From Psilocybe cubensis (Eukaryota), in the NCBI GenBank assembly GCA_017499595.2, contig CM039006.1, positions 1,736,001 through 1,800,000 of the forward strand: a stretch of DNA of 64,000 nt. Direction: 5' to 3'. This document shows positions 1-64,000 of the stretch, piece after piece (the first letter of the stretch is position 1; each line of letters begins with the position of its first letter). Position numbers and translations under genes: made by a program. The notes beneath the pieces were generated by a model that saw only the letters and a list, made by a program, of their open reading frames with translations, did no database searches and was not told where the DNA came from.

Positions 1-884
1 ACCATACGGGTAGTGTGTTTTATCATCTCACTCTCAGAAGACACCGTATGAATATATAGGGTTTGCGCAGTGGGAGTCTATGGTACGTTTTTAGTGGAGA
101 GAGCCGTGTTAATAGCGGTCATGCTTGCCGCAAGACAGGTTTCTTTGCTTAAACCGTCCCTCTGTTGTGTATACTGACTTTGAGAGATACCAAATCCCCG
201 AACTCCCCTTCACTAATCTTGATCAAGCGTAGGCTTTAGTTTCAAGGTCCCAGTGAGGCGCTCCGACACGACACTCACGAGTTTTCCTCCTTTGATCGGA
301 GAAGTAGTGATGGTCGGCCGGACAGTACGTTCCTCTCTATTAAAAGACGTGGTTTACATGTGGAAACCACTTCTCCCGAAGGCTGGACAAATTTTATCTC
401 TCACTTTAGAGTTAAAAACCCAGGTTAGATGTGAAACATCTTCACAAGGGTACTTTATCCGGATGGTCGTGATTGCAAGGACAAAGCGCTCCAACTGGTA
501 ACGATAGGTTTCACCTCTCCCTTCAATAGTGCCGACGAGAAGAACACGATGACACTGAAAGTTGGGGGAATATATAGCCAGTCTCTAAAATCTCATGCCG
601 CAGATGTCAAGAAGATAGATGGTTTTCACAAGGATCTGGATTGGCGACTGAACCCCACAGCCATGATGCTTTCAAGATGTCGACGATCCGGATGACACCT
701 TCTCAACGTTCGGGCGGAGTTACAATTTGTGATTGATGGTGACAATGGAACCCTGTCCGGACTCGAAGCAGACTGGCCTTTTTTGGCTCCATACCAATGT
801 AAAGCCCCATCTGTTAGTATAAAACTACAAGACCTCAGGTAGAATGGGTACCGAATCTTTCCTCTCCGGTTTTCCTGTTCAGCG

Positions 885-2638
885 ATGTCTGCCGCTGCGC
901 CCCCTGCCCTTCCAAAGCTCGACAACACTTTTGGCGCTTTGCTGATAGGGGTGATACTAGCCGCCGCGTAAGTTGTACCCCCATCAATGCGGTAGTGTTG
1001 GCTCAATGTGTTCCGAACATCTAGTCTATGGGGAATCGGAACTGCTCAGTGCTACTGGTATTTCTCAAATTCTTGTCTGTAATCTCATCTGTTCTGCCTC
1101 TCATATCCATCCGTAGGTATTATATCACATACCCTAAGGATAGGATCGGGATTAAAGCGCTGGTAAGTCGTGGCTTCAGATGACTGGCTGGTATTGACGT
1201 TTATCATGATAGGTCGCTGCTATTTGGTCCGTTTTACCGTCAATTAACACCGGTTCTCCCTTAATACTCTTCAATCTACAATAGGATATTAGATTCTGTC
1301 CATCAAGCGGTCATCGTACAGTCAAGTAAGTCGTATCATCTTTACCCGCCTGGGCAACATGTTAGATGTTGATCCGTTTTCAGTATATTATTTTCTCATC
1401 CAGGTACCTCTTCGCTTCCAGACCATGATCGACGTTCGCATCATTAATTTCATCGATGGTAGAACTATTTTAATCCAGCGGCGCTTGATAACCATATATG
1501 GAGCTTGGTGGTACGCCCAAATTTGCAGTTGACACCTGAGATGATAACTCACCTCACCAAAACCTTCATCAGATACAAGCTTTACTAGAGGTAGACCATA
1601 CAGCACCTTTCTCTTAGTTAAATCATAACTCAATCCGCGTGTAGGGTCTCGTCTGCCTTGGTGTTCAGGGTTTCTTTGTGTATCGTATTTGGAAATGTGA
1701 GCTCGATTCAATTATCCTGTGAGCTTCATTAACACGTATTAAATAATAGTAAGTCGAAAAAACTACATCCTCGTCGCTATACCCAGTGTTTTCGTCATAG
1801 CAAAATTTGGTGCGTCGCGCATTGCGATTGGCCTTTTTTTCTATACACTGATTTGCTCCCCCGTTTAGCTGTAACATGCGGTAAGCCATCAAGGGATCTG
1901 ACTAGCTATGACTAACCTCGTATCTTCTACCCACAGCCTATACCCACCGAGCATTTCAAATCCATAGCATTACAGAAGTTCTTCACGAAATACACCATTT
2001 GTCCATTTCCATAAACGGGACCGCAGCAGCAGCAGACATAATCATCGCCGCTACAATGACCTATCTTCTTTATTCACAACGGACAGGATGGTCCAATAGC
2101 AACAACATGGTCAATAGACTAGTAGTACGTTACTCTGCATTGCCATTTCTATCGCGTCTTAGGAACTTTGCTGATGAGTCTCTAGGTATTTACCGTGAAC
2201 ACAGGAATTCTGACATCCATGGTTGCATTGGTTACGTTGATAATTGCGGTCAGCTTGCCTAACAGCCCTATGTATGCTGCCTTTTATTTCATCACGGGCA
2301 AACTGTAAGTATTTCTTTTCATTGGCCAACGCCACAACATCCGGTGTTTATAATATGGAAATTTTTAGGTACTTCAACACAATGCTGGCATCCCTTAACG
2401 CACGAAACAGTATCGTTACGGCCAAGAAGTCGAGTACATTTGAACTCTCCACCAACGGTGCGGCTCACACTACTCACACTATTCCACGATACGAGCGAAA
2501 GGTGGAAAGAATTGTTACCTACGACGTTGATCCAAACGACTCTGTAAGTCTCCTTTTCATACGAACTTAGCCTGTCATGAATTGAATGGAATTTTACAGG
2601 GGACTCTGAAGCCACAATCTCTTTCAGATCGACCTAAG
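885..2638 (+). CDS. DUF6534-type fungal multi-pass membrane protein (many short exons)
   Basis: ATG 885 gives MSAAAPPALPKLDNTFGALLIGVILAAA. Later exons give ...YYITYPKDRIGIKAL, ADIIIAATMTYLL...TGW...NMVNRLV, VNTGILTS and KLYFNTMLASLNARNS, typical of this basidiomycete family. GT-AG introns; TAA 2636-2638. Confidence 0.8.
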
Positions 2639-4619
2639 TACGGCGAGACGGTTTAGACGCATAAACTATCTAACGTTATCGTGGCGACATTACGTTGGTT
2701 ATTTTCAGTATAAACCAAACGTGAGCTCAGTGTAGTAAATTCACCGCGCGTGTATTGCCGCTAGGTAAATGTTGGGTTTCTGGGCTCTCATCAAACTCCG
2801 TAACAATATGAAGTCTGGTGCCATGGAAAGCGTTCATACACGAGCCAACTACTCCAAAAGTGCATACTATACACACGTGTAATATATTTATTCTGTAACT
2901 TTATCTTCTCACGAATGCAATGTTGTACCAATGTTGCTTGCGTTACGATGAATAACTCAAGGCGCTCATCGGAATCAAATCTGAATCATTTTTCCACTCC
3001 TCATAATGGAAGCACCCAGCAACTGAATACGATCGGTGGTATGGGCTATAAATATCTTGTTTGGTGCGTTACTTGGTCAGGTAGATACGACTGCGGCTGA
3101 GTTTACCCCGGGACCAGCCAAAATTATCTTCCAAGATGATGGAAAGGAATCGTTGGGCAAAGAGTGCTTCATTCCGTGTAGTTTCATGGGACACACAACT
3201 TGAAGAAGCTTGATTTTATTTAAGTTTCTCACTACTGATTTTGTTCAGACTTCTGTTGTACTTCAAATCACGATGGCATAGATAGATTGTGTTTAAGATT
3301 CCCGTCCATGTAGTTTGCCTATCAAGAGACCATGTTCACATTATCACAATGAAATGTGCTCCACAGAGACAAATTGTATAAAGTTCAAGATTATTACTCA
3401 ACAAATTTTTGACTTGCATACTATCACTAGAGATGATGGGAATCCACGAGGGAGGAGGAAATTGTAGCAACGAATTTCGTCAGAAAGCAACAACGCATCT
3501 GCACAATGAAAGTTGGTTACAGTATCTCCACTTAAAACGCTTATAGGCCACAGGCTATGCATCCAATATGATTGCACTACGGACATCAAATCCACAGAGT
3601 AAATGCTCATTAGAGAATTCTATTAAGTAGGCTAACAGTTGGCCTTGGCAGAAATCATTCTGGCGTGTTGCAACCCAGCACCTTACGACAGTTTAGGTGG
3701 GCGACAACTACGAGGCAGTAAGTAAGAAAGTACTTCCCCAAGTAATCTGTTCATTTAGTGGCAGAAAATTTGCAGAAACCATTGCTCAAAACATAATGAA
3801 GAACGTCCTGGGGTGTGGCTGTTGACTGTCGGCAATTCTTTTTTCAATGGTGCTGCGGTCTTCTCGTCCATTGCAGTGCATCGCAAGAATGCGAACAAGG
3901 TGCAAAGGTCAAACCTAAGACAAGCTTCAACAATGCTTCAAATTAGTGATTTGGAATTGAAGAGGCATATTACAGGGATGCGACAACCATGCCCACTGCT
4001 CAGCGCGACATACGGTGTGTCCCCTAAAGCTCAGAAGTACTAATGATATATACACCGTGTCTCCGGTTTACCGATGAAGTTGACTACAACGAACTACGTC
4101 ATTCTTCCGCATTCTGCCAGAATGCCGAGATGCCGAGATGCCCCCACACAAATCGGGACTTGAACATACGACGAAAACTAAACATCAATGTGTCCCCCTT
4201 CTCCGTCCTTTTACTTGCGCCAGCCGTTGGCCAGCCGCCTGAAATTCGACAGTATCTGGTAAGCAAAGATGGATTAAATCTAATTCATGTATGGATTACT
4301 CTAGATCGTCTGCTGGGTTCTCACGCAGATATGGTTCGGAGGTTCATTCCGAACCATATTTGTAAGGAATAACCCAAGAAAACACCAATAAAACGACGGT
4401 CATGTCATACATGAAACGTATTCTTTGTGCCGAACATACCGCTGGGCGCCAGCGATATCAGTCCTTCTTGAACCTTGCTTGCTTATCCAGTCTGTCATTC
4501 AGATACGGGTTGCCGATGACTGCGTAATTGTCTTGGTGAGACTCAAGCAGAATGGAATATAAAGACCGATCACACTTGAATCAAGTGTTCTTGTCTTTTA
4601 TCTCTCACCTCTCGACGAC

Positions 4620-7336
4620 ATGGAGCTACCGCCTGGTCCAAAATATCTTTTGGAGGTTTTCCCTTGGTTTGCTCTACCTTCTCTGATCACATATTCGGTG
4701 CTTTATCTATTGGAAAAAACAAATACCAACTTCAACGTTCCGTTTTGGGCAACATTCTTCCTTGTCGTCTCCGCCAGACCCATCATTGTTATCTTCAACT
4801 ATTACTATTCTATCTGGCAGAACAACAGAGCAGCATTAGCCAACAATGCAGTACTACCCCCCAGTGTACCAAAATCGATGCTGTCTATTGTATCTGAATT
4901 TACGCAGAGTAAAGAAAATCGCTATCCAGGTGGATCTTAATTATAAATGCATAAGTTTTGCTCCTAACTATTGCACGATCTTACGATTGGAAACAGGGGG
5001 GGTTTTTCTGCGATTCACAGAGGACTATGGAAGCATAGTAAGGTTCAACGTCTTAACGGATGCATCAGTGGGTACTCTCCTCAATCTTGGCATTTTGCAT
5101 CACATTTTTGGCCGGGGTCTAACGTCACTACAATCGTACGATTACAGTTAATTACCGACGAGCCCGAACACGTCAAGGTATACGTTCGTTTTTTCAGGGT
5201 GGTAGAATTAAATCTTATATCGAAAATCAACGATAGGCTATCCTCGCGACACAATTCGATTCATTCCACAAAGGTGGGTGCTCACATTTCTTTTTGATCA
5301 TACATATGTAAGCATTACGCCTTTGAACAGGTTCAGTATTCTACTCCCAAGCCCATTCTCTGCTTGGGGAAGGAGTTTTTAATTCCGATGGTATGTATTC
5401 AGTCATCCGAAAGGTACTATGCCTCTAATAAATCTATCTTTCTTTCAAGGCGAAATGTGGAAGTTAGTACCATAGACTAATATCGCCCAGCATTTCATTG
5501 AGATTTGCGTAGGTTCCACCGAGCGATGACTAGGCCGTTTTTCACTCGCGAAAGGATTACGGATTTTGATATATACGACCGGAACTGGAGCATCTCCCTT
5601 AAAACAGCCAAAGCCCGACTAAACGAAGGATTCTCCCTTGATATTCAGGTAAAATTCAGATGTTGTCATGTGGATAAGACATCACTTTCAATGGCAGGAT
5701 AGGACCTCATATCACGTTTCACGCTGGACTCAGCCACTGAGTTTCTGTTTGGAGGAGAAGTAGGGTCACTCTCAGCTGGTATACCATACCCACCAGGTCA
5801 CGAAAAAGCCAATTCTCCTGTCTTCTACAATCACCCATCGACATCCTTTGTAAAAGCGTTCACCAAAGGTCTCAGCATTGTGGCAGAACGTGGTAACTTC
5901 GGTAAAGAATGGGCACTGGTTGAGTTCAACAGCGATCAGGTTACCCCATTACGCCAGATAATCGACGACTTCACCGAGCCTTTACTATCCAAAGCTCTAC
6001 ATGCGCGCTCAAATGGCACGAACTTGAAGACCAACGAAGAGGTCACCCTTCTTGAGCATCTGGTTAAGCACACTCAAGGTAAGCTACTTCATTGTAGTAC
6101 CGAAGATCGACTTAAACAAGCCGTGTTCAGATACAAAAATATTGAAAGACGAGGTAATTATATACAAGCTGTTTTTTGCACAAAACATAACCATTTTACT
6201 ACTATTCAGCTCGTAAATCTCTTGGTTGCCGGTCGCGATACAGTACGTGCATGAGTTATCTACCTTGTGACAGAGTATTGAAAGTGTACAAGACCATGTG
6301 TTTGCTGACATTTGCAGTCTACATGCTCGCAGAGCACCCTGATATTGAGAAGCGTTTGCGCGAAGAAATATACGACAAGGTTGGAGCCACCGAAGCGCCG
6401 ACCTACGAGAAAATGCGAGAAATGCGTTATATGAAAGCGTTTTTGAATGGTGTGCCATCCGTAGTCATGAATTGATTTCCTTGCTAATACCTAATTCCAG
6501 AGGTTCTACGTCTCTATCCACCGGTGTATGTGATTCAATATTTACTTTGGCGTCGAAATATTCTGACCTGCTTTGCTAATACTGCTCAGACCCTCCAACG
6601 GCAGGTATGGTCGATTGATAGTGAAGTCACCTTTGCATGCTGATAGCTTTCCACAGAACGACCACGAAGCCTGTTCTTCTGCCTGCAATTCGTCCAGGAG
6701 AAAAACCATTTTATATTCCGAAGGATACGACGTGCGCAAGTCTCTCATGCTAACCTTTACTTGAATTGACAGCTCCCCAGGTGTATTTATGCAGTCATCA
6801 ATATCCATCGTCGAAAAGATCTGTGGGGCCCTGACGGCAAGTTCTATCCGCTCCGTACACTAGAATATGATCTCAATACCCTCTTCACAGCCCTTGAATT
6901 TGATCCAGATCGATTCCTCGACGACAGGGTGAAGAAATACCTCGTAGCAAATCCGTATATATTTTGCCCATTCAATGCTGGCCCCCGTATTTGTCTCGGA
7001 CAGCAGGTGCGATGTTCAGCTTTAAGTATTTTGATCATGACCTCATAGCCGTCCTCTAGTTTGCATACAATGAAGCATCATTTTATCTTATTCGGCTTCT
7101 CCAGAACTTTACCGAATTCACCCTTGATAATTCTGTAAACATTCCTCCCCCAGCTCAATGGAAATTTCGAGACTCGCTTACGGCTAAAGAGAAGATCTTC
7201 CCTACCGCTCACTTGACATTATTCGTGAAGGTTGGTTTGCAATTGGTTATCTGTACATGATGTATTCTAACAGTGGTAAACGTATCAGGGTGGTTTGTGG
7301 GTCAAGATGAAGTCGCTTGATAATGAACAAGTTTAA
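4620..7336 (+). CDS. Cytochrome P450, CYP63-like (CYP52 clan)
   Basis: [10 protein letters not shown] start; [20 protein letters not shown]-helix LVAGRDT; K-helix [14 protein letters not shown]; heme motif [15 protein letters not shown]-terminal GGLWVKM; TAA 7334-7336. Confidence 0.93.
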
Positions 7337-7619
7337 GAAGAACCAAGTAGTTCTTCGAATCTTGTCTTACGCGTGCATGTATCCCTTCCCGGTTTCATTC
7401 AAATACAAATTTTGTGCAAGGTTTAGTTTAGTGCCAAAAGCATCCCGCACGGACCACCCATCGCGTCTAGAACGCGCGTTGTTCACGTGATAACATGACC
7501 GTGTCCGTAAGTTGTCCTTTGAAAGTTGTGTTCAACCCATATCTGAACAAGCACGTCTGTAAAAAATCGAGTGAACAAAAGTAGAGTTGTTTGCTTGATA
7601 TATCAAGTTAAGTGGGCTA

Positions 7620-8915
7620 TCATACACCTTCCTCATTTTGAATCTTCGCGCCAGCATCACTGTACCTGTACATATCTTGCGTTACACTGCGATCCTGAGT
7701 TGACATTCCTCCGCCGAACTGAAGGTTAGACAGTCGTTGAGTCTGGGATGGAATAAATGTGTTGCCACTATCATCATCTATGAAAGCAATCCGAGCAACC
7801 ATGATTGTAGGAGCGAGGCCCTGAAAAGACGGAGACATCAAGAAGACCGATCGTCGATTCGGGACATTAATAAGGACGCACCGATATAGCTACGAAGAAG
7901 GCTTTGGCGTAATTTCCAAGTGCGAATAATGGCGCATTGAAGATATTGCCACTGTCCGGTATGATGAGCGTGATTGCTGTCAGGAGCAGCGCTACAGAGT
8001 TGATAGCCGCGGATTGGATGATTATATCGAGCACGCTCTTGAATCTCCTCAGAGGCTTGCCGTCTAATTTGTAGACCGTCCAGATGCGATAGGCGATCAA
8101 CAAAGTTGTTGAAAGGCTGGTACCAAATGACACAAAAAAGCCAGCTGCTAGAAGGTTGTTCATTATCATCGCTTGCTTTTGAGTTAAGACAAGAGATCCG
8201 TTAATGCCATTGATGATGATAGCAGCCAATATCATCCCTTTAGTCGCCAGTTTTTAGTTTAAGTGTCTTGTATCGACATTAGAGACTCCTCACCGGTCTC
8301 TGCAACGAAAAGCAGAAATGGGATTGCTATAATTCGAAGAGAGCGGTTCCAAACGTAGAAGCAGCGCCAGATCTAACAGATAAAATAAGTAATGTTGATT
8401 GATAAAGAACGAACAAATCCCGCGCACCAGTAGCCCATCCGCAATAACCACAACTGAGTACGAAGTGACAAAAGACGCCAAGACCAGAGCTTCAGGATTT
8501 TGGAGTATGGCGAGATACGAGTCTTGTCGAGTTTTTCCATTAATAATGAACTCCCATTGCAGCGCGTACCATTGAATGGCAAGCTGCGCAAGGCAGACCA
8601 TATACAGGATAGTAATAGTTATGATTACACCCCATCGCTGGGCCGCCTTTTTGGTCACTTGAACGTCAAAGCTCAGCGTTGAAGCGATGCGACCAAGATG
8701 AAATACTTGCAATATGCATAAAGAGTACCGAAGTAAACAATGGTGTATGCTCCTAAAAAGCCGAAGCATCGGTAATGTTGAGAGATTGAGATATATAGGT
8801 AACGCGGCAGACACACACCCATTAAAAATGTTGACAACACTGTAGAATTGATCGTGGAGCTGATTTCAGACTGTACAATTGAGAGGGCTCTCGGCGACAC
8901 CAAATGTGAGGACAT
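7620..8915 (-). CDS. Multi-pass membrane protein of an expanded basidiomycete family (paralogue of 49139 and 53198 genes)
   Basis: INSTVLSTFLMG, ADGLLIWRCFYVW, TTLLIAYRI, IIIQSAA and GLAPTIMVARIA motifs across spliced exons; hydrophobic helices. Confidence 0.8.
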
Positions 8916-10462
8916 GTTGCTGGCATCTACTGCTAGTTAGCTTCGTTGACGAATGAAGCGATGCTGAAGGTGTAATGTATCAATGTATGGCATGGTGCTA
9001 TATAAGCAGGTCAAGTGGTGTAGTGCAGCTGTGGAGAGGGACTTCATTTGGGACACACTTCGCCATCCGATCATCGTTGCACTTCCGCACCTAACCGCGA
9101 TCAAAGTCCACAGGCACTATGTAGTTTGAGTCCACCAGCATGAGCGGCTACCCAGTTTCCGATTTTTGGTCATTCGAACTTCATACATGGGTTTTGGAAG
9201 GAGAAGAAAAGGCATCAAGCGACAACACCGGTCCAATTATAAATCCCTGTTAAAAATCCCTGTTACAAGGGATAGAATGGCCGGAGAAGAAGAAACCTAT
9301 TCACGGCTTAAATTTTTGCTGTCTGCACGGAGTATTGTTGTGATACGGTATACGATAGCCAGAGAACCTTTTAGTCTACAAACCGAGACACCCGAAAGCC
9401 AATGGAGCAATTCTTTCCTGACACATGGCGAGCTGTGCAGAGGACAATCCAGTCCGGAAGATCAGGGAATGATTGAAATGGTTGATGATCAGTTCGGCAT
9501 TGTATCCACAAAAGTGCTTTGGAGTAAAGAAGAGTTTGTGGACAGCATTGAAATATTGCCTCAGATGGTCATTCTGGGATACTTGCGTAGATATTCACAA
9601 TAAAGTGGCTTTGAAAGTCGAAGGTACTTCTGGCCGAATGCACTTGCACTGGTCTGACGGATATTGATTCATACCGCTCCAGTGGTTTCATTTGGGGTGC
9701 GTCCATTCTCGTAGATCGCCGGGCATTTATGGCTGTGATGCTAAAGGGCAATTGGATGTAAGATGTGAGACGGTTGTTCTTCAGGAGTCACCACTATGGA
9801 CAAAACGATGGGAACAGTTTGCGTACGAACACGGCCTGCTGAAAGGTCTTGGCATCTGCACGTGACGTGGGAGAGTGCCGAATTTCCAAGCTTGGCCAAG
9901 GCCGAGAGTCGTGGGCTATAAATAGATGTTGTTTGTACCCAGAACAATCCGAATAACTTAGGAATTGGTTGGCGAGCGGCTAACTAACAATATATATTCA
10001 ACTTTCAAGGAGAATTTTAGTTATTTAGTAACACTCATACTTCTATTAAGCAGCTAATATATTACGCCTTGCATAGAAACCGAACAATATAGCGGTACTG
10101 TAAAACAGTTAATGAATTTCCTAAGTCGAGACGAAATGCAACGACCTTGATAGATGAATAGTTGGGTGGTGCACTCTGTCAAGTTGACATCAAGGAAAAT
10201 CTATATGCAGGACATTTCGTGGTAGTGTGCCAGAGCATACATGCGCAAGCCAAGCCCATGCTACACGAACTGTCCCGGCAAAAATAGAACACCGCGACTT
10301 GAGGGCCTTATCTAGGTTATTAATAGACTGCCCACATGCGTGCTGTCAAAAGTAATTTCCCTCCTTGAGGGTTCTCCGGCAGTTAAATGGAACCCATGGT
10401 AGGATACATCACAGCTTGCTTCCCCCACGTAGCTCCGTCCATACCTTACTGTAGCTTCCAGG

Positions 10463-12888
<2,426 letters not shown>

Positions 12889-13401
12889 TAGACCGACCCT
12901 TTAACAATTTTCCAAGTCGTTTATTAGTGGTCGATGATTTAATGAGGGCAAAGTTACTTTACATAGCCAAAGGATACGACCCGATAGCATTTAAAATGCT
13001 TTCAATGGCATGCAATTTAATGTCAATATTTTTTTCACGATTTTAAAATTGCAGTCCAAGTTCGTTCTAAAAAAACATGACGTTGGGGTTGGTCAACAGC
13101 GAACTCATCCACACGCTCTTACTGGATTCCTCAAGATTATTACTTGATGTTAATCATATAACGGCAACCATAATCCCCCGACATTTATGACGGAGAATGA
13201 AACCTTCCACTAGGGATAAATTAAGTGTGCCAAACATAGGGTAGCGGCATGGGACTCGCAATGGAAGAGAAAACCCATTCGAAAAAGGAACTTGAATCAA
13301 CATTTCTACGGCAAAATGGACAACGTCTCTCTGTCAAACTCCATCTTCACATTTAAGTCGCCTGTTTCCCGCTCTACACCCGGAGATTTTATCTGCGACG
13401 C

Positions 13402-16400
13402 TCAGGGTGTCGTGTCTTCTGTGGCAGGCTCGGGAGCAGAACCCAGCATGACCTGTTCACGTAGCGGCGCAAGTTCCGCCGAAGGCTTGAACACTGTCGA
13501 TAGTGGGAATGTTGTCTGGCACTGAGCCCTGAACTCATCTAGCCGCGAGGATTTCAAAGAAGCGAGGAAGTCTACTGTCGATAGCGCGGTCTACATGCAA
13601 TAAAAAGAAAGAAGATGTATAAGTATAGGTTATGACTTTAATAGCGCTGGGAGGAATGGAAAGAAGAGTGAACGCACCGGGACATCTAGCCGCACATCCG
13701 GACTGAACAGAGTAAAGGCCGTGTTTTCAACATCTGCCAGAGGTAAATTGAGTTTGTGAAGGGCCTTGGCTGCAGCCAACACGGTGTGACTATCAGTTGA
13801 ATGCTTTTGGAGATACTGCGAGTTGAATGTTTCAAGCGACAAATCGTCAGGTATGAATTTGGCGATAGCCTCGGTGAACACTGGGCCGATCGGGGGTGGA
13901 GGTGCCTGAGGGAATGAGGATGCTGAAAGAAAGTGATAAGAAATCAGCGCTGGGGATGAAAGGTGTACAAATACCTCTCTGTTTAACATCAACGAGGCGG
14001 AGATGGAGCTCTGGATGATCCGGATTGAGAGCAGCAGCTCGACTCAAAGCGCCTACTGCTTGTAGGAGCTTCTCTGTTGACGGCAAGAGATGGTATGTCA
14101 ATAATGCAGGCGACTCAGTTATTTGTTCGCTTCATTGAAAAACTCACTTCTGCGTATAGCCACATCATAGATTGCTATCCAAACATCGATATTCTTCGGT
14201 GCCAGTGTTGTTAAAGGATGCAGAAGCTTGGATGCTTGTTCTAGGGCATCTGGTGACCCAATCAGCTTTAAGCCATCTGGGTCCTCATCTTTGGGCACAA
14301 TTAACTCGGGGTCCTTGTTTTCGTTTGTCGCCTGAGTAGCTGGACAGAAGGAGGATGTTTGTCAGCAGATCGGTTAGATGATAAATGCTGCTCGAAGAAC
14401 CTTTCTTGTCCTCTTGGACCTTTTGGGCAGCTTTTTTGGCCTTTTTGAGTGCTTTCTTCTCAGCATCGCTCATTTTACCTATCAAGAAAATCAGATGTCT
14501 ATATCTCAGGAAAACACTCAGAAGTCCTACTTGTTGACGTTAAAGATGATACGATTGAAGCATCGTCAGAGACAGCAACGAAGATCTGGCGAAGACAATG
14601 GTTAACTATGCTAATTTTGATAGAGGTACATTCGTTGATAACTTACCTTGGACGCCTCAATGGCCGCCTTGACATAACCTGGATGTGACCGAAGCTGATC
14701 CTCCCACTTCAGCAACCTAAGGAACCGACGATATAAACTTCCATTGTGACCCAGAAACTTTGCAAACGCACTTGATATAAATGTTGATAGTGAATTTTCT
14801 CAAGTTGTACCCATGGAAGTCAAATTGGTCGTCTTCGAAGTCGTCAAAGACCTTCTTAACAGCAATGTATTTCTTGAGGGCAAGGTTGAGTTTGCCATTT
14901 CGTCTATACGCATCCGCTTCGTTAAGTAGGAAAAGGAGAGATTGCATATCTTCTAAATCTGCAGCAGGGCTCGGGGCGTCTTTCTAGAAAGAAATTTATT
15001 AAACTATTTTCCCTGCAAAGATTAAAACGGAGCATACCTTAGTAAATAGTCCAAATATCGAGTTTGCTTCGTCGACCATTCCAGCTCTCAGAAGATACTT
15101 GCCGAATTTTGTGTTCAAGAATCGATCTTGTCCATCGAGCAACCTTGCATCATTCTGACACCTAGCTGCCCCTAAATAATCTCCTGCTCTCTTCAGCACT
15201 CGCGCTTTACACATGTGAAGTTCAGGAAGTGTCGGTGTATGTTGCAATGAAATGTCGAGTACGGAGAGCGCCTTGTCTGGCTGTGACAAATAAGAATAAT
15301 GTTGAGCAAGATAGTAGAGGGTCCATAGATAAGTTGTAGGTTCTAAGTTGGCATCCGAAGACGCGGGAAGGGTGGAAGCAGCAGCGTACTCTTCGCGCAA
15401 GGCTTCAACGATGCCCTCGATTGTCTGTTGCTTCTCCTTATCCACATAAAGTGCTTTTAGGTCCGCAAAGAGAGATGGAATACCCTTCTCGAGGCGTTTT
15501 ACGATGTACTTTTCGACCAGTTTCTTAAATTGATCTCCCGATGCAACGTTGAGCTGAAGACGCGGTGGTGCAGAAGCCCTGGGTAGTTGCACAACAAACT
15601 CCTCAAGTTTGGTAACTGCCTCCGGATTGGATTCGTCTATTTCGTGCGTCAGTAAGCATGATGTTGAGAAAGGCAGACGACATACCAAGCGAGATGCCCA
15701 GGTAAGTGAAATAACCACGGAAGGACTCGTAGCAGTCTGGGTTATGCTCGATCAGTGAACGCCAGGCCTCATCGGCTTCTGGGACACTTTGCTTGGTGAG
15801 TATCCGGGCTGATATAAGGGATTAGTTAAACAATGTGCGATACATCCGATACTAAGATTTACCTCTGATTTGAAGAATAGAAGTGCGATCGACGATGGAT
15901 CGCGATTTAGCGCTAGAGTCCAGAACAGAGAGTGCTTCCGAAAGTTCACCGATCTCTTCCAGGATATTGACATAGTAGATGAGGGTTTCTGAATGTTCGA
16001 TATCGTAGTCGGGCACATTCTGTGGGGGCAAAGGAGGATAATAGATATGATGGAATCGAGCAACGAGAGGGATGTGAAGTGACCTTTAAAGACCGCTGGT
16101 AGTGTTCCAAGACCATTCTAGCTTCCTGAGGGTTTCCGTTTAAGTGATGAGCGAGTGCCAGAGCTACCCAATTTTGGCGTTGATTGGGCCTGAGTTTCAG
16201 TATAGCATGTCGTGTATCGACAAGGGATTCGTATAGGCGCAGATGGGTCTGGAGTTGGGCGGAATCTCGTAACAGATTCATATTGTCCTGAGTCCATCAA
16301 TATTGAGCACACCGGATAGCAGAAGTACACCTACCTTATCGAAACGTAGCGCCTGTGTGTACGACTTGAGGGCCTCCTCGTAGTTTTTGTCGGCCTTTTG

Positions 16401-16726
16401 GACGAGACCGAAGACATGCCAGACAATGTGGGATGTCAGGTCCAGTCGGACGCCCTTTTTGACCAGTTCAACGCCCTCATCTTTCCTCCCGGCCATATTT
16501 GTAAGGATCAGACCTTTCATGCATAGTGTTTCTGGAGATAGATGAGCATGCGATGAAGATCATGAAGCCAGTGTGACGGACCTCCATGGTCGGGAACTTT
16601 CTTGAGGATTTGTTCGGCAGTTTTAAGACCCTTTTTGAGCTGACGGGTCTCGTAGAGAGTGAGTAGCTCTTTGAAAAGGGATTGCTCCTTTGAAGGGAGA
16701 GCGCGCTTCTGAAGGGCTTTTGACAT
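13402..16726 (-). CDS. NAT1: NatA N-terminal acetyltransferase auxiliary subunit (Nat1/NAA15, TPR)
   Basis: LFKELLTLYETRQLKKGLKTAEQIL, SHIVWHVFGL, HTPTLPELHMCKARVLKRAG, LDGQDRFLNTK and DQFDFHGYNLRK; ATG 16726; TGA 13402. Confidence 0.95.
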
Positions 16727-16845
16727 TGGAAGAAAAGATGTGACTGGTCGGAAAATGCGGTGGCCTGCCAAAAGGGACAAATGTAAACAACGCGTGCGTG
16801 CCTCAGATCATTGCACTCCCAAACTCAACCCAAACCACCGTGCCC
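16727..16845. promoter_or_regulatory. Compact bidirectional promoter NAT1/PDS5 with adjacent forkhead-like (GTAAACAA) and MCB-like (ACGCGT) motifs
   Basis: 119 bp separates the divergent ATGs. GTAAACAA is at 16783-16790 and overlaps ACGCGT at 16790-16795 by one base. Confidence 0.6.
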
Positions 16846-19800
16846 ATGCCTCCAAAGACCCGCCACGGCGCACAGAGCTCAAAGAACAGGCTCGCGTTTC
16901 GCGACAGGCTTGCGGGAAAGGGTATCACTGCAGATACTTTGCTCAAGAAACTCCAGACTCTTCATACACAGCTAGCAGCACTCGATCAGGACAATGTTGA
17001 CGTCGCATCTCTTAGCACCGCGCGCACAGAACTCATCGACAGGTCTTTGCTACTCCACAAAGAGCGCGGAGTCAAGGCGTATACCGCCTGCTGTTTGGCA
17101 GATATCCTTCGACTATACGCCCCGGAGGCACCTTATACCCAAAATGAGCTCCGCGATATCTTTCAATTCTTTTTTCGACAATTATCTGCCGGACTGAAGG
17201 GGCAGGAAGAACCATACTTCAATGAATACTTCCACCTTTTGGAATCTTTATCCACGGTCAAGAGTGTTGTTCTCGTGTGCGACCTACCTTCAGCAGATGA
17301 ACTATTGCACGATATATTCAAAGACTTATTCAACATTGTCAAACGCGATCTACCCAGCAAAGTCGAGAGATTCATAGCGGATATCTTAGCGGCACTCATT
17401 GATGAGTGCTCATCATTTCCCGCCGATGCGTTGGAGGTTTTAATGGCGCAGTTTATTGAGAAGAACGCGGTAAGTGCAACTTTGAATTTGTCCTGCAGTA
17501 TCTTACGACGCGTTTGTATAGCGACCCGAGCAACCTGGTTACCGTCTTGCTACCCAAGTTTGCAATGCTGCCGCAGACAAATTGCAAAGGCACGTATGCC
17601 AGTACTTTGGCGACCTCGTCACGTCAACATCAGAAGAAGACGCAGAAGAGGACCTGGATAACATGCGTACCAGCCATGAACTTGTGAAACGACTGCATCG
17701 ATCATGTCCCGCAGTGCTCCACAGTGTTATCCCCATTCTAGAAACCGAATTGCGCGCCGATGGTTTGAACGCTCGACTTATTGCAACGCAGACATTGGGA
17801 GAAATGTATGCAGATAAAGGCGGGCCTGAACTCGTTCGGAAATACCCAAGTACATGGCAGGCTTGGATTAATAGGAAGTCAGATATATCCGTTGCTGTAA
17901 GGCTGAAGTGCGTGGAAGCTGTTCCAGCACTGTTGGCTAAACTACCAGAATCCCGCGAGAGTCTGGACGGTAGGCACCTGAATTTTGTCAGTCATTCCGT
18001 AAACTCATGGAAACATATAGAATTGTTGAAAGCCAAAATCTACGACCCCGATGAGAAGGTTAGAACGGCCGCATGCAAGGTCTACTTCCACCTCGACTAC
18101 GAATCAGCTTTACATCACGTTTCGGAGGAACAGCTTCATAGAGTCGTTGAAAGAGGGTTGGATAAAAAGGTGTTTTTTCTGTTGATTGTCGAGGGCCTGC
18201 AGTATTTACCAACGTTGTTAGGCTTCCGTTCGAACACAAGCTCTCAACAGCATAGGGAGACTCTATAGCCTCGCCTATCCCGAAATGTCAGTGGAATCTT
18301 GCCTCTAAATTGTTTTGCTCACAGATCATCACTCAGCGAAAACAATGAACCCATGGCGGTCAAACAGTTCCGATGGATTCCTGAAGAGGTACTTTCAATA
18401 GCAACTACTACTGAGACAAGGTAAATGTCATTCTTTGTTCCCTTTTGGTCGGTAACTGATGTGCATTCAGAGGTTTGGTCGAGCAAGTGCTGTTCGACTA
18501 TATCCTTCCCCTTCCCTCAATATCCACTTCTTCAGCAACACGGGAAAAAGATGTCGACGAAGTTGCATGGACCGATCGGCTTTTAAGCGTAATGAGAACG
18601 CTTACTCCGAAGACATCAACCTTGCTCTTAAGTCTGTCTGGCTTAAAAACTTCGTGAGTGGAACGATTATTACAGTCGAATAAACACTCATCCAATGTGA
18701 CATTAGTCGGCCTAACGTATACGATCATTACCTGGAAAGCTGTGTGAAGAATAACGTGTGTTTACTCAACAAGTAATGGTCTTCTTTCATTTGACGGCAT
18801 CAACAGGGAGGTATCATCGATAAGGATGAAGAAATCATCGTCAATAGACTGAAGAACACAAGCCAGTACCTTGCGGGTATGCTAAGTGTCGCTCGGTTGC
18901 AAAATTCCCCTACTAAAGTTTCCATAGCTTCTTTCGTTGATACCTTCAAGGCAAACGAAGATTTATTAGCGTTCGCGAAACTTAACGAAAACCGACTATT
19001 TAAACTGCTAAAAACATGCATGGATCCACAGACGGATTTGAAAACCTTGATCAAATCCTCGGTATGATCTCTTTTTCTCGAGAAACTATTTTTTCCTGAA
19101 GATTTGTGATTTCAACAGAACGAATTCCTCAAAAGACTTGAACAGCTTTCACCCTCCATCGTTCCCACAATGACAGCAATCCTTCGCCGGTCAAGCTATG
19201 GTATCGTTAACCAATCATCCATACCAACTCTTTTCAAGCGATTGGAGAAAGGGAACCAGGAAGGCGCGAGCGGTAAGGCCCGATACGCTGCAAACAACGC
19301 GCAATCAATTCTTCTGGCTATATCAAAACACTGCCCAGCGCTGTTCAAATCCCACATCGCGGAGTTGAGCAAGGCGATCGCTGATGAATCCAAGACACAG
19401 CTGGTGGAAGTTGCTTTGATGGCGCTGGCTAACGTAGTCAAGTGGGATGAAAAATTGGGTGCATCAGTAGACAAGTAAGTCATTCATTTACTCAACCGAA
19501 GATCGATATCGATCATCCTCTATTATCTCTTTTAGGAAAACCAATGAGCGCATAGTCAAACTGGCTTTGAGTTCAAATTGGCGGCACGCAAAATTCGCTG
19601 CGAGGTACTTGGCATTTTCAAAGAACAAGAATACCAGTTGTTCTCAGGTCATAGAAGTAGGTGCTACCCTGTCTTAATGTCCCATTTGCTGAAGGCTTCC
19701 TGTCACAGTCAATAGCAACAAACATCGAGTCAGATGAACCAGAGTTACCTGTAGCTCAAATCGCTGCTCTTGTTCAACTCGTCAAATTTGCGCCTGATGC

Positions 19801-21777
19801 GTTTGAACAAAAGAGTGATGTTATCATTACATATCTCATCAAGCGCGTATTGATGGTACCCAGCCCGGCAGATCCTGTTCGTATCATTGATTTGTTTGAG
19901 TGGGATCACGTACTGACTATGTGTTCACTTCTTTCAGAATGAGGAGGATTCGGAAGAAGAATGGATTGAGAATGATGAAATTCCAGACGAATTGCGTGCT
20001 AAAGTGTTGGCTGTAAAAGTCTGCAGAAACAGATGTCTCTCACACGCAGCATCAGAGCAGGCCCTGGAAATTGCTACACCCGTGCTCAAGTTACTCGCAA
20101 CGCTGCTTGAACACGACGGTTCATTAAGCCTACAAGTTGAAGAGAAGTAAGTTCAGATCATTCTCAATCTCATAGAACATACTTGCTGAAATTTGTTCTA
20201 GCCCAAAATTCAAGTCTCGTCTGCGTCTTCAAGCTGCGATTTCTTTACTTCACCTGTGCACAATAGAAACATTCTCCACCGCCATTTCTCCCAAGTTTGT
20301 GCGCCTTGCTTGTGTTATCCAGGTTTGCATCATCATTTACATCGGGCATGGAATTTTCATTGAAGCGTGCATTAGGACTCTTGCTTCAACGTGCGCTTAG
20401 CGTTCCTGACCAAACTCATCAGTTTCCTTCATCCTCGCAAACTTTCACCTCGGTTCAACGTGATACCTATGCTTACCGTTCTTGATCCCGAGCCTGATAC
20501 CAAAACTATGGTGAGCAACATCCTGATTCACAGCAATTCTGGATTTGAATAAAGACGACAGGCTGCACAATACGTCGAAAACATAAAAAGGCGGATGACT
20601 AAGGGTAAGTTGAGCACTTTCTGTTGAAATGCACATCATCCTGATTTCCCTCGAGACATGCAACGGGAAAACCTAGAAATTATCTTTATTCGCTTGCTGC
20701 ATCTTCTTGCTCATCATCCCGACTTCGGCACTTCGCAAGACGAGCTTCTGGATATGGCCACGTACGTTGAGCCCCTAGTTCCTTCTCATATGTCGATTGA
20801 TTGAATTGTCTCCTTGATAGATATATCCAATTCTACCTTGATCTCGTCGCAACGGCGGACAACATCCCTCTCTTATTCCACATCGCCCAAAAAGGGAAGA
20901 CCGTCCGCGATCCAGAGTCGCATGCTCGCAGCGAGGTACAAGTTTTTTGTCGGTGCACACCCACAGGAAATGACTGATAAGATGATCTTTAGAACTTTTA
21001 TGTGTTGTGTGAAATGGCGCAGTTCTTGGTCAAGGCCAGAGCTAACGCAAATTCATGGCCAATGGACAGCAACCCCTACAAAATCAGGCTTCCGTCTGAT
21101 ATTCTGCGAGCCCTGCCTAGTGTAGAAGCCACCAACCAGGTATGTATCGCAAATACCGTGTAGTGTTCCGTTCTAATGAAGGTGTTGGTAGATTCTCAAA
21201 ACGACCTACCTGCCTGCGGAAGCGACTAGGTGGATGTCCGAACGGTTTAAGCTCGGAGGAGCAAAGGTGATATATGGTTAGCCCTAGCTGGTCTGCATCT
21301 GGTCTTACGCCACCTGTGCTCTAGGAAAAGAAGGAGAAGAAGGAAAAAGTGCCCGCAAAACGCAAAGCTCCGCCGACAAAGTCGAATGGACACTCAAAGT
21401 ACGTCACGTATGCGTCAATATGCTTTTGTTCACGGTTGACTCATCCATTACTCCAGACGTTCAAAGAAGAGACGATCTGACGAGGATGAAGATGACGAAG
21501 AGGATGATGGTGGCGAAGAGTCTGCAGCTGACAGTGATGTGGAGATGGCGAATGGCACCACTCCAACCCGGGCAGGCCGGGCTCGAAAGAGCGATGCATC
21601 GGAGGATACTAGGCAGCAGACAAGGGCTGAACGACTCAGTGCCCGTATACAGGCCAAGGTGCGTAGAGCAGCAACTGATACATATGATCTGTTATTCAAG
21701 CTTTCTATGCTTCTTAGGAGAGACTCTCAACCAAAGGCAAAAAGGCTGGAAGCCCCTCCGAAGATGAAGATGGATGA
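16846..21777 (+). CDS. PDS5: Sister chromatid cohesion protein Pds5 (HEAT repeats)
   Basis: LLHKERGVKAYTACCLADILRLYAPEAPY, YFHLLESLSTVKSVVLVCDLP, DPDEKVR, SRLRLQAA and FIRLLHLLAHHPDF; acidic/basic tail; TGA 21775-21777. Confidence 0.95.
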
Positions 21778-22636
21778 TTTCATCCCAAGGATGGATGCCA
21801 TCCTACACTCTTTTTTCCCGTCCTCGACTCTCCCAGGATTTCTCTCTCTCTTTATTTCTCGTTTGTGGAACATATCAGGTTTTTTTATGCATTCCTTTTT
21901 CTACTGACTGTTTGTCATTTATTCAATTATTTGCCTTGCTCTCTGTATTGCTTTCTGTCTGTGTACGACTTACTGTATCCACTGCTTCCTTTTTTAAAAC
22001 CCCTTATTCCACGATCTTTTCATGATAATATTTACGATTTCTTAGCAGCATTTTGCTGTATTCAGTCCTTTATATCACCAAGATAGTTGTGTATTTAAGC
22101 GATGCAATGATTGTTGTTATAAAAGGGATGTTTCAATACATTAATTGTATCGCGAAAGCGCAGTATGAGTTTGGATTAAATAAATATGCGCTACTTTGAT
22201 AATCAATATGTGATATGTTCGGTATCATGGGTTGGGATGTGATAATAGAGTAAGTGGAAGAAAAAAACAACAACAATGAGGATGAAGGTTAAAACGTGCA
22301 TGTAGGATAGCAATAGGGATGGTAGGTAGAGGTGGGAGGTGAGACAGGGGCATGGGAAAACATGAGAAAACATAATAGTCAAACAACAAGTACAATATGA
22401 TGATAAAAGCACAAATGATAATGTTCCAACACAAGAAAAGCCCAAAAAAATTTTACAATGAGAAAGACGATACATAGTGCAGACTCGTTTTGGCGAAAGT
22501 CAGGGGTTAGCCAAGGATTAGTTGAGTTGAGGGGTTCCAAGGCAGGAATTTTTTTTTGTGAGAGGGGTTAAGTTGGTGGGAGATGGATGAAAGCTTTTAG
22601 GAGACGCGTTATCGTGTGTTCGCCTCCTATGGATTA

Positions 22637-24961
22637 TCACCGATCCGCGCCATGAGCAGGGCCCCTACTGAGTTCGACACCCAGTTTCTGCACCAACGCC
22701 GCCCCAAGCGGCTCCAGCGCCTCCGACCACAAGCGCCGCCTCCTCCTGCCCTCAAAGATCTCCCTCGACCGCTCGCCCGTCTCGCCCTCGGGGCCAAACA
22801 CAAACACCTTATCCTCGCGCCACGGCACCTCTCCATACGCAAACGAGATCCAGCGCTCCTGCATAGCGTCGCGCACGCGGCAGTACGAGTACTCGTCCAC
22901 AGGCGCAACGAGCCACTCGTCCTGCTCCGCGTCCTGCTCGCTCGAGCTGCTCGACGAGCCCCCCTTCGACTCGCGCGGCGCGATGGACTCGCATTTCGCT
23001 GCGAGCGCGCTGCTGAAGCTGTCGCCCCTGCAGCGCGTGCGCCCGCGCGCGCAGTCACCTTCACCGTCCGCGCCCGGGCAGGGGCTCGCGATGCCGGGCG
23101 AGACGCACGGCTCGTCTTCTAATTCGTCCGAGACGTCGTCGTCGAGCTCAACCGAGAACATGTCCATCTCCATGACAGCGCCCATTTTGGCGCTGGCTGG
23201 CAATGGGACGTTGTCGAAGAGGTACATGAGGTCCGCGGCGTGGTGGGGGATGCCCCGCGAGGGGCCTTCCTGATCAAAGACGAAGCGCCAGACGCCGTGG
23301 TCGCCGCGTTCCTGTGCGGCGTTTTGTGCGATGCAGTGTGTAGGCCACGCCACACGGGCGTCGTTGACGAGCTCAAGAACACGCTCGGTGATTTCTTCCT
23401 CAGGGGTGTATTGCGATACATCGTATGCTCGCAAGATAGCAGATGTTTTACTCAAAGACTGGCATACGGCCTTGAGCCGTCGGACTACCCCGGCAGAGGT
23501 CCACAGAGATATAGGGTTGGACCAGAGGTAAGAGTCCGCCGAGGAATCGCCAATGATGATGGGTTGAGTAATATGATGGGTGTGCTCAGGGATGGTGGGT
23601 ATAGCCTTTGCTTTCGGACGTGATGGCGAGCGAAGATTGCGTATGGCAGATCTGCTCCTGCTCCTACTTTTACTGCGTTGCCCTGTCGGGCGCAGAAGAT
23701 TGTTAAGCACACCGTGGTGTATTCTGCTGTGCTCTGTAAGAGAGTGGCCTCCGTTTGGCTTGGGCCCTAAAAAGTTCTGCCACCCGTCTCTAAAGAACAC
23801 ACGGTCGTCGACTACTCTTAGAGTCTGGCCAAGGCCTAGCAGCTTCTCGACTTCAATATTGCGATATTTTTCGATATTGGTGAGTTGCAGGGCCGATACC
23901 ACGCGAGACAGACACCATCCCGCAGATCCAACGTCAGGTAAGGTTGGTTCGAATACAGGAGATTGTATTATCGACTGATGGAATATGGGGCGAGTGAGGT
24001 TGGCCTGCGAGAGGAGATGGCAGACGATGTCGGCGGCGCCGGACCCGGAGCCAAACAGAGTAATGTTATTTGGGTCGCCTCCAAATTCAGAGATGTAACG
24101 GTGCACCCAGTCGTTCGCATTGCGCTGATCGCGAAGGCCTAGACAAAGACAAGGCAGTCAGCAACGGTAACTAAAAGTGGGGTGCGGGATCGAATGTAGA
24201 CTCGCCATAATTTCCGGTCCCATGCTCGCCAGCTGCTTTGTTGTCGTCACGAATAATGGCGTTGGTGGCGAAGCCCAGGAGACCGATGCGGAAGCTATGT
24301 CGTAACTGAGAAACATGCTTGACAGAACAGAAATGAAATAGATACGTACTTGAAAGTGACAAGTATGATTGGCTTGTTGTATCGAATGCTTTTACGGACA
24401 ATAGCTCCGCCGTCGTAATACCATTCTGAGCCAGAACCTCTGTCGCCGCCGCTAGATTAGACAACAACATTAGCCAGAGACTCGAATAAACAAAGACAAG
24501 AACGGAGCGCACCCGTGTACCCAGATCATGACGGGCAAGCGCGAGTCGGGGGTGAGACCAGCAGGACAGGTGATGTTGAGGTTTAAGCACTCGAATTCAT
24601 CCTGTTTGAGATTTTGGTTGGGAATCTCGTCCAATGGGATCCCGAATAGGGTCTCCTCCATTGATTTTGTCGCCCGCTGTTGCGGACATATTGGACTGTA
24701 CAAACAAAATTAAGTTGAGGGTATGGACAATAATGACAGGCATTCTTACCCATGCTTCGAAGCGTCGACTATGGGCGGATACGTGGTGCAGAGGACAGAC
24801 TGGCGAAAACGCGCCGGTATATGAGCATACTTAATACCAAGAAACTGGTGGATTGGGGTATCTGGGGTAGACAACGGGTGCTCAAGACCACAGAAAGTGG
24901 CCTCTAAACCCAAGTGGTGATGTTTGGGGTATAACTCTTGACTTGATCCCGGCACAGGCAT
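22637..24961 (-). CDS. Type-B carboxylesterase-family protein, nucleophile Ser apparently replaced (GSGSG)
   Basis: FLGIKYA, DEFECLNLNITCP, LPVMIWVHGGG, FRIGLLGF, GNYGLRDQ, FGGDPNNITLFGSGSGAADI and HAADLMYLF. Confidence 0.88.
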
Positions 24962-26363
24962 AGTGCAAAGTATGAAACGGGAAGGTGGTGGTTGAACAGT
25001 GAGTGGAGAAGTTTACGTCCAAAGAAAGGAAGTATTTGAATGCCTGCGAAACGGTGGGTTTCGCTGCATAGCATGATCGATCGTAGTGCATTTCTGGAGG
25101 AGCCCTGCAGAAAACTCCAATGCCTGTCCCAGATAGGAAGGTGGCCAGACTGCACGTGATCTCTCGGAGAGACCCGGACCCAGCGCTTCTCACAGCTGTT
25201 GCGCTGTCCGTCTCCGCGAATCTGACCGGAGTGCTGATGTACTGTATGTCGAATAATTCTCGGAGACTTGCTGACGTGCATTCTGACGACAGCCATGGCG
25301 CAAAAGAAAAAAACTTATAGAGGAGCACTGCAACGCTCCATCTTTAGGAGAGGCCAGCGCGACGTAATAGCACGGACCGTCGGACGCTTGGCTTTCTGTG
25401 CGTGGTCATGTTATAGCCAGCTTCGGCTCATCGATGATTCACGCAGAACCCGGGCAATAATGAAACCAGGTGTAGCTAGCCTGCTGATTACCGTTAATAC
25501 AAGCTCCGTGTATGAGAACAACGAACACACACCTTGCGCGAAGAGCGCCTGGCCGGGCCAGTTTGGACATATACAGATTTTGACTCTGTGCAGGGACCCG
25601 GCACCTGACACTGCGAGTTGTCAAAGTATAAAACGTAACGCTTCGTGCAAGCGAGTGCGGTCGCACAGCGCCTGCGAAAGCCTAGATGATGTACGCGCGT
25701 CGAGATCGATGAAATCCAGCCGTCCGATGGCGTCCGCGAGACAGAACGAGCAACTCTGCACTCACCGTCTGTTCAAACAAGCTTAGGCCACGGCGAAAAG
25801 AAACACAAGCACGTTCATAACTCGCATTTTTCACAATCTTGCACAGAGTTACAGGTCAACGTGCATATACTCGCTACTAGAAGCAGCTCGAAACCAGAGA
25901 TTCGAGGCGGATGGCGGAATCCATCCACTGCCCAGAATGCCACGACGAGCACTACTAATCTGCACTATAGGGGGCGACGATAGATGAAGATGGACGTTGA
26001 GGAAAAAAGACGAGGAGATCAATAGCTTATCGGTCTCTATAATTAGAGTCTCGGCTATCGCGAAGTCTTTATCGATGCCATCAATCATCTCCGTTTGGAT
26101 CTGCCCTTGACATCACTTCTTTGATTCTATCGATAACGCACGTGCTCAACTGGCCACCAATGCATGGGCGCTTACCAGACGGATCCCTCTGACTGATTTG
26201 AACCTCTCGGAGGGTGTATACAACCTAACGGCCTCGGAGATAATCCAGATTAAAGTGCCTGCCTATAGCACACTCAATGGAACCATAAAAATTTCTCTCT
26301 CGACTACCTCTCGTGGGTTTTTCGGCACATTTTCGTGGTTTTTCTTTGAAAAGATTCAAAAAG

Positions 26364-26449
26364 AGGCACTGCCCGGATTCGAACCGGGGTTACAAGAATA
26401 CATGATATGGAATCAGAATCTTGAGTGATAACCACTACACTACAGCGCC
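26364..26449 (-). tRNA. tRNA-Gln(CUG) with 14-nt intron
   Basis: Minus strand reads GGCGCTGTAGTGTAGTGGTTATCACTCAAGATTCTGA[ttccatatcatgta]TTCTTGTAACCCCGGTTCGAATCCGGGCAGTGCCT. Acceptor stem GGCGCTG/CAGTGCC; anticodon stem CAAGA/TCTTG; intron 26399-26412 after position 37; T-run Pol III terminator just downstream. Confidence 0.95.
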
Positions 26450-27204
26450 TTGAAGGTTGTTTGGTTAATTGCATATATCTCTCTACCATCTATTATTCCT
26501 TTAATCCACCACCGTCGACCTCATTGACATCCGAAAGACTTTCAATGGCTCACCACCAAGGAAGAAGCTTGATTTTCACCATACGGCACTTGCCAATTGT
26601 TGTCTATCGTGATCTTTAGATTATCCATTTACACCAATTTTTTGAGTTTAACTAGGTGCTTTGTCTAGTCAGTGAAGAGCGATAACATCTAAATGCTTGG
26701 ACAAGTACTATGTCCTTGGTATAAATCCTTGGCAGGACTCCACTATTGTAGCTCGGCAGGTTTAACTGCACGACAGGAAAAAACAAGAGCCTATACGTAA
26801 ACCAAATTTTGTCATTTTACAGCAGAGCTGGCTATATGCAACAAAATAAGGCATCCACCAACTCAGTGCGAATTATGCACCGATAGGCGGCATATGAACA
26901 CGTCATTTCATGTAGTTACTTGCTCGCAAGTGTTCACATCGCCTCACTCAGTCAATTAGCCGTGGGAAATAAAATGTCTGACTTTACAAAATGCATCTTA
27001 GATGCCGGGCAGTATACGCACGCGCGCTGTACTCCGACGTTGATAACAAGCGTATAATAGCCTAAATGATAAAAACGTTACCAAAGATCAGTGACGAAAA
27101 GTCAGCTACTTGGTATAGCATTTAAGACGATGCCGCCGTCCATTGTTGTAGTGTCTACAGAATATTCCCTCCTCATTCCCCACTTGGTGTAGCACTAGAA
27201 AATC

Positions 27205-28559
27205 ATGAAGTATACTCTCTGGAATATGTTTATAGACCAGACTTTCAAATCCATCCCGGGTGTTGTCACCAAGAACTTGGAAGGTCGGACAGTAGTTGTA
27301 ACTGGGGCGAACGGAGGCATAGGATTCGAGACGGCGAAGCATTTCGCTAAGATGAACCCAGCGCGGGTAATCATAGCCTGCAGAAATCAAAAGTTCGGCG
27401 ACGAAGCAGCAACAAGTACATATTTTCTACTTTGAATCATATCCGTTCAAGCGCTAATCAATGCTGCAGAGATCAAACAGGACACCGGATTTTCCAACGT
27501 TGAGGTCTGGCTACTCGATCTGGCCAGCTTCGCCTCTGTCAATGCCTTTGCGGAGAAATACGAAAAGGAAGGTGGGAGATTGGATATCCTAGTGGAAAAT
27601 GCCGCAACAATACCAAATGGCAAAATGGTACTCACAGACGATGGATGGGAGTCCGTGTATGTGGCTATGATTTTTCTCCACAATGCCGCTGAGTGCACTT
27701 ACAAATGCTACTTGACCCAGATTCCAAGTCAACAACTTATCGACATCGCTACTTGCCCTCCTTCTTCTCCCTCGAATGTTGGAGACGGCAAAAACGCACC
27801 AAACAACTCCGCGTCTAGTTGTCGTTTCAAGCGGCGTGCATTTTTGGACCAAGATCGATGACTCGGTTATCAAGAGTGAAAATCCTCTAAAAGCGTTCGG
27901 AACTTCTCCTAAATATCTAGGGCGGTAAGGCAACATCCAAAAAATTACAATTCCCATTCTAAACCCTTTCAAAGTGCAACCAATTCGATTGCGGCAAAAC
28001 GATACTATGACACCAAACGTACGAAAGCTAAAGGATCCAAATATTACACATATCGTTACTGACGCGCATACACACACACAGTACTCAACCTCTTCTTCGC
28101 TCGAGCGCTTGCAGATCGTCTACGGGGCCAGCCAATAATCGTCAACAGCGTCGATCCAGGATACGCCTACTCGAATCTCCGCAGAAATCTCAAAGGAATC
28201 ATGGCGATCGTCGACTGGCTTATGGAAAAAGCTGTCGCTATAACGTCTGAACAAGCCAGTCGCCAGCTAATATATGCTGCAGTGCATGACCCTCCCGTCG
28301 CTAATGATCTTCGCGGGGCGTATATCATGCAAGGCAAGATTTCGGAACCTAGCGACTATGTGATTAGCCGCGAGGGAATCTCTGTTCAGAATATATTATG
28401 GGTCAGCCACATTCCTGAAATTATATAGATTCTTTGTCTCTGACGCCAGATTTTCTACAGGACAATCTAATTGAGGAATTGACAAAAGTCAATCCAGACG
28501 TTGCCCAGGTTGTAAAAGAGCACTTGCGAGAACCACCAACAAACACGCGTGTCTATTAG
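27205..28559 (+). CDS. Short-chain dehydrogenase/reductase (retinol dehydrogenase-like)
   Basis: VVVTGANGGIGFETAKHF, LDLASFASV, LDILVENAA, VVVSSG, catalytic YYDTK and VNSVDPG; TAG 28557-28559. Confidence 0.92.
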
Positions 28560-29277
28560 TATCTAGTATCATGAGAATTAGTTATACGACTTTACATTTA
28601 ATTGACCAGACCTTTTACTACGCCGAGCCGCGAGGATTCAGGAGTTGGGGATCCACATTCCACAACATGTGTAAAGAGAACTTTGCAAGGTGCATAGGCA
28701 CCTTGCGCTGCGGGCGCTAATGCCGCTAGTACATTTATGGATACAATACCGAACATTGTCATCAAATTAATTGTCGACAAAGTTAGACTGCCGTAAAGGT
28801 GGACTGTACATACCGAATACTAGCGAGGCTGTGGTGTCCCCAGGTGACTGAAAGAAACTGCTTGAGTCGCCTGGAACAAAAGCAACAAAAGCGCATATAA
28901 TTCTTGTTTTTCTGAATGAAAGGGGATTCAAACAAGTAAACGCCGAGATAACAACGAAGGATCTACAACTGACCTATATTCGGACGCGAAGCAACGTGTT
29001 ATCACTTGTCCAACGTCAAGGCTGTCAGCCAACAGATTACAACTCCGACCGAAAAGGCTTTTGTTCATCGAGGAGTCGCCACGCTTCTGTGGCTATGTTT
29101 GGTCTTTTTGCCTCCTTTTCCCATTGTTGGTGCCACCGGCACTCCAACGGGCACTTTTGAAGACAATGAGTATTAATCCGGAAAACGCGTAACGTATAAA
29201 TCGATCTGTCCTGATTACTTTTCTCCCTTCACACACCATTCAGTATCCTTTCCCGTTTTCCCACATTTCATCTGAGG

Positions 29278-30784
29278 ATGCCCCAGCCTGCTTCTTCTGC
29301 TTCTTCTTCATCGCCTTCGAATCCTCTGACTGTGGTGGCAGAGCCCAATCAGCCCCCACAGGATGGTAATCCGTTGCGCGGATTTGATCTTCTCATCAAG
29401 GGATTCAAAGATATGACTCTCAAGGAGCTCGAAGCCAACTCGTGCGGTGGCAAAGAAGGCCGGGTGGCCATTCTGCAGCAGCGCATGGGCGTCCTCTCGA
29501 GACTTGAAGTGGACCTACACACCTTCGCGGATCGTCAGGCCAAGGCACGGCAGATCGCTGAGGAGCATCGGGATCTGGTGTTCGAAGCGCAGAAGCTCAA
29601 AGAAGATCTTGAAGCATCCAAGGAACAGTGCAAAGAGTCGCAGCGAGCTTCGAAGCATTGGGAGAATCAGCATCGCGTGGCTGTCAATCGGGCTCGAACG
29701 GCGGAGGAAGAGTTGAAGAAGAGGGCCACACAGACCGACGAAGCGCGACAGCAGGCTGAACAGGAACGAAAGAAGGCCCAGAAACTCCAAGCAAAGGTCG
29801 ACGAGCTGCAAAAGCTCCAGCTTCAGCAGCAAAAGGTCGCACAAGGCAGCGGTGAATTGAGCAAGAAACCGACGAAAGATACGGCAAATCCAGATCTACA
29901 GGGGCTCTCGCGAAAAAACGACAAGCTAGCAGCGCAATTGAAGAAGAAACAGGAGGAATATCAAGTCAAATCTCTTGCGCTTCAAGCAGCAACCAAAGAG
30001 CTCGGAGAACTGAGGACTGAGGTGGCGAGACTCACTACAGAGAACGGCACGGTCAAGAGCGAGATCGACATGCTCAGGCATATACAGAAGGAAGTAAAGG
30101 CTGAGAGCGACTCTGAATTGGCTCAAGCTAAGGTGGAGATCGCAACGCGAATGCGACAACTCGAGTTCTTGGGGCGACGATACCAGGCTCTGAAAGCTGA
30201 TCTTGAGAAGACAGATTCTACACTGCTATCTGAGAAAGAGACATCCGAAAGATTGCGTCAGAAGATCAGAGAACTCACTGCCTATGAGCCCCTAGGAGTA
30301 GGTTTCCCGTTGACTCTAACTTCTTGTATTTTGCTTATAATGGCATCTTCTCATGTAGGATGCAGAGATCGCAGATCGTATTCGGATCCGCAATCTTATT
30401 GATCAGGCTCAAGAACGTCTCGCCATTGCTGCTGGCCTAGAACCCGCTCCCGGCGAGAGCCTCGCGTTGACCTGGAGGCTAGCACTTGGACCCGGCACAA
30501 ATGACGCTGTACGCGTCGAACGTGCTAAGGAGCTGCTCTCTGGCAACAATCTCTCACCGGGAGATATCGAATTCATTTCGAATGAAGAGGCACTTCATCA
30601 TGCTTGTCAAAGCTACTCTCGTTTCCGCGCTCCTGGAAACGATCTCCATAATATGCTGGACAGAGCGGGATATCTGACCTCTCTTGATCGCTACTTGAAG
30701 CATGTTCATTCTGAGTCTGCGCGGGCGCCGCTGGAGGCTATGGTTGATTATGTTTGCCCTACGGCTCCTGATCCTTCTGAGTAA
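29278..30784 (+). CDS. Hypothetical long coiled-coil protein
   Basis: ~340-codon E/K/Q/L-rich first exon, an intron at ~30298-30358 and a second exon ending TAA 30784. Family not recognised. Confidence 0.75.
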
Positions 30785-31222
30785 CGGACGAGACTCGTGT
30801 CTGTGAGCTGTCATGCTCGAGCTTCGATGGAACATCTATGGGCTCTCGGTTTCTTGATATCATTTTTGATATTCCGAGAGGGAAAGGAAGATCCAGAAGC
30901 ATTGCTTTTCCATTGAAATGGCGATCGAATAATGCAATCTAACATTGAACCGTGTAGTGCATGGAGGGCAGTAAGTTAGTTAGGTGAAGCTTATGACTGG
31001 CGGTTTACAAGTAGGTTTGATAATTTGAAGAATTGAATAAGCTGGTAGTTCAATCATATATCCGAGGATAGGACTCAACGTGATGAACATTTGGGAACCC
31101 AATATTTGTTTTCGTTCTAGGAGAAGGAGTCTCCATTGGCGTCTGTTTTCAACATATAATTAAAATGATTGGCCAAATGGGCAAATTGAGATTGTCCTGA
31201 GGTTCATCTGCTATTCAGATCA

Positions 31223-33581
<2,359 letters not shown>

Positions 33582-34094
33582 TTATCAGTCAACAAAGATC
33601 CTTTTTATATAGATACAGTGCATGATACAGTGAAAGATGATGGCCTCGGAGCCATTGCGTAAAGGGGTATTTGTCGTGCAGTTGCGTCCTCCGGCGAACG
33701 TCTGGGATAATTGAATGTAATACTAATCAATGGTGTTCAGTTAAGCGCTATAGCACAACTTTTCTTGTCCCCGATTGGAAGAGATCACGCAGGATCACGC
33801 AGATCAGCCAACGGTAATTTGTCGGTGAACTGAGCCAGCTCGCGCCCATCACTGCCATCGACCACTCCACATGTGGTCATGTTATCATTGTCCTTAAATT
33901 TGCTAGCAGGAATGGTTTTAACCTAGACAGATCCTTTAAATTGTCAAATTGTGCTACTATTGGGACTACCACCCTCTAACCTTCGTCGTCAGCGCTTATA
34001 CTCCAACGACGAAATGACACTCGGGAGCTGGAATCCGACTCGTATATCGCGACGGGTAGTGATCTTCCAACCCGATGTCCATTCTACGGTTACT

Positions 34095-35178
34095 CTACGA
34101 TTGAGCTCCTTCGTCCGGCGTCAGCAATCCGGAGAAAGACATAAGAGCCATTTGATCCACTACGTGGCGGCGTGGTGGGGGTACTCCTCTCAAATAGACC
34201 AACGGAGCGAGACGTTGTGTGGGATTAATGGCCCTAAGCGGAACTCTGGGTGAATCAAAAACAGGAGAGACCTTCGAGGCAAGAATGAATTTCTCTTCAA
34301 TCATACAAGAATGAATGAGTAACTGACAATCACTGGATTTGTGGGAATTTGGTGGCTTCCGGTAGAATCAGACGGTGAGCGACGAGGGCGCCGCGCATAG
34401 ACATATAGTCCTTCGGGAACACAGAGCCCTCTGAGCTGCGGGTGGTCTTCAACGCTGTAAAGCTGATCCACGGTATCTTGCGTGAAGTACGCAACTATGA
34501 TCGTAATCAAAATAGATCTGACATTAGTTCCATGAGGAATAGGGATAATGGTTTTTGCCAGCTTACTCAGATGCCATTTCCTCCGTCCGGTTTGGGTCCT
34601 TACGAACACCGAATACGTTTGCTTGATTAAAGGTTTTCTGTAGTAGTGTCTGGGTTGGATGCTGCAAATCCAAATTAATATAAAACCCTTATTTTCAGTT
34701 GGATGAATGGTATACTTTGTATTATTCGAGTCTGTGCTTTTAACAGGCTCGGGTTGTGCGGGTTGTTTCTCATAATAGAAAAGGAACTCCTATCACCATC
34801 TTTTTTAAGCAAGGGTATCATGCTATGCAGAGGGAATTCCAAGCTTACTCACATCCTTGACCCGACTTTGACCCCACGAAATTGAATCTGTCCACCTTTC
34901 AATCCCTAGCTGTGGCAGTAATGAGCGCTTAGTTCATAGTAAAGGGAGGAAGGTTTCATTACTCCTTTGGCATCTGTGTTAATGCCTCGTTCCTCCCACA
35001 CATATACACAGCCAGACCGTATCGCTCGGCGTTCTTCAGTGCTGAGCCGGCGGTGTACTAATGGGAGTATCCCTAGGTGAGCAGCGTGGATGATAGTGAT
35101 AGCATCAAGAGGGCTTTTAACCAGAATCCCTTCGCAAGTCGGAGGTTGCATGTAATGGGGAGAGGAAGGGAGTAGCAT
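34095..35178 (-). CDS. Gti1/Pac2 (WOPR) family transcription regulator
   Basis: MQPPTC...IHAAHLGILPLVHRRLSTEERRAIRSGCVYVWEER, RWTDSISWGQSRV, LIKQTYSVFV and KWH...AYFTQ. The 3' end is approximate. Confidence 0.85.
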
Positions 35179-35664
35179 AGGTAACTGATGAAGGTGAGAA
35201 TGCTTTTATATGCGGCCAAATCGCGCTGAAGACAACTGCCGATTGAATAAACACGCGACCGCAATAGATCATGTTACATCATGGCTATTTGCTATTACTA
35301 GTATGCAAAATGTGGGCAACACATCGTGATGTCTAGTGAGAGAGTAGAGACGTTATGAGTAGATAGTTCATTGAGATGTGAGAGTTGGCTCCCACTGTTT
35401 TTGCAGCCACAAACCCGGAAATTTTTACAGTCCAAAGGAATCTTCTGATTCGAAATACAAGATAGATGTTAGATGGCAAACAAAATCAGTTCTTGATTCG
35501 AACCAGATCTTGAGCGGTGATTTATATATAATGTGATGTAGGACATAACAGGTTATGTCTGCTTTCTTGGTGTTATAAAACACCCGGGCAAAATGGGACG
35601 CCAAAATATCTCTTAAGTAAAATAACACTAATCAGCGAAGCCCATTTGCTATTGTACGTAAATC

Positions 35665-35885
35665 ACGTAACTTGACTAAAGAGGGAAGATTGCTTGATCC
35701 CGTCTTGGGCGTGTCCATGAGTTGAGGTATCCCATTTCGACGTAGTACAATTAGCACCAACTGGCATTCCTTCAATCTGGTATGCTACTAAGTACTGCCG
35801 TGAATCGGAGAAAGTCATAGATCCATACAAACATACCTATCGCAAACCCATGGGCAAAGTCCACTGTAGGAAAGAGGTTGGACCT
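35665..35885 (-). pseudogene. Decayed 5' fragment of the adjacent GH1 gene
   Basis: Reads (AGG instead of ATG)-SNLFPTVDFAHGFA, with the same first intron position, then AYQIEGMPVGANCTTSKWDT. The GH1 gene reads [34 protein letters not shown]. Similarity collapses afterwards. Confidence 0.8.
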
Positions 35886-36156
35886 ATGAGCTGTTAGTCT
35901 GAGTTAAGGATCTTCAATGTTTATATGAAAGTATAATGTAAGATCATAGCTTCCTCGGAGTCACTGCATAAAAGTGTATTTGTCATGCCGTCGGCGAACG
36001 TTAATCATTGAGTTTAATCAATGGCGTTCAGTTAAGCGCTAGCCAGCAATATCATAGCACAATTTTTCTTGTTCCGACCAGATCAACTTGGAAACTTGAA
36101 AGTACATTCACGTACTATTAGACTCACCAACGGGAATTTGTCGGTGAAGTGAACCT
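35886..36156. repeat. Diverged duplicate of the GH1 upstream region (matches ~33560-33835)
   Basis: Shared blocks CCTCGGAG, GTATTTGTC, CGGCGAACGT, TAATCAATGGyGTTCAGTTAAGCGCTA, ATAGCACAA and CCAACGG.AATTTGTCGGTGAA occur in the same order. Confidence 0.8.
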
Positions 36157-36417
36157 TTCCAATTTCCCAAGTCGGATGCCGCACTGGTATCGGCCGCATG
36201 CTGCTTGTGATGGCAGACACTGGGAATGGGTGGTAGTGATCACCCTTGCGTTTCTGACAATACTGCAGCTCGGAAAAAGGCGGAGGTGACACTTGTGACG
36301 TGACATGTAACCAATACGCGCACATGACCACGGCGCCCATCAACCAAACACTTCTTCAACTCCGACTACCACAACGCCCAAGAAACACATCGTCGACGGC
36401 CCATCGTGACAATCACC

Positions 36418-36971
36418 ATGATATTTAGGGTGATATTTCTGATGCTGACATGCACTCTGTCAGTCTACAAGAGACCTGCTATTATAATTTGGTCCATTGA
36501 ACAACTTGGTTGGATCACCTGGCTACTATTGGCGAACATACCGTCTCTCTCTATTGCCCCATGCACCCATAATAAACTGGATGTGGTCTCTGTGTACTTT
36601 TGGGCGTCGTCTACGGCGCATACATACCTGTGATGTAAATATATGCGTCACAGCTCGAGGGGAATGTTCAATCCAGGTCTGGTGGCAAAATACTCTTCAC
36701 CCAGGACACTCTTCCACTTCGTCTACCAGGGAAGCGTGTATCCACCTCATGCGTACCTATCACTCGTGGGCGGATCTCCTGGTTTTAAGCTATATGCTCT
36801 CCCCTGTTTGCTATGCGACGATCGCAACGATATCTTCAATGCTGAAGTATCTGCGCTGGTGTACATTGCCTTTATACAGGTAAGCTTGCTTGGTTCTGGG
36901 GTACATAACTGACTACGTTAATCTTGAGATTACAGTGTCGGGTAGTACATCGACATTACTATTTGTCCGTA
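36418..36971 (+). other. Possible small spliced gene or gene remnant
   Basis: Intron-like segments (CTGAC..CAG at ~36445-36463; GTAAGC..CAG at ~36880-36935) flank hydrophobic reading frames. No family recognised. Confidence 0.25.
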
Positions 36972-37096
36972 AACAATATGGCGGACTGCGAGGTAATGTC
37001 CCACAGAAAAGTTAAACAAAACCAACTCTTAACGCCGATTGAACAGCTTAGTTGGCCTGCGTAGTATGAAGAGCATTAGATATCTATTGTCGTTTA

Positions 37097-40000
37097 TCAG
37101 GATAATCGAGGACGAGGTAAGAAACCCAAACTCACATTTTTCTTGTCTGCAGAATATGCTGCGCGAAGTTTTTCCTGCAGTGCGGGGTCATTGATACGAG
37201 CCAGATGAACCAGTGAGGTCACTTCAGCCTTATTGTTTAAGAGCAATTCAATAACTTTATTGTGACTTTGGAAACATGCTGCCTGTAGTGCATTGCCATG
37301 ATAGCCCCCTGACACGTTCACATCTGCCCCATTGTTCAACAAGAGGTCCACAAGACTATAATGGCCCTTAGAAGATGCCGCCTGGAGTGCAGTGGCAAAG
37401 TAGCCAGGCACGGTATGGTTGACATCTGCGCCGTGTTTCAGGAGTGCTTTGGCTGCCAATAGATTGCCCCGATTTGATGCCACCTGGAGTGCAGTCTTGT
37501 GCTTGCTATCCACAGCATTGACATTTGCACCGTGCTTTATGAGTAGTTCAATCAGCGATTGATTGCCTTCATAAGACGCTGCCTGGAGTGCAGTGCCGAA
37601 CTTTCCAGCCATGGCGTTGACGTCCGCACCGTGTTTGAGGAGTGCTTCAACCACCGATTGACGACTGCATCGTAGAGTTGCAGACTGAAGAGCAGTGCCA
37701 TACTTGCCACTCACGACATTGACATCCGCGCCATGCTTCAGAAGGGCTTGGACCACCGATTCATGACCCCTGTAGCAGGCCGCTTGGAGTGCAGTGCCGT
37801 ATTTCCCTGCCACAGCATTGACATCAGCACCATGTTTTAAGAGTGTTTCAACCACTAATTCATGGCCCCTATTAGATGCTGCCTGGAGTGCCGTGCCATA
37901 CTTGCCACCCACGGTGTTGACATTGACATCTATGGCGCGTTTCTGGCAGACCTTAGACGCATGAACACTGCTTCTAGAGGATGCTGCCTCCAATTGCTCT
38001 CTGTCTGGGTTATTATTATCCACCTCTGCCAATAGGTGTTCGACCACCCCAACAAGTCCTAGCAACGATGCCCACTGTAGTGGCCTTGGCTCAATTTCCA
38101 CTAGTCCCTTCTTCAGACATTGACTTTCTTTTGGACTGAGGTCAAATTTTCCAATGGCGACCTTTGTTAGAACAGGGATTCCTGATCTTAATAGACGTGC
38201 TGCCATCTTGAACACGGTAGTATCTGCATCTATGCCATGGTATCCAACATGGAGGTCCCAGGTCTCTGCAGCATAATTTTTGAGCGGGAAAGCAGAGGCA
38301 TCAGATGTGTCGTTGATTAAGTAAGTTTCCAAGAGATACGACATCAATGTTTTTGAGATATCAATGCGAGATTGAGCGGTATTGGCCAGACAAAATCTGT
38401 TTTGAACTCGAGTGGAGATGAGATATTCCTTCACCGAGAAATGAGACAATTTAATGAATTCCTCTTTCCAGGGTCTGTGAGCATCTGTTTGATTTATATC
38501 CAAGGAAAGCAGGTCTCACTGGTGTTTCGTTCATCTTTACTCATTACAACCAATCCTCCACATAGCTCCAGGATATCAGATGGGTTGAGATACCGTCTTT
38601 TAGGATTAAAAACTGCCTGATCATCCGAAGAGAATTCAATCGTAACAGTTTCAGCGAGTTCACTAAGTGTTATTGCTTCCATTGAGAATGCAAGGAACTG
38701 AAGAAACCTTCGAAGATCCAAAGCGTCTTCGTCCTTGCATTTACGCAGAATTCGGTCATATATTTCGTCGAGGCCATTTGGAAACTTGGTCAATGCTTTC
38801 TCCAACTTGGACAAGGTTGAACACTGCTCCAATTCAGCCAGCATTAGTGCAGTGTATCGAAACCTTTCACCGTAATCAGTGCTGCTGTACAATGATGCGG
38901 CAATGACAAAGGTAGAACTTACGATCCGTCAGCACAATCCCGTAATTTTGATTCTACCTCACCCCGAATCTGTTCATTGAATCGCTGAAGCTTTGAACAT
39001 TCCATTTGCTTGCTGATATAGTCCTCAATGTCTTTGTTTGTAGGATTAACGACGTCAATACTGTCGCCGCCTAGATCTTTAAAAACGTTTGTGATGTCTG
39101 TCTCATGTCGACTTGTGATTAGCAAATGAATATCAGTTTGTAGTTGTGTGTTGGTGAGGAGTTTCCGAACCCAATCAAGTGTCTTTTGGCGATCTGAGCA
39201 CTCGTCTAGGGCATCAATGGCAATGAACACGCGGTCAAATCCTTCTAGAATATGTTGCATGGTCTCCTCGAGTTGATCATCCAATGGTTGCGAAGCACCA
39301 CATTTTGTATGAAGGTCTACCATCTCTTGCGGAATCCCTCCATGACGGGAGTCGCATAGCTGGTACGCCAGTGATCGTATGAATTTTATATGTAGCTGGG
39401 AGTCTGTCTGTCCGTCGCGTGCATCGAAGAAGAAATAAACAATTCCAGTCGATGAGCTGGGGTCCGGAAGTTTATTGATAATCGAGGCCCTGTGAATTTC
39501 GTGGGTTTAAATTACAGATCGTCTGAGGACCTTCAAACTTACATTAAGATTGTCTTGCCACACCCCGCTATTGTCACAAAGTCAATATTACCTTCACTTG
39601 AAGATTACAGAACTCAGGATGATTACCTTTTCCGTGGACCCAGATGAAGCCAGGATGATGTAGCCATCGTCCGAATCTCTCGTCCTCGAGAAACCATGAA
39701 CATGTCTGGCGCTGACGCTTTCCATGAGCTTCGTTGTAGTTTTTTGAAATGTCGATTGGGCGGTCGGAGGGCCACAACCACTTGAAAATCTTTTCCGCTT
39801 CAATAAATTACGTTTAGTGTTAGTATGAGGCCAATTAGTATCTAAGCTGTGATCAGAGCGACGTACCTAGGGCGTCGTCCTTCACCTTGCAAACCTCATT
39901 TTTGACCTCGTTCATAATATCCTCTAATTATGACACGATTTTCCGTTGAAAAAGCGAACATTGAGAAATAGAGTTGTACTCACTAGTTTTGGGCCTTTCT

Positions 40001-42000
40001 TTATGTTGTAGTGCTTACATTCTGAGTGTGCGAACAGCCTATTGGATGACATTCTGATAAAATTAGCACAGACCGTGGTAAATTTAAACTCGTGTCGTGG
40101 TAAAGCTGTGGTCAAGTCGTGGTTTCATCAAAACCAATGGTGTACGTGTTGGTATTATCCTAGGGTGGTCTCTCTAAAGATGGTCTTCCGTAAAGCAGTT
40201 ATTTCAACAGATGGTTAAGGGCGCAATTCTTCCAGATAATCTGAAATTTAACTGAGTTTATATCGGCCTATCACGGCAAAGCATATTTTGTCATGCTGTG
40301 GGTGTTTCCGGCACCTTTACTTAGATTATTTTGATGCAGAAGGAGCCGAGATAAGTTGGAAACAAAAAAATCTGAGAAAAAATGACAAAAGTTGTTTGAA
40401 AGTGAACAGGACTTGGTATAGGTTCATATAAACCGGGTATTACTGTATCATTGATAAGAAAACCATTTGATACAGCAATGTATACCTAGGTCACAGTACG
40501 ACCACACCAAAGTACGTTGTTCAACCAAGGGTGTATGTAGTAATGACTAAGTACTTCATTACGAAACCTGACATAAATGTACGTATCAAAGTTCTAGTCT
40601 TGCTATTTTTGTAGCGACCAAATCCTGAAGCCGGACACTTCGCATTTTCAACGGAAAATCGTGTCATATCTAATTGACCAATGCTATTGAACGCCGGAGC
40701 TCATGAGACATCAAACACACGTACTGCTTTCTTTCACCGCCTTATTCGTTTCCAGCTGTATTCTCTCATAGAACCTCTCTTTTAGAACCAGACATCTTCT
40801 TTGGCACTCTGTGATACGTGAGCTCATATCACCAAAGTACAATCTCAAAGTCCGTTCTGCATACACAGGTCAGTCAGGTTATCATAACAAGGCGTATGGG
40901 ACAAATACCGGAGAAAGAGGGTTGGGTATACTCGTGAATGAGTGATGCAACCTGCAAGGATTGAAAGCCAATTTCTTTGATGAGGTCGACTGCGTCTGGT
41001 ATTCTTGGCAAGTCAAGCTTCGCGGTTGTAGTAGCGAGCATCTCGCGCAAGGTTTCAGCAAGCTCTCGGATTGATTGGTCCTGGATTTCCGTTTGATGTG
41101 TTGCCTGTTGAAAAGACAGATTAGTTTACATATATTTTGGATATAAAGCACTATACACTGTAGAGAGTTGAAATGACCGTCCAGGATGTCTTTAGTATCG
41201 GATGCGCCTAATTATAAATTGAATAAACAAATGCGCAGTAACATTGTCATCGCCATTGAGCCGACCACGAGCCACTCACGTCAGCGACACTGTTCATCAA
41301 GACCCTTGTATTCTGCAGCACAGGTCCCAATACTAACAACGCACGTTTGCTGACGCCTTCGATGCCTTTAAGATCATCCACATCTCCGTCAACTTTCTTC
41401 ATGAAGTCCGAGATCAACTCATCGCGTGTCGCACACAGAGAAAGAGACATGTTGATTTGCGCAATGGTTTTTCCCTTTCTATCCACCAGCGCAAACGATT
41501 TCGAATCTATACGAAATATTTTCAACTACATTTCCCAAATTCTAAGGATAAACCTCTCACCGTTATCGAGCAATCGCTCAATTCGTTCCGCAAATTGTGC
41601 CACATGTACCTTGGTTTGAGGGATTTTTCCTATTATCCCTCCTTTAAAACCGCGATGGAGCTCAACTTTGACTACCGAAGAAGGTGTAAAACCGCTGTTG
41701 CGCAAATAAGCGACCGAACCAGACAAAGGTTTATCGCAACACTCACATTTTGTTATCCGAGTCCCATTTCCAAGAAAGCTCTCGGGAACGAGATTGGGAT
41801 TTCTTCGATTTTATTACTTTGTGGTTGTCGACGTAGATGTGAACCCAATAAAAGGATCGGTTTTTATCGTTCTTCAAGATGTCGCCTTCGACATCGATGC
41901 CTAGATAGCAAATCAGGAAATGTATTTGTCACAACATATTCTATATTAACTTACTGGATATAATTCCACTGAGGAGCAACTGGTGGGCGTCGAGATCCAT
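37097..42000 (-). CDS. Fungal NLR-like protein: C2-like N-terminus, helical linker, NACHT NTPase, ankyrin repeats
   Basis: ATG 42000. Exons splice in frame to a C2-like region (YWVHIYVD...LSWKW...VKVELHR), TCSWFL, Walker A GKAGCGKT, YFFFD, Walker B IAIDALDEC, LLITSR, LSHFSVKEYL and ankyrin repeats. The TIR element lies at one splice acceptor. Confidence 0.88.
37235..37925 (-). repeat. Array of ~7 similar ankyrin repeats (~99-bp units)
   Basis: GKYGTALQAA..G...VV..LLKHGADVN is repeated; GCCTGGAGTGCAGT and ACATTGACAT recur on the + strand. Confidence 0.93.
39929..40668. mobile_element. 740-bp non-autonomous TIR element (MITE-like) with 6-bp TSD
   Basis: 30-bp TIRs TATGACACGATTTTCCGTTGAAAA(A/T)GCGAA at 39929-39958 and 40639-40668 (1 mismatch). 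Direct repeat TCTAAT at 39923-39928 and 40669-40674. No transposase ORF. Confidence 0.92.
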
Positions 42001-42776
42001 AGGTAGGGAAACGGAGGTAGTGAGCAGTGAGACGTCTGAGCCTGATGGTCAGGTTGCCTCATGGCAATGCCGTTTAGGCATTAATTTTGGTTTCTGTCTG
42101 TCTAATTTTATCCCTGTTCCAAGCAAACGCGCTGCTGTGCCCAGTAGCACTAGCAGAGGCACCTGTAGGTTCGAATGAAGTGACAAGGTGTTTAACACTG
42201 GTAAAGCTTTTTTATGTATTCACCATTTACACTTACATCAGATTTACATTCGAGCGCTCTTCATTTTATCCCTACATTTGAACAATGAGTTCGTGGGACG
42301 TTGACCCTGTTCTTAGGCCTGCCTACAACAATAGCCCTTGTATTGAGTGTCAAGACGAAAAATAAATCAAGGGTGATGGTACTCACTGGTTAGTTTAATC
42401 CAAGATTTCAGCAACTTTGTGAACTAGATCGGAAGAAAATTCTTTCCCGCTGAATCTCCTCATCGGATATAGGGGTACTACTTAGCAAGCAGGGCCGCCA
42501 GCCTTGCCGTATTTGTGATCGACCCCGAGATGTTCCTTGAGCTCTACAAGCTCTTATAAACGAAGAACTTAACCTTTAAAGCCATACCGAACCTTCACAT
42601 ATCCGATAGCGATCCAGTGGTTATCAGGAGGGCTAATTGCGGTTGTGACGTTACGTGACGGAAAACGCGGTTGCATCAGCAACACGCACACGTGATCACA
42701 GCGCGGTTTGTTTGTAGGACGAATTGAAACCAGAAATTTTGAGACAACGGCCCCTTCTTTAACCAAAACTACCACA

Positions 42777-45014
42777 ATGCCCCATAAGCGCACTGCCGCC
42801 GCCGCCGACGCCCATGACGGCGACGGCGACGCCTTTCAGTGCCACAGCTCCCCTCGGAAGCGTTCGAGAAAGGACAGCTTTCCGTATCCTAGGACGCCAG
42901 GTCCCTCTGGATCTTCCAGCAGTCCAAACAAAGCTTCCATATTTGCGACTCCCAAAACGCCATACACGCCATATCCACTGCATGCCTCTGATTCGCCCTC
43001 GAACCCCTTTGGAAGGAAGCGGACAGAGCGTCTCATCCATACACTGCCTCCGGTGTCGTCATTCAGCAAGCACGCCGTGCTGAGATTTCAGCTTGTCCGT
43101 AAAGGCGTTCTTGCGAAACAAGGCGGGGTGTATCGCATTGTGCGTGTGCCCATGAACTACACATTCACCCACCTTCGATGCCTCATCGCTTGGCTGTTCC
43201 ACACGCCGGCCAGCTATGCTCATGCTAACAACGAAGAGTATCTCTTTGAGGTCAAGTCAAAAGTCGCGACTTATAGCCCTCTCTACAAACCTGGCCAAAT
43301 CAAGTCTGGGGTCACTTCTGTCAAGTTGTCCAACAAGCGTGATCCGGCAAGATGGCGCTCAAATTATGGGCTGTTGGACGAAGAGGACGAGTTGAGTGAG
43401 GATGGAGGTGAAGAGGTGGAGAAAGCAAGTGATATCGGGACAGAAGATGCCGAGGAGGATGAGGCAGACGAGTGGAGATGGGCAGACGAAGAAGATTTTA
43501 CGCTAGGCCATGTCTTTCCTAGAGGAATCGACGCAGAGATAGCTATCGTTTATGTGCGTTTCGTTTCTTTCCTTCTGTCCCTCATTGCCTAATACATTGC
43601 TTGCATCATGAAGCACCACTCTCCATCTACCCAGATCCATATAACTGTGAATAAAGCGGTGCTGCCTCGCCAGCGTGGTCGTGCTAACACGCCATTCGTG
43701 TTCCATGGGCGCGGTCGCGTGCATCTATCTCCACCTCCACTACCCCGGCCTGTGTTCACTAAATCCATTTCAGACATCTTGTCTTCTTCTCCTGCGCCAA
43801 TCGCAGTGGCCAGTTCTTCGAACGGTTCCCCGACATTCCAGTTATCGCGTGCCGTGTCTACACCCCAGCGAAGACTGACACCACCTAAAGACGCGGATTG
43901 GGACGACGACGCAGATGGCGATATCGACCCTGATGTAGAAGGTGGTTTCTTGCACCCCTTTGACGAGAATCATCCTTTTTTCCATGCCAGTTCATCACCT
44001 GTCAAGCACGAAGTTATTCTCGTGGAGGATTCTGACGACGATGGGAAAGATGATGATGAGGAAAACGGGGCGGATGAAGACCACGACGAAGAGATTGTTC
44101 CGGACAAATGGAACATACCTTCGCACCTGTTCGCCTTGTACCTTCTGCAGTACATGGACCCGCATGGCACAGACTATGGAGATGTAGACGAGTCATTCTT
44201 CCAGGAGGAGCAGGTCTATGATCCATTCGATGATGATGATGATGATGATGTACCTGTTGAAGAGGATGCGAAGAAGAAGAAGACGCCAATCCCAGTGCAG
44301 CAGGAGCAGGAAGAAGAAGAGGAAGAAACCGAATTTGATATTTTTGAAGACGCGCAGTGTGACGAGGATGAGGAGGATATCGCAGGTGAAGGAGCCGACG
44401 AGCGTGATGAAGAAGAGGATCTCGCATACGCGGAAGAAGAAGAGTACGAAGATTATCAGGACGAAGATGGTTTCATTGAAGTGGAAGAAGATCTAAAAGG
44501 GCAAGACACGCAAAGCTCGACGCCAGGCCTCACGCACTGCGCCTCGTCGTCATCCTCTCTTCCACCTTCCTCTCCGCAACGTCACCCTTCCTCACCTGCA
44601 CATTCATCCTACTACGGCAGCGCTAACGCGTCGAGCCTTTCCCTTCCCGACCCATCCGATTTTGACTTCATACTCGAAGCGCACTACCCGAATAAGAAAT
44701 ACACGCAGACGCCCGCGCCGCCTAAAGCGCGCAAGTTTCGGCTAAGGATTAAGCGCCTGGAGAAGCAGCTGGCCAAGCTCAAAAAGTCGGCGTTTATGAC
44801 CAAGCACGATGAAAAGGTGGAAGAGGATGAGGAGACCCCGAAGGAGCCGGAAGTCGATGAGCTTGCGGGTGATAATGGTGCTGAAACTGAGGTACAAGAA
44901 GAAGAAGACCAGGAGGCCAAGGAGCGTGATTATGATGCTCGACTGAAGTGGAGAAAACCAAGCTCGAAGAGCGGGGAGATCTGGGATCCGTTTGGTGATG
45001 AGGTCGAGTTGTGA
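42777..45014 (+). CDS. Hypothetical protein with pRiA4b-ORF3/MM3350-like segment and very acidic disordered region
   Basis: Two long ORFs joined by an intron at ~43554-43612; VYRIVRVPMNYTFTHLRCLIAWLF motif; D/E tracts; ends WDPFGDEVEL. Confidence 0.8.
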
Positions 45015-45431
45015 TTTCTTTGGATGACCGTGCTCCTGTTCGTCCTTGCTTTTTTATTAGTTACTTGTGGCATTCTACATTCGATTATTGTCTTGTTTTG
45101 TCTCCTTTTTCAGGGTTTGTCTTTTTCGGCCTTTTTGCCGTCGCCGCCGTTGGTTTATTTGGTATAGTACTCACGTTTGCTTCGTATTGCTATCTTCGCT
45201 AGTCTTTTTCATTGGAAACCCATTCAAATTGTATGTACAACACAATAGAAACGGAAATCAGGTTTTTTGCTTTTTCAATGTCTCTTTACATACAGCATAA
45301 AAAATCAAAGTACGAGCAAATAAAAACATACTTGTAGATACAGATGGTGCGCAGTTTAGCACCACAGCTAGATATATATTGGGCCATGTTCTGGCTCGGA
45401 AGAGGGAGCTGCAGTCGACGTTCGTTTCAAG

Positions 45432-46182
45432 CTAAACGACAGTGAGACATGAGTTCCTGGTGGAATGGTCCAAGTCTCGCGCCGCCAGAACCGACTTTTG
45501 CGAAGTAGGACAAGCAAAATATACAAATAAATAAGCCTTTGCGAGATGATTAGTATTCAAGTATATCTTAAAGTCCTCATTGATAGTGAACAATGTCATG
45601 ACGCACCCTACGAGGATGGCAGCGCCTGCAGCGATGCCCATCAAAATCTTCAGGGCGAGCTTCCAGTCTTTGCACGCTGGGTGTGGGTATATGACTGGGG
45701 GAAATGGATCTCTTGGTCCACCAGGGTACATGGGGTAGTGTCGGTATGGCATGCATAACGACTGCCAGGGATATATGGCATGGAAGCCGTCGAGTTGTAT
45801 AGTGTAATACCGTAGCAGTGTACCGTTGACGATAATACCCAGGAGAGTGGGGCAGTCAACGTAGATATAGACGGTCGAGACAGCTAGAGATACAATCATC
45901 TTATATCTGAAATGAGTTGAAAAATTCAGCAGGCAAAACTTGGATAGAGATAATCACCAATACAGAAATAGTTAGCAGTCGAAAAGTCGCTAGATATTGC
46001 CATCCATGAGTCTCGCCGAGAGGTGATGATATTGAAACGATTATCAAGCTCGCGAGGAGGAGTATAAGTGCAAATATCGACAGGTAAATGGTTGCCGCGG
46101 ACAGATACTTGAATTGAGTAGTATGCGCTCCCTCCGAAACCTGTTCAGAGGCCGTGCCATTTGTGTCTCTGGCGGCCTCCAT
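45432..46182 (-). CDS. Hypothetical small multi-pass membrane protein
   Basis: Two hydrophobic ORFs (45901-46182 and 45432-45899) are joinable by a ~58-nt GT..AG intron. Confidence 0.55.
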
Positions 46183-47248
46183 GTCTCAGTAACGAGGTCA
46201 AGTTGTGATGTTTGTTTTACAGCTGCGGAGAACAGGTTTGCTACTTTAGAAAGCTCTTCCCACGAGCATTCAATCAGGTCCGATAGTGTCGATGTCTCGA
46301 AGGGGAGTGTGGTTCGTTCTACGAACTCGATGAGGCATGGAAGTTCCTGACAGTGCAGGCGATAACGACAAGCGATCGGAGTTGCATTTCACGCACGTTA
46401 CGCAGGCGTTTGCTTTCTCTTTCCCTATAACGACTACCTCGACACTAGAACAATATTCAAGGAACCTTTTTCTCACTTCTCGGACATCTCCCAACCAAGG
46501 TTGATTGACAAAGCTGAATTCTCCAACGGAGTGAAAGCTGTTGGCCTAGAGACAACAAAAAACACTGAGGAGGAAAACTCACACGGCGGAGAGGACCTGG
46601 CCAGATCGACGTCGTGTTCACAACAGGGAGACTAATACGCGGAGAGAATCTGGATCAACATCGTATTCACAAGACGGAGACTAACGAGAGGAAATACAAG
46701 ATGGGAGAAAAGAAGAAGGAACCCTGATCTCCAAAATGTGTTCGACATGTCAACACAAGCCAGTCCGTTGACCGCTGGACGAAGCCACTTTTCAATACAA
46801 AATCCCTGATATCTACAGGTACACTCGAGGCCATTCCGACTTTTCCGAAAAAACAACAAGTAAAGATACCAAAAGTTAATTGAAGGCTGTACATGTCATG
46901 ATGAATCGTCGTTGTCTCCAAGAAGGTGCGTAACTAGCCAAACTTCCTTGCTGTAGGGTAAAAATTATGAAAAAACATAGCAATCCGAATCCTGGGTTTT
47001 CACCCGACTGCCATGAACAGCATATATCTGAAAAACTCTGCAAGCGACCTTCTAATGCCTGTATGTTTCGTCGGGGCTGTTCATGGTGCCTTACCTCGCA
47101 GTCCAGGTACATACGTTACGTACTAGTGAACGTCATAGGAGAAACAGGCCAAGAGGTTATCGGAGGCATACTGTTGACATCTTGTGGACGATGCTGTGTC
47201 TTAATGCCGCATATATTAGGTTCAAGCGTTCTTCCGCGATTTAACGAC

Positions 47249-48657
47249 ATGCCTTTTAACGATTCAACTGTGGATTGCAATAGCTGTGGAGGTGCTTGTG
47301 GGTATCTAACACCCGACCCCGACGTGGCAGGCCTTGGGGTGAGTACGACGCGTATATCCTTTAGCCAAGCTGACCCAACCAACAGGTCGTCATCGCATTT
47401 TTAACCACCAGCTCCATTACTTGGGTCTGTGCGGTAATCCGAATTTTGGATTGGTTTCTTAATTATACCTCGTCCCCAAACAAGGTGGACGCGCTCTTGC
47501 AACAGTATCACTACCGAAAGGCTTCTTCATGTCCACCTTCGAGGATAAGCCCTTTGCTAACTCACGAGTTATATCCATTCTCTCCCATTGTTCGCCCTAA
47601 AAAATCGCTGGCGGCTCGCGTAGCTCGCCTCTCTAGCATCGTATGCCCTGTTCTTCTCTCCTTGCACGACACTCAGCTTGCTTCAGGCCTCGCTATATCA
47701 GTTACCGCCCTCATCCGCAGTAGGCGCCCTGTCTTTTCTGTGTACCATTTCTCCATTGCGGCGGATCTCACTTGGATTGCGTCTGGAACGCAGATGGTTT
47801 CCTTCATATTTATTCGCTCGGACATCAAGGATGACCAGGCATTGCTCGCTCGTGGAATAAACACCCATCGCATTGTACAGATCCTGCGTGCGGCTTGCAT
47901 GTTTACGCAAATGGTTGTACTTTTGTGGCTTTCTTACATACAAGGTGAACGACGCTGGGCAGAAAGCTATGCGTGCCCAGTATTGTGCCTGCAAGAAAAC
48001 CCCACTTTGGGCGGCGTGCCGCTCAATTGGATGATCGCCAACTATGTCCTCGTACTTTGGAGCTACCCAGTTATGCTTCTCCCACTGTGTACTCCATTGT
48101 GGAGTAGATGGAAAGACTTTAAAGTTATATTGGACAAGGCTATCGACTTTCCCAATGCGACGCATTCCAAAGGTAGAAATCCTTCGGCTCCTTCAACGCT
48201 TTGTATTATGTATACCGTGGTAGTGCGCAAGACTGTGATTATGCTTTGGGCGTTTTTGGGATCCATGACTCTTGAAATTCTCGTCCAACTAGGGTGGTTT
48301 GGGTACGGTGTTTGGAATTTGGTCGCGGATCGACAATGGGGAGACGCGTATTTTCGTGGGGACTCAATTGTTGGCAATGGATGTGACCCTATCTACAACA
48401 CAGAAGACGACTGGGGGTTTGGGCAGATTTTCCCAGTAATGATTCTGATAGTCCTCCTGATGACGCTCTTCCAAGCGCACGGGGACGCCAAAGTAGCCGA
48501 AATAATGCAAAAAGATGCAAGTTCTTCTGCAAAGGAACGACGGTCCGATACACTTCTCCTGTTGGAAGCCGGAGCATGGGCTTCGACTATCGATCTTCGA
48601 CCTCTAGTCCAGGTTCCTGCGCCTTCTCCAGCACTTCACGGTCTTCGGTCCCGCTGA
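47249..48657 (+). CDS. Hypothetical integral membrane protein (PDVAGLGV / DTQL..G / SVYHF / WGFGQI family)
   Basis: ATG 47249; a single intron at ~47340-47385; a long hydrophobic second exon ending TGA 48657. Confidence 0.8.
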
Positions 48658-49138
48658 CGGATCAATAACGACTGCCTGACCACATTGCGGATGATCCTCA
48701 TTTCATCACACACCTACTTACTATGCAATATAGGTTAGTCTTGCAGCCACGTTCTCGAGGTATCATCACGTCCATTACGTGGCAGTCGAGGCTAATACAC
48801 TGTTCCGCGACTACGGGCGCCACGTCAGTCACCTATCAGAAAAGGTTTTAGAGTCGCCTCTACGACGACCTCCGTGGCAATCCATCCGGATTCTTGCGTC
48901 CTTCCAGTCAAAGTATAGCCCAATAATTCTGTACGCCACGCGTTTGAAAGGAGTAGGGCTTCAGCACGTCCTCGACCATTCCAGTGAGATATCAACTCAA
49001 GCGCGCTAATAATGCTGCATGTGTAGCATCGGTGCTACATCAGTATCTTTCCGATGCAACAGGGGTCAAAGACGGGGCGTCACGCCAGGACGCGTTTGTC
49101 ACGTATAAAGTGTTTTTATATCCGGCCCTGGGGTACAC

Positions 49139-50403
49139 ATGTCGTGCTCCCTACCACCTCCTATTCGCCGCTACCATGTTGATGAGAGAGGAATTATCAA
49201 CGCTGACCTCAACTCCACTCTTCTGTATAATGCCCTCATGGGTGGGTCATCTATTCTCATCCTTTAATCAATAATTGAAGTTGCCAACAGGAATGTATAC
49301 TTCGACATACATAATTACTATGTATCTTTACCGTGAGCAGATCTTCGGACAGCAAGTTATTTCATGACATTCAAAATGCAATACGCCAGTAACCAAAAAG
49401 AACCCTAATTCCAACCGAATCATTGTATTGTCTGCAGTGACAATACCGTATCTCCTCTGCATATGCGAATGTGCTGTTCAATGGCGCCTACTGCAAGCGT
49501 CCTTTATCACCGGGGGACACTCTAGATCAACCATTTTTGAATCAATTATCATTGCAGATAGCGAGTTGGAAATGTTGATGATTGTGGGCAATTCTTTCTT
49601 TTATGGGGTGTTCATTGTGGCCGATACACTGTTGGTCAGTCCTTTTTTCTTTATTGACAACAAAATTTTCTGACCACTGCCAATTTAGATATGGCGATGT
49701 TTCCATGTCTGGGGACGGTCTCGGCGCATCCTCACAGCCCTGTTAGTATGCCTATTTATCGAAACTGGTATGCTTATGTCTCGAAGCTAAATGGCACAAA
49801 ATCTGATCATCCGTTATTACGCCATCGAATTAGCATTGTTTGCTGGAGAGATCAGTATATCACTTGTGTCCCGTAAATTACCATCCGTTCTAGAGGTGGT
49901 CTCGGCAAACGATATGCAAAGTGCACAAGCATTAATCTCATTTGCCACCACCATCATCTCCACGTTTCTTATTGCATATAAGATTCACAAATTGTCCACT
50001 CCGTCCAGTTCTTCCAGCAGAAACCTTTTTAAACACATTGTGATGATTTTGGTGGAGTCCGCTGCTGTTTATTCTCTCTCGATCCTCGTCTTCGCCATCT
50101 TTAACCTCATACCAGCTACGGACAATTTACATTACTCCCTTTCCTATGCAAAGCTTTGTACACAGGTTATCGTCACCGTGATAGGGGTATGTCCATTCAC
50201 CTCGATGCTCTTGACGAACGTCTAACAATTTTTATCAGGGAATGGCTCCAACAATTCTTGTTGCTCGTGTTGCTTTGCCTAGATCCGATGGTTCATTTGC
50301 ATCTACTATCTCACATATATCTGGGATTGAAACCAGGAATAATTTACCTTTGTCTGCTGAGGCCTCAGCTACAGGCGAAACACGGGCTCCCCATGTGATG
50401 TGA
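49139..50403 (+). CDS. Multi-pass membrane protein, paralogue of 53198 gene
   Basis: INADLNSTLLYNALMG, ADTLLIWRCFHVW, ILVESAAVYS and GMAPTILVARVA; TGA 50401-50403. Confidence 0.8.
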
Positions 50404-50751
50404 TCAACAACAGCTTTCATCTCATTTGAATATTCTTTGATACACTGCTAGGGCTTTCTTTGCCTAGCGGAAAGGCTGATAGACAATTGTTCGCTTCCGA
50501 TCTCAATGAATATGATCCATGAATACCTACTTCAGAATGAAGTTAACTCATCCTTGTGACCTCTTCGAGAACACCAGGCACATTCCTGAAAGTAGATAGG
50601 TGCAGTAAGACAAGCTCACAAGAATCAATGCCGTAGGTAGCAAGTATAGACAATAATCCTTTGTGGTATTGTTAACTACATAATGGAAATGTCTTCTTGC
50701 AGAAGCTTGGTCGCACGAATGAGCCCTCGGTGGCGAGGATCCTCCAGGCCA

Positions 50752-51492
50752 TTACTTTAAACCATATTGATCCCAATACGCTTGCAAACTCTCGAGTTCC
50801 TTAACTAAACCTTTTCTTTCCAACCATATCATGAGGTCCGTCATAGTGAGAATAGAGAAGACTCTGCCTTCGCCGATTAGTCCCTCAATTACCTTTACAG
50901 CGCTACTGACTCCGTCCTGTCCCACTTCCTGCCTATCAAGCGCATGGATGACGCCAACAACTTCACCCCCATTTTGACGAATCGTCTCAATGGCACCATG
51001 TATTGTCTTTCCCGATGTCATCACGTCGTCGAGGATGACCACACGTTTCCCTTTGACCGGTTCTCCGACCATTATACCACCCTCTCCGTGATCTTTCACC
51101 TCCTTTCTATTGTAAGCAACACTCACTGAGATTCCATGTTGGCTATATAACGCCACAGCGGCATTCGACGCGAATGGGATTCCTTTATAGGCCATGCCAA
51201 ATAGGATGTCAAATTCAGGTAATGAACCATCCTTTAACGCTTGTGCAATGGTAGATGCATACGCAGCCGCTAGCGTAGCGAGAATGGGACCAGTGCACAT
51301 GAGCCCTGAATTAAAAAAATACGGAGACGTTCTAGATGGATATGATGGTTTGTCCCTGGGTTATGGGTTATTGGTGACGAGCTTAACGCACCGCCCTGCT
51401 ATGAGGGTGAAAGAGCCGTATTTCAGCGCATCCACCTCCATGGCGTACTGGATTAGATCTTTTTTATATGAAGCCTGGCTTGGCTCTGTCAT
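50752..51492 (-). CDS. URA5: Orotate phosphoribosyltransferase paralogue A (hood motif LIAGR; loop KDHGEGG intact)
   Basis: ALKYGSFTLIAGR/TSPYFFN, FGMAYKGIP, NRKEVKDHGEGG and the PRPP motif VILDDVMTSG; one intron. Confidence 0.93.
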
Positions 51493-51691
51493 TGAGCTTA
51501 GATGGAAGAGATGTTTTAAAGGACTGCAGGTACACTATCTTATCTTATCCGTAGTTTCAGCCTAAATCGGGCGGAAACTCTCTCACTGACCCTATCCCAC
51601 CGATGGCAAATATAGCCGATTTTCTTTTTTGGCTCTATCAAATACATCATGAAGGAAATGCGAAAGCTTAGTTCCACGATCATCCAGGCCA

Positions 51692-52431
51692 TTATTTTAA
51701 GCCATACTGGTCCCAATATGCTTGCAAACCCTCCAGTTCCCTAACTAAACCTTGGCTTTCCAACCATATCATGAGGTCCTTCATAGTAAATATAGAGATT
51801 ACTCTGCCTTTGCCAATCATTCCTTCAATCTCCTTCACGGTGCTGTTGACGCCATTCTGTCCGACCTCTAGCCTGTCGAGTGCTTGAATGCAACCAACAA
51901 CTTCACCGCCGTGGTGCCGAATCGTCTCAATTGCACCACGCACTGCCTTTCCCGAGGTCATCACGTCGTCGAGGATGACCACACGTTTTCCTACGACAGG
52001 TACTCCTACCATTTTACCACCCTCTGCGTAGGTATTTACCTCCTTTCTATCATAGGCAAAGCCAATTGAAATACCGTGCTGATTATATAGTGCCATAGCA
52101 GCACTGGAAGCGAAAGAGATGCCCTTATAGGCTGGGCCGAACAGGACGTCAAACTCAGGGAATATACCATCCTTCAATGCTTGTGCAATAGTAGAGGAAT
52201 ACCCAGTTGCTAGCGTAGCCAGAATGGGTCCAGTGCACATGAGCCCTGCGTTAAAGAAATATGGGGAAATTCTACAAGAATACGGTGAGTCGTCCATGAG
52301 TTATGATCATTTAATACAATTCTGACGCACCGCCCCGACTTAAGGGTGAATGAACCATATTTAAGGGCATCCACCTCCATAGCGTGTCGAATCAATTCAG
52401 CCTTGTACAAAGCCTGGCTTGGCTCTGCCAT
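51692..52431 (-). CDS. URA5: Orotate phosphoribosyltransferase paralogue B (hood motif LKSGR intact; loop altered to NTYAEGG)
   Basis: ALKYGSFTLKSGR/ISPYFFNAG, FGPAYKGIS, DRKEVNTYAEGG and VILDDVMTSG; same intron position as copy A. Confidence 0.93.
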
Positions 52432-53197
52432 TGAGTGGAGGTGAAAGATGTGTTTACTAGACTTCAACGCAGTGCATTGTCTTATCTTATAGTACATTTT
52501 ATGGCTTAAACTGGATGATAAGTCTCTCACTGGTATCTTCTAAGTTCCACAGGCGAAGGTAAGACCAAATTGAGTTGAATAGGTTTTCCGATTCCTGTTG
52601 ATGTTAACCGGAATCCCTAAACAATTCCGTACATGAAGAACACTTGGGCCTATTTTTGGGTGCCGCCCTGGTGCCGCTATCACACAAACTTTAGTACGGG
52701 GTTCTGAGTTGCTGGTACTTGCAGGTTCCATTTAATCCTTATAGGAATGGGTCCAATAAACATGCGCGAGAGCGGGAACAAGGTGCCCATTATGATTCTA
52801 TAGCACAACAGAATGGCATTTGATTGTGCGACTCCCTCTCAACAGAGAGAGTATGTCAATAATACCAGTTTCATGCTCGGTGGCAGCTGCCTGCGTGCGC
52901 CGATACACCATGTTCGCCCTTGTGGCGTCTCTTTTTTTCATCAAGAGTTCGCAGAAAAATTTGAATTCAGGCATCTCCACTTACTTTCTTGGTAGACTGC
53001 GATGTCAACTCAGCGCCATAAGAATTGTTACCGAGACGGCTATCCTTAAAACTTGTCAATGCGAAATATACGGACGTGTCATCGCGTTTCATCTACAATC
53101 CTTTATATGTTTTTTTCTGGTGGCCTGTATTTCATGCAGTCCCACTACTCATTACAGAATATAAGAGACGTCCTTTAAGCACTCTCTTATGTTCAAC

Positions 53198-54441
53198 ATG
53201 TCGGCTACACCATCTCCGCCTGCTCGCGGCCGCCACGGCAATAATTCAAGCGTCATAAACGCGGACTTGAATTCGACTATGATATATACCTTTCTCATGG
53301 GCGAGTTATAATCTTCTAAGATATAGTCTACCTAAATTTCATGCCAGATTTAATGTACGCGTTTAATTAGGGATGTACACCTGTACATATACAGGTACCA
53401 TGTATTTTTATAGTAAGAAATTTAATTCTATCAGACAGCTGGTGATACGTGCAGGATGTTTCTGACAATCCCGGATATCAGCGTTCGAAAAAGCCCCCAA
53501 TTTCAGCCGTAATGTTGTCCTTTTTGCCATCTCGATATTGTATGTCACCTGCCTCTGCGAGTGCGCCGTCCAGTGGCGCATGTTACAGCTATCTTTCGTC
53601 AACGATGGTACGACAAGGAACGATATTTATGATTCGATAACTCTAGGGGATAGGGAGTCTGCTAGGACGTTGATGATTATAGGCAACATCTTCTTTTACG
53701 GGGTATTTGATATGGCCGACGCACTTTTGGTTAGTGTTCAATTGGTAAAATCTTTTCCTTTGAATTGTAGATTTTGATACAATTTTGATGTAGATTTGGA
53801 GATGTTACCATGTGTGGGGCAAGTCATGGCGCATTGGTTACATTCTGCTGTTCTGTCTTTTGATTGAAACGGGTGCGTTTGTGAACTCCACGCGGCACGA
53901 GTATCTTACTGTGTGGTAGTTTCTAACCAGAATAATTTCAATCAGTACTATTCACCGCAGTAACAGCTATAGCATTGGTATCGGGCAGTTTCCCGACGAT
54001 ACAAGAGGTCGTTTCAGCGAACGACATGCAAACTGCACAAGCGTTTATTTCTTTTGGGACTACCATCATGGCAACAACGCTGATCGCGTACAAAATACAT
54101 ACATCATCTACTCAATGGACCGGTATTTCCAGCAATCACCGTTTCCAGCGCATAATTACGATCTTAGTAGAATCTGCTGCTGCCTACTCCCTTTCGGTTC
54201 TGGTCTTTGCCATTTTCAATGTTACACCAGCTTCAGACGACTTACGGACCCCACTTTCGTATGGAAAACTATATGCACAGGCTATCGTGACTGTGGTAGG
54301 GGTGTGTCTTTCCAGGAGAAGTGTTCTCGATGCAAGGCTAACGGCGCATTCTAGGGAATGGCCCCCACGGTTCTTGTCGCTAGAATCGCTCTTTCTAGAA
54401 TAGGTCAAAGAGATGTCATTATTATGGGCTCACAACAGTAG
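53198..54441 (+). CDS. Multi-pass membrane protein, paralogue of 49139 gene
   Basis: INADLNSTMIYTFLMG, ADALLIWRCYHVW, ILVESAAAYS and GMAPTVLVARIA; the first intron is GC-AG; TAG 54439-54441. Confidence 0.8.
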
Positions 54442-54797
54442 AATTTGTTGAAGCTGTACCTTGATCTATACAATTAACCGTGGGAGTGCAGACTATGCAA
54501 AATGAATGATTGGCCGCCCATCTAAAACATACCCGAATATTCTCCAAACTACGTATTGTCATCAGGACACAGTTGAGGGTTCATCATAGTTTGATAACAA
54601 TGATAAATCGAAATCCTTCTCTTTAAGTTGAGATGGAATTATGATGGAAGGCGATGCCTGAGATTCCAACCTCTTTTTTTGCTATTTGGATGGTATTATT
54701 GTCTGAGACGGGATGTCATGGGATAGATAAATTAGATCCGAATGCAGTAAAAGCGTATCAAAGATGAAGGTCGCAACGGTCCGTCATAAAATTACAT

Positions 54798-56574
54798 TCA
54801 CAGGCCGCCAAAGCGCTCCCAGTTTTCTTCCTGACTGGGCTCCTCCCTCCAGGAAACCCGACCGTCTTCACATTTGGAGAAAATGATGTCCATCTCCGCG
54901 TGACGGAGACGATCCCAGTAATTCAGCCGTGACAGGCTGCGGCATCGCGAAGTCAGTTGTGTTACGGCTTCGCTGCGCTCTTCTGTGCTCAGCCGGAGTA
55001 TAGCTGACCAGAGCCGTGTGTCAAGGAGGGTCTCGAGGGAAGGGAAGTGAGCAAGGCAGTCGATGTAGTTTTCCTATTTTGATAGGGAATGAGATTACAA
55101 GTTGTTAGTGATATTTTGATCCGCTGAACGGGATAGAATGTACGTACGAGATCAAGTTCAACCATTGATGGGATCCGTCCCGGTGGAGTCGAGTGCGTGC
55201 CACAGTTGATATTCATTGGGGGTCCAAAGCTCGGAATGGCTAATGTGGTGATGGACGGCGCGATCTCAGCTAGCTGCTTCAGAGAATCGAAACCCTCGAA
55301 ATTGAGAAGGCGCATCTCTTTCAGGCAACTTAGATCCAGTTGTTCAAGGATGGGCATGTCGGCGGTCAATGTAGCTCTGGAAATACATTCCCACTTTCGT
55401 GTATCAATAAGAGTGGGGTCCTGTAACAGACTTCGGTAAAGGTGACCGTAAGCGCGAAGGCGTTTGAGAGAGGGCAGAAAGCCAGAAGGGAATGTAAGCC
55501 TGTTCCAAGACCAGGTTAGCCAACGGAGGTCTTCGATGTTGGGATGATTCCGTAGAAAGTTCAGAATTTGAACGTCGAAAGGATACAGCTCTGATTCGGG
55601 GAATTGGATGTACAGTGAGTCGTGCCACAAGTGTAGTTTTCGCAGTTTCGGCAAGGGACATGAGGTGAAGTGGCTCGAAGCTGGACCAAAAAGTATAGAC
55701 AGTTCCTGAAATGGCAAGATGGTCAGTTGCAAATGGTTTAAATTTCGAACAGTGAACAGACCTCCAAATTTGGGGAGTTGTTAATTAAAGAAAGGTAGAG
55801 GAAGTCAACACCAGTCAGATCCCAGTCGCCTTTCAAGATGAGTTTAGTAAGGCAAGGGAATCTCCATAGCTAATGAATGGAGCAGGTGAGAAAGGAGCGT
55901 TTTGCCCATGTGGAGAAACACTGACGGATGATAGCGACGGTAGTTGGTGATCACTCTGAAGCGACACGGGCCCCAAGTCCAACTCTTCCAATGCAGGACA
56001 CCGTGCGAGTGCCTGTAGAAAAGATTGGTCGATTTGTAATGTACTGCGAGAACCTGCCCAACAAAACTTCCGAAGAGATGTGAATCCCTCCAGAGCGAGC
56101 GACATGTTGCGAAGCGTATCCTCAGACGGCCCGGAGACTTCGAGCGGCGCACCTGATTTGTTGCGCGCGGGTTCCAGGAGACGCAGAGTGTGAGTGCATT
56201 TGGCGAGATGAGGACGTTCTGCAAAAACTTTCCATATTGTTGAGTGGTTGATGGGGATGCTAAGCTCGCGATATAAGTAGTCAGGAATGATAGTAGACGC
56301 CCAGTCCCGGCTTGTGAGTGCCAATGAAGCGAAGTCTCTGGGTGAATCAATCAAGTTGAGAATAATTTCTTTGACGTCAAACGGCAGAGTATCGTGTCTT
56401 GGTGGCTTATACGTTGTTGGGATGGATAAGGGTTCGAAGGCATAGTTGCAATGGTGGAGATCCCGTGGAATACGGTAAGAATGTTGTTGGGACTCGTCGA
56501 CTAAAACAAGGGTTTATTATGGGCGCTACATAGTAATTGGAAGATATTTCACCTCTAATGACTGTCGTTGTCAT
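54798..56574 (-). CDS. F-box-like / leucine-rich-repeat-like protein
   Basis: DTLPFDVKEIILNLIDSPRDFASLALTSRDW (F-box-like) is followed by LRR-like units (CPALEELDL, LPKLRKLHL, HPNIEDLRW, LPSLKRLR). Confidence 0.75.
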
Positions 56575-57585
56575 TGTCGAAAAATGCAGATCCTGGTATC
56601 GAGAAAGCAACATCAATGGCTGGGTCGAGAATTTCGTGAAGTTGGGGCATCGACGAGTGGCTTTATAGAAACTAGGACCTCAAATTTAGAGAGATCACAA
56701 GCCCTCAAAGGAGAAGACGGATATTGCCTGTATCAGCATAATAGTGTCCGAGATGACAGCGTTACAGTGAAGCCCAGGAAGGAGAGGCATCAAATCTAGC
56801 TTAAGACGAGAAAAGGCCAGGAAGTATCAAAAGTTTTGTTGCTCCACTCTGCTTCCAAGTCTAATTATATCCTCATGGGAGAGGAGAGTTCTATCAAGGA
56901 TAGGTAAGGCCCAGAGAGGTTCGAGACGAGGCGTTGCAATTTGTTAATTCCTTCTAGATACAACGATCGGAGAGAAATTTGAGTAGCATACGCACCCGCC
57001 TGAAGATACACCCGCGAGGTTTCACGCTGGCTCTTGGCTGCAAATTTGTTAATGAGTTGACCATCCAGGTGCATGGAGGTCAAGTGTGAGTATCAAGGTG
57101 ACGCGGAGCTTTAAGAAGTCCATGCAAACAAACACCACAGGGAAATGCACCTTCTAAATGTCGCATTCCTCCGACTGGAAGATTCGGAGGTATAAAGTGT
57201 CCAGTCCAGTGACTTGCACGACGCCAGCATCTAGCTTGCCAGCACAACACGAAGTTCATGCATGATCCGCCATCGTGGTGATCCGGTTGTTGTGAGTCAA
57301 CACTTAGCATTCCATCTCAAAAGTGCAGTTTTTCCGAATACGAGCTAGCTGCGCAGTGCTCGCAGTGGATTGCAGTGCCAGCTGAGGACAGGATTTAGTT
57401 GGGGAGTCGGGTCGAGGAGAGGGAGAGGACGGAGTCGCAGCAGCCGCAGCACGTGCACGGGGCTATCTAATCCAAATACAGGTCAACACTATACATGCTC
57501 TCACCCGACCTTTCATCTATATCAAGGTCCACTGTCGGGCGCAACTGGGACTTATCTTCACCGGCGCCCATTGTCAACCATTCTT

Positions 57586-60500
57586 ATGGCAAAGTCGAAG
57601 AGCCTGACCCCGCAAGAGCTTTACAAACAGAGAAAAGAACGCGAAGAGCGAGAAAGGACGGCCTACCTACCTCCGGGCTTAATAAACCATGGAAATACCT
57701 GCTTCATGAACTCGGTCTTGCAAGGGGTGCGTCTGCTGCGAAGTGGCATACATTTTATCCTTGGAATTTGCTGATATGATCTTTCTAAAAGCTGATTGCA
57801 ACGCGTCTGCTCTCCGATCTCGTACATTTCGATCCCATTCCTGCCGAGATTCAGCGCAAAGCAGCTACACCCATCATTTCTCGAAGATCTCCTCAGCTTA
57901 CGAACGGACACAATCTCGCTGGACCTTATGAACATGCTTGGGTAAATAGCATGCCCATCGGAGACATGTTTCTCACCTTGGTGTATAAAGCTTGGGATAG
58001 CCAGAGGAACAGACGAAGAGACACACTTAGTCCAAAGTGAGCCATTAGCATCACAAGATATCCATACTTCTTGAATCGGACCACTAATCCGGCATTTATC
58101 CTAGATCCATTCTCAATGCCCTCGGACAAAAATACGACCAATATTTGGATTTCGCTCAGCAAGACGCCCACGAATTTCTTCGTATTCTATTGGATGCCAT
58201 GCGCATGGAAGAACAGGATGTAAGCTATTTCCTATTTTCAGAATTTCTCCGAGCTTCCACCACTTTGCGTCAATTGTGATGACGACGCACCTCCCTTTCA
58301 TTAGAGCCTTCTACTTTTTTATCCGTTGGGTTTGTTCTCCTTAATCTTACCAGTCTTTTCCATAGATAATAAAGACGCGCCAGCCTCCTCCACCCAAACT
58401 GCCAAAAAAACGGAGAAGGACTACAATAACGTCTGGTAACCCTCCATCGATTTCTGTCCCAGAATCGTCGTCGAAATCGACTGAGCCAGCATCGAACGTC
58501 GAAGAGGTAGTATCGACATCAATAGAATCGTCACCAGACCAAGCCAAGGACCCCAAAGACGATGTTACCCTTCTATCATTTGCCGACATGCTTTTCAGCG
58601 GCCAGCTAACTAGCATTCTTGTTTGCCAAAAATGCAAACACGTATCTCAGACCTACGAAGAATTCAACGATATTAGCTTGAGCATCAAGGCAGAGGATTA
58701 TCTTCCTCACAACAGGAAGCGTGATCGATTCAAGAAGATTGTCGGCCGTCTCACTGCATTCCCCGGGAGTTCCAGTCAAGGGCAGTCGAAGGATTCGCGC
58801 AAGCTTTCAGCACATCTACCTCTTGCGCCGAATCACCTTGTTGAAATGCAGCGCTCTTCTTCTGTACCTCCAAGTCCACGTACCGAACGGGAAATCAAAC
58901 AATTAGGGACTGATGATGAACAACATGTTTCTGAGCCCCCACGACGAAGAAGTCTTGATGTGCCGGTTGGTGTGTCCGTGCCCGATTCCAATACACCCGA
59001 GATATCTCATCAAACCTTGGCACCTGCTGTGGAAGTAATCGAGAGCGTCCCACCATTCGAAACCACCTTGCAAGAACCTGACCGACAAGACGATGGCGGG
59101 GCGGAGAGCGAGCATTCTCACATCCTTGTCAATGTGACTGGCCCCGATGATAAGCATGTGGAATTCATCGAGCCGAAGATTGATCGGAAGGATAAGGGCA
59201 ATGTCGGCCAAAGTGACTCAACAGATACAGAAGACAGCAAAAAAGATCATGGTAGTAGCAAGGAGAAGTCAAAGCAGGACGACAGTTGGGCAAAGATCGG
59301 GCGGAGGATTAGTATGTCTGTTGGTTTGGGAAGGCCAAAGGGCAGCGATAAAGACAAGGATAAGAAGGTCAAGGATAGGAAAAGCAGGTCTATGGATCGC
59401 GGCGGAGGTTTGGGGAGTCATATGAAGGAAATAAAAGAGGCTGCCATCGAAGTGGCCGACCTTGGCATCCAAAAATCACTGTCGGCAATCGTACCCCCGT
59501 CGAAGTCAGCGAAGGAAGTTACCTCGGATACAAGAAGGATATCTTCTGACGGAAGATCTGCCGTTTCATCCAGTACAGAGGCGTCGAGTTCTGGTATCCC
59601 CAGCTCAAAACCTTCCAAAACGCTACCGAATCCGTCAATATCTTCACAGTCAAATAATTCCCTGGCACCTGCCTCCAATTCCTCATCCGCGGTTCCTTCC
59701 ATATTCCCTCATGTCCAACGTTCTAAATCTCCGAAACCCCCGAAACCCAGCAACGCTGAGGCAGAGTATCTGCGCAAGATTCTTGCTGATGTCGCTGTGT
59801 CCTCGTCTTCAAACAACCCATTCGCCATTTTCAAGCCACCATTATTACACAATCATTCCGGTCATAACACACGGCCTCTGTCGACACATGCACCGGGCGG
59901 CCTGAATTCACATGAGAAAAGTGCTGGTGCGACGTGGTTGGGAATTGGAATACGCAATCTCTCGGGCCTCGAGGAGTGTCTACGGATGTTCACTGCGGTG
60001 GAGGTATTGGATGGCGATAACATGGTGGGGTGTAGGAGGTGCTGGAAAATACAAAATGGAATGTATCATGGCACCAAGGAAAAGGACTCGGACCAGGAAG
60101 ATCAAGAAGAGGAAGAAGATCGTTTGCCTTTTGAAGGCGGCACGGCCAAGAACGATCCGATGACTGTAAATGGTGTCGTCAATCCCCCGGCAAAAAAGAT
60201 ACCACATCCCCTCCAGGTTGTCTCCTCGTCGCTCTCGGCTAGCGCGGCGGTGCACATTCCAACCTCCATCTCCACACCAACAGTGTCTATGTTTTCACAA
60301 GCCGACGTGAACAGCGATACCCGCTCAATATCATCACTGCCAACAGCTACTACTTCCGCGTCTGATTTGAGTCTGGGACAGGCCAAAGAAAGTGATGATA
60401 GTGGCGACTCTCAAGTCTCATTATCAGCCATGTCAGAGGGAAGTTCGAGCGCGAGCGCGAATACAAAGGTCGAACGCTCCGGTCCTGGTGGAATGCCTAT

Positions 60501-61656
60501 CCCCGTTATCTCAACAACCTCTCCTCCAGAAACACCTCAATGGCCCACCGACCCGCACAATTCAATCGCAGATAACAAAGTTTTGGGCGACAATGCTGAT
60601 GCCAATCGCAGCGCCTCCTATGCACGACTCATAGGCGCGACGAGCGGCCCGGTGCCTCCGTCCATTCCCACTCCAAACCCAAAGCTTACGCAGGCTCTTT
60701 ATGGCTTCAATACGTCTTCTGGATCCAAGGATTCTCTTCTTATTCCTCAAATTGGCCGACCAAAGTATCAAAAGCGGAGGTCATACGCAGAATCGACTTT
60801 TACCGACAACGATAGCTCAGGCGACGAGAGCGATACTTCTATAGGCACATCAGTCTCCGCTGATTCGTTGAGAAGTTCAGGGTCTCAAAATGCTACCATC
60901 GCGTCTAGCTTGGCCAATGGTACCAAATCCGTTCCTGAATCCTCTGCGACTGCTGCCTCTATACCGCAAGCGCAGGCAACAAAGGTTTCACCACCGAAGA
61001 AGGCCCCTAAGCCACCCAAGCCGGTCATTATGCGGCCAGCGTATAAGCGATATCTCATCGCGGTTCCTCCTCCAGTACTTGTAATACATTTCAAACGGTT
61101 TCAACAGACCGCGAAGACACCCTTGATGTCATTTTCTCATGGGTTCAAGAAACTTGAGGATTACGTCTCTTTCCCTGAACATCTCGACCTTCTGCCATTC
61201 TTAGCGCCAAGAAAAGAAGATTACGGACTGGGTAAAAAAGGCAAGGGTAAAGAGAGCAAAGTGAAGGAGAAAGAGGAGAGCTGCATGTACCGGCTGTACG
61301 CCGTCGTGGTGCATATCGGGAATATGGTGAGTTTTCCTGTTTTACTTGTGTTGGTGCTCATATGTTTACGCTCGGTTTAGCTTGGTGGCCATTATATTGC
61401 ATACACTGCTCTGCCTGACAATCTTTCTCGACCTGCTCGCGCTGCTGGAGCAGACGGTGATGGAAAGGGGACTGAATCCACCTCCGATACCGCTGGACAA
61501 GAGAAAGCAGACACAAATTCCGATCCTCCTTCTGATGCCCCCAAGCCGGCATCTGAAAGACAATGGGCATATATTAGCGACACTACTGTAAGACTAACGA
61601 CTCTGGAGGAGGTTCTTCACGCCAAGGCTTATATCTGCATGTACGAGCGGTGTTGA
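57586..61656 (+). CDS. Ubiquitin-specific protease (peptidase C19) with large low-complexity insertions
   Basis: Cys box GLINHGNTCFMNSVLQ, QQDAHEFL, CQKC/CRRC zinc ligands, LVIHFKRF, His box YAVVVHIGNMLGGHYIAY, WAYISD and AYICMYER. Confidence 0.95.
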
Positions 61657-63457
61657 TTCGCTTTCGTCTTGCGGAGCTTTTGGCATATATGGACAGCTTT
61701 CCCAACACTTTATTAGATTCGGACCTAATATTCTGCCAATTGGTTTTCTTTTTACAACTAACTTATCATCATTATCATTGGGCTTAAGGACTCACGCAAC
61801 ACTTGTATATTCCTCTTTCTACTTATCTATTGTAGATTATGTGTACACATTTACTTTGATCATAATTGCTCAATTGTCATTTGGGCAATGGGTGAACACA
61901 ATTCGCCTGCAGAGCCTCAAGAGCCTGATTTTTGTTCAACCTCGGCCACCTATTGGAAACGCGCGGAGGGTAATTTAAACTCGGCTTAAAGGATGTTCAA
62001 TCAGAACGAAAAAACCGTTGTATTGTATGCATACCACCGTAGCAAAATCAATGAAGCGGTTCAACTACTTTTTTGCGCGGGTGGCCAGGAGATTTAGGGC
62101 GCCTGCCACTGTGGAAGTCAACTTGCACCGGTCGCCCCTTTGCTTATCTAAAAAAAAAGATGTACATCATTCAACATCTGCTCAGAATTCCTAAACCTTA
62201 AAACTCAAAACAGCAGGCCTCTCACCCAGTCTTCCCTGGTCTTTGTCGGATGCATCTTCTATTCGGTGAAGGTAACAGTGATCTATTTTTAGAACGAGCA
62301 TCTCATAAAATAAACGCCGAAAATCAGGAACCGGGATCTTCATTGCCAAGGAGATCAGATCACTTTTGAGTTAGTTGGTGTCAAAAGAAACACGCTGAAT
62401 AATGGTGAATTGAGATTAAATTGCTTTTCTTTCAATGTCAACCTTCTTTCTTGACTCATGTGTTAGCAATTAGCAATATCTTGACCTCGCTGATAATAAA
62501 GCCAATTACTTCAATCTCGGATCGGAAGCAACCTCCCGCTTTCTTCGTTCATGCCTTTAGGAGGCTTTACTACTGATTAAAGTAAGAAATATGATTATAC
62601 AGTAATTCATGAATGAATGTAAGTGTTATTATATTCACTCGGAGTGCGAAGAAACTGTTCTCTAACGGCAATTCCGTCGCGATACTACAAGCTTGGATTC
62701 GTGTCAAACTTGCCCTATATTAACCTCGACAGGTAGACAGCGCGATCATTTGTAAAGGTGGACTTGATTGTCAGTTTTTGTCCTTACGAATCACCTATCT
62801 TCCCATTTGGTGCGCAAAAGCAGGATCAGGGAACAGTTTCGTGCATTACAGCGAACATTGCCTCAACGGTCACTCCATCAATACTGAAACACCGGGATGT
62901 TTGAAGTTGATTATTATCGAGACTTCGGCTAAGTTAACGGAGGGGATTTTCTCCCAGTAGACGGTGTTGTTCATTGCATCATTATTTTCCGAATCCAATT
63001 CTGCATTAAAAGTAGAATATATATAGACCACCTTTTTCCATCCTAAGAGGTTTTTTGGGCCGCCAAATGAAGGACAAGCAATATTTCCCATTTGAAAAGT
63101 AACACTAGGATACACAACAGGTATTTGGGTCAGAAAAAACCGACCTAGTCAATGACACTGCGGTGATATCGGGGCAGTAGATTATTATGAAAGTTCCGTT
63201 CATTCTGGTACTTGAGACGCGAAAATAAAGTCGCTAAATCATTTTTCCAACAATGAAGAGTGGAGTAGAATTGCTCATCCAGCTCAAGTATTAGAAATAT
63301 TGCTAATGGATTAGAGATCAAGGCAAGCTGTGACACATGCAGACACGAGCTTGAAGGAAAGTCGTGTACATGTATGCTATGCAAGCTCACCTATATAAAC
63401 GACATTGATACAGGGACGAAAAAGCAATCTCATACCGTCTTCTTACTTGTCTTCTAA

Positions 63458-64000
63458 ATGTCCAACGAGTCACAACCACAACCTTTTCGCATTGACATCG
63501 ACGATGCAACCATTGACTGGATACAAGCGCGCGTTAGAAACGCTCGCATCGTTCCGGATGTTAAGCATCCCAAAGGAATGGAATGGGCAGATGGCGTACC
63601 TGGAAATGTGATGGATCGCCTTGTCAAATATTGGAGGGAGGAATATGACTGGAGAAAAGTCGAGGCCAAGTTGAATTCAACGTACAAGATGTTCACCCTC
63701 GATATCCCCGAAGGAAACGAGCTCATCAAGTTACACTACGTTCATCACCGCAGTGATAGAGCCGATGCTATTCCACTGCTTTTCTTACATGGGTGGCCGG
63801 GAAATTTCACAGAGGTACGCAGTTAACTGGGTGTTTAAAAATATATAAGATTGACATGATTGATAGGTCGAATATCTCTTGAGTTTGACCAAACCTGAAG
63901 ATCCAAGCCAACAGGCCTTTCACGTTATTGCGCCTTCACTTCCTGGATTTGTGTTTTCTTCATCTCCAAAGGTAAGGGTAGATTTGCTATGTTACACCAC
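63458..64000 (+). CDS. Epoxide hydrolase (EHN domain + alpha/beta hydrolase), runs off the window end
   Basis: PFRIDI, YWREEYDWRKVEAKLN, IPLLFLHGWPGNFTE and FHVIAPSLPGFVFS. Confidence 0.92.

What the first reader, a model, noticed from the sequence alone, without database searches (positions are those of the whole stretch)
39923..40730. TIR element whose TSD duplicates the NLR gene's 3' splice site: possible full-length/truncated switch
Seen: on the coding (minus) strand the intron starting GTACGT (~40722) ends CAATTAG|A, and the 6-bp TSD (ATTAGA) contains that AG, so an acceptor now exists on both sides of the element. The distal AG removes the element as a ~800-nt intron and restores the frame (...AVKES-K-DIMNEV...). 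The proximal AG reads ~49 codons into the element to a TGA (40521-40523), leaving only the C2-like/helical N-terminus without NACHT or ankyrins. I found no other lesion in the gene. Inference: either a recent knockout allele or a splice-tolerated insertion that modulates an immune receptor.
Basis: partly seen in the sequence, partly recalled or inferred. Interest (0 to 1): 0.7.

Follow-up and report, generated by a model that had tools for sequence, protein, structure and literature searches.

The report
Transposon inserted at NLR splice site
A small, recently moved DNA transposon sits exactly on an intron's 3' splice site in a Psilocybe cubensis immune-receptor-like gene; other strains lack it, so it is an ordinary insertion allele whose effect on splicing is still untested.

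Summary
A 740-bp non-coding element (39929-40668) has 30-nt terminal inverted repeats (29 of 30 paired) and a 6-bp duplication, ATTAGA. It sits at the 3' end of a 55-nt intron in a minus-strand NACHT-ankyrin NLR gene of Psilocybe cubensis. The duplication contains the acceptor AG, so one AG lies on each side of the element.

The insertion is strain-polymorphic. All 3 DNA runs laid show the precise empty site, which skips 746 bases (740 + 6). The element belongs to a family at roughly ten-fold depth whose flanks diverge exactly at 39929 and 40668.

One run that behaves as RNA joins 40725 to 39923, so the AG in the duplication is the gene's real acceptor. An empty allele gives the same junction. 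That run's allele matches the empty-site contig of X6 at 2 of 2 diagnostic positions, so the junction does not show the element being spliced out.

The proximal AG keeps its whole intron and reads 49 codons to the TGA at 40521-40523. I judge the allele most likely null or leaky. Splice-out through the distal AG, perhaps helped by the predicted repeat hairpin, remains possible. A regulated switch has no support.

This is a new member of a known kind, of modest interest.

The parts
39929..40668 (.). 740-bp non-autonomous TIR transposon (MITE-like), 38.6% GC, longest stop-to-stop frame 68 aa
   Evidence: In one search the family depth is about ten-fold that of the flanks, and reads from other copies diverge exactly before 39929 and behind 40668.
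39929..39958 (.). terminal inverted repeat, left arm
   Evidence: 30 nt, 97% complementary. The one mismatch, at 39953, is polymorphic among family copies (table 3).
40639..40668 (.). terminal inverted repeat, right arm
   Evidence: The arms pair in both the minimum-energy and the centroid RNA folds.
39923..39928 (-). target-site duplication copy ATTAGA (minus strand) containing the distal acceptor AG (39925-39924)
   Evidence: The empty-site joint 39922 to 40669 skips 746 = 740 + 6 bases.
40669..40674 (-). target-site duplication copy ATTAGA containing the proximal (original) acceptor AG (40671-40670)
40670..40724 (-). original 55-nt intron (GTACGT...TTAG), intact upstream of the element
   Evidence: In one search, yTnAy motifs lie 41 and 34 nt upstream of the AG, and upstream AGs end at intron positions 25 and 41.
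40725..40856 (-). 132-nt exon upstream of the element (RTLRLY...AVKES); the public model P0001 skips it
   Evidence: An RNA contig covers 40725-40799 and joins to 39923. The segment is conserved in 3 of 3 paralogues and in 5 of 6 further homologues fetched.
39867..39923 (-). 57-nt exon downstream of the element (K-DIMNEV...DDAL)
   Evidence: RNA joints at 39923/40725 and 39797/39867.
40521..40523 (-). TGA that ends the frame entered from the proximal AG, after 49 element-encoded codons
37100..42000 (-). NLR gene: N-terminal beta-rich plus helical region, NACHT/NPHP3_N, ankyrin repeats. 100% identical over the 65-aa query exon to the public Psilocybe cubensis protein P0001, which maps along the whole gene.
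41157..41207 (-). 51-nt micro-exon missing from the public model P0001
   Evidence: RNA joints 41103/41156 and 41206/41279. It aligns with 3 of 3 paralogues.

Best explanation
A member of a multi-copy family of short non-autonomous TIR DNA transposons recently inserted into one haplotype of Psilocybe cubensis, at the last bases of a 55-nt intron of a NACHT-ankyrin NLR gene. The staggered cut duplicated the 6 bases ATTAGA, which straddle the intron/exon boundary, so the acceptor AG now exists on both sides of the element. This part is shown.

The consequence is inferred. The donor, the whole original intron, its branch region and the proximal TTAG|A acceptor are untouched, and they are transcribed about 740 nt before the distal copy. 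Splicing should therefore mostly keep using the proximal AG. The mRNA then runs into the element, stops after 49 foreign codons, and lies upstream of many exon junctions, which makes it a likely target of nonsense-mediated decay.

The allele is most likely a null or leaky loss-of-function variant of a fast-evolving receptor gene, and not an evolved switch. A minority of transcripts may use the distal AG and give the normal protein.
For: **Structure**
- TIRs, duplication and lack of coding capacity.
- The precise empty site (joint 39922 to 40669, skipping 746) appears in X6 (one 28.7-kb contig), in X7 (one contig) and in 16 raw reads of X13 from 11 start places. That is 3 of 3 DNA runs laid.
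- Element depth in X13 is about 360-550, against about 20-65 in the flanks.
- Loose ends from other copies begin exactly at 39929 and 40668, with consensus agreement of 0.4.

**The AG is the true acceptor**
- An RNA contig of X10 joins 40725 to 39923, with CT..AC ends on the plus strand. Five other introns of the same gene are also removed in X10.
- 3 of 3 paralogues are colinear across this junction.

**Continued use of the proximal AG**
- The intron and the first exon base are unchanged.
- No yTnAy branch motif lies within 120 nt upstream of the distal AG, and the nearest stricter YTRAY match (CTAAT) is 139 nt away.
- The gene's other 6 introns are 52-72 nt long, against 801 nt for splice-out.
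- The principle that the 3' splice site is chosen mostly by proximity to the branch site comes from the abstract of PMC11482624, seen in the listing.
Against: - No RNA from a strain known to carry the insertion was examined, so the splicing outcome is inference only.
- The predicted RNA fold pairs the two TIRs in both the minimum-energy and the centroid structures (z = -2.55 against 20 shuffles). That would loop out the element, bring the distal AG within a few nucleotides of the proximal one, and put the proximal UAG at the base of the stem.
- In yeast, such stems shorten the distance from branch point to 3' splice site and mask other AGs (PMC3239191, abstract).
- The intron's own upstream AG, ending at position 41, is skipped in RNA. 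The simple first-AG rule therefore does not fully describe this intron.
- The TIR supplies a TTCAAC preceded by a T-run about 22 nt before the distal AG, resembling the TTCAAT of the original intron (read).
- X10 showed no contig running from the exon into the element, although its allele is probably the empty one.
Confidence: 0.55

Rival explanations
1. Splice-tolerated insertion. The element is removed with the intron as one 801-nt intron through the distal AG. The 30-bp TIR hairpin helps by looping out the element, so the allele still makes essentially normal full-length receptor. The event is then an intron expansion with little phenotype.
For: - The distal AG restores the exact reading frame and a protein colinear with 3 of 3 paralogues.
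- The TIR stem is present in both the minimum-energy and the centroid folds.
- Stems between branch point and 3' splice site shorten the effective distance and mask other AGs in yeast (PMC3239191, abstract).
- Transposons that recruit a splice site from their duplication are documented (PMC9860276, passages).
- The junction 40725|39923 is seen in X10, but an empty allele gives the same junction.
Against: - The proximal acceptor and its intron are intact and are transcribed first.
- No branch-like motif lies within 120 nt of the distal AG.
- All other introns of the gene are 52-72 nt long.
- X10 matches X6's empty-site contig at 2 of 2 diagnostic positions (41375, 41491), so its junction does not count as support.
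Confidence: 0.25
2. Exon skipping, as in the public gene model. The donor at 40908 is joined to the distal AG at 39924, dropping the 132-nt exon together with the element. The protein stays in frame but lacks 44 residues.
For: P0001 reads ..PSFS-E-DIMNEV.. and so uses exactly this join. Both exons are in phase 1, so the frame is kept.
Against: - The model looks like a predictor's way around the element. The same model also misses the RNA-supported micro-exon 41157-41207.
- The passages I read of a P. cubensis assembly paper mention only FunAnnotate, with no RNA evidence from the strain (PMC8220353). I have not shown that P0001 comes from that assembly.
- The skipped segment is conserved in 3 of 3 paralogues and in 5 of 6 other homologues fetched.
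- X10 RNA includes the exon.
Confidence: 0.08
3. Functional switch. Both AGs are used at appreciable and possibly regulated levels. The allele then yields the full-length receptor and also a stable N-terminal-only protein that modulates signalling.
For: - Two identical TTAG|A acceptors are brought together by the predicted hairpin.
- Short N-terminal-only homologues are annotated in Galerina marginata, for example P0015 (361 aa) and P0010 (210 aa), and they end near the same linker.
Against: - No expression data support it.
- The stop codon lies far upstream of many junctions, which favours decay.
- The insertion is absent from 3 of 3 other DNA runs laid, so it is a young variant and not a conserved arrangement.
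- The short Galerina models may be fragments or pseudogenes.
Confidence: 0.07
4. Assembly artefact. The element was placed in the gene by mis-assembly of a repeated sequence.
For: - The family is multi-copy.
- I laid no reads from the runs that may be the source of the window (X1-X4), so the filled junctions were not confirmed at read level.
Against: - A complete element with exact family ends, flanked by a perfect 6-bp duplication of the empty-site sequence, is the signature of real transposition. A collapse or chimera would not produce it.
- The public model P0001 shows the same interruption, although it may come from the same assembly.
Confidence: 0.03

Closest known systems
Non-autonomous TIR (class II) transposons / MITE-like elements in fungal genomes
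   Same: Terminal inverted repeats, a target-site duplication, no coding capacity, many near-identical copies, a presence/absence polymorphism between strains, and relatives that share only the termini.
   Different: At 740 bp it is at the upper end of what is called a MITE. The superfamily is unknown: I found no transposase partner, no whole genome is held, and the metagenome scan for the TIR gave 0 matches. From recall only, a 6-bp duplication is unusual for the common fungal superfamilies (hAT 8 bp, Mutator 9-10 bp, Tc1/mariner TA, PIF 3 bp).
Introners: transposons that create spliceosomal introns and recruit a splice site from their target-site duplication (PMC9860276, passages read)
   Same: It is a TIR plus duplication element lying within a gene, and the duplication carries a core splice dinucleotide, so precise removal would leave the mRNA unchanged.
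   Different: It landed in an existing intron's acceptor, not in an exon. It carries no 5' splice site of its own and relies on the host donor. Its removal by splicing is not shown, and whether other copies lie in genes was not testable. That paper reports fungal (ascomycete) introners as lacking TIRs and duplications.
Leaky transposon-insertion alleles in which the element is spliced from the pre-mRNA (maize Ds/dSpm alleles; recalled, no paper read)
   Same: A DNA transposon lies in a transcribed region, and its effect on the gene depends on which splice sites are used.
   Different: In those cases splice sites inside the element ends are used and the outcome was measured. Here the candidate site is the duplicated host acceptor and nothing has been measured.
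Structure-assisted 3' splice-site choice in yeast (PMC3239191, abstract)
   Same: A stable stem downstream of the branch region could shorten the effective distance to a far AG and mask nearby AGs. The TIR stem is predicted here.
   Different: The loop here is 680 nt, the stem is supplied by a transposon, the organism is a basidiomycete, and there is no experimental support.
Fungal NACHT-ankyrin NLRs with a C2-type N-terminus (PMC4986451, passages)
   Same: NACHT/NPHP3_N and ankyrin repeats are present. [quoted passage not shown]
   Different: Pfam finds no C2 domain in this protein or its homologues. The function of this receptor is unknown.

Membership tests
Non-autonomous TIR DNA transposon (MITE-like) | Terminal inverted repeats at both ends | tested here: met
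   30-nt arms, 97% complementary. The terminal word occurs only at the two ends, with 0 expected by chance.
Non-autonomous TIR DNA transposon (MITE-like) | Target-site duplication confirmed against an empty site | tested here: met
   ATTAGA lies on both sides. The empty site skips 746 = 740 + 6 bases in X6, X7 and X13.
Non-autonomous TIR DNA transposon (MITE-like) | Multiple copies elsewhere in the genome with the same ends | tested here: met
   Depth is about ten-fold that of the flanks in X13, X6 and X7. Variable flanks start exactly at 39929 and 40668. Only one copy lies in the window.
Non-autonomous TIR DNA transposon (MITE-like) | No transposase coding capacity | tested here: met
   The longest stop-to-stop frame is 68 aa across the six frames.
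Non-autonomous TIR DNA transposon (MITE-like) | Assignment to a superfamily through an autonomous partner or transposase | not testable with these tools
   No genome is held and the metagenome scan gave 0 matches. Relatives that share only the termini are visible as loose ends at 39967 and 40637, but their sequence was not obtainable.
Introner (intron-generating transposon) | Element removed precisely from mRNA by the spliceosome | tested here: inconclusive
   The junction 40725|39923 is seen in X10, but an empty allele gives the same junction, and X10 matches X6's empty-site contig at 2 of 2 diagnostic sites.
Introner (intron-generating transposon) | A splice site is supplied by the target-site duplication | tested here: met
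   The AG of ATTAGA is the acceptor used in RNA. This holds at sequence level only for the distal copy.
Introner (intron-generating transposon) | Creates a new intron at a previously intron-less position; many copies act as introns in genes | tested here: not met
   The site already held a 55-nt intron. The location of the other copies was not testable.
Fungal NLR (NACHT + repeat domain) | NACHT-type P-loop NTPase domain | tested here: met
   NPHP3_N at 5.9e-38 and NACHT at 2.5e-13 in P0001. The exons in the window hit the same families.
Fungal NLR (NACHT + repeat domain) | C-terminal repeat domain | tested here: met
   Ank at 6e-44 on window:37097-38515.
   No Pfam C2 hit up to E = 10 in two Galerina homologues (P0015, P0019) or one exon of the window gene, up to 0.1 in three further N-terminal exons, or up to 0.01 in P0001 and P0002. 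A low-confidence model of homologue P0015 (mean pLDDT 47) shows strands at residues 35-155 followed by helices. The C2 name comes only from sources.

The most novel reading that the evidence does not exclude
The transposon's own inverted repeats fold the pre-mRNA so that the 740-nt element is looped out. The duplicated acceptor then sits a few nucleotides from the original one, making a transposon-made tandem acceptor. One allele of a fungal NLR would give both the full-length receptor and an N-terminal-only protein, in a ratio set by hairpin formation and therefore by temperature or transcription speed. It would also be a caught-in-the-act example, in a basidiomycete, of a TIR element extending an intron by recruiting a splice site from its duplication.
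Probability: 0.1. Interest if true: 0.65.

Novelty: new member of a known kind. Interest (0 to 1): 0.32.

Why it matters
Fungal NLR genes vary greatly between strains, and transposon insertions are one expected source of that variation. This case is clean: the ends are exact, the empty site is known, and an otherwise intact gene is hit on a splice acceptor.

Because filled and empty alleles both exist in available strains, it is a ready natural experiment. It can show how a short-intron fungus chooses between two identical acceptors 746 nt apart, and whether a transposon's inverted repeats can rescue splicing.

It also shows that the public gene model at this locus is wrong in two places. If the allele is a plain null, it is one more presence/absence-type variant in a receptor repertoire, of local interest only.

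Tried and rejected
- **Whole genome.** None is held, so copies of the element and an autonomous partner could not be located.
- **Other copies in the window.** None besides the element itself.
- **Metagenome scan for the 24-nt TIR word.** 0 matches.
- **Sequencing runs.** No listed holder is on record as RNA. X10 is only guessed to be RNA. It behaved as RNA when laid, with six introns removed, but its genotype at the insertion site is unknown and probably empty.
- **Zygosity of X13.** The tables do not settle whether X13 also carries the filled allele. At 40669, 11 of 11 listed reads carry a non-window letter, so none supports the filled junction there, and 16 reads show the empty site.
- **Exonisation inside the element.** The only strong donor-like site (GTGAGT at 39983) gives a piece that is out of frame and contains stops.
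- **Pfam on the N-terminal region.** No family passes its cut-off. DUF7708 and RPW8 hits on Galerina homologues are sub-threshold.
- **Structure of homologue P0015 from a 10-row alignment.** Mean pLDDT was 47.4, too poor for a fold search, so none was run.
- **Literature.** A search for Psilocybe cubensis plus transposable element (8 papers held the terms, 7 listed, listing only) showed nothing on this element family. A search on fungal NLRs and transposable elements (listing only) showed no report of this allele. I therefore know of no description in print, within those two searches.
Full report
**What is in the sequence**

On the minus strand the region reads: exon, GTACGT, intron, CAATTAG|A, element, ATTAG|AGGATATT.

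- The repeat finder gives inverted arms at 39929-39958 and 40639-40668: 30 nt, 97% complementary, 680 nt apart.
- The 24-nt terminal word occurs only at these two places in the window with up to 3 mismatches, against 0 expected in 100 shuffles.
- The six bases ATTAGA (minus strand) flank the element at 40674-40669 and 39928-39923.
- The element is 740 bp and 38.6% GC. Its longest stop-to-stop frame is 68 aa, and it has no other copy in the window.

**The gene**

Stop-to-stop frames and Pfam show a minus-strand gene with an N-terminal region that has no Pfam family, then NPHP3_N/NACHT, then ankyrin repeats. A 65-aa exon is 100% identical to a public Psilocybe cubensis protein, P0001 (1094 aa). 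Three paralogues in the same species are 74-80% identical over that exon. P0001 maps along the window over residues 1-1085 of 1094, and I saw no frameshift or internal stop other than the element.

Exact coordinates:

| Feature | Position |
|---|---|
| Upstream exon | 40856-40725 |
| Donor GT | 40724-40723 |
| Proximal AG | 40671-40670 (original intron 55 nt) |
| Distal AG | 39925-39924 (intron 801 nt) |
| Downstream exon | 39923-39867 |

From the proximal AG the frame runs 49 codons to TGA at 40523-40521. From the distal AG it gives ..KES-K-DIM... In an alignment, 3 of 3 paralogues are colinear across this junction (..KES-Q-DAI.. and ..KEN-Q-DMI..).

**The public model is a work-around**

P0001 joins ..PSFS-E-DIMNEV... 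It therefore skips the 132-nt exon 40856-40725 together with the element, and it also lacks a 17-residue segment that the paralogues have. The skipped exon is conserved in 3 of 3 paralogues and in 5 of the 6 further homologues I fetched; P0019 ends before it.

**Reads from public runs**

One search listed 15 coded runs. I laid four of them on 38800-41700: X10 (guessed RNA), X13 (raw DNA reads), X6 and X7 (contigs).

1. *Empty site.* A joint from 39922 to 40669 that skips 746 bases is present in one 28.7-kb contig of X6, in one contig of X7, and in 16 raw reads of X13 from 11 start places. That is all 3 DNA runs laid. Since 746 = 740 + 6, these strains carry the uninterrupted gene with a single ATTAGA. 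This proves a transposition with a 6-bp duplication and shows that the insertion is polymorphic.
2. *A multi-copy family.* Depth over the element in X13 is about 360-550, against about 20-65 in the flanks, and the contig word depths of X6 and X7 show a similar excess. Hundreds of reads run off into unrelated sequence exactly before 39929 and behind 40668 (consensus agreement 0.4), which confirms the ends. Other loose ends at 39967, 40058, 40107 and 40637 (agreement 0.85-0.99) point to relatives that share only the termini. At 40293 and 40540, essentially all reads and all contigs of the three DNA runs differ from the window copy (1 of 360 X13 reads at 40293 agrees with it), so this copy has two private letters.
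3. *RNA.* X10 contigs remove six GT..AG introns of this gene, of 53, 59, 69, 801, 52 and 72 nt. X10 therefore behaves as RNA, and my exon model is confirmed, including the micro-exon 41157-41207 that P0001 lacks. The 801-nt joint is 40725|39923, carried by one contig of depth 7.9 with 57 letters on its shorter side.

**Why the RNA junction does not settle the question**

An empty allele, after removal of its 55-nt intron, gives exactly the same 40725|39923 junction.

- X10 differs from the window at 41375 and 41491. At both places it carries the letter of X6's empty-site contig and of X13; X7 shares it only at 41375. That is 2 of 2 diagnostic positions that X10 covers.
- X10 has no depth over the element interior, 39964-40545.
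- It does not show that the element can be spliced out.

**Which acceptor should the insertion allele use?**

*For the proximal AG:*
- The donor, the entire intron and the first exon base are unchanged, and they are transcribed about 740 nt earlier.
- No yTnAy motif lies within 120 nt upstream of the distal AG, and the nearest stricter YTRAY match (CTAAT) is 139 nt away.
- The other 6 introns of this gene are 52-72 nt long.

*For the distal AG:*
- The RNA fold of 39890-40740 pairs the two TIRs in both the minimum-energy and the centroid structures, with z = -2.55 against 20 shuffles.
- That stem would loop out the element, leave the distal AG a few nucleotides beyond the proximal one, and place the proximal UAG at the base of the stem.
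- In yeast, stems between branch point and 3' splice site shorten the effective distance and mask other AGs (PMC3239191, abstract).
- The intron also skips its own upstream AG at position 41 in RNA. Its branch point is therefore probably the non-canonical TTCAAT about 17 nt from the acceptor, and the TIR carries a similar TTCAAC about 22 nt before the distal AG.

I weigh these as 0.55 for a mostly proximal outcome (truncated frame, probable decay, a null or leaky allele), 0.25 for mostly distal, 0.08 for exon skipping, and 0.07 for a functional dual output. The remainder goes to artefact or other outcomes.

**Comparison with what is known**

- The element meets the tested criteria of a non-autonomous TIR transposon. 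Its superfamily could not be determined.
- The closest conceptual relatives are introners, transposons that recruit a splice site from their duplication (PMC9860276, passages). This element hit an existing intron, carries no donor of its own, and its splicing is unshown. It is therefore not filed as an introner.
- C2-type N-termini are reported for a few basidiomycete NLRs (PMC4986451, passages), but Pfam finds no C2 here.
- A model of the Galerina homologue P0015 was too poor to use, at mean pLDDT 47.4.

**Verdict**

It describes a young, strain-polymorphic transposon insertion allele of an NLR gene, which is a known kind of event. The switch idea is untested and, on present signals, less likely than a simple loss-of-function or leaky allele. 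Filled and empty alleles both exist among sequenced strains, so the decisive RNA test is straightforward.

Noticed in passing
window 41157-41207 (minus strand): A 51-nt micro-exon (17 residues) is supported by two RNA joints in X10 and aligns with 3 of 3 paralogues, but it is absent from the public protein model P0001.
   Followed up: yes
window 40856-40725 (minus strand): The public model P0001 skips this conserved 132-nt exon and joins 40909 to 39923, apparently to get past the transposon in frame.
   Followed up: yes
window 39929 / 40662 (element family, in runs X13 and X7): Reads and a contig join 40662 back to 39929 with one extra A between (19 reads in X13, one contig in X7). Several opposite-strand joints also occur at the element ends. 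These suggest tandem or head-to-head copies, or circle junctions, of the family elsewhere in the genome.
   Followed up: no
window 40638-40672 (run X10): RNA contigs contain only the terminal 31 nt or so of the element, flanked on both sides by unrelated sequence (summed word depth of that bin about 23). A solo end or a relative of the element is therefore transcribed at other loci.
   Followed up: no
window 40293 and 40540: The window's copy differs at these two positions from essentially all family reads and all contigs in X13, X6 and X7 (1 of 360 X13 reads at 40293 agrees with it). These are either two private substitutions or a source copy that is absent from those strains.
   Followed up: partly
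window 40684-40683 (AG ending at position 41 of the 55-nt intron): An upstream CAATAG inside the intron is not used in RNA, which suggests a non-canonical branch site (TTCAAT) just before it. A similar TTCAAC lies in the TIR about 22 nt before the distal AG.
   Followed up: partly
homologues P0015, P0010, P0019, P0006 (Galerina marginata): Short annotated proteins of 167-361 aa consist of the N-terminal region only, with no NACHT or ankyrin part. P0015 and P0010 end close to the linker where the transposon sits here; P0019 ends before the conserved exon, and P0006 was not read. They may be real stand-alone genes or fragments.
   Followed up: partly
P0019 residues 161-260; P0015 residues 188-292: The helical part gives sub-threshold Pfam hits to RPW8 (E = 0.0036) and DUF7708 (E = 0.0065 and 0.063), hinting at a helical-bundle effector-type domain.
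   Followed up: no
window 39122, 41188-41415 (run X13): Several positions are about half-and-half in the raw reads of X13, as expected for two haplotypes in one dikaryotic sample. Both haplotypes appear to lack the insertion.
   Followed up: no
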